The notes under the pieces: generated by a model
Database searches by the model: none
The model's input: only the letters and a program-made list of their open reading frames with translations
What the model was told of the DNA's origin: nothing
Assembly (NCBI GenBank): GCA_963741945.1
Contig: CAVUKA010000001.1
Location: 576,001 to 640,000, forward strand
Origin: an uncultured Gemmatimonadales bacterium
GTDB taxonomy: Bacteria; Gemmatimonadota; Gemmatimonadetes; Longimicrobiales; RSA9
Reading direction: 5' to 3'
Length of the DNA: 64,000 bases
Translations under genes and position numbers: made by a program
Shown: positions 1 through 64,000 of the stretch, one piece after another
Layout: every line of letters begins with the position of its first letter
Position numbering within the stretch: the first letter of the stretch is position 1

Positions 1-112
1 GATTGCGGACCTCGGACAGCGTGGTGGTCAGCAACAGGATCCTCGGCCGGTCCTGCGAGCGCCGCGCCTCGTTCAGGTCGGCACGCAGCCGCTCCTTCAA
101 TGTGCCATCCAT
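1..112 (-). CDS. GatB/YqeY domain protein (5' part only; runs off the window)
   Basis: Manual translation from ATG at 112 gives MDGTLKERLRADLNEARRSQDRPRILLLTTTLSEVRN, a typical YqeY N-terminus; GAGAGGAG RBS upstream. Not in the ORF track. Confidence 0.8.
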   Translation of the reverse strand, partial: MDGTLKERLRADLNEARRSQDRPRILLLTTTLSEVRN

Positions 113-206
113 TCTGTCCCACTCCTCTCGGTGCTCGACGCGTCCAGCCATTCCAGCGCCCCGGGCTCCCCTTCATCATGGGAGCCCCGGCACCCGGAGG
201 GCCACC

Positions 207-872
207 ATGAACGATTCCCTGCTCGACGACGCCGCCCGCGAGATCTTCGCGGCGCCCCACCCCGCCACGCCGCTACCGGACCTCGCTCGCCGCCTCGGCC
301 GCACCGGCCGGGCCGAGATGACCGACCTCGAGCAGCGGCTCCGCGGCGATCCGCGCTTCCTCGTGCTCGCTCCGCCTCCCCTCCTCCAGCTCGACGGCGA
401 GAACCGGCGGGTCTACGACGCGGCGCTGGAGGCCGCCGGGTTCCGGTCGGCCGCGCTGATCGTCGCCGCGCCCGACGCGGCCTACCAGCTCGACGACACC
501 CGCCCTCGTGCAGCGGCTCGCGACGGCACCGGTCACGATGCCGCGGCTCGTGGCGGCGCCGCCCCGGCCGACATCCCCGCGCTCCTGCGCACCACCATCC
601 GGGACGTGCTTGCGGCTCACCCGTCCTTCGGCCTGGCCGCGGCCGGAGCGCGCAGCTACGGCGCGCTGGCGCCGGCCATCACTGCGCTGCCTTCAGCAGC
701 GCCGACCACCACTCCCCCTCCACGTCTTCCCGGACCACGTCCAGCGCCGCTTCCGCCGCGGCCGCGCGGACACCGGCCGCCTCGGACTCCAGGATCCCGG
801 CCAGAATCAGCCGGCCGCCCGGCGCCAGTGCATCCCGGAACGACGGCAGGAGGGGGACGAGGACCCCGCTGA
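207..872 (+). CDS. Hypothetical protein whose Pro-rich tail overlaps the prmA 3' end convergently
   Basis: GGAGG RBS at 196-200 and ATG at 207 (MNDSLLDDAAREIF...); protein-like N-terminal half fills the gap between yqeY and prmA. Confidence 0.55.
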   Translation: MNDSLLDDAAREIFAAPHPATPLPDLARRLGRTGRAEMTDLEQRLRGDPRFLVLAPPPLLQLDGENRRVYDAALEAAGFRSAALIVAAPDAAYQLDDTRPRAAARDGTGHDAAARGGAAPADIPALLRTTIRDVLAAHPSFGLAAAGARSYGALAPAITALPSAAPTTTPPPRLPGPRPAPLPPRPRGHRPPRTPGSRPESAGRPAPVHPGTTAGGGRGPR

Positions 873-1545
873 GCACGTTCGCGGCGATGACGTGGAAGCC
901 GTCGCCCCGATGCGCAGCCAGGTAGGCGTCGTCCACCGCCGCGTGCACCAGGTCGATGTCGCCGGCCACGCCGTTGCGCTCCAGGTTCTCCTGGGCCGTT
1001 CCCAGCGAGCCCGCATCGGATTCCACGGCGAGCACCCGCTGCGCGCCCAGGCGGACGGCGGCGATGGAGAGGATGCCCGTGCCTGCGCCCACGTCCAGCA
1101 CGCGGTCTCCGGCAGCCACGGCGCTCTCCAGCAGGCGCAGCGCTCCCCGGGTGCTGGCGTGCTCCCCCGTCCCGAAGGCCGACGCGGGGTCGACCACGAT
1201 GACGATGCCCGCTCCTTCCGCGGCCACGGGGTTCCACGGCTGCGTCACGGTGATCCGGTCGCCCACGCGGCGCGGGGCGAGCCCCTCCTTCCAGCGCCGG
1301 CTCCAGTCCTCGTCGTCCTGCCAGCGCCAGAGCATCTCCAGCTCGGTCCCCGCAAGGGCGCGGACGTGATCCGCGGCGCCGGAAAGGAACCCGTCCACAT
1401 CCTCGGGCTCCGGGACGTAGGTGGTGAGGAGGTCCAGCTCCTGCTCCACCGCGCTTCCCCCCAATGCGACGAGCCCCCCGGCGAGCTCGTCCACCAGCTC
1501 CACCGAAGGGACCCGAACGGTCAGGACCAGCCAGCGGTCCGGCAT
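679..1545 (-). CDS. prmA: Ribosomal protein L11 methyltransferase
   Basis: DPASAFGTGEHAST, VLDVGAGTGIL and IAANVL motifs; directly follows dnaJ. Confidence 0.95.
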   Translation of the reverse strand: MPDRWLVLTVRVPSVELVDELAGGLVALGGSAVEQELDLLTTYVPEPEDVDGFLSGAADHVRALAGTELEMLWRWQDDEDWSRRWKEGLAPRRVGDRITVTQPWNPVAAEGAGIVIVVDPASAFGTGEHASTRGALRLLESAVAAGDRVLDVGAGTGILSIAAVRLGAQRVLAVESDAGSLGTAQENLERNGVAGDIDLVHAAVDDAYLAAHRGDGFHVIAANVLSGVLVPLLPSFRDALAPGGRLILAGILESEAAGVRAAAAEAALDVVREDVEGEWWSALLKAAQ

Positions 1546-2702
1546 CAGGCAGTGAACGCCTGGCGCACCCGGCTCCAGAACCCGCCCGCCTCCCCCGGCT
1601 TCTCGACCGATTCGGGGGCCGCGGACTCCACGCTCCGAAGCTCACGGATGAGCTTCTCCTCCTCCGCTCCCGGGTCCTTCGGGATCCAGACCACGATCCG
1701 CACCAGCAGGTCTCCATGCCCGGCCGCCTGCAGCCGCGGCAGTCCCTCGCCACGTACCCGGATCATGGTGCCGGACTGGGTGCCCCCGGGAATGTGGATC
1801 TCCGTGGACCCCAGCACCGTGGGCACTTCCACGCGGTCTCCCAGCACGGCCTGCGCATACGTCACCGGGAGCTCGTAGTACAGGTCCGCGCCCTCCCGAG
1901 CGAAACGGTGGTCCTCCTCCACCTCGATCACCACGTAGACATCGCCCCGGGGGCCATTCCGCCGGCCCGCGCTCCCCTTCCCGCGCAGCGTGATGTAGTC
2001 GCCGCTGGAGACGCCCGCAGGAACGTCCACTTCGAGCGTGGTCTCGCCCCGGCTCACGCCCTGACCGCCGCACGCCCCGCACGGCTGCTCCACCACACGC
2101 CCCTCGCCGCCACACGTGGGACACGGCGTCACGCTCATGAGCTGCCCGAGCATGGACCGCTGGACCCGGCGCACTTCGCCGGCGCCGCCACACGTCTGGC
2201 AGGTCACCGGCTCGGCCCCGCCCTCGGCGCCCGTGCCGCCGCACACCTCGCACGCGTCCAGGACCTGGACCTTCAGCGTCTTCTTCACGCCCTCGGCCAC
2301 GTCCGCCAGCGTGATCGGCAGCCGGATGCGGGCGTCCGGGCCCTTCTGCGGGCCGCCACGGCGGCCGCTGCGGCGCCCACCGCCGAACAGGTCCTCCAGC
2401 CCGAACGCGCCGAAGTCCCGCATGAAGACGTTCAGCGCGTCGGCGAAGTCGAAGCCGGTGAAGCCAGCGCCGCCACCACCACCCTTCAGCCCCGCGTGGC
2501 CGAAGCGGTCATACGTGGCCCGCTTCTGCGCGTCGCGCAGGACCTCGTAGGCCTCGGTGGCCTCCTTGAACTTCTCTTCCGCCTCTTTCTCCCCGCCGTT
2601 GCGGTCGGGGTGGTACTTCAGGGCGAGCTTCCGGTACGCCTTCTTGATGGCATCCCCGTCGGCACCCCGGTCCACTCCCAGAATCTCGTAGTAGTCTCGC
2701 AT
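1545..2702 (-). CDS. dnaJ: Chaperone DnaJ
   Basis: J domain with HPD, G/F region, four CxxCxGxG zinc-finger repeats. Confidence 0.98.
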
Positions 2703-2712
2703 CCCGTTGCGT

Positions 2713-3789
2713 TCAGTTCGTCATGTCCGGCGGATCCCGGTCCACCGCCGGGCTGTACAGCTCCGAAACGATCCGGCTCGTGTTGTCCACGATGGTGACC
2801 ACCTTGTCATACGGCATCCGCGTCGGGCCGATCACTCCGATCACCCCGATCAGCTCGCCCACCTGGTACTCGCAGGTCACCAGGGTGAACCCGCTCAACT
2901 CCGGCAGCTGGTTCTCCGTGCCGATGCTGATCTGCAGCCGCCGCTCGTGGTCCCGCGACGCCAGCACCCGGCCCAGAAGGTCCCGCTGCTCCGTCAGTTG
3001 AATCAGCTCCCGCAGCTCCCGCCCCGACTCGAACTCCGGCTGGCTCGCCAGCACGCTCGTGTAACCGAGGTGCACTTCCTCGCCCGACAGGTCGAAGAAC
3101 TCCTCCCCGGACTGCAGGAAGATGTTCAGCAGCTCCGTCGCCGGAGCGTCCGCCGCGGGCGCCGCATCGCGCAGGCGGTCGGGCAGCGTGGCGCGGATGG
3201 CCGCCATCGTCTGGCCGGCCAGCCGCTCGTTCAGCACCACGGTCAGTGACAGCAGCGTCTCCCGCGGCACCGACAGCGGCAGGTCCACGTACACCGTTCG
3301 CACGATGCCGTTTCGCAGCGTCAGGACCAGGAGCACCTTCTCGGCCGACAGCGCCACCAGCTCCAGCCGCTCCAGCACCACTTCGTCGACGGAGGGCGCG
3401 ATGGCCAGACCCAGCTCGCCGGTCAGCAGCCCCATGACCTGCGTGGCGCGGCGCACGAGCCGCTCCAGCGGCCCCAGCACTCCACCCTCCAGCTCCTCGC
3501 GGAGCTTCCGTGTCTGGGCGGGGCTGAACCGCTTCGGCCGCATCAGCGTGTCCACGTAGAAGCGGTACGCCTGGTCCGTGGGGATCCGGCCGGCCGACGT
3601 GTGGGGGTGGAACAGGAATCCCTTGTCCTCCAGGTCGGCCATGGTGTTGCGCACCGTGGCCGGCGAGATGCCCAGATGGAAGCGCTTGGCTACCGTCCGG
3701 CTCCCCGCCGGCTCGGCCGTCTCCACGTACGTCCGGATGACTGCATCCAGGACGCGCTGTTCCCGTTCAGTGAGCGCTGCTCCACTCAT
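2713..3789 (-). CDS. hrcA: Heat-inducible transcription repressor
   Basis: [13 protein letters not shown]...[10 protein letters not shown] and [11 protein letters not shown] motifs. Confidence 0.97.
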
Positions 3790-3828
3790 CGCCAGATCGT
3801 TTGGATCATTGGATCGTCACCGCCCCCT

Positions 3829-3857
3829 ACTATGACGCCACCGACGTCCGATCTCAA
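3829..3857 (-). promoter_or_regulatory. Putative sigma70-type promoter for hrcA-dnaJ-prmA
   Basis: Minus strand TTGAGA-N17-CATAGT, 40 nt upstream of the hrcA start. Confidence 0.5.
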
Positions 3858-3875
3858 GCGACGTGCCCCCGCGGC

Positions 3876-5006
3876 TCATGCGGCCACCCCGTCCAGCTCC
3901 ACCGCGAGCCGGTCCAGCAGCAGCCATCCCTGCACCGTCAGCCGCACCCTTCCGTCGCTCCGCTCCGCCCAGCCGCGCGCCTCCCACTCCGCCACGCGCG
4001 CGGACTGGTCCGTGCCCAGAGCCTCGGCCGCGAGCCCCTCACGCGTCCGGAGCCCCAGCCAGATCGATTCCAGCCGCGCCTCCGCCGGTCCGATGGCCTC
4101 CTCGCCCGCCATGGGCGACCGCCCTTCAGCCACCGCCTGTCGGTACGCGTTCCAGTCCCTCTGGTTCCACCAGCGCCGCGCGCCCACGAAAGAGTGCGCG
4201 CCATTGCCCAGCCCCAGGTATGCCGAGCCGCGCCAGTACGCGGAATTGTGGCGCGACCACCGCCCCGGCCGCGCGAAATTCGACACCTCGTAGTGCTCGT
4301 ACCCGGCCGCGCTGATCCGCCGGGCCACGTCCAGGTACTCGTCCCCGTACCGGTCCGGGTCGGGCGCGCTCTCGCGCCCCTCCCGCACCCACCGACCCAG
4401 CGGGGTGGTGGGCTCCACGGTCAGGCCGTACACGGAGATGTGCTCCGGCTCCAGGGCGAGGATCGCATCGATGTCCGCGCCGAGATCGCGACCCAGGCGT
4501 TCCGGCAACCCGAAGATCAGGTCCAGCCCGATGTTCTCCACCCCCGCGTCCCGGGCAACACGGACCGCGCGGCCGGGGCCGTCCGGTCCGTGCAGCCGCC
4601 CCATCCACCGCAGCGTCGGCCCGTGGAACGTCTGCGCCCCGAAGCTCACCCGGTTCACCCCGGCGGCCACCCAGTCCCGGGCCAGCCCGGGCGTGAAGCT
4701 TTCCGGGTTCGCTTCGGCCGTGACTTCCGCCCCCGGCTCGAGCACGACGCGCTCGCCCACTCCGTCCAGCAGCCGCCCGAACCCGCCTTCTCCCAGCAGC
4801 GACGGCGTTCCGCCCCCGAGATAGAGCGTGCGCAGGCGCAGCGGATCGGCCCAGCCGCGGGCGGCCGCGACCAGGGCCAGCTCCGCGGAGATCGCTTCCG
4901 CCCATGCGGAGACCGGCGGCTTCCTCGCCACGGTCACGGCGAAGTCGCAGTAGCTGCACCGACGGGCGCAGAACGGAGCGTGGACGTAGAGGTATTCCGG
5001 TGTCAC
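3876..5006 (-). CDS. hemW: Radical SAM heme chaperone (HemN-like)
   Basis: LYVHAPFCARRCSYCDF, YLGGGTPS, HYEVSNFA and HNSAYW motifs; conserved position upstream of hrcA. Confidence 0.93.
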   Translation of the reverse strand: MTPEYLYVHAPFCARRCSYCDFAVTVARKPPVSAWAEAISAELALVAAARGWADPLRLRTLYLGGGTPSLLGEGGFGRLLDGVGERVVLEPGAEVTAEANPESFTPGLARDWVAAGVNRVSFGAQTFHGPTLRWMGRLHGPDGPGRAVRVARDAGVENIGLDLIFGLPERLGRDLGADIDAILALEPEHISVYGLTVEPTTPLGRWVREGRESAPDPDRYGDEYLDVARRISAAGYEHYEVSNFARPGRWSRHNSAYWRGSAYLGLGNGAHSFVGARRWWNQRDWNAYRQAVAEGRSPMAGEEAIGPAEARLESIWLGLRTREGLAAEALGTDQSARVAEWEARGWAERSDGRVRLTVQGWLLLDRLAVELDGVAA

Positions 5007-5037
5007 GACACTGGATACCCGCGGCCCGGCCGGCGGT

Positions 5038-6204
5038 TCAGGCGCGGGTGAAGCGGAGCCCGGGGAGCTGTCGCGCGTGCCCCTGGATCTCGAGCGCCAG
5101 AAGCGAAGCCAGTCCCTGCCCCACCTCCAGCCCCAGCTCGGCGGTCAGCTCGTCCACGTGTCGCGGCCCGGACGCCATTCTCCGCCAGAGCGCGAGCCCC
5201 AGCCCGGAGAGACCCGGCGGCGCCACGTCCACGTCCGCGCCCGGCGGAGGGAGCGGAAGGCCCAGAAGCGAGAGCACCTCGGCGGCGCTCGTCACGAGCT
5301 TCACGCCATCGCGGATCAGCGCGTTCGTGCCCTCGCTGGCGCGGCTGTCCACCGCTCCGGGCACCGCGTAGACCTCGCGCCCCAGGTTCGCGGCGATCCC
5401 GACCGTGATGAGCGCGCCACTGCTCGCGGGCGCTTCCACCACGACCACGCCCCGGGCCAGCGCGGCCAGGATGCGGTTCCGGCGGGGAAAATTGTGGGCG
5501 GCCGCCGGGGTGCCCGGCAGCTGCTCGGAGAGGAGAAGGCCCTCACGGGCGATCGCCTGCTGGAGATCGGCGTTCTCCCGGGGATACGCCACGTCCAGCC
5601 CCGACCCCACGACCCCCACCGTCCGCGCGGGTCCGGCCGCACGGTGCGCCGCCCCGTCGATGCCGCGGGCCAGCCCGCTGATCACGCACACGCCCGACGC
5701 AGCGATCCCCGTCGCGATCCGCGCGGCCGCTTCCAGCCCCGTCCTCGTACACGAGCGCGTCCCCACGATGGCCACCAGGGGGCCGTCCAGCAGCTCGAGC
5801 CGCCCCAGCGCGAACAGGGGGTAGGGCGGCGCATCGAGCTCGACGAGCGCCCGCGGATACTCGGGCATTCGCGGCGTGAGGACGTGCATGCCCAGCGCCC
5901 GGATCGCACCCAGGGAGCGGGCCGCCCACCCCGCCGCGCGCGCCCGCTCCCCCGGCGTGGTCCGGCGCCGCACGTCCGCCGCCAGGCGCTCGAACACTGC
6001 CGCGCGCTCCGCGTCCGTGGCGCCTCGGGCGGCCTCCAGCGACGCAGTGATCTGCGCCGCCGCTGCGGCCCGCGCCTTCCGGTCGCCCGGCACCTCCTTC
6101 GACCACGCCCGCAACCGGCCGCTCCCCACCCCCGTGAGCGCCAGCGCTTCCAGGAGCGCCCGGAGCTCCAGCTCCCCCGGACGCACGGGCCTCAGGGCCG
6201 CCAC
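5038..6204 (-). CDS. dprA: DNA-processing protein DprA
   Basis: [42 protein letters not shown] motifs; GTG start at 6204 is inferred. Confidence 0.92.
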
Positions 6205-7220
6205 GGCTCCGGCTCGTCCTCCGCCGCACCCTCCACGCGTGAGCGGAGCTGCCGCCATACGCCTTCCTTCCACTCGTCCACGCCCTCGCCCGTCACGGCC
6301 GAAACCACGTAGCCGCCCCACATCCCTTCGGGCACCACCACCTCCGGCCGCTGGTCGGGGCCGAGCAGGTCCGCCTTGGTCAGCACCATGCACGCCGGCT
6401 TCTCCGCCAGCGTCTCCGAGTACGCGGCCAGTTCGGCCCGGAGCGTCGCCAGCTCCTCGGCGGGATCCTCGCTGTCGGCGGGGACGAGGAACGCCAGGCA
6501 ACGCGTCCGCTCGATGTGGCGGAGGAACTGCAGCCCGAGCCCCTTCCCTTCGTGCGCCCCTTCGATGATGCCGGGGATGTCCGCCAGCACGAACGAGCGG
6601 CCGGCACCCGGCAGCTCCACCACGCCGAGGTTGGGCTGCAGCGTGGTGAACGGGTAATCGGCCACTTTCGGACGCGCCGCCGACACGCGCGACAGGAGCG
6701 TGGACTTCCCTGCGTTCGGCAAGCCCACCAGTCCCACATCGGCAATGAGCTTCAGCTCCAGCCGGATCCGCCGCTCCTCACCCGGCTCCCCGGGCTCCCA
6801 CTCCCGCGGGGCCCGGTTCGTGGGCGACGCGAACGCCGCGTTCCCCCGGCCGCCCCGACCGCCGCGGGCCACGACCAGCTCGTCACCATCCTCCAGCAGC
6901 TCGCCCAGCCGCTCGTCGGTGTCGGCATCCGTGACGTACGTGCCCGGCGGGACGCGAAGGTAGAGGTCCTCGCCGCTCCGCCCCGTCCGGTTCTTGCCCT
7001 GGCCGTGCTGCCCCCGGTCCGCCTTGTGGTGCTCCCGGTAGCGGTAGTCCAGCAGTGTGCTCAGCTGCGCGTCCGCGCGCAGGATCACGTCGCCGCCGTG
7101 GCCGCCATCGCCGCCCGACGGCCCGCCACGGGGCACGAACGTTTCCCGCCGGAACGCTTCCGCACCGGCGCCGCCGGGGCCGCCATAGACATGGATCGTG
7201 ACCTGATCGACGAACAGCAC
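6192..7220 (-). CDS. obgE: GTPase Obg/CgtA
   Basis: Gly-rich Obg fold, [19 protein letters not shown] and TKAD motifs. Confidence 0.97.
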
Positions 7221-7832
7221 TCACTCCTCCTGCATTCGGTTCCAGCGTGCGTACACGCGTTCCCACACCCGCACCGCCTCCCGCGCCCGCTCGTCGCCAA
7301 TGATGTCGGCGATAGCGTCCAGCGCGGCTTCCAGCTCCGCGGGCGGCACGCCCACGTTCAGGCACCCGCGCAGATGCGAATGCAGCTGACGCCGGGCCTC
7401 CGTCCCGCTGAGCAGCATGGCGATGCACAGCTCCCGGACCCGCAGCTCGAGCCCCGGCCGGCCCAGCACCTTGCCGTATCCCTCCGCGACCGCCCACCGG
7501 TCCAGGTCCGGGTGGACGCCCGCCATGACTTCGCGCAGCGCTTCGTACTGGTGGCCGTAGACCGCCCGGCACACGCGCTCGCCCCGCGCTTCCCACTCCC
7601 CCGGCGCCGCCGCCGGCGTCGGCGCGGGCGGCGGACGACCGGTACGGCGTCGCCACAATCCCAGCGCGTTCAGCGCCGCGGGGTAGCCGAGGAAGAGGTA
7701 GCTCTGAAGCAGCACTTCCTCAGCCGCGCTCCCGTCGACCCGGTGCGCCGCGTCCATCGCCTCGGCCTGTGCCACCTCCGATGACGTCAGCGACGCCGCG
7801 AGCCGGGCCAGCACCCGGGTGCGCTCATCCAT
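7221..7832 (-). CDS. Carboxymuconolactone decarboxylase/AhpD-like family protein
   Basis: EEVLLQSYLFLGYPAALNAL, YGKVLGRPGL..RVREL and QLHSHLRGCLNVG; start inferred at MDERT. Confidence 0.8.
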   Translation of the reverse strand: MDERTRVLARLAASLTSSEVAQAEAMDAAHRVDGSAAEEVLLQSYLFLGYPAALNALGLWRRRTGRPPPAPTPAAAPGEWEARGERVCRAVYGHQYEALREVMAGVHPDLDRWAVAEGYGKVLGRPGLELRVRELCIAMLLSGTEARRQLHSHLRGCLNVGVPPAELEAALDAIADIIGDERAREAVRVWERVYARWNRMQEE

Positions 7833-8820
7833 TTCCTCCTCCCATAGTGCTCCCGTCCGCTCCCTCCGGCCATGGCGCATCGGGTCCATCGCCTGCCCGC
7901 ATGCGTCGCCCCACCCCCAGCCCGATCCCTACCAGCACCAGCGCGCCGCCCACCACGAGCTGTGCGCTCGGCCGCTCGCCGATCCCCGGCAGCCACCACG
8001 CCAGCAGCGTGGCGCCGATCGGCTCTCCGAGCAGCGCCAGGTTCGCCACGTAGGCGCGCACGTAGCGCAGCGCGTAATTCGCCCCCGTATGCCCGATCAT
8101 CATGGGACCGGCCGCCAGCGCCAGAAACACGGCCCAGTCACGCGTCCGATAGCCCGTCACCTGAACGCCCGTGTGCGCCACGACAGCGGTCATCAGGACC
8201 AGCGCGGCCGCGCCGTAGACCACGCCGATGTAGCTCCACAGGTCCAGCCGCTGCCGCAGCCGCCGACCGATCACGTAGTACGCCGACACGAACACCGCGC
8301 CGGCCACCGCCAGCAGGTCCCCGGTCAGCGGCTCCGGCCCGCCGGCGAAGTCGCCCCAGCCGATCACGGCGGCGCCCGCCACCGCCACGGCGATCCCGAC
8401 CCACTGTCGCCTCACCGGCCGCTCGCCCAGGAAGAGCACGCTCAGCAGTGCCACGAACACCGGCTGTGTGTTCACGAGCACCACCGAGCTCGCCACCGTG
8501 GTGTAGCCGAGCGACGCGATCCAGCTCCAGAAGTGCGCGGCCAGCAGCACCCCCGCCGCGCCACCCGCCAGCCAGTCCCGCCACGCGAGGGCGCGGATGG
8601 CGCGACCCCGGTCGCGGACCAGCACCACCAGGGCGATGAAGAGAACGGAGAACGATACGCGCCACGCCGCTACCGCCAGCGGCGGTGCCGTGGTGTAACG
8701 AACCAGCGGACCACCCCAGCTCATGGCCAGCACGGCCACGAGCAGAACGAACCCGGGCGCGGGCGCCAGCCCTGCCCGGGTGCGTTCGGGTACGCCCGCG
8801 CCCGCCCACTTCTCGGTCAT
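7825..8820 (-). CDS. DMT/EamA family transporter
   Basis: About 10 TM helices; HFWSWIASLGYTTVASS and LGEPIGATLLA signatures. Confidence 0.88.
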   Translation of the reverse strand: MTEKWAGAGVPERTRAGLAPAPGFVLLVAVLAMSWGGPLVRYTTAPPLAVAAWRVSFSVLFIALVVLVRDRGRAIRALAWRDWLAGGAAGVLLAAHFWSWIASLGYTTVASSVVLVNTQPVFVALLSVLFLGERPVRRQWVGIAVAVAGAAVIGWGDFAGGPEPLTGDLLAVAGAVFVSAYYVIGRRLRQRLDLWSYIGVVYGAAALVLMTAVVAHTGVQVTGYRTRDWAVFLALAAGPMMIGHTGANYALRYVRAYVANLALLGEPIGATLLAWWLPGIGERPSAQLVVGGALVLVGIGLGVGRRMRAGDGPDAPWPEGADGSTMGGGNG

Positions 8821-8918
8821 GCGCCGCAATATACCCGGGCGACGTCACCCGGCCAACGAGCGGCGGGCAAATCCAGCCACACCCGCCGGCCCGGGGCGCA
8901 CCATCTCGGCTTTGCCCC

Positions 8919-9779
8919 TCAGGGCAGCCGCAGCAGCGCCGCCGCGCTCCGCACGGCCAGCTCACCGCCCACCACCAGGAAGACGAGCCCGAACACGATC
9001 CGCAGCGCGTTCGTCCCCAGCTTCTCGTTCACCACGGCGCCCGCCCCGACAGCCGCGACGGACCCCACCAGGATCGGAAGTGCGGCGCCCCAGTCCACGT
9101 ACCCCAGCGTGGCGGACGGGAGGGCCGCGGAGCCGACATCCGCCGTCGCGTACCCGACCACCCCCGCCGCCGCGGTGAAGAGGATCACCGCCATGGACGT
9201 GGCCGCCACGCGCGGAAGATCGAGGCGCATGAGGTAGACCAGCACGGGGATGGCGACGATCCCCCCGCCCACGCCCAGCAGCGCCGAGAGGACGCCCACG
9301 CCCACGCCACCCAGCGCGGCCAGCAGCGGCCGGGGCGGCCCGTCGCCCCCAGGAGCGCCGGCCCCGTCCGGAGCCGTCGGGGAGCGACGCAGCAGACGCA
9401 CGCCGGATACGAGGAGCACCGCGGCGAACGCGAGCTTGAGCGCCTCCTGGGGGAGCAGCGGCGCGACCCGGCTCGCGGCCAGCGCGGCGCCGATGGACAC
9501 GACGGCGATGGGGAGCGCCGCACTCCACGCCACGGCCCGCCTCCGCTGGTACGTCCACGTCCCCACGAGCGCGGTCGGCACGATGACGAGCAGGCTCGTG
9601 GCATGGGCCACGACGGCCTGGAGCTCCGGCGCCACGGCCGTGCCACTCCAGCCCGGGTGACCATAGACGAAATAGAGGAGGGGCACCGTGAGCACCCCTC
9701 CTCCGATTCCGACCAGCCCCGATACGAACCCGACCGCCAGTCCCGCGGCGGCCAGCGTCAGCCAGACCGGGAGGCTCAA
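8919..9779 (-). CDS. Sulfite exporter TauE/SafE family protein
   Basis: Duplicated GLVGIGGG..VP / ALLGVGGG..IP motifs followed by ATS; hydrophobic throughout. Confidence 0.88.
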   Translation of the reverse strand: MSLPVWLTLAAAGLAVGFVSGLVGIGGGVLTVPLLYFVYGHPGWSGTAVAPELQAVVAHATSLLVIVPTALVGTWTYQRRRAVAWSAALPIAVVSIGAALAASRVAPLLPQEALKLAFAAVLLVSGVRLLRRSPTAPDGAGAPGGDGPPRPLLAALGGVGVGVLSALLGVGGGIVAIPVLVYLMRLDLPRVAATSMAVILFTAAAGVVGYATADVGSAALPSATLGYVDWGAALPILVGSVAAVGAGAVVNEKLGTNALRIVFGLVFLVVGGELAVRSAAALLRLP

Positions 9780-9786
9780 GGCCGCG

Positions 9787-11484
9787 TCAGCGCATGCCTG
9801 CGTGCGGATCCGATGCGGGCGTGGCCTCCGTGCCGAGCGTCAGGTGGTTCCGCTGCGCGTAGCCCGGCAGCAGCGTGAACAGATCCGCCGTGCTGTTCGC
9901 CGCGTGCAGCAGGTCCACCGCCGCGGCCACCTGCGGATCGTCCGCCATCAGCCGCTTCCAGCCTTCCTCCCGGCCGAACCTGTTCACGCTCACTTCGTTC
10001 GCCAGACGGTGGGAGATGAGCGGGGTGGCCTGGTCGAACACGCTCCGCTCCACGTCCACACCGTGCTTCTTCATCGCTTCGTAGAACCCGGTGAGCATCG
10101 CCGGCGTCACGGGGAAGCCGGGCTTCAGATCCGGGTGCGCGTGCGCATAGTCCACCGCGTAGGCATAGAGCGCGTTGTTGAAATCGTTCACCTTCCCGTT
10201 CAGCGCTTCCACAAGCGCCTGCTCGCCACGCGTCAGCGTGTCCATCACCACCAGGTCCGGCGTGATCCCGCCGCCGCCGAGCACTTTCCGCCCGTCATCG
10301 GTGTGGAACATGGGCACGTCGGCTTCCGACTTCTCGTCGGTGGAGCGGGCCGCGCCCGCCGGCGCCCGGTCATCCTCCTGCGCCGTGCCCGCTTCCGCCA
10401 GCGGCGTGCTCCCGATGCCGTACGGCTTCTGGATGCTGCGCCCGGATGGCGTGTACCACCGGGCCGTGGTCAGCTTCAGGATGTTGTCGCCCGGAAGGTT
10501 GTACAGCGTCTGGACCGACCCCTTCCCGAAGCTCGTGGTCCCCACCAGCAGCGCACGATCGTGGTCCTGCAGCGCGCCGGCGACGATCTCCGTGGCCGAC
10601 GCGCTCCGCATCCCGATGAGCACGGCCATCTTCAGCCCCTCGAACTGGTCCGGGTGCGCGGCGTGGAACACGTGGTTCTGGTCCGGCGTGCGCCCCCGCG
10701 TCTCGAGTACCAGCTGCCGCTGCGGCAGGAACAGGTCCGCCACGCCGATCCCCTGGTCGAGCAGACCGCCACTGTTGCGGCGCATGTCCAGCACGATCGA
10801 TCGGGCCCCCTTCGCGCGCAGGCGGCTGATGGCGTTGCGCAGGCTGTCCGTGGCCGTCTCGCTGAACACGGTCAGCTCCACGTACCCCGTCTGCGGGTCC
10901 AGCATGTACGACTCGGGGACCGCCGTGATCTCGATGGCGTCGCGCGTGATCTCGAACGGGATCGGCTCATCGATCCCCATCCGCGCCACGGTGATGTGGA
11001 CGGTGGAGCCCTTCGGGCCCCGGAGCACCGACACCGCCTTGTCCGTGGTCCACCCCTTCGTGCTCTCTCCCTCCACCTTGACGATCCGGTCCCCCGCCTG
11101 AAGACCCACCCGCTCGGCCGGGGAGTTGGGGAGCGGCGAGATGACCGTGAGCCAGTGGTCGCGGATGTCGATCTCGATCCCCAGTCCGCCGTACTCGCCG
11201 TGCGTCTGCATCCGCAGGTCGGCATAGTCCTCCGGCGTCATGAACACCGAGTGCGGATCCCCCAGCTCCTCCATCATGCCGTCGATCGCCATGTGGTAGA
11301 GCTGGTCCGGGTCCTTCTCCTCCACGAAGTGCTTGGACACGTAGTCCACCACCTGCCCGAGGAGACGGGCCTGGAAATACACGTTCTGGTCCGGGTCCGC
11401 CCCCTTCTGCAGGAGCCACCCGCCCGTGGTCAGGCCGATCACGGCCACCACCACCGGCGCCACCAATGAGCGCTTCATCTTCAT
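9787..11484 (-). CDS. S41 C-terminal processing peptidase
   Basis: PDZ domain (GGLGIEI), DMRRNSGGLL, SASATEIVAGALQD and FGKGSVQ motifs. Confidence 0.95.
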   Translation of the reverse strand: MKMKRSLVAPVVVAVIGLTTGGWLLQKGADPDQNVYFQARLLGQVVDYVSKHFVEEKDPDQLYHMAIDGMMEELGDPHSVFMTPEDYADLRMQTHGEYGGLGIEIDIRDHWLTVISPLPNSPAERVGLQAGDRIVKVEGESTKGWTTDKAVSVLRGPKGSTVHITVARMGIDEPIPFEITRDAIEITAVPESYMLDPQTGYVELTVFSETATDSLRNAISRLRAKGARSIVLDMRRNSGGLLDQGIGVADLFLPQRQLVLETRGRTPDQNHVFHAAHPDQFEGLKMAVLIGMRSASATEIVAGALQDHDRALLVGTTSFGKGSVQTLYNLPGDNILKLTTARWYTPSGRSIQKPYGIGSTPLAEAGTAQEDDRAPAGAARSTDEKSEADVPMFHTDDGRKVLGGGGITPDLVVMDTLTRGEQALVEALNGKVNDFNNALYAYAVDYAHAHPDLKPGFPVTPAMLTGFYEAMKKHGVDVERSVFDQATPLISHRLANEVSVNRFGREEGWKRLMADDPQVAAAVDLLHAANSTADLFTLLPGYAQRNHLTLGTEATPASDPHAGMR

Positions 11485-11526
11485 CCGTCCTCCGAAGCAT
11501 CCGCCTTGTGCCGCACGACCCGGTTC

Positions 11527-12171
11527 TTAACCCCCGCCTGCCGCGAAGGTTTCCGGGAAGCGCGCGGTCAGGAGCGAGACCACGGCCCCGTGCACCGCTG
11601 CCGCAGGCGCCGACCCGTCCACCCGCTCGATCCTCTCGTCACGGCGCGCAAGCAAGCGGTATGCCTCCACCACCCGGTCATGGAAAACATCACCCGCCCG
11701 CTCGATCCGGTCCTCGCCCCCCCCGCGCCACGCCCGCCTCGCCACGCCCGTGGCCGCGTCCACGTCCAGCAGCACCGTGAGATCCGGCTCCAGACCCCCC
11801 GTGGCGAACGCGTTCATCGCCACCACTTCCTCCAGTGGCAGCTCCCGCCCGTACCCCTGGTACGCCAGCGTCGAAAGCGCGAACCGGTCCGTGACGACGA
11901 CCCGCCCCGCCGTCAGCGCCGGCCGGATCACTTCCGCGACCAGCGACGACCTCGCCGCCAGCATCAGCAGCAGCTCCGTCCTCGCCGACAGCGCGTCGGA
12001 ATGCAGCAGGATCTCCCTGGCCGACTCCGCCACGCCCGTGCCCCCCGGCTCCCGCGTGAGCAGCGGCTCGAACCCGCGCGCCTGGAGCCACTGCGCCAGC
12101 AGACCCACCTGCGTGGTCTTGCCCGCGCCTTCAGGACCCTCGATCGCTATGAAGATGCCTCTGCCCCGCAC
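11527..12171 (-). CDS. tmk: Thymidylate kinase
   Basis: IEGPEGAGKTTQ, TREPGG and DRFALSTLAYQG motifs; GTG start inferred. Confidence 0.95.
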   Translation of the reverse strand: MRGRGIFIAIEGPEGAGKTTQVGLLAQWLQARGFEPLLTREPGGTGVAESAREILLHSDALSARTELLLMLAARSSLVAEVIRPALTAGRVVVTDRFALSTLAYQGYGRELPLEEVVAMNAFATGGLEPDLTVLLDVDAATGVARRAWRGGGEDRIERAGDVFHDRVVEAYRLLARRDERIERVDGSAPAAAVHGAVVSLLTARFPETFAAGGG

Positions 12172-12266
12172 GCGCTGGCCCTCCGTGCCTTCGTGGCTTC
12201 GTGCGACTCGCCGCTCCAGGGCGCCCGCCCCTGTCGGCCACCCCATGTCCGGAAATGCCCCGATGC

Positions 12267-13580
12267 CTACTCGTAGTACTCGATCCCGAGGTGCGTGATC
12301 TGCTCCTCGCCCATGAGGTGCCGCAACGTGTTCTTCAGCTTCATGTGCTGGATGAACAGATCGTGCTCGGGGTAGAGCTCGGGCGCGTGCATCGGGCTCT
12401 TGAAGAAGAACGACAGCCACTCCTGGATCCCGCTCATCCCGGCGCGCCCCGCCAGGTCCATGAAGAGCGCCAGGTCCAGTACGATGGGCGCGGCCAGGAT
12501 GGAGTCGCGACAGAGGAAGTCGATCTTGATCTGCATCGGGTAGCCGAGCCACCCGAAGATGTCCAGGTTGTCCCACCCCTCCTTGTTGTCGCCGCGCGGA
12601 GGGTAGTAGTTGATCCGGACTTTGTGGTAGAAGTCCTTGTACAGCTCCGGGTACATGTCCGGCTGGAGGATGTGCTCCAGGACGCTGAGCTTCGACTCCT
12701 CCTTCGTCTTGAACGATTCCGGGTCGTCCAGCACCTCGCCGTCGCGGTTGCCCAGGATGTTCGTGCTGAACCAGCCGCTCAGCCCCAGCATCCTCGCCTT
12801 GAGACCGGGGGCGATGATGGTCTTCATCAGCGTCTGACCGGTCTTGAAGTCCTTCCCGGCCACGGGCACCCCGTTCTCCTCAGCCAGCGCCATGAGCGCG
12901 GGCACGTCGCCGCTCAGGTTGGGCGCGCCGTTGGCGTACGGCACGCCCTCCTTCAGTGCGGCCCAGGCGTAGATCATGGATGGCGCGATGGCGGCGTCGT
13001 TGTCCCGCATCGCCTGTTCGAACGACTCGATGCTCTCGTGCGCGGCGCCGGCCTTCAGGAAGATCTCCGTGGAGCCGCACCAGATCATGACCAGGCGGTC
13101 ACAGCCGTTCTCCTCCTTGAAGCGGCGGATGTCCGCGCGCAGCTGCTCGCCCAGCTCCAGCTTGGTCGCCGCCGTCTTGACGTTCGGGCCGTCGAGCCGC
13201 TTCACGTACGCCTTGTCGAACACCGCGGGCATCGGCTTGACCGTCCTGAGGAAATCGCCCACGGCCTCGATGTCCCGCTCCTCCAGCACCCTCGCCGCTC
13301 GCGCGCTCCGGTACGCATCGTCCGCGATCGGGTCCCATGCGCCGAACACCAGCTGGTCCAGCTGTGCCAGCGGCACGAAGTCCTTCACTTTCGGCGTGCG
13401 GACCTCGGTCCTCTTCCCCAGCCGGATGGTCTGCATCTGGGTCACGGAGCCGATCGGCTCCGCCAGCCCCCGGCGCACGGACTCCACGCCGGCGATGAAC
13501 GTGGTGGCCACGGCCCCGAGCCCGGGGAGCAGTACGCCGAGCTTCCCCTCGGCAGGTCGGATATCCTTCGGTGCAGTCAA
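12267..13580 (-). CDS. ino1: myo-Inositol-1-phosphate synthase
   Basis: GLGAVATT, GKDFKTGQT, STNILGNRDG, GDNKEGWD and CRDSILAAP motifs; TTG start overlaps the upstream stop codon. Confidence 0.93.
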   Translation of the reverse strand: MTAPKDIRPAEGKLGVLLPGLGAVATTFIAGVESVRRGLAEPIGSVTQMQTIRLGKRTEVRTPKVKDFVPLAQLDQLVFGAWDPIADDAYRSARAARVLEERDIEAVGDFLRTVKPMPAVFDKAYVKRLDGPNVKTAATKLELGEQLRADIRRFKEENGCDRLVMIWCGSTEIFLKAGAAHESIESFEQAMRDNDAAIAPSMIYAWAALKEGVPYANGAPNLSGDVPALMALAEENGVPVAGKDFKTGQTLMKTIIAPGLKARMLGLSGWFSTNILGNRDGEVLDDPESFKTKEESKLSVLEHILQPDMYPELYKDFYHKVRINYYPPRGDNKEGWDNLDIFGWLGYPMQIKIDFLCRDSILAAPIVLDLALFMDLAGRAGMSGIQEWLSFFFKSPMHAPELYPEHDLFIQHMKLKNTLRHLMGEEQITHLGIEYYE

Positions 13581-14236
13581 CGTTCGGTCTCTCGTTCTTT
13601 GGGTTGCGACGACGGCTCCAGCGGCACGCCGCGGGCGTGCTGATACACCCACACGATACGCTGGAACGCCGTGATGTTCGTGAGGATTGCGAGCACCAGG
13701 ATGACGCCCTTCAACACCAGTCCCTGCCAGGCAGTGCCGAAGAAGAGCGACGCGGCGCCGATGAGCACCACGCGCTCGGCGCGGGGCATGAGGCCCACGC
13801 GGCAGTCCAGCCCGAGCGCTTCCGCCCGCGCCCGCGTGTAGCTCACCATGAGCGACCCGGCCATGGCGAGCATGATCAGGTAGATCATCCCCACGTCGCC
13901 CAGCTCGAGCCGGTAGTCGTTGTAAAGGGAAAGGAGCCCCAGGTAGACAGCGATCTCGCTCACCCGGTCCAGCGTCGAGTCGTAGAATGCGCCGAACTTG
14001 CTGCCCAGCCCCGTCAGCCGCGCGACGCGGCCGTCCAGGATGTCGAAGAACCCGCCCAGCAGGACCAGCAGCCCGCCCGTGCGCACCCTGTGCAGGTCGA
14101 ATGCGGCGGCCGAGCTCATGGTCACCAGGAATCCCAGCGTGGTGAGCAGGTTCGGATGGACCCGCCGGTCCGCCAGCCAACGGGTGAGCGGATGCAGGAT
14201 CCGGTAGACGCCCTCCCTCAGGGACTCGAGCTGCAT
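13577..14236 (-). CDS. CDP-alcohol phosphatidyltransferase (phosphatidylinositol-phosphate synthase-like)
   Basis: HPNLLT, DILDGRVAR...GAFYDSTLDR and VSYTRARAE motifs; translationally coupled to ino1. Confidence 0.9.
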   Translation of the reverse strand: MQLESLREGVYRILHPLTRWLADRRVHPNLLTTLGFLVTMSSAAAFDLHRVRTGGLLVLLGGFFDILDGRVARLTGLGSKFGAFYDSTLDRVSEIAVYLGLLSLYNDYRLELGDVGMIYLIMLAMAGSLMVSYTRARAEALGLDCRVGLMPRAERVVLIGAASLFFGTAWQGLVLKGVILVLAILTNITAFQRIVWVYQHARGVPLEPSSQPKERETER

Positions 14237-14245
14237 GGGACGTGG

Positions 14246-14608
14246 TCAGGAAGGCATGATGATGCTGGACTTCGACCCCGCTTCAATGCCCTCGCCGATC
14301 TGCTCGTTCACCTTCTGCAGCAGCTTGTCGAAATTCGACTGCGCCGCCACCAGACCCTGGTAGATGGCGCCGGACTGCAGGTCGGACGCAAGCTTCTCGT
14401 ACTCCTGCTGCGTCTCCTCCGTGGGCTGCTGCCCCTGCTGCAGAGCGCCCGTGATCTCCCGCTCCAGCTGCGACAGCCGGTTCAGCAGCTCCACCGCCTC
14501 ACGATCCTCATTCAGGCGTTGCCGCGCCCGCTGCAGCGCCTTGTACTCGTCCGTCTGGCCCAGCAGCCGACCCACGTCCTTCGCCTTCTCGAGCATCCCT
14601 TCGTGCAT
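14246..14608 (-). CDS. YlbF/YmcA-like regulator
   Basis: Helical 120 aa protein: AKDVGRLLGQTDEYKAL...LLQKVNEQI. Confidence 0.7.
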   Translation of the reverse strand: MHEGMLEKAKDVGRLLGQTDEYKALQRARQRLNEDREAVELLNRLSQLEREITGALQQGQQPTEETQQEYEKLASDLQSGAIYQGLVAAQSNFDKLLQKVNEQIGEGIEAGSKSSIIMPS

Positions 14609-14634
14609 GCGTTCCCTCGCCTTCCCCTCGTCGT

Positions 14635-15507
14635 CTAGTCCGCCGCCGCCAGCACGAAGCGCTCGCGGCCCGTCAGGTCCGTCTCGATTGCCGGGTCCGG
14701 GAATCCCGCCTCCCGGAGCCAGCCGGCCACCCTGGCCGCCTGACCGAGCCCCAGCTCCAGTGCGAGAAGGCCGCCGGACACCAGGTGCCCCGCGGCTCCC
14801 GCCACGATCCCCCGCACCACTACGAGGCCGTCGTCGCCCGCGAACAGCGCTTCCGCCGGCTCGTGCTCGCGCACTTCCGGCATGAGCGACGACCGCTCTC
14901 CCTCGCTCACGTACGGGGGATTGCTCACAATAACCTCGAACCTCTCCCCGGGTCCAATCGGCTCCCAGAGCGGGCCCCGCCGGAACTCGACCCGCGGCGC
15001 GACGCCCACCCGCGCCGCGTTCGCGGCCGCCACCGCGAGCGCCCCCTCCGCGACGTCCGTGGCCACGCCCCGCTCCACCAGCCCCTCCGCCAGCAGGCTG
15101 AGAATGATCGCTCCTGACCCGGTACCGATGTCCAGCGCTCGACTCGCCCCCGCCGCACCGGTGCCGGCCACGAAGCGCGCCACCGCGCCCACCAGCGCCT
15201 CCGTCTCCGGCCGCGGGATCAGCACCCGCGGGTCCACCGCCAGCGTCAGCTCCCGGAACGCCGACTCCCCGGTGATGTACTGGAGCGGCTCACGGTTCCC
15301 GCGACGGCGAACCACCTCCCGGTACGCGGCCACCTCCGCGGGCTCCAGCGGGCGCTCGAACTGCAGGTACAGGTCCAGGCGTCGGACCCGCAGCACGTGG
15401 GCGAGGAGCAGCTCCGCATCGAGCCGGCCGTCCTCGACGCCGCGATCGGTGAGGTGCCCGGCGGCGAGACGGGCCAGGTCGAGCGGGCGCGGGCGAGCGT
15501 CGCTCAC
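14635..15507 (-). CDS. prmC: Release factor glutamine methyltransferase
   Basis: [19 protein letters not shown] and VSNPPY motifs; follows prfA. Confidence 0.96.
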
Positions 15508-16580
15508 GCCACCGCGTCGCCCCTCAGCCGCTCCTCCTCGCGCGCGAACCGGAGCGCATCGATGACCGCGTCGAGGTCCCCATCCAGCACATCGGAGAGC
15601 TTGTAGAGCGTCAGGTTGATGCGATGGTCGGTCACACGGCCCTGCGGGAAGTTGTACGTCCGGATCTTCGCCGACCGATCCCCTGTTCCCACCTGCATCT
15701 TCCGGTCCCGCGAGCGCTCCGCCTCCTGCGCCGCGATCTTCGCGTCGAGCAGGCGGCTGCGCAGCACTTTCAGCGCTTTCGCCTTGTTCTTGTGCTGTGA
15801 CTTCTCGTCCTGACAGGTCACCACCAGGCCGGTGGGGATGTGCGTGATCCGCACGGCCGAGTCCGTGGTGTTCACGCTCTGGCCGCCCGGGCCCGACGAC
15901 CGGAACACGTCGACCCGCAGCTCCTCATCGCGAATGTCAATGTCGACATCTTCCGCCTCCGGCAGCACGGCCACCGTGGCTGCCGACGTGTGGATCCGAC
16001 CCTGGCTCTCCGTCTCCGGCACCCGCTGCACGCGGTGCACGCCGGACTCGCTGCGCAGATCGCCGTACGCGTCCTTCCCCCGCACGATGAAGACGGCCTC
16101 GCGGTAGCCGCCCACCTCACCTTCGCTCACGCTCACCGTCTCCGCCCGCCACCCGCGCGTCTCCGCGTAGCGCAGGTACATGCGCACCAGGTCCCCCGCA
16201 AACAGCGCGGCCTCATCGCCACCCGTGCCCGCGCGCACCTCCACCACCGCCGCACGATCCGCCAGCGGGTCCTTCGGCACGAGCAGGCGAGTCGCCCGGT
16301 CGACGAGCGCTTCCTCCCGCTCCTCCAGCGCCGAGGCTTCCGCTGCCGCCAGCTCCGCCATCTCCTCGTCCGGCGACGACGCCAGCTCCCGCGCTTCCCC
16401 CAGCTGCTTCCGTACCCGGCGCAGCTCCTCCGCCACCTCCGCCACCGGCGTCAGGTCCGCCTGCGCCTGCGCCACCTCGCGCAGGCGCTGCGGGTCCCCG
16501 AGCACGTCCGGGTCCGCCAGCCGCACCGTCAGCTCACGGTGCCGCTCTTCCGCCTGTTCCAGCCGCGTTTCCAGTGACAT
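15504..16580 (-). CDS. prfA: Peptide chain release factor 1
   Basis: GGQ motif, RVPETE (PxT) specificity motif, IRTYNFPQ. Confidence 0.97.
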
Positions 16581-16591
16581 ACACTCATGCG

Positions 16592-16616
16592 AAAAGAGCC
16601 GGGACTCGCCCGGCTC
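16592..16616 (-). terminator. Intrinsic terminator-like hairpin between rpmE and prfA
   Basis: Minus strand GAGCCGGG-cgagt-CCCGGCTC followed by TTTT. Confidence 0.5.
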
Positions 16617-16673
16617 CTCGTGAACTTCCCATCCCCGCGTGCCGAAGCTCCGGGGGCGCTCCGGGCCGGGGCG

Positions 16674-17003
16674 TCAGACCGCCTCGGCCTCCGCGCCACC
16701 TTCCGGCTTCGCTTCCGCCGTGGCGTCCGCCGCCGCGGTCTGCTTGGCCTCGTCGTCCATGGACTCCGCGCCCGTGCCCTGCGCTTTCGTACCCTTCGAC
16801 GCTTCGCCACCACCCCACTTGCGACGGAACCGCTCCACCCGTCCGGCCGTGTCCATCAACCGCTGCTTCCCCGTGAAGAACGGGTGGCAGACCGAGCACA
16901 CGTCCAGGTGGATGTCCTCCTTGGTGCTCCGCGTCTCGAACGTATTGCCGCACGCGCAGTGCACCGTCGCCTGCTTGTATTCCGGGTGGATTCCCTGCTT
17001 CAT
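16674..17003 (-). CDS. rpmE: 50S ribosomal protein L31 (Zn-binding type) with acidic C-terminal extension
   Basis: [34 protein letters not shown]. Confidence 0.96.
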
Positions 17004-17098
17004 TGTCGCTGCTCCGTTCCTTTGTTTGCCAGCCGATAATGATAGCGCCACCCTTTTTTCGACGCCACCCCCCGAACCGCCCGCTGCCCGCCTGCCTC

Positions 17099-18709
17099 CT
17101 ACCGGCCCCGCGTCCTGCCGTTCCGCCCCCGTCGTGGCCCGGCGACGGTCCCGAGCCCCAGCCGCGCTGCCACGATCACCGCCAGCGCCATGATGGTGGC
17201 CAGTGTGGCCAGCCAGTCTCCCCAGCGGACGAAGAGGGTGACCGCGTCGGTGGTGTACACGGTCCCGACGCGCACGGCCGGCTCGAAGAGGCGGGTGCGC
17301 CCGTAGCTTCGGCCGAGGGGGTCGATGAACATGGAGATGCCGGTGTTCGCGGCGCGCGCGACGCCTGTTCGCGTCTCGATGGCGCGCATGCTCAGGTGGG
17401 CGGGGTGCTGCCAGAGCGCGGTCGTGCGGGCGTACCACGGCTCGCGGCCGTACCAAGCGTCGTTGGTGACGTTGACGAGGAAGGACGCACCCTCCTGCCG
17501 ATAGCGGCGGGAGAGGGGCGCGAAAATGGACTCGTAGCAGATCATGACGCCGAAGCGGAAACGGTCGGCCACGTCGAAGGTGGGCGCGCCGTGGCCCCGG
17601 CCGAGTCCGCCGAAGTACTGGACGCTGCCGACCACGCCCTCCAGCCAGGTCGGGTCGATGAAGGGCACGCGCTCGACGAACGGGACCAGGAACTGCTTGT
17701 CATAGCGCGGACCGCTCTCGCCCGTGGAGCGCACCACGATGGCGGAGTTGTAGACCACGCCCCGCCGCCCGTTGCCGCTGTCCCGATCGAAGCCGTACGT
17801 CCCCACCACGATCGGGGCGTCCACACGCGCGCTCAGCCGCTCCACGGCCCGCAGGAGTCCGGGGCGCTCGAGCACGAAGTCGGGCACGGCCACTTCCGGC
17901 CACACCACCAGATCGACGCCGGAGTCTGCCACGGCCAGGGTGAGCCGGGTGAGCATGGCCATGGAAGTATCGAGCGCCACGGCCGGGTCCATCTTCACGT
18001 CTTCCGGGATATCCGGCTGCACCACGGCCACGCGCGCGACCGGCCGCATGTCCAGCGTGGCCACGCGCCAGCTGCCGTAGGCGACGGGCGCGCCGACGAG
18101 CGCGGCGAGGCCGAGGACGAGAGCGCGCGTGGGGCGGCCGCCGCGATACCGGAGAACGAGCGTGGCGACCATGCCGTTGATGGCGGCGAGCCAGACCGTG
18201 AGGCCGCGGGCGCCCACGAGGTCGGCGGCGCCGGCGAGGCGGGGGAGGTAGGCCAGCGCGGTGCCGAGACCGAGCCAGGGGAAGGAGAGGTCGCCAAGGT
18301 GCCCCTGCATCCATTCGAGTGCGGGCCAGAACAGGGTGGCGCCGAGCGCCAGCGGCAGGCCGAGCCGCTCGCGGGCGTAATGGACGGCCCAAGCGAACGC
18401 GCCCGTGAAGCCGGCGAGCACGAGCACGGTGCCCACGTACGCGGGGATGGCCAGCTTCGAGTAGTAGATGAGCGCCACGGCGAGCCAGTACAGCTGGAGC
18501 CCGAAATAGACGACGCCGGTCAGCAGCCCGGCGCGTGTGGCCGCCCACCGGCCTTCGGCCCCGCCGGGGCGTTCGGCGATGAAGAGGAGGAGGGGGACCA
18601 GCCCGATGAATGGCGCGACCACCATCCGGAGCGGAGGGTACGACAGGGCGAGGAGGGCGCCCGAGAGGAGAGGGAGCGCGCGCTCGCCCCGGGCGGGCAG
18701 CAGCTTCAA
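17099..18709 (-). CDS. lnt: Apolipoprotein N-acyltransferase
   Basis: [29 protein letters not shown] and RAANTGIS motifs; TTG start overlaps the upstream stop. Confidence 0.95.
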
Positions 18710-19722
18710 AGCCGCACTTCCCTCCCCTTCTCCGCGGAGGCGTAGACCGCGTTCACCGCGCGCATGAGATCGACCTGCTCGCGCGGGAGCGGCGGCCGCT
18801 CGGCGCGCCCGAGGGCGGCGGCCGCGAAGGCGCGCAGCTCCTCGCGGTAGGAAGCCGTGTAGGAGTTCTCGCTCCCGGGCGCGATCTGGGGCGTGACATC
18901 GAGCGTCACGTGCTCGACCTCCTTGTACACCTTGAGCGGGTAGGTGGTGGCCGTGCCCGCGCTGCCGAACACGCGGACGTGGTGGCGGTCCCGCTCTCCG
19001 AGCATGCTCCAGGTCACCTGCACCGAGAGCGTCGCGCCCGTATCGAGCTGCATGAGCGCCGAGGCCGAGTCCTCCACGTCCAGCCCTTCGGCCGGGTGCA
19101 TGTGCGAGAAGACCCGCTCCACGCCCGGGTAGTCGAGCAGCCACATGCACAGGTCCAGCACCTGGACGCCCAGGTCCATGAACGCGCCGCCCCCCGCCAG
19201 ATCCTTCCGGTGCCGCCACGTGGGCCGCTTCGGCCGCACTTTCCGGTTGAACCAGGTCCCGTGCACGCTGAAGATGTCGCCCAGCTCACCGGCACGGATG
19301 AACGAGCGCAGCCCACGGACTTCCGGGCGGTAGCGGTTGTTGAACGCGGCGACGAGTACCCGGTCCGCCCGCTCCGCCGCCCGCACCACGGCCTGCGCCT
19401 GCTTCCCGGTCAGCGCCAGCGGCCGCTCCACCAGGACGTGCTTCCCGGCCGCCAGCGCCGCCACCGCGTGCTCCTCGTGCCGGCGGGTGGGCGAGCAGAT
19501 GACCACGGCGTCCACCTCGTCGCACGCGAACAGCTGTTCCGGCTTCCTGAAAACGCGCGGCACCCCCAGCCGATCGGCCAGCGCCTGGGCCTTGGCGTGG
19601 TCCAGGTCGCAGAGCGCCTCCACGGTGACGTCCTCCAGCTTCTTCAGCAGCGGCAGGTGCACGATCTGGGCGATGGCCCCCGTGCCCACCACGCCCACGC
19701 GCAGCGCGCGGCCGTCGCTCAC
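18706..19722 (-). CDS. Gfo/Idh/MocA family oxidoreductase
   Basis: VGVVGTGAIA, GKHVLVERP and GGGAFMDLGV motifs. Confidence 0.9.
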   Translation of the reverse strand: MSDGRALRVGVVGTGAIAQIVHLPLLKKLEDVTVEALCDLDHAKAQALADRLGVPRVFRKPEQLFACDEVDAVVICSPTRRHEEHAVAALAAGKHVLVERPLALTGKQAQAVVRAAERADRVLVAAFNNRYRPEVRGLRSFIRAGELGDIFSVHGTWFNRKVRPKRPTWRHRKDLAGGGAFMDLGVQVLDLCMWLLDYPGVERVFSHMHPAEGLDVEDSASALMQLDTGATLSVQVTWSMLGERDRHHVRVFGSAGTATTYPLKVYKEVEHVTLDVTPQIAPGSENSYTASYREELRAFAAAALGRAERPPLPREQVDLMRAVNAVYASAEKGREVRL

Positions 19723-20408
19723 GGCTGACCTCCCGGCGCCGGAGCGGGCTGAACCGCACCCTCTCCCGGCTGCGGACGCTGCGGGAACATGAGCTGGATG
19801 CCCCCCGCCGCGGAGAGATACTGGATGCTGTTCATGATGGTGTAGCGGCCTTCCCCGTACACCCGCACGCGTGAGCTCGGCACGAACTCCAGCCCGCCGA
19901 GCACCGACATCGCCGCGGCGACCGAGTCCAGCAGGTCCTCGACGAACGTGTTGTCGATGGCCGCGCCCTGTCCGTTCAACGCGTGCAGCCCGAAGCCGGC
20001 GCCCACGTACGTGAGCAGCGCCGCGGGCGTCTTCAGGACGAAGTGGCCATCAACGGAGAGCGAGAGATCGCTCCAGTCGAGAGGTGACAGGTCCTGCGCG
20101 TTCACGAACGACGTGCCCTGGCGGTTGATCTGCTCCGCCAGCGCGTCCAGCTCCTTCTGTGTGAACTCCGACTTCCAGAAGCTGAGCGACGGCACGATGC
20201 GGATCCCGGGTCCGAGATAGCCGAGGTCGAGGCGGAAGCTGTAGACGTTGGTGTTCGTGACCTTGTTCGACCACATGTACCCCAGCGCGGCGCCGGCGCC
20301 GCGCAGGGTCAGGTTCTCGTAGTCGTAGTCGGCCAGGGTCTGCGCGGCGGCGGGGGAGGCAGCCGCGAGCAGGAGCAGGGCGAAGATGGTCCGTCGCATG
20401 GCGCTCAT
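19719..20408 (-). CDS. Exported protein, probable outer-membrane beta-barrel
   Basis: Signal peptide (..ASPAAAQ), alternating beta-strand pattern (YVGAGFGLH, VYGEGRY), C-terminal GGIQLMF. Confidence 0.65.
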   Translation of the reverse strand: MSAMRRTIFALLLLAAASPAAAQTLADYDYENLTLRGAGAALGYMWSNKVTNTNVYSFRLDLGYLGPGIRIVPSLSFWKSEFTQKELDALAEQINRQGTSFVNAQDLSPLDWSDLSLSVDGHFVLKTPAALLTYVGAGFGLHALNGQGAAIDNTFVEDLLDSVAAAMSVLGGLEFVPSSRVRVYGEGRYTIMNSIQYLSAAGGIQLMFPQRPQPGEGAVQPAPAPGGQP

Positions 20409-21736
20409 GGATAGAGTCGGGTGATTCGGGTCCCAGGATAGTATGTCCCGAGTATCTCGCGATAGGACTGCCCGGCCCGGGCGCGTCCCAGCGCACCGAC
20501 CTGGCACATTCCGATCCCGTGGCCCCAGCCGGCGCCGCGCACGGTCAGATGCGTCACGGAGCCCAGCCCCTCCGGCTCCAGCTCGATGGCCGCGCTGTTC
20601 AGGATCCGGCCGGGCGACGGCCGCAGGATCCAGCGCACCGAGTCGCCGTGGACCACGGTCTCGCCCAGGTTCGTCCGGATCCGCAGCTCCCCCACGCGCC
20701 CCGACGGGGTGCGCCGCATCACCTCGATGTCATCGACGCGCGTGACGGTGCCATCGGTCCGCCCGGCGCCCCGGAGCCCGGCCGTGAGGTCGGCGGCCAG
20801 CCCCGCGGCGTCCCACTCCTCGGTCCAGCGGAAGCGGCTCGAGCTTTCGCAGTACCATCCGCCATCCGGCCGCCAGTCCGAGACGGAGCGGAGGTATGGC
20901 CGCGGCTCGCCCTGCCAGACTTCGTCCAGCGCAGCGGTGCGACCACCGCACGTGGAATGGTAGTACGCCTCGATCGGCTCGCCCTGGTAGACCACCACTT
21001 CCCCACGCGTCTCCCGCACCGCCGCCGTGGCCACGGGGTCCTCCGCCGACTCGCCGCCGTACGCCTGGTCCTGCACGGTGCCGTAGAAGTCGAAGCCGAG
21101 CTCCGAGCGCCGGCCCATCTGCCGGACCGCGTACGTCCTCGCCGCCACCGCCTGCGCTTTCACCGCTTCCAGCTCCTCCGGAGGGCGGCCCGCGCCGATC
21201 TCCAGCGGAACCACGCCCATGAGGTACGATTCCAGGTCCAGCGCGTTCGCCACGGTGACGCCGGTGACGCCGGCGTACACGAGCATGGATCCCCGGTAGG
21301 AGCGCCCGCCCAGCGTGACGCGCCCGCCGCTCGCCGGGCGCGCGACCACCGTCGCGGCACCACGAAGGACGACGGCAGCCGCGGCACCGACCGTCGGCCC
21401 GGCCGCGGGCACCGGCCCGTAGACATCGACGCCGCCGGCACCCGTTCGAACGATCCAGGTGGTGCCCGCTTCGCCGCGGGCGCGAACCACGCCCGCCTGG
21501 TCCACCAGCTCGAGCGCGCCCGTGCCCCCGAGCACCACCGAGTCGGCGGCCACCACCACGCCCACGCGCACCGCCGGCTCCTTGCCCGCCTCGATCCCGG
21601 GGGGCAGCCGCACCGGCCCGGCGCCACCGGCCCGCTCCGGGCGGGGGCCGGCCACGGTGCACGCCGCCAGCACGCCGCCGAGTGCCAGCACCCGGACCAC
21701 GGAATGGCCGCGTACCGCGCGCCGGCCCCCGCTCAC
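20405..21736 (-). CDS. SpoIID/LytB domain lipoprotein (lytic transglycosylase-like)
   Basis: LAAC lipobox, LESYLMGVVPLE, EAVKAQAVAARTYA, YHSTCGG and GWGHGIGMCQ motifs. Confidence 0.92.
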   Translation of the reverse strand: MSGGRRAVRGHSVVRVLALGGVLAACTVAGPRPERAGGAGPVRLPPGIEAGKEPAVRVGVVVAADSVVLGGTGALELVDQAGVVRARGEAGTTWIVRTGAGGVDVYGPVPAAGPTVGAAAAVVLRGAATVVARPASGGRVTLGGRSYRGSMLVYAGVTGVTVANALDLESYLMGVVPLEIGAGRPPEELEAVKAQAVAARTYAVRQMGRRSELGFDFYGTVQDQAYGGESAEDPVATAAVRETRGEVVVYQGEPIEAYYHSTCGGRTAALDEVWQGEPRPYLRSVSDWRPDGGWYCESSSRFRWTEEWDAAGLAADLTAGLRGAGRTDGTVTRVDDIEVMRRTPSGRVGELRIRTNLGETVVHGDSVRWILRPSPGRILNSAAIELEPEGLGSVTHLTVRGAGWGHGIGMCQVGALGRARAGQSYREILGTYYPGTRITRLYP

Positions 21737-23322
21737 ACCCGTCGCGCGCTCAGGTCGTACTCCTCGGCGCCCGTGATCTCCACGTCCACCATGTCGCCCG
21801 GCCGGAGCCCGGCGGCGACCTCGAGCAGGACCACCCCGTCCACTTCCGGCGCCTGCCATGGCGCCCGGGCCACGGCGCCATCCACGTCCACGGCATCCAC
21901 GAGCACCCGCGTCCGCTGGCCCACGCGCGCCTCGTTCCGCTCCAGCGAGATCGCGCGCTGGGCGTCCAGCAGCCGCTCCAGCCGCTCCCGGCGCACGGCC
22001 ATTGGAACCAGGTCCTCCATGGCTGCGGCGGCCGTGTCCTCCTCCTCCGAGTAGGCGAACGCGCCCACGTGGTCGAAGCCCACCTCCTCCAGCAGCGAAA
22101 GCAGCGCGTCGAAATCGTCTTCGGTCTCGCCGGGGAAGCCGACGATCACGGTGGTCCGCAGCGCGAGATCGGGGATGGCGTCGCGCAACCAGCGGACGCG
22201 CTCGAGGATCGTCGCCCGCCGCTCGGGGCGCCTCATGCGCGCCAGCACGGCGTCGGACCCGTGCTGGATCGGCATGTCCAGGTACGGCAGGATCCGCGGC
22301 TCGCGCGCCATGAGCGACACCAGCTCCGGCGTGATCCCCGACGGGTACATGTAGAAGAGCCGGTACCACGGAACGTCCGTCTCGGCCAGCAGCGTCTCCA
22401 GCAGGAGCGGGAGCGCGCCCGTGCGCGTGACGCCTTTGAGCGACGTCGGCCCCGGGCGCACGGGACCGTCAGCGTCGCGTCCGGACAGCCGCTCGCCCAG
22501 CCGGGCGTTGGCCATGCCTTCGAACGGACGGCCGAGGAACCACCCCTCTTCATCGCCCTCCCCGCCGTGCACGGGCGCGGCCTCGCCCCGGGCCAGCGCA
22601 CGGGCCCAGTCGCGGCCGTACCAGGTGGTGTCCTGGCTCACGATGTTGAGCTCCACGGCGCCGCGGGCTTCCAGCGCCTGCGCTTCCCGCACCAGCACGT
22701 CCAGCGGCGTGGAGCGGAACTTCCCGCGCATGAGCGGGATGGCGCAGAACGCGCACGTGTGGTCGCACCCCTCGCTGATCTTCAGGTGCGCCGAATGGAC
22801 GCCGGCATCGCTCGAGCTCAACACCCGGAGCGGCCGCGCCATGAGTGGGCCGTCCACATCGATGAAGCCGCGGCTGGCCAGCTCCGGCACCAGCCGGTCC
22901 GCCTCACTCAACCCCAGGAAGAGGTCCACTTCCGGGATCTCCGCCTCCAGCTCCGGCTTGTAGCGCTGCACCAGGCACCCCATGCCGACCACCGCCCGCA
23001 CCCGCCCCGACTCCTTCAGCCGCGCGGACTCCAGCAGCGCGTCGATGGACTCCTGCTTCGCCATCTCGATGAAACCGCACGTGTTCACCACCACCACGTC
23101 CGCTTCCTCGGGCGACGCCGCGATCTCCACTCCGGCGCCCACCAGCCGGCTCAGCATCCGCTCGCTGTCCACCGTGTTCTTGTCGCACCCGAGCGTGACC
23201 ATCGCCACGCGCGTGCCCGCGGCCACGCCCGCCGCTTCCAGCGCCGCCGACAGCCCGTCGGGGCCGCCACCTTGCTCCCCCTCGTGCGACGGCAGGACCG
23301 GCAGCGACTTCCGCTCAGCCAC
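21733..23322 (-). CDS. rimO: Ribosomal protein S12 methylthiotransferase
   Basis: LGCDKNTVDSE, NTCGFI, KISEGCDHTCAFC, PYLDMPIQH and QAPEVDG (TRAM) motifs. Confidence 0.93.
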   Translation of the reverse strand: MAERKSLPVLPSHEGEQGGGPDGLSAALEAAGVAAGTRVAMVTLGCDKNTVDSERMLSRLVGAGVEIAASPEEADVVVVNTCGFIEMAKQESIDALLESARLKESGRVRAVVGMGCLVQRYKPELEAEIPEVDLFLGLSEADRLVPELASRGFIDVDGPLMARPLRVLSSSDAGVHSAHLKISEGCDHTCAFCAIPLMRGKFRSTPLDVLVREAQALEARGAVELNIVSQDTTWYGRDWARALARGEAAPVHGGEGDEEGWFLGRPFEGMANARLGERLSGRDADGPVRPGPTSLKGVTRTGALPLLLETLLAETDVPWYRLFYMYPSGITPELVSLMAREPRILPYLDMPIQHGSDAVLARMRRPERRATILERVRWLRDAIPDLALRTTVIVGFPGETEDDFDALLSLLEEVGFDHVGAFAYSEEEDTAAAAMEDLVPMAVRRERLERLLDAQRAISLERNEARVGQRTRVLVDAVDVDGAVARAPWQAPEVDGVVLLEVAAGLRPGDMVDVEITGAEEYDLSARRV

Positions 23323-24256
23323 GCTCGATCACCTGCGCGCCGGCGGGAGGCGAGAACTGGAAGAGGCGGTCCGGGAGCGACGGGTTGATCACCAGGCCGC
23401 TCAGGTCGAAGTGGCGCACCACGCCGTTCCCCTCCGTCAGCTCGAACCGGCGGACCAGGTGGTCCCCCCTGTCGATCCATACCTTGAGCCGCTGGTACCC
23501 GGACTCCGCGCGCGGCACCAGCGTCACAACGTCGGCGCTCCGGCCGTCCACCTGCGCCCGCCCCTCGTACGTCGCGGCGAACCGCTGCACCGGGTCACCC
23601 ATGAACTGCGAACGCAGATCCAGCCCCTGAGTCCCCCGCGGCGTGCGGATCACCTGCTTCGGGTCGGTGCTGGGGAAGTACAGCCAGAAATACCGGCCGT
23701 CGCTCACGATCCGATCCCCCTCCGGCTCGCTGAACCGCATCAGGAAATACCCCGGCTCCTTCTGGTACATCGTCCCCCGGGACCGCGTGGTCTGCCCCAG
23801 CAGCGTGTTCTCCAGCACCTGGACGAAATCCGACTGCATCGATGTGACCCGCTCATAGCGGCTCGCCGTGGCACGAAGGATGGCCGCCGTGCTGTCGGCC
23901 GGCGGCTCCGCCGGCGACGTCCCGGCTGGCGACGGCCCGGCTGGCGACGGCCCGGATTGCGGGCTCGCCGCGGCCCGCTCGCTCGGTGAACTCGCCTCGG
24001 GCGCCGCGGCCGTCTCGGTCGCCTCGGCGGGTGAGCTCGCCGCGAGCCGCTCGGCCGGAGCCGGTGGCGACGTCGCCGAGGGCGGGGCGGGAGAGACGGC
24101 CATTGCCGCGGCGTCGTCGCCGGCCCGATCCGCACTCCGGGCCCCAGCCCGGTTCGCGCCCGATTCGGGCGCCTCGGCGCCGCACGCGCCCGCTCCCACC
24201 ACCAGTGCGGCCGCCAGCACCGCCACCCACGACGGCGCGCTCCATCTTGCATTCAT
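23315..24256 (-). CDS. lolA: LolA family lipoprotein carrier with lipobox and long Ala/Pro/Ser linker
   Basis: SDFVQ..SRGTMYQKEPG..RIVSDGRYFWLY..FQFSPPAGAQVI; lies downstream of ftsK as in many bacteria. Confidence 0.85.
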   Translation of the reverse strand: MNARWSAPSWVAVLAAALVVGAGACGAEAPESGANRAGARSADRAGDDAAAMAVSPAPPSATSPPAPAERLAASSPAEATETAAAPEASSPSERAAASPQSGPSPAGPSPAGTSPAEPPADSTAAILRATASRYERVTSMQSDFVQVLENTLLGQTTRSRGTMYQKEPGYFLMRFSEPEGDRIVSDGRYFWLYFPSTDPKQVIRTPRGTQGLDLRSQFMGDPVQRFAATYEGRAQVDGRSADVVTLVPRAESGYQRLKVWIDRGDHLVRRFELTEGNGVVRHFDLSGLVINPSLPDRLFQFSPPAGAQVIERG

Positions 24257-24574
24257 GCGGTTTACCCGCCCGTTTTCGGTGTCCACTTCGCCATTGGATT
24301 CCGCACCGACGTACCCTCCCGCCCCATCCCCCGTTCCGGCGATCCCCCGCGACGCTCGCCCCGGCGGCCGCGCCGCCCGCCATGCCCCTTCGATCCCCCT
24401 CTCCCCGAAAGTCTCTCCACCTGGAGACATCCACGGGCGAGATAATTTTGTAACGTGCTGCGGCATAACCGGTTACGAACAATACGACGGCGCTGGTTCT
24501 CTCCACGTGGAGAGAGTTCCGCCAAGGACACCCCCTCGCCTCGACAGACCGGGGGCGGAGCCGTCGCCCGGGCG

Positions 24575-27001
24575 TCAGGCCTGCGGATCGTCGTCGGCGT
24601 CGGGGTCTCCGGCGGGGACGGGGTGCTGCGGGTCATCGGATTGGCCGGCCATCAGGAGGTCGAGTCCGGCGAGGCCGATGAGGACCTCTCGGGGCTTGGA
24701 GCCGTCGGGCGGGCCGAGCACGCCGGCGTGCTCGAGCTGATCGACGATCCGGGCGGCGCGGCCGTAGCCGATACGGAGCCGTCGCTGGAGCAGCGAGGTG
24801 GAGCCCTGCTCGTGCTGGATGCAGACCTCGGCGGCCTGGCGGAAGAGGTCGTCCCGGTCCTCCAGCGCGTCGTCGATGACGTTCCCGGCGGCCTCGTGCT
24901 CCTTTTCGCGTACCACTTCCAGGATATCGCGCTCGCGGCGGGTGGCCCGCCGGTCCTCGATCTCACGGTCCCGGTACCAGGCCATGAGCCGCTCGGTCTC
25001 GGCCGTGGAGATGAACGCGCCCTGGATGCGCACGGGGTCGGACGTGCCGGGGGGCAGGAAGAGCATGTCGCCGTTGCCCAGGAGGGCGTCGGCGCCGTTC
25101 TGGTCGATGATGGTGCGCGAGTCCACCTTCGAGCTCACGCGGAAGGCGATCCGGCAGGGGAAGTTGGCCTTGATGAGACCGGTGATCACGTTCACGCTCG
25201 GCCGCTGCGTGGCCACGATGAGGTGGATGCCGATGGCGCGGGCCTTCTGTGCCAGCTGCGCCAGAGGCCGCTCGACTTCCGACTGGACGGTCATCATGAG
25301 GTCCGCCAGCTCGTCCACGATCACCACGACGTACGGGAGTGGGCCGTCGCTGTAGATCCAGCGGTCCGGGTCGCCCTCGCGGCCCACGGGCTCCGCGCGG
25401 CGGAGCGTCTTTCCCTCCCGGACCCGGTCGTTGAACTCCTTGATCGAGCGCACGCTGTTCTGGGACAGGAGCTCGTAGCGGCGCTCCATCTCGTACACCG
25501 CCCAGCGCAGCGCGAGGGCGGCGTCCTCCGGGTCCGTCACGACGGGGTGGCGCAGGTGCGGCAGATCGCCGTAGACGCTCAGCTCGACCATCTTCGGGTC
25601 CACCAGCAGCAGCCGCAGCGTTTCGGGCGTGTGCCGGAACACCAGGCTGGTGATGATGGTGTTGATGCACACGCTCTTGCCGGAGCCGGTCGCCCCGGCG
25701 ATGAGCAGGTGGGGCATCTTGGTCAGGTCGGCCACGTGCGGCCGGCCCTCCAGGTCCTTCCCGAGCGCCAGCGGGAGCTGCCCCCGGCTGCGGTGGAACG
25801 CGGGCGCATCCACGATCTCCCGCAGGAAGACCACTTCCGGCTCGGGGTTCGGCACTTCCACCCCCACGGCCGCCTTTCCCGGGATCGGCGCCACGATCCG
25901 CACGCTCGGCGCCTTCAGCGCCAGCGCCAGGTCCGCGTCCAGCGCTTCCACCCGGCTCACCTTGATCCCCGGCGCAGGCGCGAACTCGTACTGCGTCACC
26001 ACGGGGCCGGTGGTGCGCCCCACGATCTGGCCCTGGACCTTGAACGTCTTCAGTGTCTCCAGCAGCACCGTGGCCAGGCGGTCCAGCTCCCGCTCCGTCA
26101 GCACGGGGTCGCGCGCGGGCTTCTCTTCCAGCAGCGGGACGGGCGGCGAGGAGCCGGCCGGCCCCGCGGTCATGGGACCCCGGAACCCGTGGGCCTCCCC
26201 GTCCGCGGTGGGCGGATCCTTCCGCCTCTTGCCCCGATCCCCGCCCTTCCGCCCCGGGACCGCCGCATCGTCCGCGGCCGCCGCGGGCGATGCCGCAGTC
26301 AGCTGCTCCGCCGGTGATGAAACGGCCGCGTCGTGGCCCGCGGGCACCCCGTCGCCCACGTCGCCCTCGTCGCCCTCGTCGCCGCCAATGCCGAGCCAGT
26401 CGAGCGTGCGGCGGAACGGCCCCGCCACTTTCGCCGAATCCAGCGACGAAGCCGCACCGCGCAGCACGCGCGCCCCCGCCGACGCGCCGCCCACGGCGGA
26501 GCGCGCCGGGTTCCATCCGATGGTGGCCACACTGGCGGCCGCGGCCAGGAAGGAGAGCAGGAGCACGGCGCCCACGGCGCCCAGGGCGGAGAGGAGCGGG
26601 GCGCCCATGAACACGCCCCAGATCCCGGCCAGCGCGAGCACGTCATCGCGGCCGAGCGTGAGCACGGCCACGGCCACGGGGAGGAGCAGCGTGACCACCA
26701 CCACGAGGATCCCCCAGCGCAGCGCGGTGCCGGCGCGGAAGCCGAATGCCGCCAGGGCGCCCAGGGCCGGGATGAGCGGGACCAGGTAGACGCCCACGCC
26801 GAGGACGGCCAGCCCGCCGGCCCGGAAGCCGGACCCGAGCACGCCCATGAAGTTCTCGGCCGGAGCCCACGACGCGTCGCCCACCACCGACGTGGGGATG
26901 AGGCTGAGCCCCGCGAACAGCGCCAGCAGGGCCAGCCCGAGCCCCAGGAGGTCGCGCCGCTGCGCCTCCGTAAGCAGCCCGCCATCGCTCTTGGACGCCA
27001 T
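24575..27001 (-). CDS. ftsK: DNA translocase FtsK
   Basis: N-terminal TM helices, PHLLIAGATGSGKS, VDELADLMM, ATQRPSV, gamma domain LQRRLRIGYGRAAR. Confidence 0.97.
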   Translation of the reverse strand: MASKSDGGLLTEAQRRDLLGLGLALLALFAGLSLIPTSVVGDASWAPAENFMGVLGSGFRAGGLAVLGVGVYLVPLIPALGALAAFGFRAGTALRWGILVVVVTLLLPVAVAVLTLGRDDVLALAGIWGVFMGAPLLSALGAVGAVLLLSFLAAAASVATIGWNPARSAVGGASAGARVLRGAASSLDSAKVAGPFRRTLDWLGIGGDEGDEGDVGDGVPAGHDAAVSSPAEQLTAASPAAAADDAAVPGRKGGDRGKRRKDPPTADGEAHGFRGPMTAGPAGSSPPVPLLEEKPARDPVLTERELDRLATVLLETLKTFKVQGQIVGRTTGPVVTQYEFAPAPGIKVSRVEALDADLALALKAPSVRIVAPIPGKAAVGVEVPNPEPEVVFLREIVDAPAFHRSRGQLPLALGKDLEGRPHVADLTKMPHLLIAGATGSGKSVCINTIITSLVFRHTPETLRLLLVDPKMVELSVYGDLPHLRHPVVTDPEDAALALRWAVYEMERRYELLSQNSVRSIKEFNDRVREGKTLRRAEPVGREGDPDRWIYSDGPLPYVVVIVDELADLMMTVQSEVERPLAQLAQKARAIGIHLIVATQRPSVNVITGLIKANFPCRIAFRVSSKVDSRTIIDQNGADALLGNGDMLFLPPGTSDPVRIQGAFISTAETERLMAWYRDREIEDRRATRRERDILEVVREKEHEAAGNVIDDALEDRDDLFRQAAEVCIQHEQGSTSLLQRRLRIGYGRAARIVDQLEHAGVLGPPDGSKPREVLIGLAGLDLLMAGQSDDPQHPVPAGDPDADDDPQA

Positions 27002-27002
27002 G

Positions 27003-27743
27003 CTACTCCAGCGTGATCTTCCGGTCGCGGAATCGCGGGATGACGCCGGTCCTGTCCACCCGCGCGCAGAACTCCAGGTCGGCGCCACGGCCGACCTCCA
27101 CAAGATGGCGTCCAGCGGCCGTGCGTTCCAGCATCAGCGGCAGCTCGTCCATGTGCCGCGCGGCCAGCCCCCTGGCCGCCAGGGCGCCGTCGTTCATGTC
27201 CGGCTCGCCCGTCAGCGCGGCCACCCCTTCCACGATGGCGCCCGCGCACACCGCGTCCTCCAGCGCGAACCGACCTTCGCGGCCGGCACAGACCACGGTC
27301 GCCGCGGCGCCATCGGACAGGCGCCGCGTCACGGCCCCGAGGTTCAGGAACGCGCCCGCCAGGACGGCCGTGGACTCCGTGTCCACCGCGCCGCCCCGTC
27401 GCTCGACCAGCGAAAGGAACGCCCGGGTCCCGTTCGTGGTGGTCATGACCAGCGACAGGTCGGCGACGCGCTCGGGCGTGAACTCCGGCGGCGCGTTCCC
27501 GAGGTCGAACCCCTCGATCGGCAGCGCCTTCCGCTCGCCGCACAGCAGCACCGCGTCGCGCCCGAGGTTCTGGGCCAGGCGGGCCGCGGCATCGGCGGTC
27601 TCCACGGGGAATACGGCTTTCGCGCCGTTGGCCAGCGCTTCGACGATCGTGCTGGTGGCCCGGAGCAGGTCCACCACCACGATCCGGTCCGGCAGCTCGA
27701 CGCCCGCAAGCTCACCCGGCGTGAAGAAGACGTCGACCCTCAC
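27003..27743 (-). CDS. 2-phosphosulfolactate phosphatase (ComB) family protein
   Basis: [28 protein letters not shown] and [10 protein letters not shown] motifs. Confidence 0.9.
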
Positions 27744-29107
27744 GCGCCGCCGGCCCCCGCTTCCGCCACCATCCGTCGCTCGAGGTAGCGCGTGTCCATC
27801 TTGCCGGCCACCACGGCCGGGTCCTCCAGCAGCTCCAGCAGGAACGGGATCGTGGTCTTCACACCCTCGACGATGAGCGATTCCAGCGCGAGACGCATGC
27901 GCACGATGGACTCCTGCCGGTCCTTCCCATGGACGATCACTTTCGCCAGCAGGGAGTCGTAGTACGGAGGCACGTGGTATCCCTGGTACGCATGCGAGTC
28001 CACCCGCACGCCGGGGCCGCCCGGTGCGTGCCAGATCGTGATCTGGCCCGGGCTCGGCTGGAAGTTCTTCGCCGGGTCCTCCGCGTTGATCCGGCACTCC
28101 AGCGCGTGGCCGTTCAGCACCAGCGGGCCCCGCACCGGGACCGACAGCTTCTCGCCCGCGGCGATCCGGATCTGCTCCTTCACCAGGTCGTACCCCGTCA
28201 CCATCTCGGTCACGGGATGCTCCACCTGGATCCGGGTGTTCATCTCCATGAAATAGAAGCTGCCGTCCTGGTCGAGGAGGAACTCGATCGTGCCCGCGCC
28301 GCGGTAGTTGATGGCCTTCGCGGCGCGCACCGCGGCCGCGCCCATCTTGGCGCGCAGCTTGGGCGACACCGCGGGCGACGGGGACTCCTCCATCAGCTTC
28401 TGATGCCGCCGCTGGATCGAGCATTCGCGCTCGCCCAGGTGCACCACGCGGCCATGCGTGTCGCCGAACACCTGGATCTCCACGTGGCGGGGCCGCTCCA
28501 GGTACTTCTCCAGGTAGACCCTGCTGTCCCCGAACGCTGCGCCCGCTTCGTTCTGCGCCGCCTGCAGCGATTTCGCGAACGTCCCCTCGTCCGGCGCCAC
28601 CCGCATCCCCTTCCCGCCCCCGCCCGCCGCCGCCTTGATCAGCACCGGGAAGCCCAGCTTCCGGGCCGCTTTCAACGCCTCGTCCGGGTCCTCCACCGCC
28701 CCATCACTGCCGGGGACCACCGGGACGTTCTCCCGCATCATGGTGTTCCGGGCCATCGCCTTGTCGCCCATGAGGCGGATCTGGTCCGCCGTGGGGCCGA
28801 TGAAGGCGATGTCGCTCCGCTCGCAGATCTCCGCGAAGTCGGCGTTCTCCGCCAGGAACCCGTACCCCGGGTGAATGGCGTCGGCGCCCGTCACCTCCGC
28901 CGCCGCCATGATGCGCGGGATCTTCAGGTAGCTCTCGCGGGCGGGCGGCGGACCGATGCACACGTCCTCGTCCGCGAAGCGCACGTGCAGCGACTCCCGG
29001 TCGGCCTCGCTGTACACCGCCACCGTCCGGATGCCCATCTCCTGACAGGCCCGGATCACCCGCAGCGCGATCTCGCCGCGGTTCGCGACCAGCACTTTAC
29101 GGAACAT
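27740..29107 (-). CDS. accC: Acetyl-CoA carboxylase, biotin carboxylase subunit
   Basis: [17 protein letters not shown] and [14 protein letters not shown] motifs. Confidence 0.97.
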
Positions 29108-29116
29108 CCGCCCCCG

Positions 29117-29761
29117 TCAACCCTTCGGGTCGATCCGGAACAGCACCTGGCCGTACTCCACCGGCTCGGCGTTGTCCACCAGGATCTCCCGGACCACCCC
29201 TTCCACCTCGGCTTCCAGCTCGTTCATCAGCTTCATCGCTTCGAGAATGCAGAGCGTCTGCCCCTTGCTCACGCGCGATCCCACCTCCACGTACGGCGGC
29301 GCGTCCGGCGCCGGCGCCCGGTAGAAGGTCCCCACCATCGGCGACGGTACGTCCGACAGACCGCTCTCCGCCGCAGCGCCTTCACTCGCCTCGGCCTGCG
29401 CCGCCGCGGAGCCACCCCGCTCTGCGGTGGGCCCGCCCACCGCCTCGTCCACGGCGGGCGCCGGGTTCGGGGCCGGTGGCGCGGGCGCGGGTGGCGGCGG
29501 CGGCGAGAAGTACGTGGCTCCGGGAGGCGCGCTGGGCGGCGTCTTCGAGATTTTCACCCGCGTCCCCGCCCGCGTGATCTCCAGCGAGTCGATGCCGCTC
29601 GCGTCCACGGCCTCGATCAGCCCTTTCACGAATTCGAGATCCACCATTGGCTGCGTCGCTGCCGCCGCCGTTGGCGCCGGGGCCGGAGCGCCCGGGGCTT
29701 CCTCCCCATGCTGCTCCTCACCCGCGTCCGGCTTGGCCGCCGCTGCTCGTGCTCTCGCCAC
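29117..29761 (-). CDS. accB: Biotin carboxyl carrier protein (alternative start ATG about 29646)
   Basis: SPMVGTFY and EAMKLMNE biotinylation motif. Confidence 0.95.
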   Translation of the reverse strand: MARARAAAAKPDAGEEQHGEEAPGAPAPAPTAAAATQPMVDLEFVKGLIEAVDASGIDSLEITRAGTRVKISKTPPSAPPGATYFSPPPPPAPAPPAPNPAPAVDEAVGGPTAERGGSAAAQAEASEGAAAESGLSDVPSPMVGTFYRAPAPDAPPYVEVGSRVSKGQTLCILEAMKLMNELEAEVEGVVREILVDNAEPVEYGQVLFRIDPKG

Positions 29762-29764
29762 GTC

Positions 29765-30205
29765 TCACTCCCCTCTCGAGTTCCGAAGGTGACCGACCAG
29801 CCCGCGCAGCGCGAGCGTGTAGCTGTCCGCGCCGAATCCGGTCACCACCCCCAGCGCCGCCGGCGCCAGCATCGACTCCCGGCGGAACGACTCCCGCGCG
29901 TGCACGTTGCTCATGTGCACCTCCACGAACGGGCGGGCCACCCCCGCCAGCGCATCCCGCAGGGCCACGCTGGTGTGACTGTACCCGCCCGCATTCACCA
30001 CGAAGCCGTCCGCCACCGACGCCTGGATCCGGTCGATCAGCGTGCCCTCGTGGTTCGACTGATACGTCTCGACTTCCACGCCCAGGCGCTCCGCCTCCTC
30101 GCGGATCGCCGCATCGATCTCGTCCAGCGTCCGCCGGCCGTAGACGCCGGGCTCACGGCGCCCCAGCAGGTTCAGGTTCGGCCCGTGCAGGACCTCGAGC
30201 CTCAC
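29765..30205 (-). CDS. aroQ: Type II 3-dehydroquinate dehydratase
   Basis: [21 protein letters not shown] and [11 protein letters not shown] motifs. Confidence 0.96.
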
Positions 30206-31896
30206 TGCTTCAAGCTCTCCAGCCATGCCCGGAACGTGGCCAGCCCCTCGTCGTCCGAAGGCGCGCCACTCTCCGCCGCCTCCGCGCCGGCGCTGCCCGT
30301 CTGCTCCTCATCGGCATCGATGCCCGCGTCTTCCATGTCGTCGCCTTCGCCCCCGCGCTCGCCTCCCCCACCTGCCGTTTCCCCGCCACTGGCACCGGCG
30401 GGCGCCCACTCCAGCAGCGACCGAACGTAGCTCCGGATCGGCGGCGACGCATCCGCTTCCTCCGCCTCCTCGCCCCACGAGTACGGCGACTCGGACCGGC
30501 TCTCCCCCCACTCGGCCCCCACCCACACGGACGCGTCCTCCACGTCCGCTTCTCCCGCCGCCCCGGCTCCGCTTCGCTCCGCCGGCGCCTCCGAATCGGC
30601 ATCCGGCTCCCGCGACCACGGCGACCACGGCTCCGGCTCCCGCCGCGCCTCCCCCGCCTCCTCGCCCAGCCGCTCCATCTCCTGCAGCCGCTCCCGGAGC
30701 CGCTCCTCCGCCGGACGCGAGCGCACCAGCTCTCGGTACACTTCCGCCGCCCGGTCGTAGAGTCCCTGGCGCGCGTACACCTCGGCGATCGTTTCCGTCA
30801 TCACCCCGGGCGACGCCGACCGCGGCCGCGCTGCCGGCTCTTCGGCGGTGTCCGGCTCTTCCGCGGATTCCGGCTCTTCGGCGGATTCCGGCTCTTCCGC
30901 GATGTCCCGCTCTTCGACCAGTGCCCGCGCTTCGGCTGCGCCGCGTTCCTCAACGACGTCCGGCTCTTCGGCGGCTTCCGCTTCTTCGGCCGGTTCCCAC
31001 TCCCGGTCCGGTTCCCACTCCGCGGCGGCTTCCAACTCTTCGGCGGCTTCCCGCTCCCCGTCGGCTTCCGGCTCCTCGGCCGGCGTCAGGCGGGTATCGA
31101 GGGTGTCGTCGCCCAGGCTCGTACCGGTGCCATCGAAGCGCATGCCCTCGATGTCCAGCTCGGGGAAATCCCCCCCGGCGCGGGCGTCCTCCGCCGTGAG
31201 TCCGTCCTCGGCTTCGAGCCCCTCCAGCCGCTGGGGCTCCTCGTCCGCTTCCCCCTCCGCTCCCGCCGCCGGCTCCTCGAGCCGTTCGAGCCCGGTCAGC
31301 GCCGCGGCTTCGCCCGGGCGGTCGGAGCCGGCCTGGCCCACGTGCTCATCGGCCGCCGCGGCGTCCGGTGTCCCGGCGTCGCCTGCCGGCTCCGGCTCCT
31401 CCCCCGGAGAGCCCTCGCTGAACGACCACGCCTGCTCCTCGAAAGGCGTGGCTTCCGGCACCGTTTCGGCGCCCGGCGATTCCTCCTCCTCGGCGGCCAG
31501 GGAGTCGAGCAGCTCCCGCGCATCGCGGTCGGCGGGCTCGACCTCCAGCAGCCGCACGTAGAACTTCCGCGCGCCGGCGTAGTCCCCGCGGTGCCGGGCC
31601 AGCTCCCCGAGGGCGCGCAGCGCCACGAGGTTGTGGGAATCCAGCTCGAGCACGCGCCGGAACGCGGAATCCGCCGCGTCGCCCCGATCCTCGTCCATCA
31701 GGACGCGGCCCAGGACCACGTGGGCACTGGCGTAGCCCGGGTGGCGCTCCAGCCCTTCCTCGAGGACGGAGCGGGCCTGGGCCAGCCGACCATCCTTCCG
31801 GTAGGCTTCGGCAAGGTGCGTGAAGATCCGGCCCTCCGGATGCTCGGCATAGAGGGCTTCGAGTTTTGCGATCTCGTCGTGATGCGCGTCGGACAT
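30202..31896 (-). CDS. TPR protein with long acidic low-complexity linker
   Basis: N-terminal TPR helices ([10 protein letters not shown]..), C-terminal [12 protein letters not shown] motif and FRAWLESLK end. Confidence 0.8.
30834..30915 (-). repeat. 18-bp coding tandem repeat (AEEPES-type)
   Basis: ccggctcttc recurring with an 18-nt period; protein reads [22 protein letters not shown]. Confidence 0.75.
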
Positions 31897-31945
31897 CAAC
31901 GGCTCCTGAGGGACGCGGCAGGCATTGGACTCGGGTGAGGTGACC

Positions 31946-31975
31946 AAGATAGAGGGCGCCGCTTGGCCATGTCAA
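31946..31975 (-). promoter_or_regulatory. Putative sigma70 promoter for the TPR-aroQ-acc operon
   Basis: TTGACA-N18-TATCTT on the minus strand. Confidence 0.55.
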
Positions 31976-32032
31976 CGTGAACCCTGAGGAGCCGAACGGG
32001 GTTAAATGGCCATGGCTCCGCCACCCGGACAG

Positions 32033-32061
32033 TTGAAGGGTGGGGGCCGCGGTCGTATCTT
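32033..32061 (+). promoter_or_regulatory. Putative sigma70 promoter for the ppiD-like gene
   Basis: TTGAAG-N17-TATCTT, divergent from the promoter above. Confidence 0.55.
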
Positions 32062-32110
32062 GGCATGCTTGTGCCGTAACAGTCTGGCTCAGTAGAGGAG
32101 TCCTCGTCGT

Positions 32111-33931
32111 ATGGTCATGAAGCAGATGCGGGACAACACGAAGTGGATCATGCTGATCACAGCATTGGCCTTCGTGGGTCTCATGGTCTTCCAGTGGGGG
32201 ATGGACGTGAGCGGTCGCAGCGCCAACTCCCAGGGGGACCTGGGCGAGGTGGATGGCGAAGCCATCACGTATGCGGAGTTCAACCAGGCGTACCGGACTC
32301 TGTACGATCAGCGCCAGCAGCAGGAGAAGGCACCCATCACGTCGGCGGAGAACAAGCGCCTGGAGGACCAGGCGTGGAACCAGATCGTGATGGACCGGCT
32401 GATCGCCCACGAGCTGCACCGCCGCGGGATCTCGGTCACGGACCGCGAGGTGCGCGAGGCCGCCCGCTACGCGCCCCCGCCCGACTTCTACAATGCCGAG
32501 GTCTTCCAGACCAACGGGCAGTTCGACATCGAGAAGTATCACCGCTTCCTCGGCTCCGGCCAGGCGGACCCGCAGCTGCTGCGTGATCTCGAGTCGTACT
32601 ACCGGCGCGTGATCCCGCGCAGCAAGCTGTTCCAGGAGATCACGACCTCCGTGGTGGTGACCGACGGCGAGCTGTGGCGTCGCTACCGCGAGGAGCACGA
32701 GACGGCCTCCATCCGCTACATCGCCCTCGACCCGCAGGCGCTGGTACCGGCCGGGGACGTCACGGTCGACGACGCCGATGTGGCCAGCTACTATGCCCAG
32801 CACCGCTCCGATTTCGAGCGGCCCGCACGGGCGCAGGTCAAGGTCACGTCCATCAGCAAGGCGCCCACGCCGGCCGATACGGCCGCCGCGCTCGAGCACG
32901 CGCGCGAGGTCCGGCAGGAGATCGTGGACGGAGCCGATTTCGCCACGGTGGCAGGCCGCGAGAGCCAGGACCAGGGCTCCGCCGCCCAGGGCGGCGAGCT
33001 CGGCACCATCCGCAAGGGGCAGACGGTGCCGCAGTTCGAGGAAGCGGCCTGGAGCGCCCCGATCGGCCAGATCACGCAGCCCGTCCTCACGCCGTTCGGC
33101 TTCCACCTGATCCGGGTGGCGAGCCGCAACGCAGACTCGGCCGAGGTGGCCCACATCCTGATCTCGATCGAGCGCACGGCCGAGAGCGAGGACTCGCTCC
33201 TCGCCCGCGTCGACTCCCTCGAGTCCCTGGCGGGCCGCATGTCCCTCGACAACGCCGCCCAGGAGCTCGGGCTACAGGTCCGCACCACCGAGCTGACTCC
33301 CGTCCTCCCCACCCTCCCCGGCATCGGCGATGTCAGCGAGGGCGTCAACTGGGCGTTCGAAGACCAGCCCGCCACAGGCGACATCAGCCCCATCTTCGAG
33401 AACCAGAGCCGGTTCTTCATCATGGAGCTGGAGCAGCGCCAGGAAGCGCGTCCGCTCACCCTCGAGGAGGCCACACCGAGCATCCGCGGCATCCTCATTC
33501 GCGAGCGGCGCCATGAACGCACCCGCGACATCGGCCGGCAGGTGGTCGATCGCCTCACCGCCGGCGCCTCCCTGGACGAGGCGGCTAGCACCGTCAACGC
33601 CGAGGTGCGCACTGCCGGGCCCTTCACCCGCGTGGACTACGTCCCCGGGATCGGCTCCGCCAATGCCGTCATCGGCGCGGCGTTCGGCCTGGCCAGGGGC
33701 GAGACCAGCGGGCTCCTCGAGACCGACCAGGCGTTCTACATCATCCAGGTGACCGACCGCACCGCCGCCGACCGCGAGGCGTGGCAGCAGCAGCTGCCTC
33801 AGCAGCGACAGCAGGTCGTGAGCAGCATCCGCAGTCAGCGCCTCGATGAGTTCCTCAGCGCCCTGCGCGACAACGCCTCCGTGGTGGACAACCGCCAGAA
33901 GGTGCTGAACGCCCCCGACGCCGCCGCCTGA
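32111..33931 (+). CDS. PpiD/SurA-type periplasmic peptidyl-prolyl isomerase/chaperone
   Basis: N-terminal TM anchor, SurA_N-like region, parvulin domain (DFATVA..SQD.GSA..GGELG..FEEAA..TPFGFHLI). Confidence 0.9.
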   Translation: MVMKQMRDNTKWIMLITALAFVGLMVFQWGMDVSGRSANSQGDLGEVDGEAITYAEFNQAYRTLYDQRQQQEKAPITSAENKRLEDQAWNQIVMDRLIAHELHRRGISVTDREVREAARYAPPPDFYNAEVFQTNGQFDIEKYHRFLGSGQADPQLLRDLESYYRRVIPRSKLFQEITTSVVVTDGELWRRYREEHETASIRYIALDPQALVPAGDVTVDDADVASYYAQHRSDFERPARAQVKVTSISKAPTPADTAAALEHAREVRQEIVDGADFATVAGRESQDQGSAAQGGELGTIRKGQTVPQFEEAAWSAPIGQITQPVLTPFGFHLIRVASRNADSAEVAHILISIERTAESEDSLLARVDSLESLAGRMSLDNAAQELGLQVRTTELTPVLPTLPGIGDVSEGVNWAFEDQPATGDISPIFENQSRFFIMELEQRQEARPLTLEEATPSIRGILIRERRHERTRDIGRQVVDRLTAGASLDEAASTVNAEVRTAGPFTRVDYVPGIGSANAVIGAAFGLARGETSGLLETDQAFYIIQVTDRTAADREAWQQQLPQQRQQVVSSIRSQRLDEFLSALRDNASVVDNRQKVLNAPDAAA

Positions 33932-34028
33932 CCGGCGGGCGCGGGCCGACGGGCCGATGGCGGGCGGGCATGAGGCTGGCCCCGCGCCGTCACGCCCTTC
34001 CGCGCTCCGCGAGCTCCAGGACGAACGG

Positions 34029-34065
34029 AAGCCCTCCGGGGCGGCTGAGCCGCCCCGGAGGGCTT
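34029..34065. terminator. Perfect 17-bp hairpin between convergent genes (probable bidirectional terminator)
   Basis: AAGCCCTCCGGGGCGGC-tga-GCCGCCCCGGAGGGCTT. Confidence 0.75.
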
Positions 34066-34144
34066 GATCGTTCTCGGCAGGCGGCGAGGCGGTCGCCGCC
34101 CCATCGGGCGCTCGGCGCCCGCCGGTCCCCCCGGTGGGGAGTGC

Positions 34145-34432
34145 CTACTCGGTCTTGGTCTGGCCGGGGTCGGTCTTGACGGCCTCGGCCTCGCGGGGCT
34201 GCGCGGGCTCCTCGGGCTTGCGCGGCGCTTCGGAGCGCGGCAGCTCGCGGTTGGTGTTCATGGCCGAGCGGTTGAACTCGCCCTCGATGTCCCGAACGGA
34301 GCTCTTGAACTCCCGGATCCCCTTCCCGAGCGCCCCACCGATCTCGGGGAGCCTGCGGGCTCCGAAGACCAGGAGGAGGACGGCCAGGATCAGGATCACT
34401 TCCCAGATGCCGACGCTACCGCCGAAGGGCAT
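34145..34432 (-). CDS. tatA: Twin-arginine translocase TatA
   Basis: GIWEVILILAVLLLVFGARRLPEIGGALGKGIREFK. Confidence 0.95.
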   Translation of the reverse strand: MPFGGSVGIWEVILILAVLLLVFGARRLPEIGGALGKGIREFKSSVRDIEGEFNRSAMNTNRELPRSEAPRKPEEPAQPREAEAVKTDPGQTKTE

Positions 34433-34449
34433 GGCTACTCACCTTTCTG

Positions 34450-34734
34450 CTAGAACCACCACGAACGCATCACCAGCCAGACGATCAGTACACCGATCAC
34501 ACTCAATGCGTTCACATTCAGCACCAGGGGGCCAATCACCAGGGCGATCGCCACGAGGTCGATTCCCAGGGGGCCCAGGGAAGCCGACACGGACGTCGTG
34601 AGGAATTCCCGCCCGGCGCTGTCCGGAAGGTAGCGGATCGCCAGCTTCGTGAACAGCGCCCCGAGGAACAGGCCAATGAGCACCGCCCACACCAGACGGG
34701 GTATGGCCCGCCGTCGAGCTCCACCCAGCATCAT
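34450..34734 (-). CDS. Small membrane protein (DUF4321-like)
   Basis: Hydrophobic roughly 94 aa protein with a PLGIDLVAIAL..LNVNALSVIG pattern. Confidence 0.65.
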   Translation of the reverse strand: MMLGGARRRAIPRLVWAVLIGLFLGALFTKLAIRYLPDSAGREFLTTSVSASLGPLGIDLVAIALVIGPLVLNVNALSVIGVLIVWLVMRSWWF

Positions 34735-34806
34735 GCCCTCTTTCTCGCGCCTCAATGCGTGAACACGTCCCCGGATCGTCGCGCCATTCCGCCGGCCCTG
34801 ACCGCG

Positions 34807-35793
34807 CTACCTTCTGCGCTCGACAACGTACGTGATGGCGGCCTGGAGCGCTGCGGTGATGTCGGACTCCGGAAGATCCCGCAGCGCTTCGGCCGCGCGG
34901 GCGCCATAGTCGTCGGCGCAGACCCGCGCCACTTCCAGCCCGCCGTGCTGTCGGGTGAGCTCGGTGACGCGCCGGATGCCATCATCGTCGGGGACCGGCT
35001 CGGCGAAGAACGCCTCCACGTCGCGGCGCGCGGCGCGATCCATCTCGCGCATGGCGGCGATGAGCGGGAGCGTCATCTTGTGCTCGCGCAGGTCGTGGCC
35101 CGAAGGCTTTCCCGTAGCCTCCTCGGTGGCCGTGTAGTCGAGCAGGTCGTCGGCGATCTGGAAGGCCATGCCGACGAAATGGCCATACCGGGCCAGTGGC
35201 TCGCGATACCGATCGTCGCCCGTCATGGCTCCCATCTCGCACGCGGCGGACATGAGCGACGCGGTCTTGGAGCGGATGAGCCGGAAGTAGTCCTCATCGC
35301 TGAAGCCGAGGGCGTCAGCGGACGCCAGCTGGCGCATCTCGCCCACGCTCATCTCGTTGGCCGCATTCGCCAGCACCACGATGAGGTCGGTGCGCTCGAA
35401 GCCCGCGAGATGGCTCATCGCGCGACTGTAGAGATAGTCGCCCATGATGATGGCCGACTGGTGATTCCAGAGCGCGTTCACCGTGGGCATGCCACGGCGC
35501 AGGACCGAGTGGTCCACCGCGTCATCGTGGACGAGCGTGGCCAGATGCACCAGCTCCACGATCGCGCCGAGCGTGGGCGCCCGCTCGTAGCCGCCATCGC
35601 CCACGCGGTTGGCCAGCAGCAGGAGCGTCGGCCGGAACAGCTTCCCGCGCGCCAGCGCGAGATAATCGCTGACTTCCTGGACCGGGGAGAAGTCGGACAG
35701 GATGATGCGACGGATCTCGTCGCCCACCGTGTCCAGCGCCGACGCCACCGGCGCCTGGATGTCCGCGAGTCGCGGCCGCACGCTGTCGGCCAT
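34807..35793 (-). CDS. Polyprenyl diphosphate synthase
   Basis: GKLFRP, LVHDDAVD..RRG, KTASL and FQIADDLLD motifs. Confidence 0.95.
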   Translation of the reverse strand: MADSVRPRLADIQAPVASALDTVGDEIRRIILSDFSPVQEVSDYLALARGKLFRPTLLLLANRVGDGGYERAPTLGAIVELVHLATLVHDDAVDHSVLRRGMPTVNALWNHQSAIIMGDYLYSRAMSHLAGFERTDLIVVLANAANEMSVGEMRQLASADALGFSDEDYFRLIRSKTASLMSAACEMGAMTGDDRYREPLARYGHFVGMAFQIADDLLDYTATEEATGKPSGHDLREHKMTLPLIAAMREMDRAARRDVEAFFAEPVPDDDGIRRVTELTRQHGGLEVARVCADDYGARAAEALRDLPESDITAALQAAITYVVERRR

Positions 35794-35807
35794 CACCGCT
35801 TCCCCGT

Positions 35808-38042
35808 TCACAGCCGCGCCACGCGGTCGGGGACGTCGGCGAACCCATCGTCGATGTGGAGGATCCTGCGATAGGCGTCGCGCGCCTCGGCGCGCTGGTT
35901 CAGCTCTTCGTGACACCGCCCCAGGTGGTAGTATACGCCCAGCAGCTCGCGCTCGTCCCGGCTCGGGAGCTCCAGGGCACGCCGCAGGACGTCGAGCGCC
36001 CGATCGAACTCGCGCTTCAGCATGTAGCACTGACCCAGCTCTTCATACACCTTCAGTCGCTCCTCGCCTTCTCCGAGCGCCGCCTGGAATTCCGCCACCG
36101 CCTGGTCCACCAGCCCCATCTCCTTGAACGCCAGCCCCAGGTCGTAATGATCGTCTGCGCTGCTACGCTCCCGCGACGATGCACCCGGACGCGCATCCGG
36201 CTCCGCCTCCGGCGACGACGGTGCAGCGGAACGCGCATCCGGCTCCGCTTCCGGCGACGACGGTGCAGCGGAACGCGCATCCGGCTCCGTCACCGCCGAG
36301 GCCGCTTCCGTCCGCTCGTCGCTCGCGTCCCCGGATCGGAGCGCGTTTCTCGCCGCCTCGTTCGCCGGATCCAGCTCCAGCACCCGCCTGTAGATGGCCT
36401 GCGCTTCCGCGCCGGAGCCCTCACGCGACAGCGCATCGGCCAGGTCCTCGAGCGCGGCCGCCGTGAGCGCGGCGTGGTCCAGCATCGACGCAAGCTCGAC
36501 TCGCCGCCTCCGCGCCGCCATCTCGCTCGGGTCCCGGCGGGAGATCTCCGTGACCACCTGGAGCGCCGCCCGGATCATGTCGGGGCCCGGCTCCCCCTCC
36601 ATCAGGATATTGAGCTCGCGCATCGCCTCGGTCGACAGGCCGCGGCTCACGAGCTCGCGCGCGCGCCCGAGCACCGCTTCCTCGTCCACCTCCACGTCCC
36701 AGTCCGGCGGCGGCTCGCTCCCCGCGGTCACCTGGCCGAAGCTCAGATCCAGCATCCCGACGTCGAGCAGCTCCTCCTCGTCTTCATCGGGCCCGCTGGA
36801 CCGCCCCGCCCCTGCGCCGACACCGGCCTCGCCCGCGTCGTCCCCCACCGACGTCCTCGCCCACGGCTTCTTCGCCCGGCGCGACTCATCGACCGCCGCG
36901 TCCTCCCCCGCGTCCTCTTCCGGCCAGCCGCGGTCGGCGGACGGCTCCGCGGCCAGCTCGTCGTCCGGCCACTTCCGACCGGGAGCGATGCCGCCTTCGC
37001 GCGCTCCCTCGGTATCCGGCTTCGCCTCCGGCGGGGCCGCGGCCTCCGCGTCCAGCGGCGGCAGCGGTTCCTCTTCCCGGTCCGGCGCAGCGTCGAGCTC
37101 CGCCAGGGATTCCGCCGCTTCCCCATCGGAAAAAGCGTCCTCCTCCGGAGCGTCCTCCTCCGGAGCCGGGACCGCGTCCCAGCCGGTGTCCAGGAGCGGG
37201 AGCGGCTCGGGCTCCGCTTCCTCTTCTTCCACCGCATCGCCGCGGCCGGTGGGCTCGAGCCCCGCCAGCCCTTCCGGCTCCGGCTCCTGCGACTCCGCCT
37301 CGTGCCCCACCCGGTGCGTCTCCAGCCCGTCGAGCCCACCGGCCACCGGGGCGCCCGGGCGGAAGGGGCGATCCAGGGCATCGGCCCGGGCCGATTCCCC
37401 GGACGGGGCCGCGCCGTTCACGCCGAGCTCTATGGACGGATGGATCGAGCGGGCTTCTTCCAGCACGCGCTCAGCGGCCGACGCGTCCCCGCGGGCCGAC
37501 CAGGTGGCGTGGGCCTTCCGCAGCTGGTTGAGCGCATCGTTCTGCCGGCCATGGCCGGCAAGGTGACGGGCCAGGACCTGCCTCGCCTCCGGGTCGTCGG
37601 CGTCGTCGGCGTATTCCTCGATCCCGTGGAACGCGGCCTCGTGGTTGCCCCCGCGCATCTGCCGCTCTGCGTACTCCAGGATCCAGCGGCGGGCGTCGGG
37701 GAGGAACCCCTGCTCGGCGGCGAGGCGACTCAGCTTCAGGTAGATGTGGGCGCGATCCGGCCGATGGCGGAGCGCCTTGTTGCAGAGGGCTATGGCGTTG
37801 TTGTAGAAGCCGGACTCCGCGTACTTGTCCGCGGCAGCCTCGTAGTAGGTCACCGCCTCGTCGGTCTGCCCGAGCCGGAGGTACAGGTCGCCCACACGGT
37901 TGTAGAGCGGGAGCTCCACTTCCGCGTCATCCGTCCGCTCCTCGGAATCGAGCGCTTTCCGGTAGGCCTCAATGGCGGCCTTCCAGTCTTCCTTCTGCTC
38001 GAGCTTCCGAGCGCGCTCTTTCAGCTTGGCGACTGATGTCAT
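35808..38042 (-). CDS. Large TPR protein with acidic linker
   Basis: N-terminal TPRs (YNRVGDLYLR..NAIALCNKAL) and C-terminal HYDLGLAFKEMGL..TPRs..FADVPDRV. Confidence 0.85.
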   Translation of the reverse strand: MTSVAKLKERARKLEQKEDWKAAIEAYRKALDSEERTDDAEVELPLYNRVGDLYLRLGQTDEAVTYYEAAADKYAESGFYNNAIALCNKALRHRPDRAHIYLKLSRLAAEQGFLPDARRWILEYAERQMRGGNHEAAFHGIEEYADDADDPEARQVLARHLAGHGRQNDALNQLRKAHATWSARGDASAAERVLEEARSIHPSIELGVNGAAPSGESARADALDRPFRPGAPVAGGLDGLETHRVGHEAESQEPEPEGLAGLEPTGRGDAVEEEEAEPEPLPLLDTGWDAVPAPEEDAPEEDAFSDGEAAESLAELDAAPDREEEPLPPLDAEAAAPPEAKPDTEGAREGGIAPGRKWPDDELAAEPSADRGWPEEDAGEDAAVDESRRAKKPWARTSVGDDAGEAGVGAGAGRSSGPDEDEEELLDVGMLDLSFGQVTAGSEPPPDWDVEVDEEAVLGRARELVSRGLSTEAMRELNILMEGEPGPDMIRAALQVVTEISRRDPSEMAARRRRVELASMLDHAALTAAALEDLADALSREGSGAEAQAIYRRVLELDPANEAARNALRSGDASDERTEAASAVTEPDARSAAPSSPEAEPDARSAAPSSPEAEPDARPGASSRERSSADDHYDLGLAFKEMGLVDQAVAEFQAALGEGEERLKVYEELGQCYMLKREFDRALDVLRRALELPSRDERELLGVYYHLGRCHEELNQRAEARDAYRRILHIDDGFADVPDRVARL
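36189..36289 (-). repeat. 42-bp coding tandem repeat, about 2.4 copies (EPDARSAAPSSPEA)
   Basis: Near-identical units start at 36189, 36231 and 36273 (partial). Confidence 0.9.
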
Positions 38043-38307
38043 TCAGTCTCGATCGTGCGATGCACCCAAACGCCAGCGGCCTCCGGCGACCGCCAGGTCA
38101 TTTGCGCCGCCCGCGCCGGCGCCACCGGCCGCAGCCCGGTGGCTGCCCCTCCGGACCCCGGCCTCCCGCGGTCCGGCCGGTGGCGCGTCGCCGCGATCGG
38201 GACTCCCGAGGGATGTGGGAGGAGTCGAGCGAGCGCTGCGCTGCTGCCGGCTCCGGCCCTCGCGTGCGCACTGGACCGTGTCGGACAGCCGCTTCGTCAT
38301 GGCACCG

Positions 38308-38336
38308 AAGATACTCCCGCACGCTGTGCGGAACAA
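38308..38336 (-). promoter_or_regulatory. Putative sigma70 promoter about 265 nt upstream of the TPR gene
   Basis: TTGTTC-N17-TATCTT on the minus strand immediately after the hutI stop. Confidence 0.45.
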
Positions 38337-38340
38337 GCGC

Positions 38341-39549
38341 TCAGGCCACTTCCCGACCGGTTTTCCACACTCGCCGCGCGAGCCGGATTCCGTACCGGTA
38401 CGGGATCTCCCGGTAGTCGCCCGCCCCCCACACCACCAGGTCGGCGGGTGCTCCGGGCGTCAGCGTGCCGGCTCCGGCCGGCAGCCGGAGCGCCCGGGCG
38501 CCCCCACGCGTGGCCGCCACCAGCGCTTCCAGCGGGTCCATCCCCATCTGCGAGCAGGCGACGGTGGTGACCAGCGGCAGGCTGGGCGACGCCGACGACC
38601 CGGGATTGAAGTCCGTCGCCAGCGCGACCGTCGCGCCCGCGTCCAGCAGCTTCCGCGCGGGCGCGTATGCCGACCTCCCGAGAAAGAAGAGGGTGGCGGG
38701 GAGGAGCGTGGCGACCGTGTCCGAACCGGCCAGCGCCTCGATCCCGGCGTCGCTCACGCACCCCAGGTGGTCGGCCGACGCGGCGCCCAGCTCAACGGCC
38801 AGCTCGGCGCCCCCCGAAGCTTCCAGCTCGTCAGCGTGGACTTTCGGGATCAGCCCGTGCTCCAGGCCGGCCTCCAGGATCCGCCGGCTCTGGCGCGCGT
38901 CGAACACGCCGGGCTCCATGAACACGTCGCAGAAGCGCGCCAGCCCCGCCCGGGCCACTTCCGGGATCATCTCCGTGCTCACCAGCTTCACGTAGTCGTC
39001 CGCGCGGCCCTGGTACTCCGGCGGCGTCTCGTGCCCGCCCAGGAACGTGGCGACGAGCTCCAGCGGCCCCTCGTCGCCCAGCCGGCGGATGACGCGCAGC
39101 ATCTTCAGCTCGTCCTCCACCGTGAGGCCATAGCCGCTCTTCACTTCCAGCGTGGTGGTTCCCAGCGACAGCACGTCCCGGAGCCGCTCGCGCGTCAGCG
39201 CCACCAGCTCGTCCTCGCTGCGCTCGCGCAGGTCACGCACCGAAGCGTTGATCCCGCCTCCCCGCCGCGCGATCTCCATGTACGGCACGCCCCGCGACCG
39301 TAGCCCGTACTCATCCGCCCGCCACCGGCCGAACACGGCGTGGCTGTGGGAGTCCACCAGCCCCGGCGTCAGCACGCCGCCGGCGCAGTCCACCCGCTCC
39401 GCCCCGGGGTGCGACATCACCAGCTCGCGTTCCGGCCCCACCGCCACGATCCCGCCCCCGTCCACGGCGACGGCCCCCCCCGTCAGCACTTCCGCCTCTT
39501 CAGCCGCCCGGCAGGTCACCACCTGGGCCGCGTTGACGAAGAGCTTCAT
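38341..39549 (-). CDS. hutI: Imidazolonepropionase
   Basis: PGLVDSHSH, EVKSGYGL, HADEL, ADHL and LATDFNPGS motifs. Confidence 0.96.
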   Translation of the reverse strand: MKLFVNAAQVVTCRAAEEAEVLTGGAVAVDGGGIVAVGPERELVMSHPGAERVDCAGGVLTPGLVDSHSHAVFGRWRADEYGLRSRGVPYMEIARRGGGINASVRDLRERSEDELVALTRERLRDVLSLGTTTLEVKSGYGLTVEDELKMLRVIRRLGDEGPLELVATFLGGHETPPEYQGRADDYVKLVSTEMIPEVARAGLARFCDVFMEPGVFDARQSRRILEAGLEHGLIPKVHADELEASGGAELAVELGAASADHLGCVSDAGIEALAGSDTVATLLPATLFFLGRSAYAPARKLLDAGATVALATDFNPGSSASPSLPLVTTVACSQMGMDPLEALVAATRGGARALRLPAGAGTLTPGAPADLVVWGAGDYREIPYRYGIRLARRVWKTGREVA

Positions 39550-39560
39550 CGGTTGTCTTC

Positions 39561-41075
<1,515 letters not shown>

Positions 41076-41139
41076 GGCCCGCCAAGGTAAGGGCGCCCCC
41101 CCGCCCCCGGCCAGCCGCCTCGCGTCCGCCCCCGGCGCG

Positions 41140-44100
41140 CTACCGGTTGCGGGGCTGCTGCGTCTGCTGCGTGATGTCCGTGTGCTGGTTGTAGTCGACC
41201 TTCAGGTCGGGGTTGTCGATCAGCTGCACGCGGAAGGTCATGGCGAAGTTGCCGTTCTGCGCCTTGGTGAAGTCGAAGTTGGCGCGCCACCGGTGCAGGT
41301 CGCGGGTGAGGGTGAGGATATGGTCGGCGAACGCGTGCTCGGTGAAGGAGTAGCTGGTCCGCCAGCTCACGCTCCAGTGCTCCGTGGGCTTGAACGAGAC
41401 GTTCCCCTGCAGCATCCGGCTTTCGCGGCCCACGCCCAAGGCGTCGGGGCGGGCCCGGGTGAGGGAGTAATTGAGCTGCGCCCGCCACGTCCCCACCGCC
41501 CCACCGGGGAACGCGCCCGTGCCCCGCTGGGCGCCGCCCGGCATGATGGCGCCCGATCCGCTCCCCAGGTCCTCCGCCCCTGAGGGCACCTCCTCCGCCC
41601 CCACGGCCCCCTGGGCGGTGGTGTCCGGCCTGGCCGCCGCGGCCGCGGCGCTGCCGCCCGAGAGGCCGAGCAGCTTGAACAGCCAGAAGGTGTTGTCGAT
41701 GGAGAACGACGCATTCATGGCCGTCATGAACGGACTGAACTTCCGCGCCGGTTCGCCGCCGCCCTCGGGCGTCGGCCCGTCCTCGAACAGGTCGTGCGTG
41801 AAGCTGACCGTGAGGTTCTTGAGCAGGTCGGAATGGAGGGAGTTGCTGATCTGGTCCGTGGTGAAAGCGTGTCGACCCTCCCGCGCGGCCACGAAATCGT
41901 AGGTGAACGGGCCCGTGGTGTTGAGCGCCAGGAGCATGACCTTCTGCGCCGTGGGCAGCCGCCGCGGCTCACCCGGCGCGCCCGTGCTGTCGACGACGGC
42001 CGTGTCGGCGGCCAGCGTGTCGCTCCCGGCGATCTTGGCTTCGAACGTCTGGTTGAACGCCAGCGTGAGGGTGTTCGCCTCCCGCAGGCTGACCAGCCCG
42101 AAAACGGAGTCCTGGAGCGGCGACGAGCTCGGCGCCGGCCGGTACTGCCAGCTCAGCGACGGGGAGACCTTGTGGCGGATCCGGCTGAAGCCGGCGAAGC
42201 CGGGCCAGAAGCCGTAGAGGTCGGTTCGCAGCGTCGCCCCGGTGGAGAGCTGGAGCGGTCGCGAAACGTACCCGCCGGCGGTCAGCGTGTCGCGCACCTG
42301 CTCGCCGGAGATGGCGAGCGACGGCGTGATCTGCGTCCCCGTCCACAGCTTCTGCTGGTACCCCAGGCTGGTCTGCCACTGCAGCCGCTGTGAGGAGAAG
42401 GCCGGCAGCGTGTCGGCCGGGTTGCCGAGCGTGTCCGTTTCAGTGAACACGGGCGGCTTCATCCCCAGGGCCGCGTCCTGGTAGTTCATGCTCTGCTGCA
42501 GCGACAGGTTGCCGAAGGAGAAGCTCTGGCTGGCCTGCGCCGTCACGGTCTCCTGGTCCCGGATGGTCGCCCCGGGAAGCGTCGCCTCCGACACGTTCAC
42601 CAGCTGCCGGTTCGCGCTCGCGCTCCCGTTCCACGACAGGCTCAGTGTGCCATCACTGTTGCTGTACAGCGTTTTCGGGTTCACCGAGACCGAGAACGAC
42701 GGCAGTGTCGTGGTCTGCTTCTCCGTGTTCAGGTCCTTCGTGTTCTGGTAGCCGAACGAGCTGGAGCCCCAGGAGAAGTTGCGCCGCACCCCCGCGTTGA
42801 AGCGGATCTGCCGGTTCAGCTCCGTCGGGTCGAAAGAGTTCTGCCGCACGAACTGCGTGCTGCTGGCGTAGTCGCCCGCCACGGTCACGTTCGTCCGCTC
42901 GTCCGGCTGCCAGCTGTTGTTCGTGTGCAGCGTGAACTCCCGACCGCCCCCGCCCGTCTCCCCCTGCCGCCAGAACTCCTTCGCCTGCACCGAGCCGTCC
43001 AGGAACTGGCGCAGCACCCGGTAGCTCAGCCCCCCCGTCAGCGCCGTGTAGTTGTTCGCGAACCAGTCGAACGTGGTCTGGGCGCTCATGTAGTCGTTGA
43101 TCGCCCAGTAGAACCCGAGGTTCGAGATGCGACGGTTGTAGCCCTGGCCGTTGCGCACGATGTCGTTCACGCCGAACTGCGGCATGAGCAGCCCGCTCCG
43201 CCGGTCCCGCTTCATGCTCTGCACCATCCACGGCAGCCAGAACACGGGGACATCCTCGAACTTCAGCGTGACGCTCCTCGCCACCATGACCTGGTCCTGC
43301 ACCATCTTCAGCGAGCGTGCCTGGAAGCTGTAGTGCGGATCCGGCAGGTCACACGACGTGAACTGCGCCTTCTCGCCGTAGAGCTTCTTCTCCTTCCCCC
43401 CCGTCAGCACGTACACCCGGTTCTGCGCGCCCCGGACGTACCACGTGGCGCCCTGCTCGAACTTCGTCGTCGCCCCCGAGGCCATCCCGACGCTGCGGTT
43501 GATGTCGTAGCACACCTGCCGGCTCTCCACCGGCTCCGCCTCGCCCTCACCCTGGAGCACCGGCTGCCCGTAGCCGCACACGATCCCCGTGTTCCCCGCG
43601 TACACGAGCAGCGAGTCCGTCGACAGCGAATTCCCCTCCCGCGCCACCTTCGACTTCCCCTTCAGCCGCAGCCGGTTGCTGTCCGCCTGGAAGACCGCCG
43701 ACTCGCCCGAATACTCCGTGGTGACGTACCCGTTCAGCGCCGCCAGCGCCGCCAGCACCGAGTCCGCCGGGACCACACCGTTCACCGGCTCCGGCTCGGT
43801 CGGGAATACGACGACCGTGTCCCCGCCCACCGAGTCCACCGCCTCGCCCACCGCCGACGCCGGAACCACGGGCACCGTGTCCGCCCCCAGCGTGTCCGCT
43901 CCCATCGTGTCCGGCGGCTGGATCGGCGACGCGGGGATCGCCCGCAGCCGCGCGAGCGCCCGCTCCCGCACCGTCAACACCGTGTCGGTCGCGGCCGTGT
44001 CCGGCCGCTGCGCCGCGGGCTCCCCGGCACCAGGCTCCTGGGCGAGGAGCGACGAAGGGGTGACCAGCGCGACGACTGCGCCCAGCAGCAGCCCGGTCAG

Positions 44101-44163
44101 GACGGCGCGGCCGCCGCCGGCCCTCCGCCCGGGCCCGCCGTGGTCACCCGACCGCCCGCTCAC
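41140..44163 (-). CDS. lptD: LPS-assembly protein LptD-like
   Basis: Signal peptide, FTSCDLPDPHY, RRSGLLMPQFG, NLGFYWAINDY and TRDLHRW motifs; large beta-barrel pattern. Confidence 0.85.
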   Translation of the reverse strand: MSGRSGDHGGPGRRAGGGRAVLTGLLLGAVVALVTPSSLLAQEPGAGEPAAQRPDTAATDTVLTVRERALARLRAIPASPIQPPDTMGADTLGADTVPVVPASAVGEAVDSVGGDTVVVFPTEPEPVNGVVPADSVLAALAALNGYVTTEYSGESAVFQADSNRLRLKGKSKVAREGNSLSTDSLLVYAGNTGIVCGYGQPVLQGEGEAEPVESRQVCYDINRSVGMASGATTKFEQGATWYVRGAQNRVYVLTGGKEKKLYGEKAQFTSCDLPDPHYSFQARSLKMVQDQVMVARSVTLKFEDVPVFWLPWMVQSMKRDRRSGLLMPQFGVNDIVRNGQGYNRRISNLGFYWAINDYMSAQTTFDWFANNYTALTGGLSYRVLRQFLDGSVQAKEFWRQGETGGGGREFTLHTNNSWQPDERTNVTVAGDYASSTQFVRQNSFDPTELNRQIRFNAGVRRNFSWGSSSFGYQNTKDLNTEKQTTTLPSFSVSVNPKTLYSNSDGTLSLSWNGSASANRQLVNVSEATLPGATIRDQETVTAQASQSFSFGNLSLQQSMNYQDAALGMKPPVFTETDTLGNPADTLPAFSSQRLQWQTSLGYQQKLWTGTQITPSLAISGEQVRDTLTAGGYVSRPLQLSTGATLRTDLYGFWPGFAGFSRIRHKVSPSLSWQYRPAPSSSPLQDSVFGLVSLREANTLTLAFNQTFEAKIAGSDTLAADTAVVDSTGAPGEPRRLPTAQKVMLLALNTTGPFTYDFVAAREGRHAFTTDQISNSLHSDLLKNLTVSFTHDLFEDGPTPEGGGEPARKFSPFMTAMNASFSIDNTFWLFKLLGLSGGSAAAAAARPDTTAQGAVGAEEVPSGAEDLGSGSGAIMPGGAQRGTGAFPGGAVGTWRAQLNYSLTRARPDALGVGRESRMLQGNVSFKPTEHWSVSWRTSYSFTEHAFADHILTLTRDLHRWRANFDFTKAQNGNFAMTFRVQLIDNPDLKVDYNQHTDITQQTQQPRNR

Positions 44164-44936
44164 GCGCCGGCCCACGTCTCCTCCTCGTCCTCTTCACGCT
44201 CCGCCTCCTCGCGCGCCCGCCGCTTCGCGCGGCGGCGCTCCACCATCCGGGCCATGATGATGCCCAGCTCGTAGAGGAGGATGAGCGGGATCATCATGAA
44301 CAGTGTGAGGACGATGACGTCGCCCGGAGTGACCACGCTCGCCACCACCGTGATGAGGACGATGGCCCATCGCCGCCCCCGCCGGAGCATGCTCGAGTGG
44401 ACCAGCCCCAGCACCGACAGCACGAGGATCACCACCGGCAGCTCGAACACCGCGCCGAACGCCATCACCGTGCGCACCACCACGTTCATGTACGGCCCGA
44501 TGGTGATGTTCTGCTCCAGGCTCTCCTGCTGGAACCCCGCGAAGAACTGGAACATGAGCGGAAGCGCCACGAAGTACGCCAGCGCCATCCCGCCCACGAA
44601 GAGGAAGAACCCCATGACGAACGCCGGGATCAGCGCGCGCTTCTCGTGCGGATGCAGCGCCGGGGCCAGGAAGATCCACAGCTGGTAGACCACGGCCGGC
44701 GACGCCAGCACCACGCCCACCGCCAGTGTGAGCTTGAGCGTGACCATGAACGGGTCCGCCGGCGACAGGTACGCCAGCTTCCCGTTGTTCAGCAGCGGCC
44801 GCATGGGCCGGATCAGCAGCCCCAGCACGTCCAGCCGCGTCACCAGGAACCACCCGGCCACCGTGCACACGGCAATGGCAATCAGGCTCCAGAGGATCCG
44901 CCAGCGCAGCTCCTCCAGGTGCTCCAGGAACGGCAT
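44160..44936 (-). CDS. tatC: Twin-arginine translocase TatC
   Basis: MPFLEHLEELRWR, YQLWIFLAPAL..E, FELPV and VTPGD motifs. Confidence 0.96.
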   Translation of the reverse strand: MPFLEHLEELRWRILWSLIAIAVCTVAGWFLVTRLDVLGLLIRPMRPLLNNGKLAYLSPADPFMVTLKLTLAVGVVLASPAVVYQLWIFLAPALHPHEKRALIPAFVMGFFLFVGGMALAYFVALPLMFQFFAGFQQESLEQNITIGPYMNVVVRTVMAFGAVFELPVVILVLSVLGLVHSSMLRRGRRWAIVLITVVASVVTPGDVIVLTLFMMIPLILLYELGIIMARMVERRRAKRRAREEAEREEDEEETWAGA

Positions 44937-44983
44937 CTCGTCCGAGACGCCGGGCCGCTGAACGAACCGGAAATGCGCGTCAC

Positions 44984-45475
44984 TCAGAGCGGCAGCTCCT
45001 CCTGCGTCTTCTGACGCTCCAGCCGCGCCCGCGACTCGTTCAGGTCCTCCAGCTCCTCCACGAACTCGTCGATGTCCTGGAAGTTGCGGTAGACCGAGGC
45101 GAAGCGTACGTACGCGACGTAGTCCTCCTCCCGCAGCTGCGCCATCACCATCTCCCCGAGCTCCCCGCTCTCCACCTGGTCCCGACCACCCAGCTCGTCC
45201 TCGATGGCGTCCACCATCTCCGCCACCTTCGCCTCCGTCACCGGCCGCTTCACGCACGGCAGCCGGATCGAGCGCAGCAGCTTCTCCCGGTCGAAGCCTT
45301 CCACCGTTCCATCCTGCTTGATCACCTGCACCGCCCGCTCCTCCACCACCTCGTACGTGGTGAAGCGTCGGCCGCACCCCAGGCACTCACGACGACGACG
45401 GATGGCACGACCCTCCCGGCTCGTTCGGGAGTCGACCACCCGGTCCTCCGTCTCGTGGCAGTATGGGCACCGCAT
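44984..45475 (-). CDS. nrdR: Transcriptional repressor NrdR
   Basis: MRCPYC..VVDSR..IRRRREC..C..RFTTYE, ATP cone, VAYVRFASVY. Confidence 0.97.
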   Translation of the reverse strand: MRCPYCHETEDRVVDSRTSREGRAIRRRRECLGCGRRFTTYEVVEERAVQVIKQDGTVEGFDREKLLRSIRLPCVKRPVTEAKVAEMVDAIEDELGGRDQVESGELGEMVMAQLREEDYVAYVRFASVYRNFQDIDEFVEELEDLNESRARLERQKTQEELPL

Positions 45476-45500
45476 GACCACCGCTCGCTTCCTTGACGAC

Positions 45501-45534
45501 GACGCCCGGCGGGAGAGCGACTCCGCCGGGCGTC
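45501..45534. terminator. 12-bp GC hairpin upstream of nrdR
   Basis: GACGCCCGGCGG-N10-CCGCCGGGCGTC. Confidence 0.45.
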
Positions 45535-45604
45535 CTCGTTCTGGCTCATCCCGCTCCCGTGCTTTTTCCCCGCTTCCTACGCCCCGCCCCGCACCCCTGT
45601 TCCA

Positions 45605-45913
45605 TCACGCGAAGAACACCAACTTCATCTCACGCGAAGCCGCGAAGAACGCGGAGCGCCGCGGCGGGTGCGTCGGCGGAGCCGCCGCTGCCGGCCCCGC
45701 CCGTCTCCCGGCGACGCCCTTTGTCTCGCCCCCGCGGCCGCGCCGCCCCGGAACCTCCCTCGCCCGCCACCCCTGACCCGCCCCCCAAAACCCCGCAGTT
45801 CCTCCGCGATCTTCGCGTCTTCGCGTGACCCGCAGTTCCTTCGCGCCCTTCGCTACCTTCGACCTCTTCGTGTCACGCCGTTCCTTCGCGCCCTCCGCCC
45901 CCTTCGCTACCTT
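45605..45913. repeat. REP/MITE-like element: 27-bp imperfect inverted repeat built of 9-mers, plus degenerate tandem copies
   Basis: tcacgcgaagccgcgaagaacgcggag (45630-45656) pairs with ctccgcgatcttcgcgtcttcgcgtga (45802-45828), 25/27; further cttcgcnnn units extend to 45913. Confidence 0.75.
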
Positions 45914-46748
45914 ACATCCTGCTGAGCGCGTCCTCCGCCAGTCTCCGCGAATCGGAGTTGGGGTACCCGGAGATCACCCGCTGGAAATACTGCCGCGCGC
46001 GCTCCGTGTTGCCCCGCTCCTGCGCGATCACGCCCGCGCGGTACAGCGCCCGCGGCGCCGCATCCGAGCTCTGGTAGCGCTCGACCACGCGCTCGAACGC
46101 CTTCTGCGCCTGGTCGTACTCCTTCTCCATCACGTACGTCTCCCCGATCTGCCGCTGCGCATCGGGCGCCACCGCATCGGACGGGAAGCTGTCCACCACC
46201 ATCTGGAACGCGTTTCGGGCCGTCTTCGCGTTCCCGCGGTCGATCTGCTCCAGTCCGATCTCGTAGAACTGCCGGGCCATGTCCGCGGGGGTCATCGCAC
46301 CGGCGCCCGGCTCACGCGTCCCGCCTCCGGCGCCTTCCGCGCCTTCGCCGCCGAGTCCCGCCTGCCCCACCTGGTTCACGGCGGACGTGAGCTGCTGGTC
46401 GAGCTGGTTGAGCCGGATCTGCACCTGGCTCGTGAGCTCGCCCACCTGTTCCAGCTGGCCGGTCAGCCCCTGAAGCTGGTTCCCCAGCTCACCCCGGACG
46501 TTCAGCAGCCGCTGCGTCGTCATCGTGAGCGAATCCAGGATCTCCCGGTTCTGCATCTGGAGCAGCCGGAAGATGGAATCGTTGCGCGCCTGCAGGCTGG
46601 CCATGTCCGTGCGGATGTCGCGCACGTCCCGCTTCGTGGCGCACCCCGTGGCCGCGGCGGCCAGCGCCAGCACCGGTGCGGCCCGGGCGAGGAGACGGAG
46701 GTGGGCGCGGACCCTGCCGCGCCCACCCACCGCACTGAAGGACTTCAT
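45912..46748 (-). CDS. cpoB: Tol-Pal protein CpoB/YbgF (in frame with pal in this sequence)
   Basis: Own lipoprotein signal (LALAAAATGC), coiled coil, C-terminal TPRs (YQSSDAAPRALYRAG, YPNSD). Confidence 0.85.
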   Translation of the reverse strand: MKSFSAVGGRGRVRAHLRLLARAAPVLALAAAATGCATKRDVRDIRTDMASLQARNDSIFRLLQMQNREILDSLTMTTQRLLNVRGELGNQLQGLTGQLEQVGELTSQVQIRLNQLDQQLTSAVNQVGQAGLGGEGAEGAGGGTREPGAGAMTPADMARQFYEIGLEQIDRGNAKTARNAFQMVVDSFPSDAVAPDAQRQIGETYVMEKEYDQAQKAFERVVERYQSSDAAPRALYRAGVIAQERGNTERARQYFQRVISGYPNSDSRRLAEDALSRM

Positions 46749-47363
46749 GCTCGTCACGTACCCGGAGCGCTCATTCTGGTCGCCGCCAGCAATGATCGTG
46801 AACTCGTCACGCCGGTTCTGCGCCCACGCCTGTTCGTTGGACCCGTTCGCCACCGGCCGGTCCTCGCCGAAGCTCGCTGTCTCAAGCCGGCTCGCATCGA
46901 TCCCGTAGCCCACCAGGAAGTCCTTGGCCGCTTCCGCGCGACGCTGCCCCAGTGCCAGGTTGTACTCGATCGACCCGCGCTCGTCCGTGTGCCCCGCGAT
47001 CCGCAGCCGCACGTCCGGGTTCGCGCGCAGCACTGCCAGCTTCTGCATCAGCGTCTGCTCCGCGTCCGAGCGGATCGTCGACTTGTCGTAGTCGAAATGG
47101 ATCGGCTGCTGCAGGATGTCGCGCGCGGCCGCGGTCGCCCGCTCCATACGCGCCCGCTCCGCCGCCGCGGCCTCCTCGGCTGCCCGACGCGCCGCCTCGA
47201 TGCTGTCGGCTCTCGCCTGCGCGCGCTGCGCAGCCGCAATGCTGTCCTGCCGCGCGATCTCCTCCGGCGTCGGCCCCTCCGGTCCCTTCTTCGAACAGCC
47301 CGTCGCCACCCCGCCCAGCACCAGCGCGGACAGCGTAACCGCAATCGTAAGACGGTGCCTCAT
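46749..47363 (-). CDS. pal: Peptidoglycan-associated lipoprotein Pal (no in-frame stop before cpoB)
   Basis: ATGC lipobox; OmpA-like IHFDYDKS..GHTDERGSIEYNLALGQRRA..SFGEDRP..NRRDEF. Confidence 0.9.
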
Positions 47364-47416
47364 CGCATGCCTCTCCTCTCGGGTTCCACCCGGGTGTGTT
47401 GTCGGTCCATCCGCGC

Positions 47417-48820
47417 TCATTGCCCGGCCGTGAGCGCGGAAGCTTGCCGCAGTACCGGAGACCATGACGGCATCCGATACCGTCCTCCCGTCACCAGGGG
47501 CCGGATCCGCCCCGTGGTAAGATCGATAACATACAAGCCCATGCCGTCTTCGCGCACCCCGCTGAAGACGATGTGCCGCCCGTCCGGCGCCCAGCTCGGA
47601 TCCTCGCTCCTGCCTTCGCTCGTGATCTGCTGCACCGGTCCGCCCGGGCGCCGCGCGTCCGCCACCATGACCTGGTTCACCCCGCCCCGGGAGCGACCCT
47701 GGAAGACCAGCTGTGAGTTCTTCGGCGACCATTCGGCCGAGGTGTAGAAGCCCGGCCCGCCACGCTCGAACGGCGTGATCAGCACGGCATCGCCGCCGTC
47801 CGCGGGCATGGTGAAGATGTGCGGGGCGCCGAGGCGGTCGCTCTGGAAGACCATCTGCCGCCCGTCCGGCGAGTACGACGGGTGCATGTCGATGCTCGAG
47901 CGCCGGCTCAGCCGCCGCAGGCAGCAGTTGCGCTGGAGGTCGTAGTCCTGGATCTCCATGCCACGGTCCAGCCAGAGCGCCATGGCCAGGTGCGTCCCGT
48001 CCGGCGAGTACGACGGCGTCTGCGCCAGGTTGCCTCGCTCCGTGATGGTGCGCGTGGCCCCGGTCGTCAGGTTCCGCTCCACGATCCGGTAGCGCCCCGT
48101 GTAGTCGCCCGCGCTGTACGCCAGTCGGCTCCCGTCCGGCGACCAGGCGGGGGAGTACAGCATGGACGCGGACTGCAGCCGCTGCACGTTCTCGCCGTCC
48201 GAGTCCACCAGCAGCAGCTCATAGGTCTGGTCGCGCAGCTGGTAGGTGAGGGCGATGCGGCTCGCCGCCATCCCCGCCTCGCCCGTGGCCCAGCGCACCA
48301 CCTCGTCGCTCACCGCGTGCACCGCCATGCGGAAGCCCGGGTCATCCACGGGCGGGAGCTGGAAGAGCCGGAGCTCCTTCACGGCGCCGTAGACGACGTC
48401 GTGCAGTGCCAGCCGCAGCCCCCAGACACCCCCCTCGCCCCGCTCGATCGACCCGGTCACCAGGTACACCACGTTGAGCGAGTTCCACGCACCGTAGTTC
48501 CCCGGGTTCTCCTGCAGCCGCTCCGGGATCGTGAACATCATCTGGAAGCGATCCGAGTAGTCCAGGTCCCGCTCCACGATCCGGTGCACGTCCTCCGCGA
48601 CCGCGACCGCGTCCGCCCCGGTGAACGCCGGCACCGCGAGCCTGGGACGGTAGCGCGTTTCGTAGGTCAGCTTCAGCTGGACCCCTTTCGGCATGGCCGT
48701 GTCCGGCCGCTGCCCCCGCGCGCCCACCGGCGCCATCGCGAGCGCCAGCAGGCCCACCGTCAGTCCCACCAGCCCCGCCCGTTCCCAGCCCCACCGCGCG
48801 GCCGACCTGTATCGCTCCAT
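47417..48820 (-). CDS. tolB: TolB family protein
   Basis: RDLDYSDRF N-domain and repeated P.WSPDG propeller blades; tol-pal context. Confidence 0.9.
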   Translation of the reverse strand: MERYRSAARWGWERAGLVGLTVGLLALAMAPVGARGQRPDTAMPKGVQLKLTYETRYRPRLAVPAFTGADAVAVAEDVHRIVERDLDYSDRFQMMFTIPERLQENPGNYGAWNSLNVVYLVTGSIERGEGGVWGLRLALHDVVYGAVKELRLFQLPPVDDPGFRMAVHAVSDEVVRWATGEAGMAASRIALTYQLRDQTYELLLVDSDGENVQRLQSASMLYSPAWSPDGSRLAYSAGDYTGRYRIVERNLTTGATRTITERGNLAQTPSYSPDGTHLAMALWLDRGMEIQDYDLQRNCCLRRLSRRSSIDMHPSYSPDGRQMVFQSDRLGAPHIFTMPADGGDAVLITPFERGGPGFYTSAEWSPKNSQLVFQGRSRGGVNQVMVADARRPGGPVQQITSEGRSEDPSWAPDGRHIVFSGVREDGMGLYVIDLTTGRIRPLVTGGRYRMPSWSPVLRQASALTAGQ

Positions 48821-48861
48821 CGATCCCCTGTTCGTGTCCGTGACTCTCAAGTGTCCGGGCT

Positions 48862-49557
48862 TCAGCGAGCCGGCGCGACTTCCAGCTGGATCGGCAGCAC
48901 GTCCGCCGCATACCCGTCCGGGAGCGGACCGAACGCCTTCCGGTTCGCCGCCGCCTCGATGGCCCCCATGACCCGGAAATCGAATACCGGGTTCCCCGAC
49001 CGCCGCAGCGGCCGGACGTTCCGCACCGAGCCATCGGACGTGATCTCGAAGTAGATCAGCATCTGCGGTTCGGTCGCGTCGTTCCACCGCAGGTAGCGGT
49101 GGATCTGGATGATCACATTCTCCAGGTAGTCCGGGAAGGGGAAGTCCTTCCCCTCCGTCGCGATGTTGATCCCGTCGCCGCCGGTCTCCGCCTTCTCCTC
49201 CGGCTCCGGCTTCGGCTTCGGCGCCTCCGGCCGCTTCTCCGTCTCCGGCTCCGGCTTCGGCTTCGGTTTTGGCTCCGGCTTCGGCTCCGGTGGCTTCTTC
49301 GCCGGCTCTTCCACCGCTTTCTCCACCGGCTTCGGCTTCACTTCCGGCGGTGCTTCCTCCACCGCCGGCTGCGGGTCGGTCTCCACCAGCGCGGGCGCCT
49401 GCGCGGCCGCGGGCGGCGCAGCCACCAGGTGGATCTTCACCGTCTCGAACTCGATCGGCTCGGGCAGGTGCGTGGCGACGAGCACCGGCACCAGAACTGC
49501 CACGTGCAGCAGCACCGAAATCCCCACCGGCTTCGCACCCGGGCGACGATCGCTCAC
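48862..49557 (-). CDS. TolA/TonB family energy transducer
   Basis: SVLLH TM motif, PKPEPK linker, C-terminal domain (FEITSDGSV..SGNPVFD). Confidence 0.85.
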   Translation of the reverse strand: MSDRRPGAKPVGISVLLHVAVLVPVLVATHLPEPIEFETVKIHLVAAPPAAAQAPALVETDPQPAVEEAPPEVKPKPVEKAVEEPAKKPPEPKPEPKPKPKPEPETEKRPEAPKPKPEPEEKAETGGDGINIATEGKDFPFPDYLENVIIQIHRYLRWNDATEPQMLIYFEITSDGSVRNVRPLRRSGNPVFDFRVMGAIEAAANRKAFGPLPDGYAADVLPIQLEVAPAR

Positions 49558-49576
49558 CGCACCCGTCCCGCCATGG

Positions 49577-50011
49577 TCACTCCCGTCCGCGCCGCTCCCG
49601 CGGCGGGCTCTCCAGCACCAGGTTCACTTCCGCCACATCCAGCTGCTGGAGCAGCGTGAACAGCTCCATCACCGAGCCGTACGCCACGCTCCGGTCTGCC
49701 CGCACGAACACCGGCTCCCCCGCGTTGTCCTGCATGTACTGCGGAAAGAACTGCAGGAACTCCTCCCGCGACGACATCGGCGCGTCGTCCAGGTAGATCG
49801 TCCCGTCCGCCGCCATGCTCACGATCACGCCCTCGCTCTGCGTGATCGGCCCCGCCTCCGCCCGCGGCAGCTCCAGCTCCACGCCGCCCTGGAGGATCGG
49901 CGCCGTGATGATGAAGATCACCAGCAGCGTGAACGCCACGTCCACCAGGCTCGTGACGTTGATGTCCGCCGTGAGCGGCAGCGCGTTGCGGCCATTCGAC
50001 TTCTTCCACAT
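49577..50011 (-). CDS. TolR/ExbD family protein
   Basis: DINVTSLVDVAFTLLVIFIITAP and VRADRSVAYG motifs. Confidence 0.92.
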   Translation of the reverse strand: MWKKSNGRNALPLTADINVTSLVDVAFTLLVIFIITAPILQGGVELELPRAEAGPITQSEGVIVSMAADGTIYLDDAPMSSREEFLQFFPQYMQDNAGEPVFVRADRSVAYGSVMELFTLLQQLDVAEVNLVLESPPRERRGRE

Positions 50012-50075
50012 CAGGGCACATCTCCGGCGCGCCTGGCGCGTCGCTGCGAGACCGCGTGGCGGCCGGACACTGCCG

Positions 50076-50789
50076 TCACAGCAATCGCTCCTTCGCCAGC
50101 GTACCGATGAACTCCGAGGCGAACCCCTCGAGCTCCCCACCGAACGCGTTCAGCCGGCTGGCGAACAGGTTGTACCCGATCATGGCCGGGATGGCCACGG
50201 TCAGCCCGGCCACGGTCGTCACCAGCGCTTCCGCCACGCCCGGCGCCACGGCCCCAATGTTGGCGCTCCCGGCGGCGCTGATCCCCAGGAACGCGTTCAT
50301 CACCCCGATCACCGTGCCCAGGAGCCCCAGCAGCGGCGACACCGTCCCGACCACCGCCAGCCACGGCAGCCCGGCGCTCAGCGCCGCCCGCTCGTCCGCC
50401 TGGCTCTTCTCCAGCACCAGCCAGAGCGCCTGGAGCTGCGCCTCGCTCAGACCCTCGCTCTCCGTCGGCTCGGCCGACAGCGCCCCCGGTCGCAGCTCCT
50501 CGAAGAACGTCAGCCCGTGCTGGAACACGCTCGTGTACGGCGACTCCGGCAGCCGCGTCAGTGTCCGGTACGCATCGCGCAGGCGCCGCGTCTTCTCGAT
50601 CACCGCCAGAAACCGCACGCCCTGACGCCGCAGCTTCCGGAACTGCCCCCACTTCCACAGCATGATGGCCCAGCTGGCCAGGGAGAACACCGCCAGCACC
50701 GCCAGGATGATCTGCGTCGAGATCGTCCCGCCGAGGATCATCTCCATCGGCCCTTCCATCCCGGGCCTCGCCTGCGCGATCAGGTTCAC
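50076..50789 (-). CDS. TolQ/ExbB/MotA family protein
   Basis: SPLLGLLGTVIGVM..VAPGVAEALVTTVAGL.VAIPA. Confidence 0.92.
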   Translation of the reverse strand: MNLIAQARPGMEGPMEMILGGTISTQIILAVLAVFSLASWAIMLWKWGQFRKLRRQGVRFLAVIEKTRRLRDAYRTLTRLPESPYTSVFQHGLTFFEELRPGALSAEPTESEGLSEAQLQALWLVLEKSQADERAALSAGLPWLAVVGTVSPLLGLLGTVIGVMNAFLGISAAGSANIGAVAPGVAEALVTTVAGLTVAIPAMIGYNLFASRLNAFGGELEGFASEFIGTLAKERLL

Positions 50790-51739
50790 CGCCCCACCGT
50801 CTCCCGTTCGATGTATTCCAGCGTGCGACGCAGTCCGTCGCGCAGCTCCGTCCGCGGCTGCCACCCGGTCGCCCGCAGCTTCGACGCATTCAGCGACGAG
50901 TGCAGCAGCTCCCCCGGCCGCGCGGCCGCGTGCTCCACCGCCACTTCGCCGCCCGCCGCGGCCATCACTTCCGCCGCCAGCGCGTTCACCGATGTCTCGA
51001 CGCCGGTCCCCACGTTGTAGGCGCGCTCGTCGACGTTCGTTCCCGCCGGCCCGAGCGGCAGGCTGGCCGCCAGCAGGTTGGCCGCGACCACGTCGCCCAC
51101 GTACACGTAGTCGCGCGTCTGCTCACCGTCCCCGTAGACCGTGAGCGGGCGCCCGGCCAGGATGCGCTGACCGAAGATCGCCACCACGCCCGCCTCGCCG
51201 TGCGGGTCCTGGCGCGGACCGTAGACGTTGGAGTAGCGAAGCGCCACGTACTCCAGCCCGTGCACCCGGGCGTAGTAGTACAGGTAGTGCTCCCCGGCCA
51301 GCTTCGTAACGCCGTACGGCGACGCCGGCAGCTTCGGCGCGGCCTCCGGCGTGGGCCGCTCCTCCGGCTCCCCGTAGACCACGCCGCCCGAGCTGATGTA
51401 GACCACGCGGGCGTGGTGGCGCCGTGCGCCTTCCAGCACGTTCAGCAGCCCGTCGATGTTCGTGCGCGCGTCCCGGCGAGGATCCGCCACGCTCACCCGC
51501 ACGTCGATCTGCGCCGCGTGGTGGCTCACCACGTCGAACCGGACACGGTCGAACAGCTCGCCCACCCCGGAGTTCCCGATCCCCATGTGGTGGAACTCCG
51601 CGCCTGCCGGCAGGTTCGACTCCCGCCCGCTCGACAGGTCGTCGACGATCCAGACCCGGTCGCCTTCCGACAGGAACGCGTCCGCCACGTGGCTCCCGAT
51701 GAACCCCGCTCCGCCCGTCACCAGCACGTTACGCCCCAT
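50786..51739 (-). CDS. NAD-dependent epimerase/dehydratase (UDP-glucose 4-epimerase-like)
   Basis: VTGGAGFIGSH, PYGVTK, RYSNVYGPRQ and QTRDYVYV motifs. Confidence 0.92.
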   Translation of the reverse strand: MGRNVLVTGGAGFIGSHVADAFLSEGDRVWIVDDLSSGRESNLPAGAEFHHMGIGNSGVGELFDRVRFDVVSHHAAQIDVRVSVADPRRDARTNIDGLLNVLEGARRHHARVVYISSGGVVYGEPEERPTPEAAPKLPASPYGVTKLAGEHYLYYYARVHGLEYVALRYSNVYGPRQDPHGEAGVVAIFGQRILAGRPLTVYGDGEQTRDYVYVGDVVAANLLAASLPLGPAGTNVDERAYNVGTGVETSVNALAAEVMAAAGGEVAVEHAAARPGELLHSSLNASKLRATGWQPRTELRDGLRRTLEYIERETVGR

Positions 51740-51754
51740 CCAGCCCCTCCCGCA

Positions 51755-51859
51755 GATGTACGACGGCGGCCCGGCTCCGCTCTCCACGGGCACCGTGCCG
51801 CCTCTTCGGCCTCGGATGTACGACGGCGGCCCACCGCCTCCCGGCAGCGGCGGCCGCCG
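51755..51859. repeat. Two 18-bp direct repeats, each leading into a GC hairpin
   Basis: gatgtacgacggcggccc at 51755 and 51815 (60-nt period). Confidence 0.75.
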
Positions 51860-51886
51860 CGCAACCCGCTCGGGTCACTCAGTTCC

Positions 51887-53038
51887 TCATGGCATCTTCC
51901 GGACCCGACGGACCCGGATCCCGTCCTCCAGCTCCGGCACCAGCACCCGGTCCACTTTCACCGTGGCGGAGGCATCCGATACGTGCACCACCCGCAGCAC
52001 GCCCACCGTCTCCGCCGGCAGCTGCTCGCGGTCCTGGCCCCAGGCCGCCACTCCCCCCTCCCGCGAGGCGCGCTCGGGCAGGTACGCGATGAACTCGTCG
52101 CCCACCTGCACGCCGTCCCGGCCGCCCAGGTCGATGAAGCCCTGGTCCGTCGGACCGTAGAGCACCTGCCGGTCCACGAACCGCACCAGGCGACCCTCCA
52201 GGTCGCCGCCCCCCTCCACCGGCGCCGACGCCTCCGCCTGGAAGTCCGGGAACATCTCGAGAGGGATCACCAGCTGACCCCGCTCCACCGGCGCGAACTG
52301 GCCGTTCAGGCGCGCCTGCATCACTTCGTCATCCAGCTCCAGGACGTCCACCATGCCCGTCGGGATGATCGCTCGGCCGCCCAGGACCCGCTCGCCCACC
52401 GACACCACCAGCAGCCGGTCGCCCACGCGCGGGCGCGTCGACGATGCGTACGACACGAACAGCAGGTCCTTCGGGTGCGCGGTGGAGATGATCCCGCTCG
52501 CATCGCCCATCTGCCGCTGCGGCCGGACCACCTGGCCATAGGCGCCCAGCGCGGCCGGGTCCGCCACGAACGGCGCCGTCGCGAATTCCGCCGGCGTCAC
52601 CGGCAGCAGCGGCATCGTGGGATCGCTCAGCACCGTCGGCCGGGACGAGCCCGGCGACTGCGCGGACGCCTGGTAGAACACGCTGCGGAGCGGCCGCTCC
52701 CGTGGCAGCGCTTCCGGCCGCACCGCCGCCGCCGTGGCGTCGCGCGCCACGGCATGGAAAAGCCCCGGGATGATCAGCACTTCGCGTGGATAGATCCAGT
52801 GCGGGTCCTCCACCACTCCCGTGTTGGCCTTGTAGATGGTCGGCCACTGGAACGGGTCGTGGAAGTAGAACCCCGCGAGGTCCCAGAGGGTGTCCCCCCT
52901 CTTCACCACGTGGTCCACCGGCTCCTGCGCCTGCCACGTCTTCACTGTGTCCGGCTGTGCCGGCTCCCCCAACGGTTCCTGCGCCTGCAACGGGAGCGCG
53001 ACCAGCAGCCCGACGAGGCTCACGGTCACCAGTTTCAT
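51887..53038 (-). CDS. LysM peptidoglycan-binding exported protein
   Basis: Signal peptide, then HVVKRGDTLWDLA..WPTIYKAN..EDPHWIYP. Confidence 0.9.
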   Translation of the reverse strand: MKLVTVSLVGLLVALPLQAQEPLGEPAQPDTVKTWQAQEPVDHVVKRGDTLWDLAGFYFHDPFQWPTIYKANTGVVEDPHWIYPREVLIIPGLFHAVARDATAAAVRPEALPRERPLRSVFYQASAQSPGSSRPTVLSDPTMPLLPVTPAEFATAPFVADPAALGAYGQVVRPQRQMGDASGIISTAHPKDLLFVSYASSTRPRVGDRLLVVSVGERVLGGRAIIPTGMVDVLELDDEVMQARLNGQFAPVERGQLVIPLEMFPDFQAEASAPVEGGGDLEGRLVRFVDRQVLYGPTDQGFIDLGGRDGVQVGDEFIAYLPERASREGGVAAWGQDREQLPAETVGVLRVVHVSDASATVKVDRVLVPELEDGIRVRRVRKMP

Positions 53039-53156
53039 GGTGGCCCTCCTTCCAGAGCGGGTCCTCTTCGCGTGCGGGCCGCGCGGATGCATCCCGGGAT
53101 TCGGTTTCGACCGGATCACCCCGGGCGGCAGCCGCTGCGGTAGGGAGAACACGGCA

Positions 53157-53185
53157 AAGCTAGGCGGCCGATGATGCGGTGTCAA
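53157..53185 (-). promoter_or_regulatory. Putative sigma70 promoter for the LysM-galE-tol-pal genes
   Basis: TTGACA-N17-TAGCTT on the minus strand. Confidence 0.6.
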
Positions 53186-53273
53186 CGCGCACGACTGCGC
53201 ACGCCGTGGAGCGGATAACGCGTTGACACGGCGCCACCTCGACGCGCAGCGCCTCCATCCGCGCCCCGCGCTG

Positions 53274-53738
53274 CTAGCCCTTCGCGTCCATCCGCCGCTT
53301 CAGCACCAGCGCGTCCTCCCGCGGCCGCGAGTAGTAGTTTCGCCGCCGCCCCACCTCCTGGAAGCCGTGGCGCGCGTAGAGTCTCCGCGCCGATTCGTTG
53401 GACACGCGCACCTCCAGGAACAGCTCCCGCACCCCCCGCTCCGTCACGCACTCGAACACCGCGCCGAGCAGCCGCTCCCCCACCCCACGCCGCCGGTGCT
53501 CCTCCGCCACCGCGATGTCGCCCAGCTCAGCCTGGTCCAGCACCACCCACAGCGCCGCGTACCCCACCACCTCGTCCCCGAGCTCGGCCACGAACAGGTG
53601 CGCGTCCGATCGCCGCAGCAGCGACAGGAACGTCCCCATGGTCCACGGCACCGGGAACGATGCCCGCTCGATGGACAGCACGCCCCCCAGGTCCCGCTCC
53701 GTCATCGGACGGACGGTCACCTCTCCGACGCTCGCCAT
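53274..53738 (-). CDS. rimI: Ribosomal-protein-alanine N-acetyltransferase
   Basis: GNAT motifs IAV..HRRRGVG, LEVRVSNESA..LY..GF..RRNYY..EDAL. Confidence 0.93.
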   Translation of the reverse strand: MASVGEVTVRPMTERDLGGVLSIERASFPVPWTMGTFLSLLRRSDAHLFVAELGDEVVGYAALWVVLDQAELGDIAVAEEHRRRGVGERLLGAVFECVTERGVRELFLEVRVSNESARRLYARHGFQEVGRRRNYYSRPREDALVLKRRMDAKG

Positions 53739-54401
53739 CTAGCCTCTGACCCCCCGCTCCGCGCTCGACGCACGCACGTACGCCGGCTCCCACGCGCTCC
53801 CGTCCGCCACCTCCCCCGCCACCCGGTGCCTCGCCGCCAGCCACAGCAGCGTCGACGCCCGCGGGGGCGCCGGCGCCGTACCCACGCGCGCGCCCGCCGC
53901 GCGTAGCGCTCCCGCGTACTTCACCGCCCCGTCGCCCGCGTAGAGCGCGTCCCCCACACCCGCGAACGCTTCCGCCCGGTCCACCGACGGCGCCACCAGC
54001 GTCTCCAGCCGCTCCGCGTCCACACGCCAGGCGCCGCCGTAGCACTCCCCCCGCCGCGCGTCCAGCAGCGCGCACACCGGTCCGTCCCACGGCACGCCCG
54101 CCGCCACCACCAGCAGCGTCGAATAGGCGACGAGCGGGACGTCCAGCGCCGTCGCCAGCCCCTTGGCCGTCGCCCCCGCCACCCGCACCCCCGTGAACGA
54201 CCCCGGCCCCGCCCCCACCACCACCTCCCCGATGGCCGTGCGCTTCACGCCCGCAAGCGCCAGCGCCGCCTCCAGCGCCGGCAGCACCTTCTCCGCGTGC
54301 CTCGACTGCACGCCCACCCCCACTTCCGCCAGCACCCGGTCGTCCCGCGCCACCGCCACGCTCCCCAGCGCCGTGGCCGTTTCCACCGCCACCCGGATCA
54401 T
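53739..54401 (-). CDS. tsaB: tRNA threonylcarbamoyladenosine biosynthesis protein TsaB
   Basis: AVETAT, GPGSFTGVRV, LDARRGE and EPAYVR motifs. Confidence 0.94.
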   Translation of the reverse strand: MIRVAVETATALGSVAVARDDRVLAEVGVGVQSRHAEKVLPALEAALALAGVKRTAIGEVVVGAGPGSFTGVRVAGATAKGLATALDVPLVAYSTLLVVAAGVPWDGPVCALLDARRGECYGGAWRVDAERLETLVAPSVDRAEAFAGVGDALYAGDGAVKYAGALRAAGARVGTAPAPPRASTLLWLAARHRVAGEVADGSAWEPAYVRASSAERGVRG

Positions 54402-54979
54402 CGCCCGTCCTCCGCCGATCCGCCCGGTCCGATCAACTCCGGCGCGCTCCCCAGCCGGTCCATTGTCACCCGCCGCAGATGGCTCGCCCCCGCGTTCACG
54501 CGCGGTGGAGCGCCGCGGCGGCCGTCCCGGTCCGCATCATCGCCGGCACCGCCCGTGTCCGGATCGGACCCCCCCTCGACGAACGACAGCCTCACCTCCC
54601 ACCGGTCCGGCACCAGCAGCGCCTCCGCCCGCTCCGGCCACTCGATCAGCACGATCTCCTCTCCCTCCCCCAGCTCCCGCCAGCCCAGCTCCCACACGTC
54701 GTCCGCATCCTCCAGACGGTACAGGTCCAGGTGGTGCACCCGCACGCCACGCTCCCCCTCGTACGTGAACACCAGGTTGTACGTCGGCGACGGCATCGCC
54801 TGATGCACCCCCGCCCCCCGCGCCACCGCCCGCGCCAGCACCGACTTCCCCGAACCCAGCGGACCCCGCAGCGCCACCACCAGCGGCAGCCGCAGCGAGC
54901 CCCGCACCGCCAGCTCCCCGATCCGACGCCCCCACCCCTCCAGCGCCTCCTGGTCCACCGTCTCCCTCACCTCCGCCAT
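54398..54979 (-). CDS. tsaE: tRNA threonylcarbamoyladenosine biosynthesis ATPase TsaE
   Basis: GPLGSGKS, SPTYNLV, HLDLYRL and LIEWPER motifs. Confidence 0.94.
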   Translation of the reverse strand: MAEVRETVDQEALEGWGRRIGELAVRGSLRLPLVVALRGPLGSGKSVLARAVARGAGVHQAMPSPTYNLVFTYEGERGVRVHHLDLYRLEDADDVWELGWRELGEGEEIVLIEWPERAEALLVPDRWEVRLSFVEGGSDPDTGGAGDDADRDGRRGAPPRVNAGASHLRRVTMDRLGSAPELIGPGGSAEDGR

Positions 54980-55210
54980 CGACACGCCCCTCTCTCCCCT
55001 TCTCCGTTCCCTCAACGCCCTCCCCCAACATACTCCCCACCCCGCCCCCGCGCCCTCGCCACCTCCGCACCGCCGCGTGACCGTTGCGCTCGCCCATTTC
55101 GTTGCGCAGGTTGACTGTCAACCAGCGTCACACAAGCGTCACACGACCCCGGTGGCCCCGCCCATTCCGTGCGGGGCGCGTGGTCCCCTCCCGGGAGAGG
55201 CGGCCGCATC

Positions 55211-56962
55211 ATGGCGAAGCTCGACCTCCACCTGCTGGGCTCGCCGCGGGTCCTGGCCGATGGCGCCCGGGAGGTCCCGGGCATCCTGGGCAGCGCGAAG
55301 ATCATGGCGCTGCTGGCGTATCTGGCCACGTCACGGCCGGGGGCGCCGCGGCGCCGCGAGCTCATCACGGCGCTCCTCTGGCCCGAGCGGGACCGGCAGC
55401 ACGCGCGGCACGCCCTGCGCCAGCTCCTCACGCGTGTCCGTCACCTGGCGGGCGACGGCGTGCTGGCGTGCGACACGGAGGAGACGATCTGCCTTTCTCC
55501 CGCTGGCTGCTGGGCCGACACGGCGGCGCTGGAGGAGGCGCTGGCGCGCGGCCGCCTTGCCGGCGTCGTGGAATATTACACCGGTCCGTTCCTCGAGGGG
55601 TTCCACCTGTCGGAGTCGCCGGAGTTCGAGCGCTGGACGGACGAGCAGCGGCAGCGCTACGAGCGGGCGGCGCTGGACGCCGCCGACCGCCTGGCGGACG
55701 AAGCCAGGGCCGAGGCCGACCCGAAGGCGGAGGCGCGCTGGCTGGCGCGGGCGATCGAGATCGACGCGTTCAGCGAGCCGCACAGCGAGCGGCTGGTGGC
55801 GCTGCTCCTGGAAGTGGGCGAGCGCGGGCGCGCGCTGGCGGAGCGGGAGCGCCTCCGTCGTCGCGTGGAAGGCGACCTGGGGCTCTCCCTCGATGTCGAG
55901 CCGATCCCGCCCGAGCCCGGCGCCGGCCTCTTCCCCGGCGACCCCGGCGCGGGCCGCTCCCGCGGCGGCGCGCGCGGGCGGGGCAAGGCGCCCGGCCCCC
56001 TCACCGCGGGCGAGGAAGTGCGGCGCGGGCTCTTCCATTTCCGGCGCTGGCGCGTCGAGTCCGTTGAACGCGCCCTCGCCCACTTCAGCCGCGCCGCCGC
56101 TCTCGACCCCGACTCCGCCCCGGCCCACGCGGGCGTCGCGCTGGCGTACTGCACCCTCGGCCATTTCGGCCACCTCCCGCCGGACGTCGCCTTCCCCCGC
56201 GCGGAAGCCTCGGCCCGGCACGCCCTCGAGCTCGAGCCCGACCTCCCCGACGCCCACATGGCCCTCGGCATGAAGGCCCACGTCTACGACCGACGCGTCG
56301 GCGAAGCGCTCGACCGCCTCCATCACGCGCGCGACATCGCGCCGCACCTGCCCTTCCCGCACTGGGCCCTCGGGCTGGTCCACGCCAGCCTCCAGCAGCA
56401 CGACGAGGCCCGCGCCTCCATCCGCCACGCCCGCCTCCTCGACCCCGTCTCCATCCCCATCGGCACCGGCGAGGCCTGGGTCCACATCGGCGCCGGCGAC
56501 ATCGACCGCGCCGAGCGCCACGTCTGGGACACCCTCGAGCTCGACCCCGACGCGCCCCAGGCCCTCTGGCAGCTCGGCATGGTCCGCGAGCTCCAGGGCA
56601 ACCCCGCCGAGGCCGTCGGGCACCTCCGCCGCGCCCTCGATGCCTCCCCCGTCAACCCCCTCATCCTCGGCTCCCTCGGTCACGTCCTCGCCCGCGCCGG
56701 CGACGACGACGGCAGCCTCCGCATCCTCCAACGCCTCCGCAACGCCGCCGACCGCGGCCACTACATCCCCCACTTCGCCCTCGCCATGATCCACGCCGGC
56801 CGCGACGAGCCCGACCTCGCCCGCGTCGCCCTCCAGAACGCCCTCGATCAGCGCGACGGCCTCGTCGCCTTCCTCCTCCCCTGGCCCTTCACCCGCTCCC
56901 TCCACACCCACCCCTGGTTCGCCGACCTCGTCGACTCCCTCTTCCACGACATCCCCGCATAG
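55211..56962 (+). CDS. SARP/BTAD-domain transcriptional regulator with C-terminal TPRs
   Basis: LHLLG..ALLAYLA..RRELITALLWPE..ARHALRQ winged helix; YTGPFLEGF..EFERW BTAD; TPR array. Confidence 0.88.
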   Translation: MAKLDLHLLGSPRVLADGAREVPGILGSAKIMALLAYLATSRPGAPRRRELITALLWPERDRQHARHALRQLLTRVRHLAGDGVLACDTEETICLSPAGCWADTAALEEALARGRLAGVVEYYTGPFLEGFHLSESPEFERWTDEQRQRYERAALDAADRLADEARAEADPKAEARWLARAIEIDAFSEPHSERLVALLLEVGERGRALAERERLRRRVEGDLGLSLDVEPIPPEPGAGLFPGDPGAGRSRGGARGRGKAPGPLTAGEEVRRGLFHFRRWRVESVERALAHFSRAAALDPDSAPAHAGVALAYCTLGHFGHLPPDVAFPRAEASARHALELEPDLPDAHMALGMKAHVYDRRVGEALDRLHHARDIAPHLPFPHWALGLVHASLQQHDEARASIRHARLLDPVSIPIGTGEAWVHIGAGDIDRAERHVWDTLELDPDAPQALWQLGMVRELQGNPAEAVGHLRRALDASPVNPLILGSLGHVLARAGDDDGSLRILQRLRNAADRGHYIPHFALAMIHAGRDEPDLARVALQNALDQRDGLVAFLLPWPFTRSLHTHPWFADLVDSLFHDIPA

Positions 56963-57157
56963 CCCCCGCCGCTCGTCCGCAACACTCTCCACCCGGAGAG
57001 ATCTCCCGCAACGAAACACCACCCGCCGGCCGCGGGACGGTCGTGTGACGCACCCGTTCTAGATTGCGTCCATTCCAGCCGTTCCGGGGGACGCCGCGGG
57101 CGCGGAACACCCCCGGAACCAGTCCGTGACCTCCCATCCACAGATCAGGAGGCTGTC

Positions 57158-58306
57158 GTGACCAGACTGTCCGGCTTTCTCGGCCGTCACGTGTTCCAGC
57201 CCTCGGACCGGATCCTGAGCGACCTCGCGGCCGACACCGGTCGGGGTCACATTCTGCACCAGAAGCTGACGGCCAACCGGGAGCGGAACTGGCTGCTCGC
57301 GCTGACGCTGCACGCGTGCGACAAGCTTCGCATCGGCGCGCCGCTGTCGCAGGCGGAGGAAGTGATCGTGACCGCCCTGCTGGAGAGCGGGCTGGGCGAG
57401 GCGAAGCTGAAGGACCAGGGTCGGCTGTTCGCGGAGATGGACCGGGACGTCCGGAGCATGTTCTTCCCCGGCGAGTTCGCGGGCCTCACGTCGGATGGCG
57501 CGCTCACCTACAAGGAGATGGCGGCCTGGCTCGCGGGCATCCAGCACGAGCTGCTGGCGAAGGAGAACACGGTGGTGGTGGACGCCGCGGCGATCCTCGA
57601 CGACCGGCTCACCCTCGCCGACCGTCCCGCGCTCCCGCCCTCGCTCCTCGCCGCATACGGCTGCGGCCTCACTGTCGCCGCCGACCACGGCCGCCGCTCC
57701 CGCCCCACCATGAAGTGCGGCGTGAAGGCCACCTGCTTCAAATGCGACGACGAGACCGGCTGGGACCTGGCCGGCGCCGACGAGCCGTACTGGGTGTTCG
57801 GCGCCCTGGACATCGGCGGGAATCACCCGTCCACCGCCCGCAGCCGCGTCTTCCCCGACGTGGACACCGGCGAGTTCCGCAGGTTCACCCCCGCCGAAGG
57901 CCGTATCTGGGGCCCCGGCGGCGCGCCCATGGAGCTCCCTTCCACCCTCGCCGTCGTCGTCTCCCTCTGGGAGCACGTCGGCGGCACCCTCGAGGAGATG
58001 GACGCCGTCGTCCAGGGCGTCTACGGCGCCACCGCCCGTTACCTGGCCGCCCTACGCCGCGCCAGCGCCCCCATCGCCATCGTCGCCGGCGCCGGCTCCC
58101 TCATCACCTGGCTCGGCACCTTCCTCAACGAGGACTACATCGCCGACCACACGTTCATCCTCGGCCGCAGCGTCCTCGAGCACGCCGTCACCACCGGCGC
58201 CGGCGAGGCCCGCTTCCGCCAGCGCTTCACCGACGGCGATGGCGACTACGTCCTCGAGCTCGCCGTGACCCAGAGCCCCTGGATCAGCGACGGGACGGAG
58301 ATCTGA
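57158..58306 (+). CDS. Hypothetical protein (helical N-terminus, beta-rich C-terminal domain with hydrophobic insert)
   Basis: AGGAGG RBS before GTG at 57158, strong GC3 codon bias, followed by a hairpin. Confidence 0.8.
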   Translation: MTRLSGFLGRHVFQPSDRILSDLAADTGRGHILHQKLTANRERNWLLALTLHACDKLRIGAPLSQAEEVIVTALLESGLGEAKLKDQGRLFAEMDRDVRSMFFPGEFAGLTSDGALTYKEMAAWLAGIQHELLAKENTVVVDAAAILDDRLTLADRPALPPSLLAAYGCGLTVAADHGRRSRPTMKCGVKATCFKCDDETGWDLAGADEPYWVFGALDIGGNHPSTARSRVFPDVDTGEFRRFTPAEGRIWGPGGAPMELPSTLAVVVSLWEHVGGTLEEMDAVVQGVYGATARYLAALRRASAPIAIVAGAGSLITWLGTFLNEDYIADHTFILGRSVLEHAVTTGAGEARFRQRFTDGDGDYVLELAVTQSPWISDGTEI

Positions 58307-58309
58307 CGA

Positions 58310-58347
58310 CGGGCGGGCCCGGCGGCGGCGGCCGCCGGGCCCGCCCG
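58310..58347 (+). terminator. 17-bp GC hairpin directly after the stop codon
   Basis: cGGGCGGGCCCGGCGGC-ggcg-GCCGCCGGGCCCGCCCg; no U-tract. Confidence 0.55.
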
Positions 58348-58425
58348 GACAGCTCTGGAGAAACCGACGACCAACGGATGCAACCACACCAACGCCCGGA
58401 CCACCTTCACAAGGAAGAACCCCCG

Positions 58426-60606
58426 ATGCGACGATCCAGCCTTCTCCCCGTGCTGATAGCATCTCTGGGACTCGGCCTCGCCTGTTCCGATACCACCGGC
58501 CCAGAACCCACGCTCTACCCCGACGGCGCCAGCGCCGGCATCACCGACGCGCTGCACCAGGATGGCGGCGTGACCGGCAACCCCCACTTCTTCTGGCTCG
58601 CGCCGATCGTCTCCGGCGACCCGTCAGCTTCCTTCGGCACCTTCGACCCGGCCGCGAGCCCGGTCGTGACCGTCGTCTGCCACTCGGCATCCGGGGTTGG
58701 CGCGACGTGCACCGGCGCGCCGGATCCCATCGCCACCTTCACCCTCGGCGACGGCGTCCTGGTCCAGGACGGCCAGTACCACCTCCAGTTCGACACGAAA
58801 GCGGCGTTCGGCACCTACACGCTTCGGACTTCGGTGGCGGACGGACCGCAGTACACCTATCGAATCGTGGTCACGATCGATGGCGACGCCGGAACGATCG
58901 AGCTCGGTCACGCCGACTTCCAGCTGGCCGAGTCCGGCAAGGACATCAAGAACCTGTCCAGCGACGACATGATCGGCCTCAAGGACGGCCGCATGCTCCC
59001 CGTCAAGTTCCGCATCGACCTCGCGGCATACGACTATGGTGTGGCCAACGCCCTCTTCGCGTCCTACGGCGACGACGGCTATCCCGACCCCGAGCTCTGT
59101 GCGACCAACTGTGCCGTGGAACAGGTGGACCCCGAAACGGGCGGCGACTTCTTCCTCTTCGACCCCCGCGCCGGCTTCAACACCACCGGCGTGCGTTTCG
59201 GGACGGAGGACCTGCCTCCTCTGGGAGAAGGCGAGGAGTACACCCTCGTCATCGACCAGCGCCTCACCGACGACGAGATCGACGACGGCTACACCTGCTA
59301 CTACGACGCCGATCTCGCCCAGTGGGACTGCTACCGCTACCTCCTCTTCCCGGAGCCGGAGGCGTTCAACAACCCGGTCCTCGTGGGGATCTGCGACTAC
59401 AGCGCGCTCCTGAACGACAGCCCGGAGAGCCTGCAGATCGGCAAGGCGGACTATTACAGCGGCGAGGGCTGGTCGGTGGACTTCCTCGAGCCCATGGATG
59501 CCACGGACCTGCTCAGCTGCGCGCCGGCGGCGGTCGGTTCGCTGACCTCGTTCCGCTCCACCCTCCGCCTCGCCTTCGACTGGCTGGTCCCGCCCGCGTA
59601 CGCGCAGCGCACCACCCGAGTCATCGGCGGCATGGCGAATGACTTCAGCGACTTCTTCCTGACGCCATACACGATCCCGTCCGAGCTGCCCGGAACGATC
59701 ATCTTCGAGGCGGAGAACCCGGACAACGGCGGCAGCGTGGACCTGTTCGCCCTCACGTCGGGCGGAACGGCCGAGGTGCTGGTAGGCGACGACACGGACG
59801 ATCGTGACGGAGTGGTGTCGAACGGCTCGCTCGCCTGGAGCGCTCACACACCATACCTGGCCGGCTCGGAGCCGTCGGCAAAGCTGCGCGTGCTGAACCT
59901 GACAACGAGCGTTGCCAGCGACGTCATCACTACAGGGCTCCCGCTCCAAATTGAGCCCGACCTGAATACCACCGGAACCGTCGTCGCCTTTGCCACGCCA
60001 CATTCCATCGCATCGCCGATGAACTTCGACATCTACACGGTTGCGCTGTCCGGGGGCGCGACGCTTCAGGTCACCGACGGAGCCGAGGCCACCACCGACC
60101 CCTGCACCAGCGAGAGCCCCGCGTGGTCGCTGGACGGGTCCGCTCTGGCATATGCGACCAACTGCGGCGGGGCCTGGATGATTGTGGTCCTCGAGCACTT
60201 CAACACGGAATTCGAGGCGAAGCACGAATACACAGTCGGCGCCTATGCACCCAGGTCGCTCGCCTGGCTTGGAGACGGCCACATCGTGTACGAGGCGAAC
60301 TTCCACCTCTACGCGATGGATGTTTCGGACGGGTCTCACACGCCGCTCACGCCTGCCTCCGACACGTCCGTCGAGGTCTCCGACCCCGTGATCTCCCCGG
60401 ACGGCACCTGGATCGCGTTCGCGTACATCCAGGGCGCCGGCCGCGAGATCTGGGCGTTCCAGGTGCCCGACCTCACGAACTGGGACCAGGTGCTGAGTGG
60501 GGAGGCCAGCTTCGTTGTCGGGCCGGAGTCCTGGGTGCTGGTGACAGACGAGGCAGTCCTCCCGCGTCCCACGGACTGGATGCCCACGCCAACAGGGCTG
60601 CAATGA
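58426..60606 (+). CDS. Modular acidic lipoprotein with C-terminal TolB-like (PD40) beta-propeller
   Basis: MRRSSLLPVLIASLGLGLAC lipobox; SPAWSLDG and DPVISPDGTWIAF blades. The ORF-track start at 57316 is an overlap artefact. Confidence 0.8.
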   Translation: MRRSSLLPVLIASLGLGLACSDTTGPEPTLYPDGASAGITDALHQDGGVTGNPHFFWLAPIVSGDPSASFGTFDPAASPVVTVVCHSASGVGATCTGAPDPIATFTLGDGVLVQDGQYHLQFDTKAAFGTYTLRTSVADGPQYTYRIVVTIDGDAGTIELGHADFQLAESGKDIKNLSSDDMIGLKDGRMLPVKFRIDLAAYDYGVANALFASYGDDGYPDPELCATNCAVEQVDPETGGDFFLFDPRAGFNTTGVRFGTEDLPPLGEGEEYTLVIDQRLTDDEIDDGYTCYYDADLAQWDCYRYLLFPEPEAFNNPVLVGICDYSALLNDSPESLQIGKADYYSGEGWSVDFLEPMDATDLLSCAPAAVGSLTSFRSTLRLAFDWLVPPAYAQRTTRVIGGMANDFSDFFLTPYTIPSELPGTIIFEAENPDNGGSVDLFALTSGGTAEVLVGDDTDDRDGVVSNGSLAWSAHTPYLAGSEPSAKLRVLNLTTSVASDVITTGLPLQIEPDLNTTGTVVAFATPHSIASPMNFDIYTVALSGGATLQVTDGAEATTDPCTSESPAWSLDGSALAYATNCGGAWMIVVLEHFNTEFEAKHEYTVGAYAPRSLAWLGDGHIVYEANFHLYAMDVSDGSHTPLTPASDTSVEVSDPVISPDGTWIAFAYIQGAGREIWAFQVPDLTNWDQVLSGEASFVVGPESWVLVTDEAVLPRPTDWMPTPTGLQ

Positions 60607-60644
60607 CCATCTAGAACCGGCTTCCCCTTCACCCCGGGACCACC

Positions 60645-62474
60645 ATGGGCCTCTTCGCGCGGATACGGGAACGGCGGCTGTTCCAGATCGTGGCGGCGTA
60701 CCTGGCGGCCGGCTGGATCGGCCTGGAGGTGTTCGACCAGCTCGTGGACCGCGAGGTGCTGCCGCGGGTGGTCTACACGATCGCCCTGGCCTGGTTTGCG
60801 GCCGGGATCGTGGTGGCGGTCCTGGTGGGGTGGTACCACGGGGAGAAGGGGAAGCAGAAGGCGCCGGTGCAGGAGATCGTCACCATCGCGGTGGTGGCGC
60901 TGGCGGTGCTCGGGTTCAGCGGCTCGTCCGCGTACGACTACTGGTCGCAGCGTCGGGCGCTCGCGGCCGCGGAAGCGTCGGCGCTGGACCTGGGCCGCGT
61001 CGCCGTCCCCTACTTCGTCGACCTGTCGGCCGCCGGTGAGCTGCGCCCGGTGGCCGATGGGCTGACGGAGTCGCTCATCGACGAGCTCTCGGAGGTCTCC
61101 GGTCTGGACGTGCTCTCCCGCAACGCCGTAGCGCCGTACCGCGAGGCCCGTGTGCCGCTGGACAGCGTCGGGCGTGCGCTGAAGGCGGGGACGGTGGTGG
61201 ACGGCGCGGTGGAGAAGGTGGGCGACGACGTGCGCGTCGTCGTCCGGCTGGTGGACGGCCAGAGCGGCGTGGAGTTCGACCGCGCGGTGCTGGAGCGGCC
61301 GGCCGCCGAGCTGCTGGCGGCGAGGGATGCGGTGGCGGAGGAGACGGCGAGGCTGCTGCGCGGGCTGCTCGGCCACCAGGTGCAGCTGCGGCACACCAAG
61401 CGGCAGACGGAGAGCCTGGCCGCGTGGACGCTGTACCAGCGCGCGGAGTTCGAGCGGAAGCAGGCGGAGGACGCCCTGCTCGAGGGCGACGCCGGGGCCA
61501 TGGCCACCGCGTTCGACCGCGCCGACTCGCTCCTCGTGCAGGCTCAGCTGCTCGACCCCACGTGGCCGGAGACGGCGGTGCTGCGCGGGCACATCGCCTT
61601 CCGCCGCTCCCGCCTCGGCACCGACCTGGACGACATGGTGGCGTGGGGGGACCGCGGCCTCGAGCGCGTCCAGGCCGCACTCGACCTCGACCCCAACGAC
61701 GCCCGCGCGCTGGAAGTGCGCGGCACGCTGAAGTACTGGCACTGGCTCATGGGCGTGATCCCCGAGCGCGACGAGAGCGACGCGCTGTTCCGCAGCGCCC
61801 GCGCGGACCTGGAGCGCGCCGTGGACATCGACGATCGCCTGGCCAGCGCGTACGCCTGCCTCAGCCACCTCTACCTGAACGCCCCGGACCTCACCGCCGC
61901 CGTCCTGGCCGGGCGCAAGGCCTACGAGGAGGACGCCTACCTGGCCGATGCCGACCTCGTGATCTGGCGCATCGCCAGCGCGTCGCTCAACCTCGGGCAG
62001 TACCGGGAGATGGCCCGCTGGTGCGACACCGGGCGCGAGCGCTTCCCGGGCAACTACCGGTTCGTCGCCTGCCAGCTCCTCGCCATGAACACCGACGCCG
62101 TGGAGCCCGACGTCCCCACCGCCTGGGACCTCCTGGCCGCCCTCGACTCCCTCGCCCCCGTGAACCAGCGCGACTGGGAGATCGCCCGCGCGCGCCTGGC
62201 CATCGCCGGCGTCCTCGCCCGCGCCGAGCTGCCCGACAGCGCCCGTGCCGTCCTCGCCCGCGCCCACCGGGGCATCACCGAGGCCGTGGACCCCACCCGC
62301 GACCTGCTGCTCGTGGAAGGTGAGGTGTGGACCCAGCTCGGCGATGACGACCGCGCCATCGACCTCCTGAAGCAGTACGCCGCCGCCAACCCCGGCACCG
62401 ACTTCGGGGAGCAGGGCTGGTGGACCAATCTCCGGCGCCACCCGCGCTGGAGGGAGGTCGTCGCCGGCGGCTGA
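60645..62474 (+). CDS. Membrane-anchored TolB-N-like/TPR protein
   Basis: Three N-terminal TM helices (RERRLFQIVAAYLAAGW), VAVPYFVDLS..ADGLTESLIDELS..LDVLSR domain, TPR-like helices. Confidence 0.8.
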   Translation: MGLFARIRERRLFQIVAAYLAAGWIGLEVFDQLVDREVLPRVVYTIALAWFAAGIVVAVLVGWYHGEKGKQKAPVQEIVTIAVVALAVLGFSGSSAYDYWSQRRALAAAEASALDLGRVAVPYFVDLSAAGELRPVADGLTESLIDELSEVSGLDVLSRNAVAPYREARVPLDSVGRALKAGTVVDGAVEKVGDDVRVVVRLVDGQSGVEFDRAVLERPAAELLAARDAVAEETARLLRGLLGHQVQLRHTKRQTESLAAWTLYQRAEFERKQAEDALLEGDAGAMATAFDRADSLLVQAQLLDPTWPETAVLRGHIAFRRSRLGTDLDDMVAWGDRGLERVQAALDLDPNDARALEVRGTLKYWHWLMGVIPERDESDALFRSARADLERAVDIDDRLASAYACLSHLYLNAPDLTAAVLAGRKAYEEDAYLADADLVIWRIASASLNLGQYREMARWCDTGRERFPGNYRFVACQLLAMNTDAVEPDVPTAWDLLAALDSLAPVNQRDWEIARARLAIAGVLARAELPDSARAVLARAHRGITEAVDPTRDLLLVEGEVWTQLGDDDRAIDLLKQYAAANPGTDFGEQGWWTNLRRHPRWREVVAGG

Positions 62475-62512
62475 GCCGCGTCGCGGCCTCTCCGTGTCCG
62501 CGCCCCCGCGCT

Positions 62513-62684
62513 CCGGCCGTTTTCGTGTCCGTGCTCCGGCCGTTTTCGTGTCCGTGTCCCGTGCCCCGGCCGTTTTCGTGTCCGTGCTCCGGCCGTTTTC
62601 GTGTCCGTACTCCGGCCGTTTTCGTGTCCGTACTCCGGCCGTTTTCGTGTCCGTGCCCCGTGCCCCGGCCGTTTCGTGTCCGCG
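62513..62684 (+). repeat. Tandem array, 7 copies of CCGGCCGTTT(T)CGTGTCCGTG (left)
   Basis: Units start at 62513, 62536, 62566, 62589, 62612, 62635 and 62665, with 2-9 nt linkers. Confidence 0.95.
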
Positions 62685-62686
62685 CC

Positions 62687-62829
62687 CCGTGCTCCGTCTG
62701 GCGTGTCCGGCAGTTCCCATCCGATGACCGCAAGAACACGAGCCGGCTCTCTGCCGTCCGAGCACCGAACCCCCGGACCCGGTCACGCCAGACGGACCAC
62801 GGACACGCAGTTCACAAACAGGGAGCACG
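62687..62829. repeat. 143-nt structured direct repeat, copy 1 (candidate ncRNA or cis-element)
   Basis: 132/143 identical to 63441-63583; 24-nt arms 62687-62710 and 62779-62802 pair with 2 mismatches. Confidence 0.9.
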
Positions 62830-62945
62830 TACGCGATCCCGCACCCGGCCCGTCCCGATCCGCCCCCCGTTCGACCCTCACGGCCATGGAGCACGCGCCG
62901 TCTGGGGCTCAGATTGAACTCCGGTCCGTCAACGGAGTGGCCGCG

Positions 62946-63323
62946 ATGCAGGAACCCGGGACAGTCTTCGAGTTCGAGAAGCTGGATGTGTACCAGCGGG
63001 CACTGGAGCTCAGGCCGCTCATTGCCGAGCTCGTGGCTACGCTGCCGCCCGGCTACGGCGACCTCCGCAGCCAGGCCGGCCGCTCTGAACGATCCATCCG
63101 TCTCAACATCGCCGAGGGCTCAGGCCGCCGACGCCCCGGCGGCAAGGTGGAGCGCTACCGCACCGCGCGCGGCTCCGCCAACGAGTGTGCCGCCGCCGTG
63201 GACGAGATCCGGCGACTCGGCTGCGCCGACACGCACCTCGCCCAGGAAGCCCTCACGCTCCTGCACCGGATCGTCTCCATGCTCACCCGCCTGATCATGA
63301 CCTGGGAAAAGCGACAGGATTGA
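62946..63323 (+). CDS. Four-helix-bundle protein (23S rRNA IVP / Avd-like family)
   Basis: FEKLDVYQRA..DLRSQAGRSERSIRLNIAEGSGR..ARGSANEC..IVSMLTRL family signature; GGAG RBS before ATG 62946 (alternative start 62886). Confidence 0.9.
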   Translation: MQEPGTVFEFEKLDVYQRALELRPLIAELVATLPPGYGDLRSQAGRSERSIRLNIAEGSGRRRPGGKVERYRTARGSANECAAAVDEIRRLGCADTHLAQEALTLLHRIVSMLTRLIMTWEKRQD

Positions 63324-63334
63324 CGCCCCGTGCC

Positions 63335-63439
63335 CCGGCCGTTTTCGTGTCCGTGTCCCGTGCTCCGGCCGTTTCGTGTCCGTGTTCCGTGCCCCGGCCG
63401 TTTCGTGTCCGTGTCTGCCCCGGCCGTTTCGTGTCCGTG
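63335..63439 (+). repeat. Tandem array, 4 copies of CCGGCCGTTT(T)CGTGTCCGTG (right)
   Basis: Units start at 63335, 63365, 63394 and 63420. Confidence 0.95.
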
Positions 63440-63440
63440 T

Positions 63441-63583
63441 CCGTGCTCCGTCTGGCGTGTCCGGCAGTTCCCGTCCGATGACCGCAAAGACATGAGCCGG
63501 GTCTCTGAGATCCGAGCACCGAACCCCCGGACCCGGTCACGCCAGACGGACCACGGACACGCAGTTCACACCCAGGCAGCACG
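63441..63583. repeat. 143-nt structured direct repeat, copy 2
   Basis: Offset 754 nt from copy 1; 29-bp stem 63436-63464 / 63533-63561 with 2 mismatches. Confidence 0.9.
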
Positions 63584-63587
63584 CAGT

Positions 63588-64000
63588 TCACACCCCCAGC
63601 TTCGCCTTGACCTCGTACAGCTCGTCCCTCAGCTGCGCCGCCCGTTCGAAATCCATGGCGGCCGCCGCCTGCTTCATCTGCTCTTCCAGGATCTTCGCCC
63701 ACTGCTCCAGGTCCACCTCGTCCGCGTAGCTCGGCTTCGGCTCGGCCACTTTCGCCAGCCGTTCCGCGCGCGCGTCGGCCACGCGCGTGCTCAGGATCAT
63801 CTGCTCGATGCTCTTCACGATGCTCTGCGGCGTGATCCCGTGCTCCTCGTTGTACGCCACCTGCACGGCCCGGCGGCGGTCCGTTTCCCCGATCGCCTCT
63901 TCCATGGACCGGGTGACCCGGTCCGCGTACATGATGGCGCGGCCCTCCACGTGCCGGGCCGCGCGGCCGACCGTCTGGATGAGCGAGCGAGCGTCGCGGA
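63588..64000 (-). CDS. uvrB: Excinuclease ABC subunit B (3' part only)
   Basis: RSLIQTVGRAARH.EGRAIMYAD..ETDRRRAVQ..YNEEHGITP and UVR domain MDFERAAQLRD. Confidence 0.95.
   Translation of the reverse strand, partial: RDARSLIQTVGRAARHVEGRAIMYADRVTRSMEEAIGETDRRRAVQVAYNEEHGITPQSIVKSIEQMILSTRVADARAERLAKVAEPKPSYADEVDLEQWAKILEEQMKQAAAAMDFERAAQLRDELYEVKAKLGV

Follow-up and report, generated by a model that had tools for sequence, protein, structure and literature searches.

The four-helix-bundle proteins of PF05635/TIGR02436 constitute a very large family for which, to our knowledge, no function is known outside retroelements. Members of the family are encoded in the 23S rRNA intervening sequences (IVS) of Coxiella burnetii and Leptospira, and the S23p element of C. 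burnetii carries terminal inverted repeats forming a 28-bp stem that is cleaved by RNase III (PMC4990558). PF05635 has also been reported as Avd-like in a further paper (PMC10053308). Among intergenic repeats, a REPIN is made up of two inverted REP copies and a spacer that together form a hairpin, with a single-copy RAYT gene, according to two reports (PMC3337134, PMC5581495).

In this study, we analyzed a locus in a window of 64,000 nt (the whole stretch of DNA under analysis) from an uncultured Gemmatimonadales bacterium. A sequence-only reading had proposed that a four-helix-bundle gene between two direct copies of a repeat module forms a small selfish or regulatory cassette here, possibly mobilised in trans or gained and lost by recombination.

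Results

Organization of the locus

The array–block–gene–array–block order read earlier was recovered at its coordinates, namely a 7-unit array with a 143-nt hairpin block, the PF05635/TIGR02436 gene, and a 4-unit array with a second block (Table 1). This cassette occupies, as had been claimed, the whole spacer from the stop of a 609-aa gene at 62474 to that of uvrB, which is convergent, at 63588; the description of the 609-aa gene as a TPR gene is weak, its TPR_11 match reaching 17.4 bits against a cut-off of 26.8. The orthologue of this upstream gene in G001, a genome of the same genus, is 94% identical.

Table 1. Features of the cassette and its neighbours (positions in the window).
Feature	Coordinates	Strand	Remarks
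Upstream 609-aa gene	60645..62474	+	ORF; stop about 18 nt 5' of array 1
Array 1	62492..62686	+	7 units in tandem; period 23 nt, with a spacing of 30 at two places
Block 1 hairpin element	62687..62829	+	Left arm 62687-62710, 68-nt loop, right arm 62779-62807
Leader motif GGCCATGG	62883..62890	+	About 60 nt 5' of the start codon
Four-helix-bundle protein gene, 125 aa	62946..63323	+	PF05635, TIGR02436; GGAG 8 nt 5' of the ATG
Array 2	63328..63440	+	4 units, period 29 nt, motif of array 1; begins 5 nt past the gene's stop
Block 2 hairpin element, second copy	63441..63583	+	Left arm 63436-63464, right arm 63533-63561
Tandemly repeated tail of block 2	63558..63595	+	16-mer twice, 22 nt apart
uvrB 3' end	63588..64000	-	PF12344 E 1.8e-23, PF02151 E 4e-8; convergent with the four-helix-bundle gene

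The two blocks, 754 nt apart, are 92% identical without gaps, in agreement with the 132 of 143 identities counted earlier; they differ at 11 of the 143 positions, and the arrays differ in unit number and type as well. Formally, the locus represents 1.45 copies of a 754-nt tandem unit. Each block forms a stem of 24–29 bp (92–93% complementary) around the 68-nt loop, and the right arm of block 1 is additionally 93% complementary over 29 nt to the left arm of block 2, 628 nt away. The array unit had been described as a 21-mer, which needs correction: Tandem Repeats Finder returned a 23-nt period at 62506–62660 (6.4 copies) and a 29-nt period at 63328–63450 (4.4 copies). A unit of array 1 consists of the left hairpin arm in shortened form together with the motif CCGGCCGTT(T)T, each unit being 87–93% complementary to the right arms over 15–16 nt. 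The array core CGGCCGTTT(T)CGTGTCCG is found seven times before block 1 and four times before block 2, with no further occurrence in the 4.09-Mb genome. The second copy of the 16-mer in the block 2 tail contains the uvrB stop and last codons; UvrB ends in ...KLGV here and in ...KLGA in G001 and a G071-like genome.

Searching 62300–64000 against Rfam at E up to 1 gave zero matches, rRNA included, and scans for consensus sigma-70 promoters and U-tract terminators gave 0 and 0. The gap contains no transposase, integrase or reverse transcriptase, as noted previously, and an RVT_1 search of the whole genome (96.7% complete) found nothing at E 0.001.

The four-helix-bundle protein

Membership of the four-helix-bundle, IVS-protein-like family, suggested from the sequence, was confirmed by two profiles above their curated cut-offs: PF05635 (E 7e-16; 58.8 bits, cut-off 33.8; profile positions 1–105 of 106) and TIGR02436 (E 2.9e-16; 59.6 bits, cut-off 24). 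Comparison with orthologues placed the start at the ATG at 62946 rather than at 62886. The conserved NIAEG-type motif is present, and the alignment is invariant at R41, S45, I50, E52, A69, S72 and L108. A profile built from 20 homologues matches PDB entries 2GSC (E 2.7e-18) and 2RLD (E 3.6e-8), each of which holds five chains. The gene is the only PF05635 member of the source genome. In addition, a motif related to the leader motif, GGC[CT]AT[TG][CG], lies in the same position before many homologues, as read by eye and unscored.

Folding of the hairpins

Compared with shuffled sequences, the RNA of block 1 is predicted to fold at -60.9 kcal/mol (z -3.3) and that of block 2 at -67.5 kcal/mol (z -4.6). 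Both local hairpins are retained in the minimum-energy and centroid structures of the whole cassette, and the gene is not enclosed in the predicted fold because these local hairpins win. The hairpin is conserved in sequence but does not covary: a compensatory change is seen in 1 of 27 pairs, and selection on the hairpin structure is therefore not demonstrated. Across homologous loci, mismatches between the arms comprise 21 that are G-U-compatible, 22 A-C and 117 others; given the near-equal first two classes there is no strand bias that would signal RNA pairing, and this test gave no sign that the arms are selected as RNA.

Dispersal of the repeat in the source genome

The conserved repeat core (CCGTCTGGCG ... 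CGCCAGACGG), searched as a 22-mer, was present at 7 genome loci within 3 mismatches; a further 3 weak matches appeared at 4 mismatches, where shuffled genomes gave 2–5 hits at up to that number. With nhmmer, 4 full hairpins and 4 solo arms were detected, and two of the four full hairpins flank the single PF05635 gene, while five other loci carry the repeat without a four-helix-bundle gene. The module is not specific to the gene and forms a small dispersed family. The copies sit in spacers, mostly directly 3' of stop codons. The core also occurs in a sister species and a sister genus, aligned and invariant across the source genome, G001 and the G071-like genome, and two element sites are common to the source genome and G001 at orthologous positions.

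The positions orthologous to the copies C3:770 and C3:60, taken with about 1.5 kb around them, yielded no four-helix-bundle gene in 24 other genomes (one of them, G017, unpublished) and in 17 (one, G063, unpublished), respectively. The notion that gene-less hairpins are scars of lost cassettes is accordingly unsupported in this sample, though not refuted. No neighbour gene was common to the six other element loci and the 31 homologue loci.

Homologous loci in relatives

Inverted repeats bracket the gene at 22 of 31 homologous loci, which are not fully independent because L041 and L049 are near-identical copies in one genome, versus 1 of 200 control windows drawn from 400 kb of the same genomes. 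At nine loci no bracket was found, one of them having only 79 nt of downstream sequence. What the relatives have in common is inverted complementarity across the gene; the direct-repeat form is not shared.

The arm sequences themselves differ between loci; for 19 of 22 arms the best period is 6 or 12 nt. Copies on the two flanks resemble each other more closely inside one genome (88% and 87%) than across genomes (56–63%), a pattern of concerted evolution. Matches to arm or module sequences were present elsewhere in the genome in each of five further genomes tested: one other locus in G071, at least 12 loci in G013, 11 matches in G009, and 23 in G001 and 47 in G010, some of which may reflect simple hexamer composition, perhaps without common origin. 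The motifs CCGGCCGTT and GGC[AC]GTTCC were approximately 4- to 8-fold enriched in homologue flanks; as a general rule for the arms they were rejected, being confined to a subset (4/32 and 7/32 loci). The orientation of neighbouring genes is variable, many being convergent or divergent.

The layout recurs in two other genera. At L088/L101 (genus g5), where the gene is 60% identical, a hairpin–gene–hairpin arrangement lies before uvrB at the same site, and in G013, of a third genus, 2+2 modules surround one homologue. The G001 orthologue, of the same genus and site, showed no repeat by blastn at E 1e-3 and one weak bracket (29 nt, 86%) by short-word search; since G001 keeps the gene with degenerate arms, strong flanks are unnecessary for gene retention. 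A single-protein scan of wider contigs yielded nine loci, whose small number and fragmentary state allow no judgement on other phyla and among which self-blastn gave an inverted bracket in two (L089, L093) and direct hairpin modules on both sides in one (L088).

History of the uvrB site and soundness of the assembly

Thirty genomes of the bacterial family with a uvrB locus were compared. The gene is intact in G000, G001 and G071 and decayed in G056, inverted arrays without the gene stand at the site in G005, and the gene was not found at the site in the remaining 25. Between two genera the gene has diverged to 55–60% identity, which, together with occupation of the site in both, indicates old vertical descent; as far as the compared sequences tell, the uvrB-site cassette is old and vertically inherited. 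Recent mobility, an empty allele or a circle was not seen at the uvrB site in the relatives compared.

Public contigs from three DNA runs of one study, the best-matching of which may be the source sample of the assembly, cover 62602–62703 and 62861–63358. One of them runs from the gene into the start of array 2, another from array 1 into block 1. The reads neither confirm nor refute the duplication, because no public contig spans the repeats or a whole module.

Discussion

The association between the gene and the repeat is not due to chance, as shown by the two of four full hairpins at the gene, the layouts in the sister and third genera, and the bracket rate of 22/31 against 1/200. As a rule, PF05635 genes in this bacterial family, probably Gemmatimonadaceae, are enclosed by complementary repeat copies.

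The locus resembles the 23S rRNA IVS in its protein family, in its framing of the gene by complementary sequence (24–29 bp here, 28 bp in the Coxiella stem) and in its sporadic distribution among relatives. In contrast to the IVS, the cassette lies between a protein gene and uvrB with no rRNA match in 62300–64000, both flanks form whole, directly oriented hairpins where an IVS has the two halves of one stem, the arms are members of a family of dispersed repeats, and the mismatch pattern bears no sign of RNA-level selection. With REPINs it shares two inverted arms and a spacer (24–29 nt and 68 nt here) that give a hairpin of about 120–140 nt, dispersal in spacers with solo arms and doublets, and a single-copy gene flanked by members of the repeat family. 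It differs in that the flanked gene encodes a four-helix-bundle protein without an HUH/Y1 domain, its copies are very few (4 full and 4 solo), single arms are not palindromic by reading, and tandem partial arms precede the hairpin. A RAYT as mobiliser was rejected: the sole PF01797 match of the genome (C1:755443-755721, 28.9 bits) has no copy of the element core nearby. ERIC and Correia/NEMIS sequences are MITE-like intergenic elements of 100–150 nt with terminal inverted repeats that form long hairpins in transcripts, and are similar to the present elements as intergenic hairpin-forming repeats with inverted arms; we know of no tie between these families and a four-helix-bundle gene. The Avd proteins of diversity-generating retroelements belong to a homologous four-helix-bundle fold family, but a retroelement was rejected for this locus, there being no RVT_1 match in the genome and no template/variable repeat pair.

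We consider it probable that the locus is an old, vertically inherited cassette in which a PF05635/TIGR02436 gene is framed on both sides by a hairpin repeat that also lies dispersed in intergenic spacers. Several other explanations were weighed. REP/MITE-like hairpins might settle in non-essential spacers and flank a small dispensable gene by coincidence; such indifference to the gene would suit the five loci without it, the position of the elements in spacers mostly just past stop codons, the G001 orthologue retained with only degenerate arms, and the failure to find the gene in other genomes at the positions that correspond to two gene-less copies (0/24 and 0/17). Coincidence is nevertheless unlikely, considering that half of the full hairpins flank the sole PF05635 gene of a 4.09-Mb genome, that the layout recurs in a second and a third genus, and that brackets are so rare in control windows. 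Alternatively, the arms could pair in a read-through transcript, where an RNase III cut would release or silence the four-helix-bundle mRNA as in the 23S IVS. The shared protein family, the RNase III-cut 28-bp stem formed by the Coxiella terminal repeats (PMC4990558), the similar stem length here and the 93% complementarity of the inner arms across the gene speak for this RNA-level scheme, which we judge distinctly unlikely in view of arm mismatches without strand bias, local hairpins that leave the gene unenclosed in both predicted folds, homologue neighbours of varying and often convergent or divergent orientation, and a leader motif inside the arms that suggests, as read by eye, an own promoter or 5' UTR past the 5' arm.

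A recently mobile 754-nt unit of gene and module, for example a circle recombining into a resident module and lost again through the direct repeats, would explain the 1.45 formal unit copies and the inverted-array remnant in G005, and direct repeats at 754 nt are recombinogenic. The likelihood of recent mobility is small: two genera have the gene at this site, 55–60% identical, modules match within genomes and differ between them, the gap lacks a transposase, integrase or reverse transcriptase and the genome an RVT_1 match, and neither a deletion nor a junction form appears in any contig, which is a weak test. An assembly artefact, a possibility raised by the sequence-only reading, in which collapse or mis-joining of a repeat produced the second module, deserves hardly any credence. 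The public short contigs do break inside the repeats, and one loose end leads to another element copy; an artefact is unlikely, however, because the copies differ at 11/143 positions, their arrays are composed differently, and the same layout is present in an independent genome. The contigs that join gene to array 2 and array 1 to block 1 point the same way, though they may come from the source sample.

Under the preferred explanation, an old cassette framed by dispersed hairpins, each flank holds one full repeat of left arm, 68-nt loop and right arm, with partial left-arm copies in tandem ahead of it. The repeats would be primarily DNA-level elements, and the two flanking copies may owe their likeness to gene conversion or repeated duplication. 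Each copy, when transcribed, would fold into its own stable hairpin directly past a stop codon, those of the upstream gene, the four-helix-bundle gene and uvrB, and the hairpins could thereby mark or insulate transcript ends. The protein, whose solved relatives have five chains per entry, would bind nucleic acid, possibly the flanking repeats. Since dispersed arm matches accompany an enclosed gene, the relation of gene to repeats is likened to that of RAYT to the REP/REPIN family, and the best reading, by analogy, is of a unit that would be built like an ORF-bearing 23S rRNA intervening sequence and placed like a RAYT among REPINs. In the literature searched, we found no description of a link between this gene and dispersed complementary repeats.

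A wider and tentative proposal, which we hold to be possible although rather doubtful, is that PF05635 proteins are trans-acting partners of dispersed hairpin or tandem-array repeats, with one gene placed among its own copies. The protein would form a ring and attach to the arms, whether as DNA or as RNA, thereby helping to maintain, multiply or restrain the repeat family, and rRNA intervening sequences would be a special case that landed in a 23S gene. The origin and spread of these intervening sequences and of short-period intergenic hairpin repeats have so far been unexplained, and a reproducible link between gene and repeat turns protein–arm binding, and the rise and fall of a repeat family with its gene, into testable questions. 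The present locus lends itself to such tests: its conserved 22-nt core is complex rather than a simple hexamer, its copies are few and each traceable, the genome holds a single gene of the family, and relatives offer intact, decayed, gene-less and empty sites. If true, the proposal would provide a first function for the very large PF05635 family and an origin for a class of short-period intergenic repeats.

Architecture of the uvrB cassette

The gene between the two modules, each a tandem array followed by a 143-nt hairpin block, matched PF05635 (E 7e-16) and the 'four helix bundle protein' profile TIGR02436 (E 2.9e-16), and a profile of 20 homologues matched PDB entries 2GSC and 2RLD, with five chains per entry. 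It is the sole PF05635 match of the source genome, G000 (4.09 Mb, 96.7% complete), and its nearest named relatives are in Gemmatimonadaceae genomes. GGAG lies 8 nt upstream of its start codon. Because the genome contains no RVT_1 match, identification as a retroelement Avd was rejected.

The array-block-gene-array-block layout described by the sequence-only reading is present in the window (G000:C1:576001-640000). The two blocks lie 754 nt apart, are 92% identical without gaps, and both form hairpins whose arms, 24-29 nt long and 92-93% complementary, enclose a 68-nt loop; folding as RNA gave -60.9 and -67.5 kcal/mol, with z of -3.3 and -4.6. The array 5' of either block has the core CGGCCGTTT(T)CGTGTCCG, in seven upstream and four downstream copies, and this core is absent from the rest of the G000 genome. 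Periods of 23 and 29 nt were measured in place of the proposed 21 nt. The array unit is a shortened left arm, 87-93% complementary to the right arms across 15-16 nt. Public short-read contigs (three DNA runs, one study) cover array 1 in part, continuing into block 1, and the gene, continuing into array 2; none of them crosses a whole module. No consensus promoter or terminator was detected in the cassette.

The cassette is bordered by a 609-aa gene, whose earlier label 'TPR' corresponds to a sub-threshold profile match, and by the convergent uvrB. In the tail of block 2 a 16-mer occurs twice, 22 nt apart, as a tandem duplication, and uvrB takes its last codons and its stop from the second of these copies. 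The UvrB C-terminus reads ...KLGV in G000 vs ...KLGA in two relatives; taken with the tail duplication, this indicates that the repeat rewrote the end of uvrB.

Features of the cassette and of related loci (positions without prefix are window positions)
Feature	Position	Remark
609-aa gene	end 62474	upstream neighbour
Block 1	62687-62829	full hairpin, profile search
Block 2	63441-63583	full hairpin, profile search
CGGC[AC]GTTCCC	62708 and 63462	adjoins left arm
Leader motif	62883-62890	GGC[CT]AT[TG][CG] type
Four-helix-bundle CDS	62946-63323	125 aa; ATG 62946 from orthologue comparison
Block 2 tail duplication	63558-63595	
uvrB	end 63588	convergent
Full hairpin	G000:C3:770835-770992	profile search
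Full hairpin	G000:C3:60470-60593	profile search; 8 tandem arm 20-mers in front
Module with that hairpin	G000:C3:60320-60593	
Module in another genus	G013:C3:719803-720002	
Solo left arm (L003)	G000:C1:680220-680540	with ~250 nt GTCCGTG/GTCCGCG-type hexamer array; rfbB-like/rfbA-like spacer
Solo arm (L006 = L046)	G000:C2:9875-9926 = G001:C6:1350672	within open frame, 484 aa stop-to-stop
Separate tandem array	G000:C1:1171790-1171850	

Dispersed copies of the hairpin

A 22-nt arm core occurred at seven G000 loci with at most three mismatches, plus three weak matches with four; shuffled genomes gave 2-5 matches at up to four mismatches. Profile search of the genome recovered four full hairpins and four solo arms. 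These copies occupy intergenic spacers, mostly directly 3' of stop codons, and in one case a hexamer array runs on in frame from an rfbB-like gene; read by eye, this array (L003) gives the product a long D/T/A/G-rich tail. By the terms of the sequence-only reading, its proposal would fall if the repeat were spread over the genome and not enriched around four-helix-bundle genes. This outcome is half borne out: the element is dispersed, but two of its four full copies flank the sole such gene. The idea that gene-less copies are what remains of lost cassettes was unsupported. At positions orthologous to the two gene-less full hairpins on C3, near 770 and 60 kb, none of 24 and none of 17 other genomes, respectively, had the gene, and no neighbour genes were common to the other element loci and the homologue loci.

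In the congeneric genome G001 the arm core occurs twice, each time at a position orthologous to a G000 site. The shared hairpin is 91% identical between the two, and its flanking sequence is similarly conserved (90%). The 2-kb stretch around the shared solo arm shows 97.6% identity between the species, vs ~90% at the other shared site, and could be a conserved or a recently exchanged region. Hairpin modules also lie 3' of an orthologous gene (C-termini 78% identical) in G000 and in G013, of another genus, each module being of its own genome's type; this is either an old spacer element or a site attracting such repeats. A separate G000 array, with a GCGGAGAACCGCCGGAGCAC-like unit containing GGGAACGGCCGG, may represent a further repeat family.

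Nature of the repeats and comparison with known systems

Mismatches across 22 arm pairs comprised 21 G-U-compatible, 22 A-C and 117 other cases, with no strand bias. Compensatory change affected one of 27 pairs of the aligned hairpin, the sequence itself being conserved; folding of the whole cassette retained both local hairpins and left the gene unenclosed, and the orientation of genes adjoining homologues was variable. These observations lean toward DNA-level repeats whose hairpins would have a local role in transcripts, and make one long, excised stem the less favoured reading.

ORF-bearing rRNA intervening sequences have the protein family and complementary ends in common with the cassette, the ends in Coxiella pairing as a 28-bp stem that RNase III cuts (PMC4990558), but they sit in rRNA, which the cassette does not. 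The design also resembles that of REPINs, described as two inverted REPs plus a spacer, hairpin-forming and presumably mobilised by RAYTs (PMC3337134), which are typically single-copy (PMC5581495); however, the flanked gene lacks a transposase domain, the arms are non-palindromic and copy number is low. PF05635 has been called Avd-like (PMC10053308); no retroelement is present at the cassette. The names of the protein family, PF05635 and TIGR02436 were absent from titles and abstracts of the papers listed by a full-text search, and among those of a second search, on rRNA intervening sequences and inverted repeats, titles and abstract openings described no repeat-framed genes of this kind outside rRNA.

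History of the uvrB site

We collected uvrB 3' ends from 30 family genomes, G000 and the unpublished G063 included, and searched 1.5 kb downstream with the gene profile (3 of the 30 loci had <600 nt there). Matches were found in four: G000 and G001 of genus g1, and G071 and G056 of genus g5. The order hairpin-gene-hairpin stands directly before uvrB in G071 and in a near-identical public record (L088), whose gene is 60% identical to that of G000 and whose two hairpins are 87% alike. G001 keeps the gene at the site (55% identity) with a weak bracket of inverted repeats (29 nt, 86%), and the G056 gene is decayed: read by eye, it lacks its 3' third and carries a frame shift and an in-frame TGA. 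The uvrB spacer of G005 holds inverted heptamer-type arrays without the gene. The other 25 genomes have no four-helix-bundle gene 3' of uvrB; two of these 25 carry a long hairpin directly after uvrB.

An alignment of the hairpin cores from G000, G001 and the G071-like genome shows invariant stretches, and flanking copies are 88% and 87% alike within a genome vs 56-63% between genomes. From the site's state across these genomes, our reading is a single ancient insertion in the g1/g5 lineage; the cassette would then have descended vertically, its flanks being homogenised locally and the unit decaying now and then. The earlier suggestion of a mobile unit found no support: the cassette, whose site is occupied in both g1 and g5, is old and has no sign of recent mobility.

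Recurrence of the gene-repeat association

The relatives search gave 75 non-self matches, of which the 31 best-scoring loci were examined; the unpublished G016, G017 and G020 and several contig-end matches were omitted. In a fixed self-blastn test (E <=1e-3, one arm to each side of the gene, with 300-900 nt between them), inverted repeats bracketed 22 of the 31 loci, two of the 31 (L041, L049) being near-identical copies in one genome and one of the nine unbracketed loci having just 79 nt downstream. The same test bracketed 1 of 200 control windows (half-overlapping, 3350 nt, covering 400 kb at arbitrary coordinates in nine of the surveyed genomes). G013 again has the gene between direct hairpin modules (2+2), and in G007, by eye, such modules lie between and after two tandem four-helix-bundle genes. 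The sequence-only interpretation is partly supported: the association of gene and repeat is real and recurrent in the family, but the module is no private partner of the gene and belongs to a dispersed hairpin family, and the protein is a candidate for binding the repeats.

By eye and unscored, the motif GGC[CT]AT[TG][CG] lies ~60-90 nt 5' of many homologue starts, inside the arms (L035, L038, L040, L041, L050, L056, L058, L062, L063, L065, L088), and may be a promoter element or 5'-UTR signal; a small GGCCGG...CGGCC hairpin often precedes it. CGGC[AC]GTTCCC, which adjoins the left arms in the window, recurs in cassette arms of other genera (flanks of L031, L056 and L057), with 5 matches in 24 kb of flanks vs 4 in 400 kb of background, confined to 3 of 32 loci.

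Homologue arms are mostly tandem arrays, with a best period of 6 or 12 nt in 19 of 22 and clear periodicity in 8, and they are not private to their cassettes. The G013 module matches at least 12 other loci in G013, arms of G001, G010 and G009 gave 23, 47 and 11 matches, part of those for G010 and G001 perhaps reflecting simple composition, and the module of G071 matched at one additional place. Arm sequence varies between loci, within single genomes too. Three loci (L039, L058 and L062, in G036, G010 and G022) share, from flanks read by eye, one insertion site across at least three genera, between a gene ending ...HHPEAKYF and the start of a metH-like gene; L065 (G021) appears to lie there as well, less surely, as its sequence begins inside the upstream motif. 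Arm units at this site are wholly different, of GGGCAA, GGCGGA, GGGCTG and CGACTT types, and these four loci would form a good set for the study of arm turnover.
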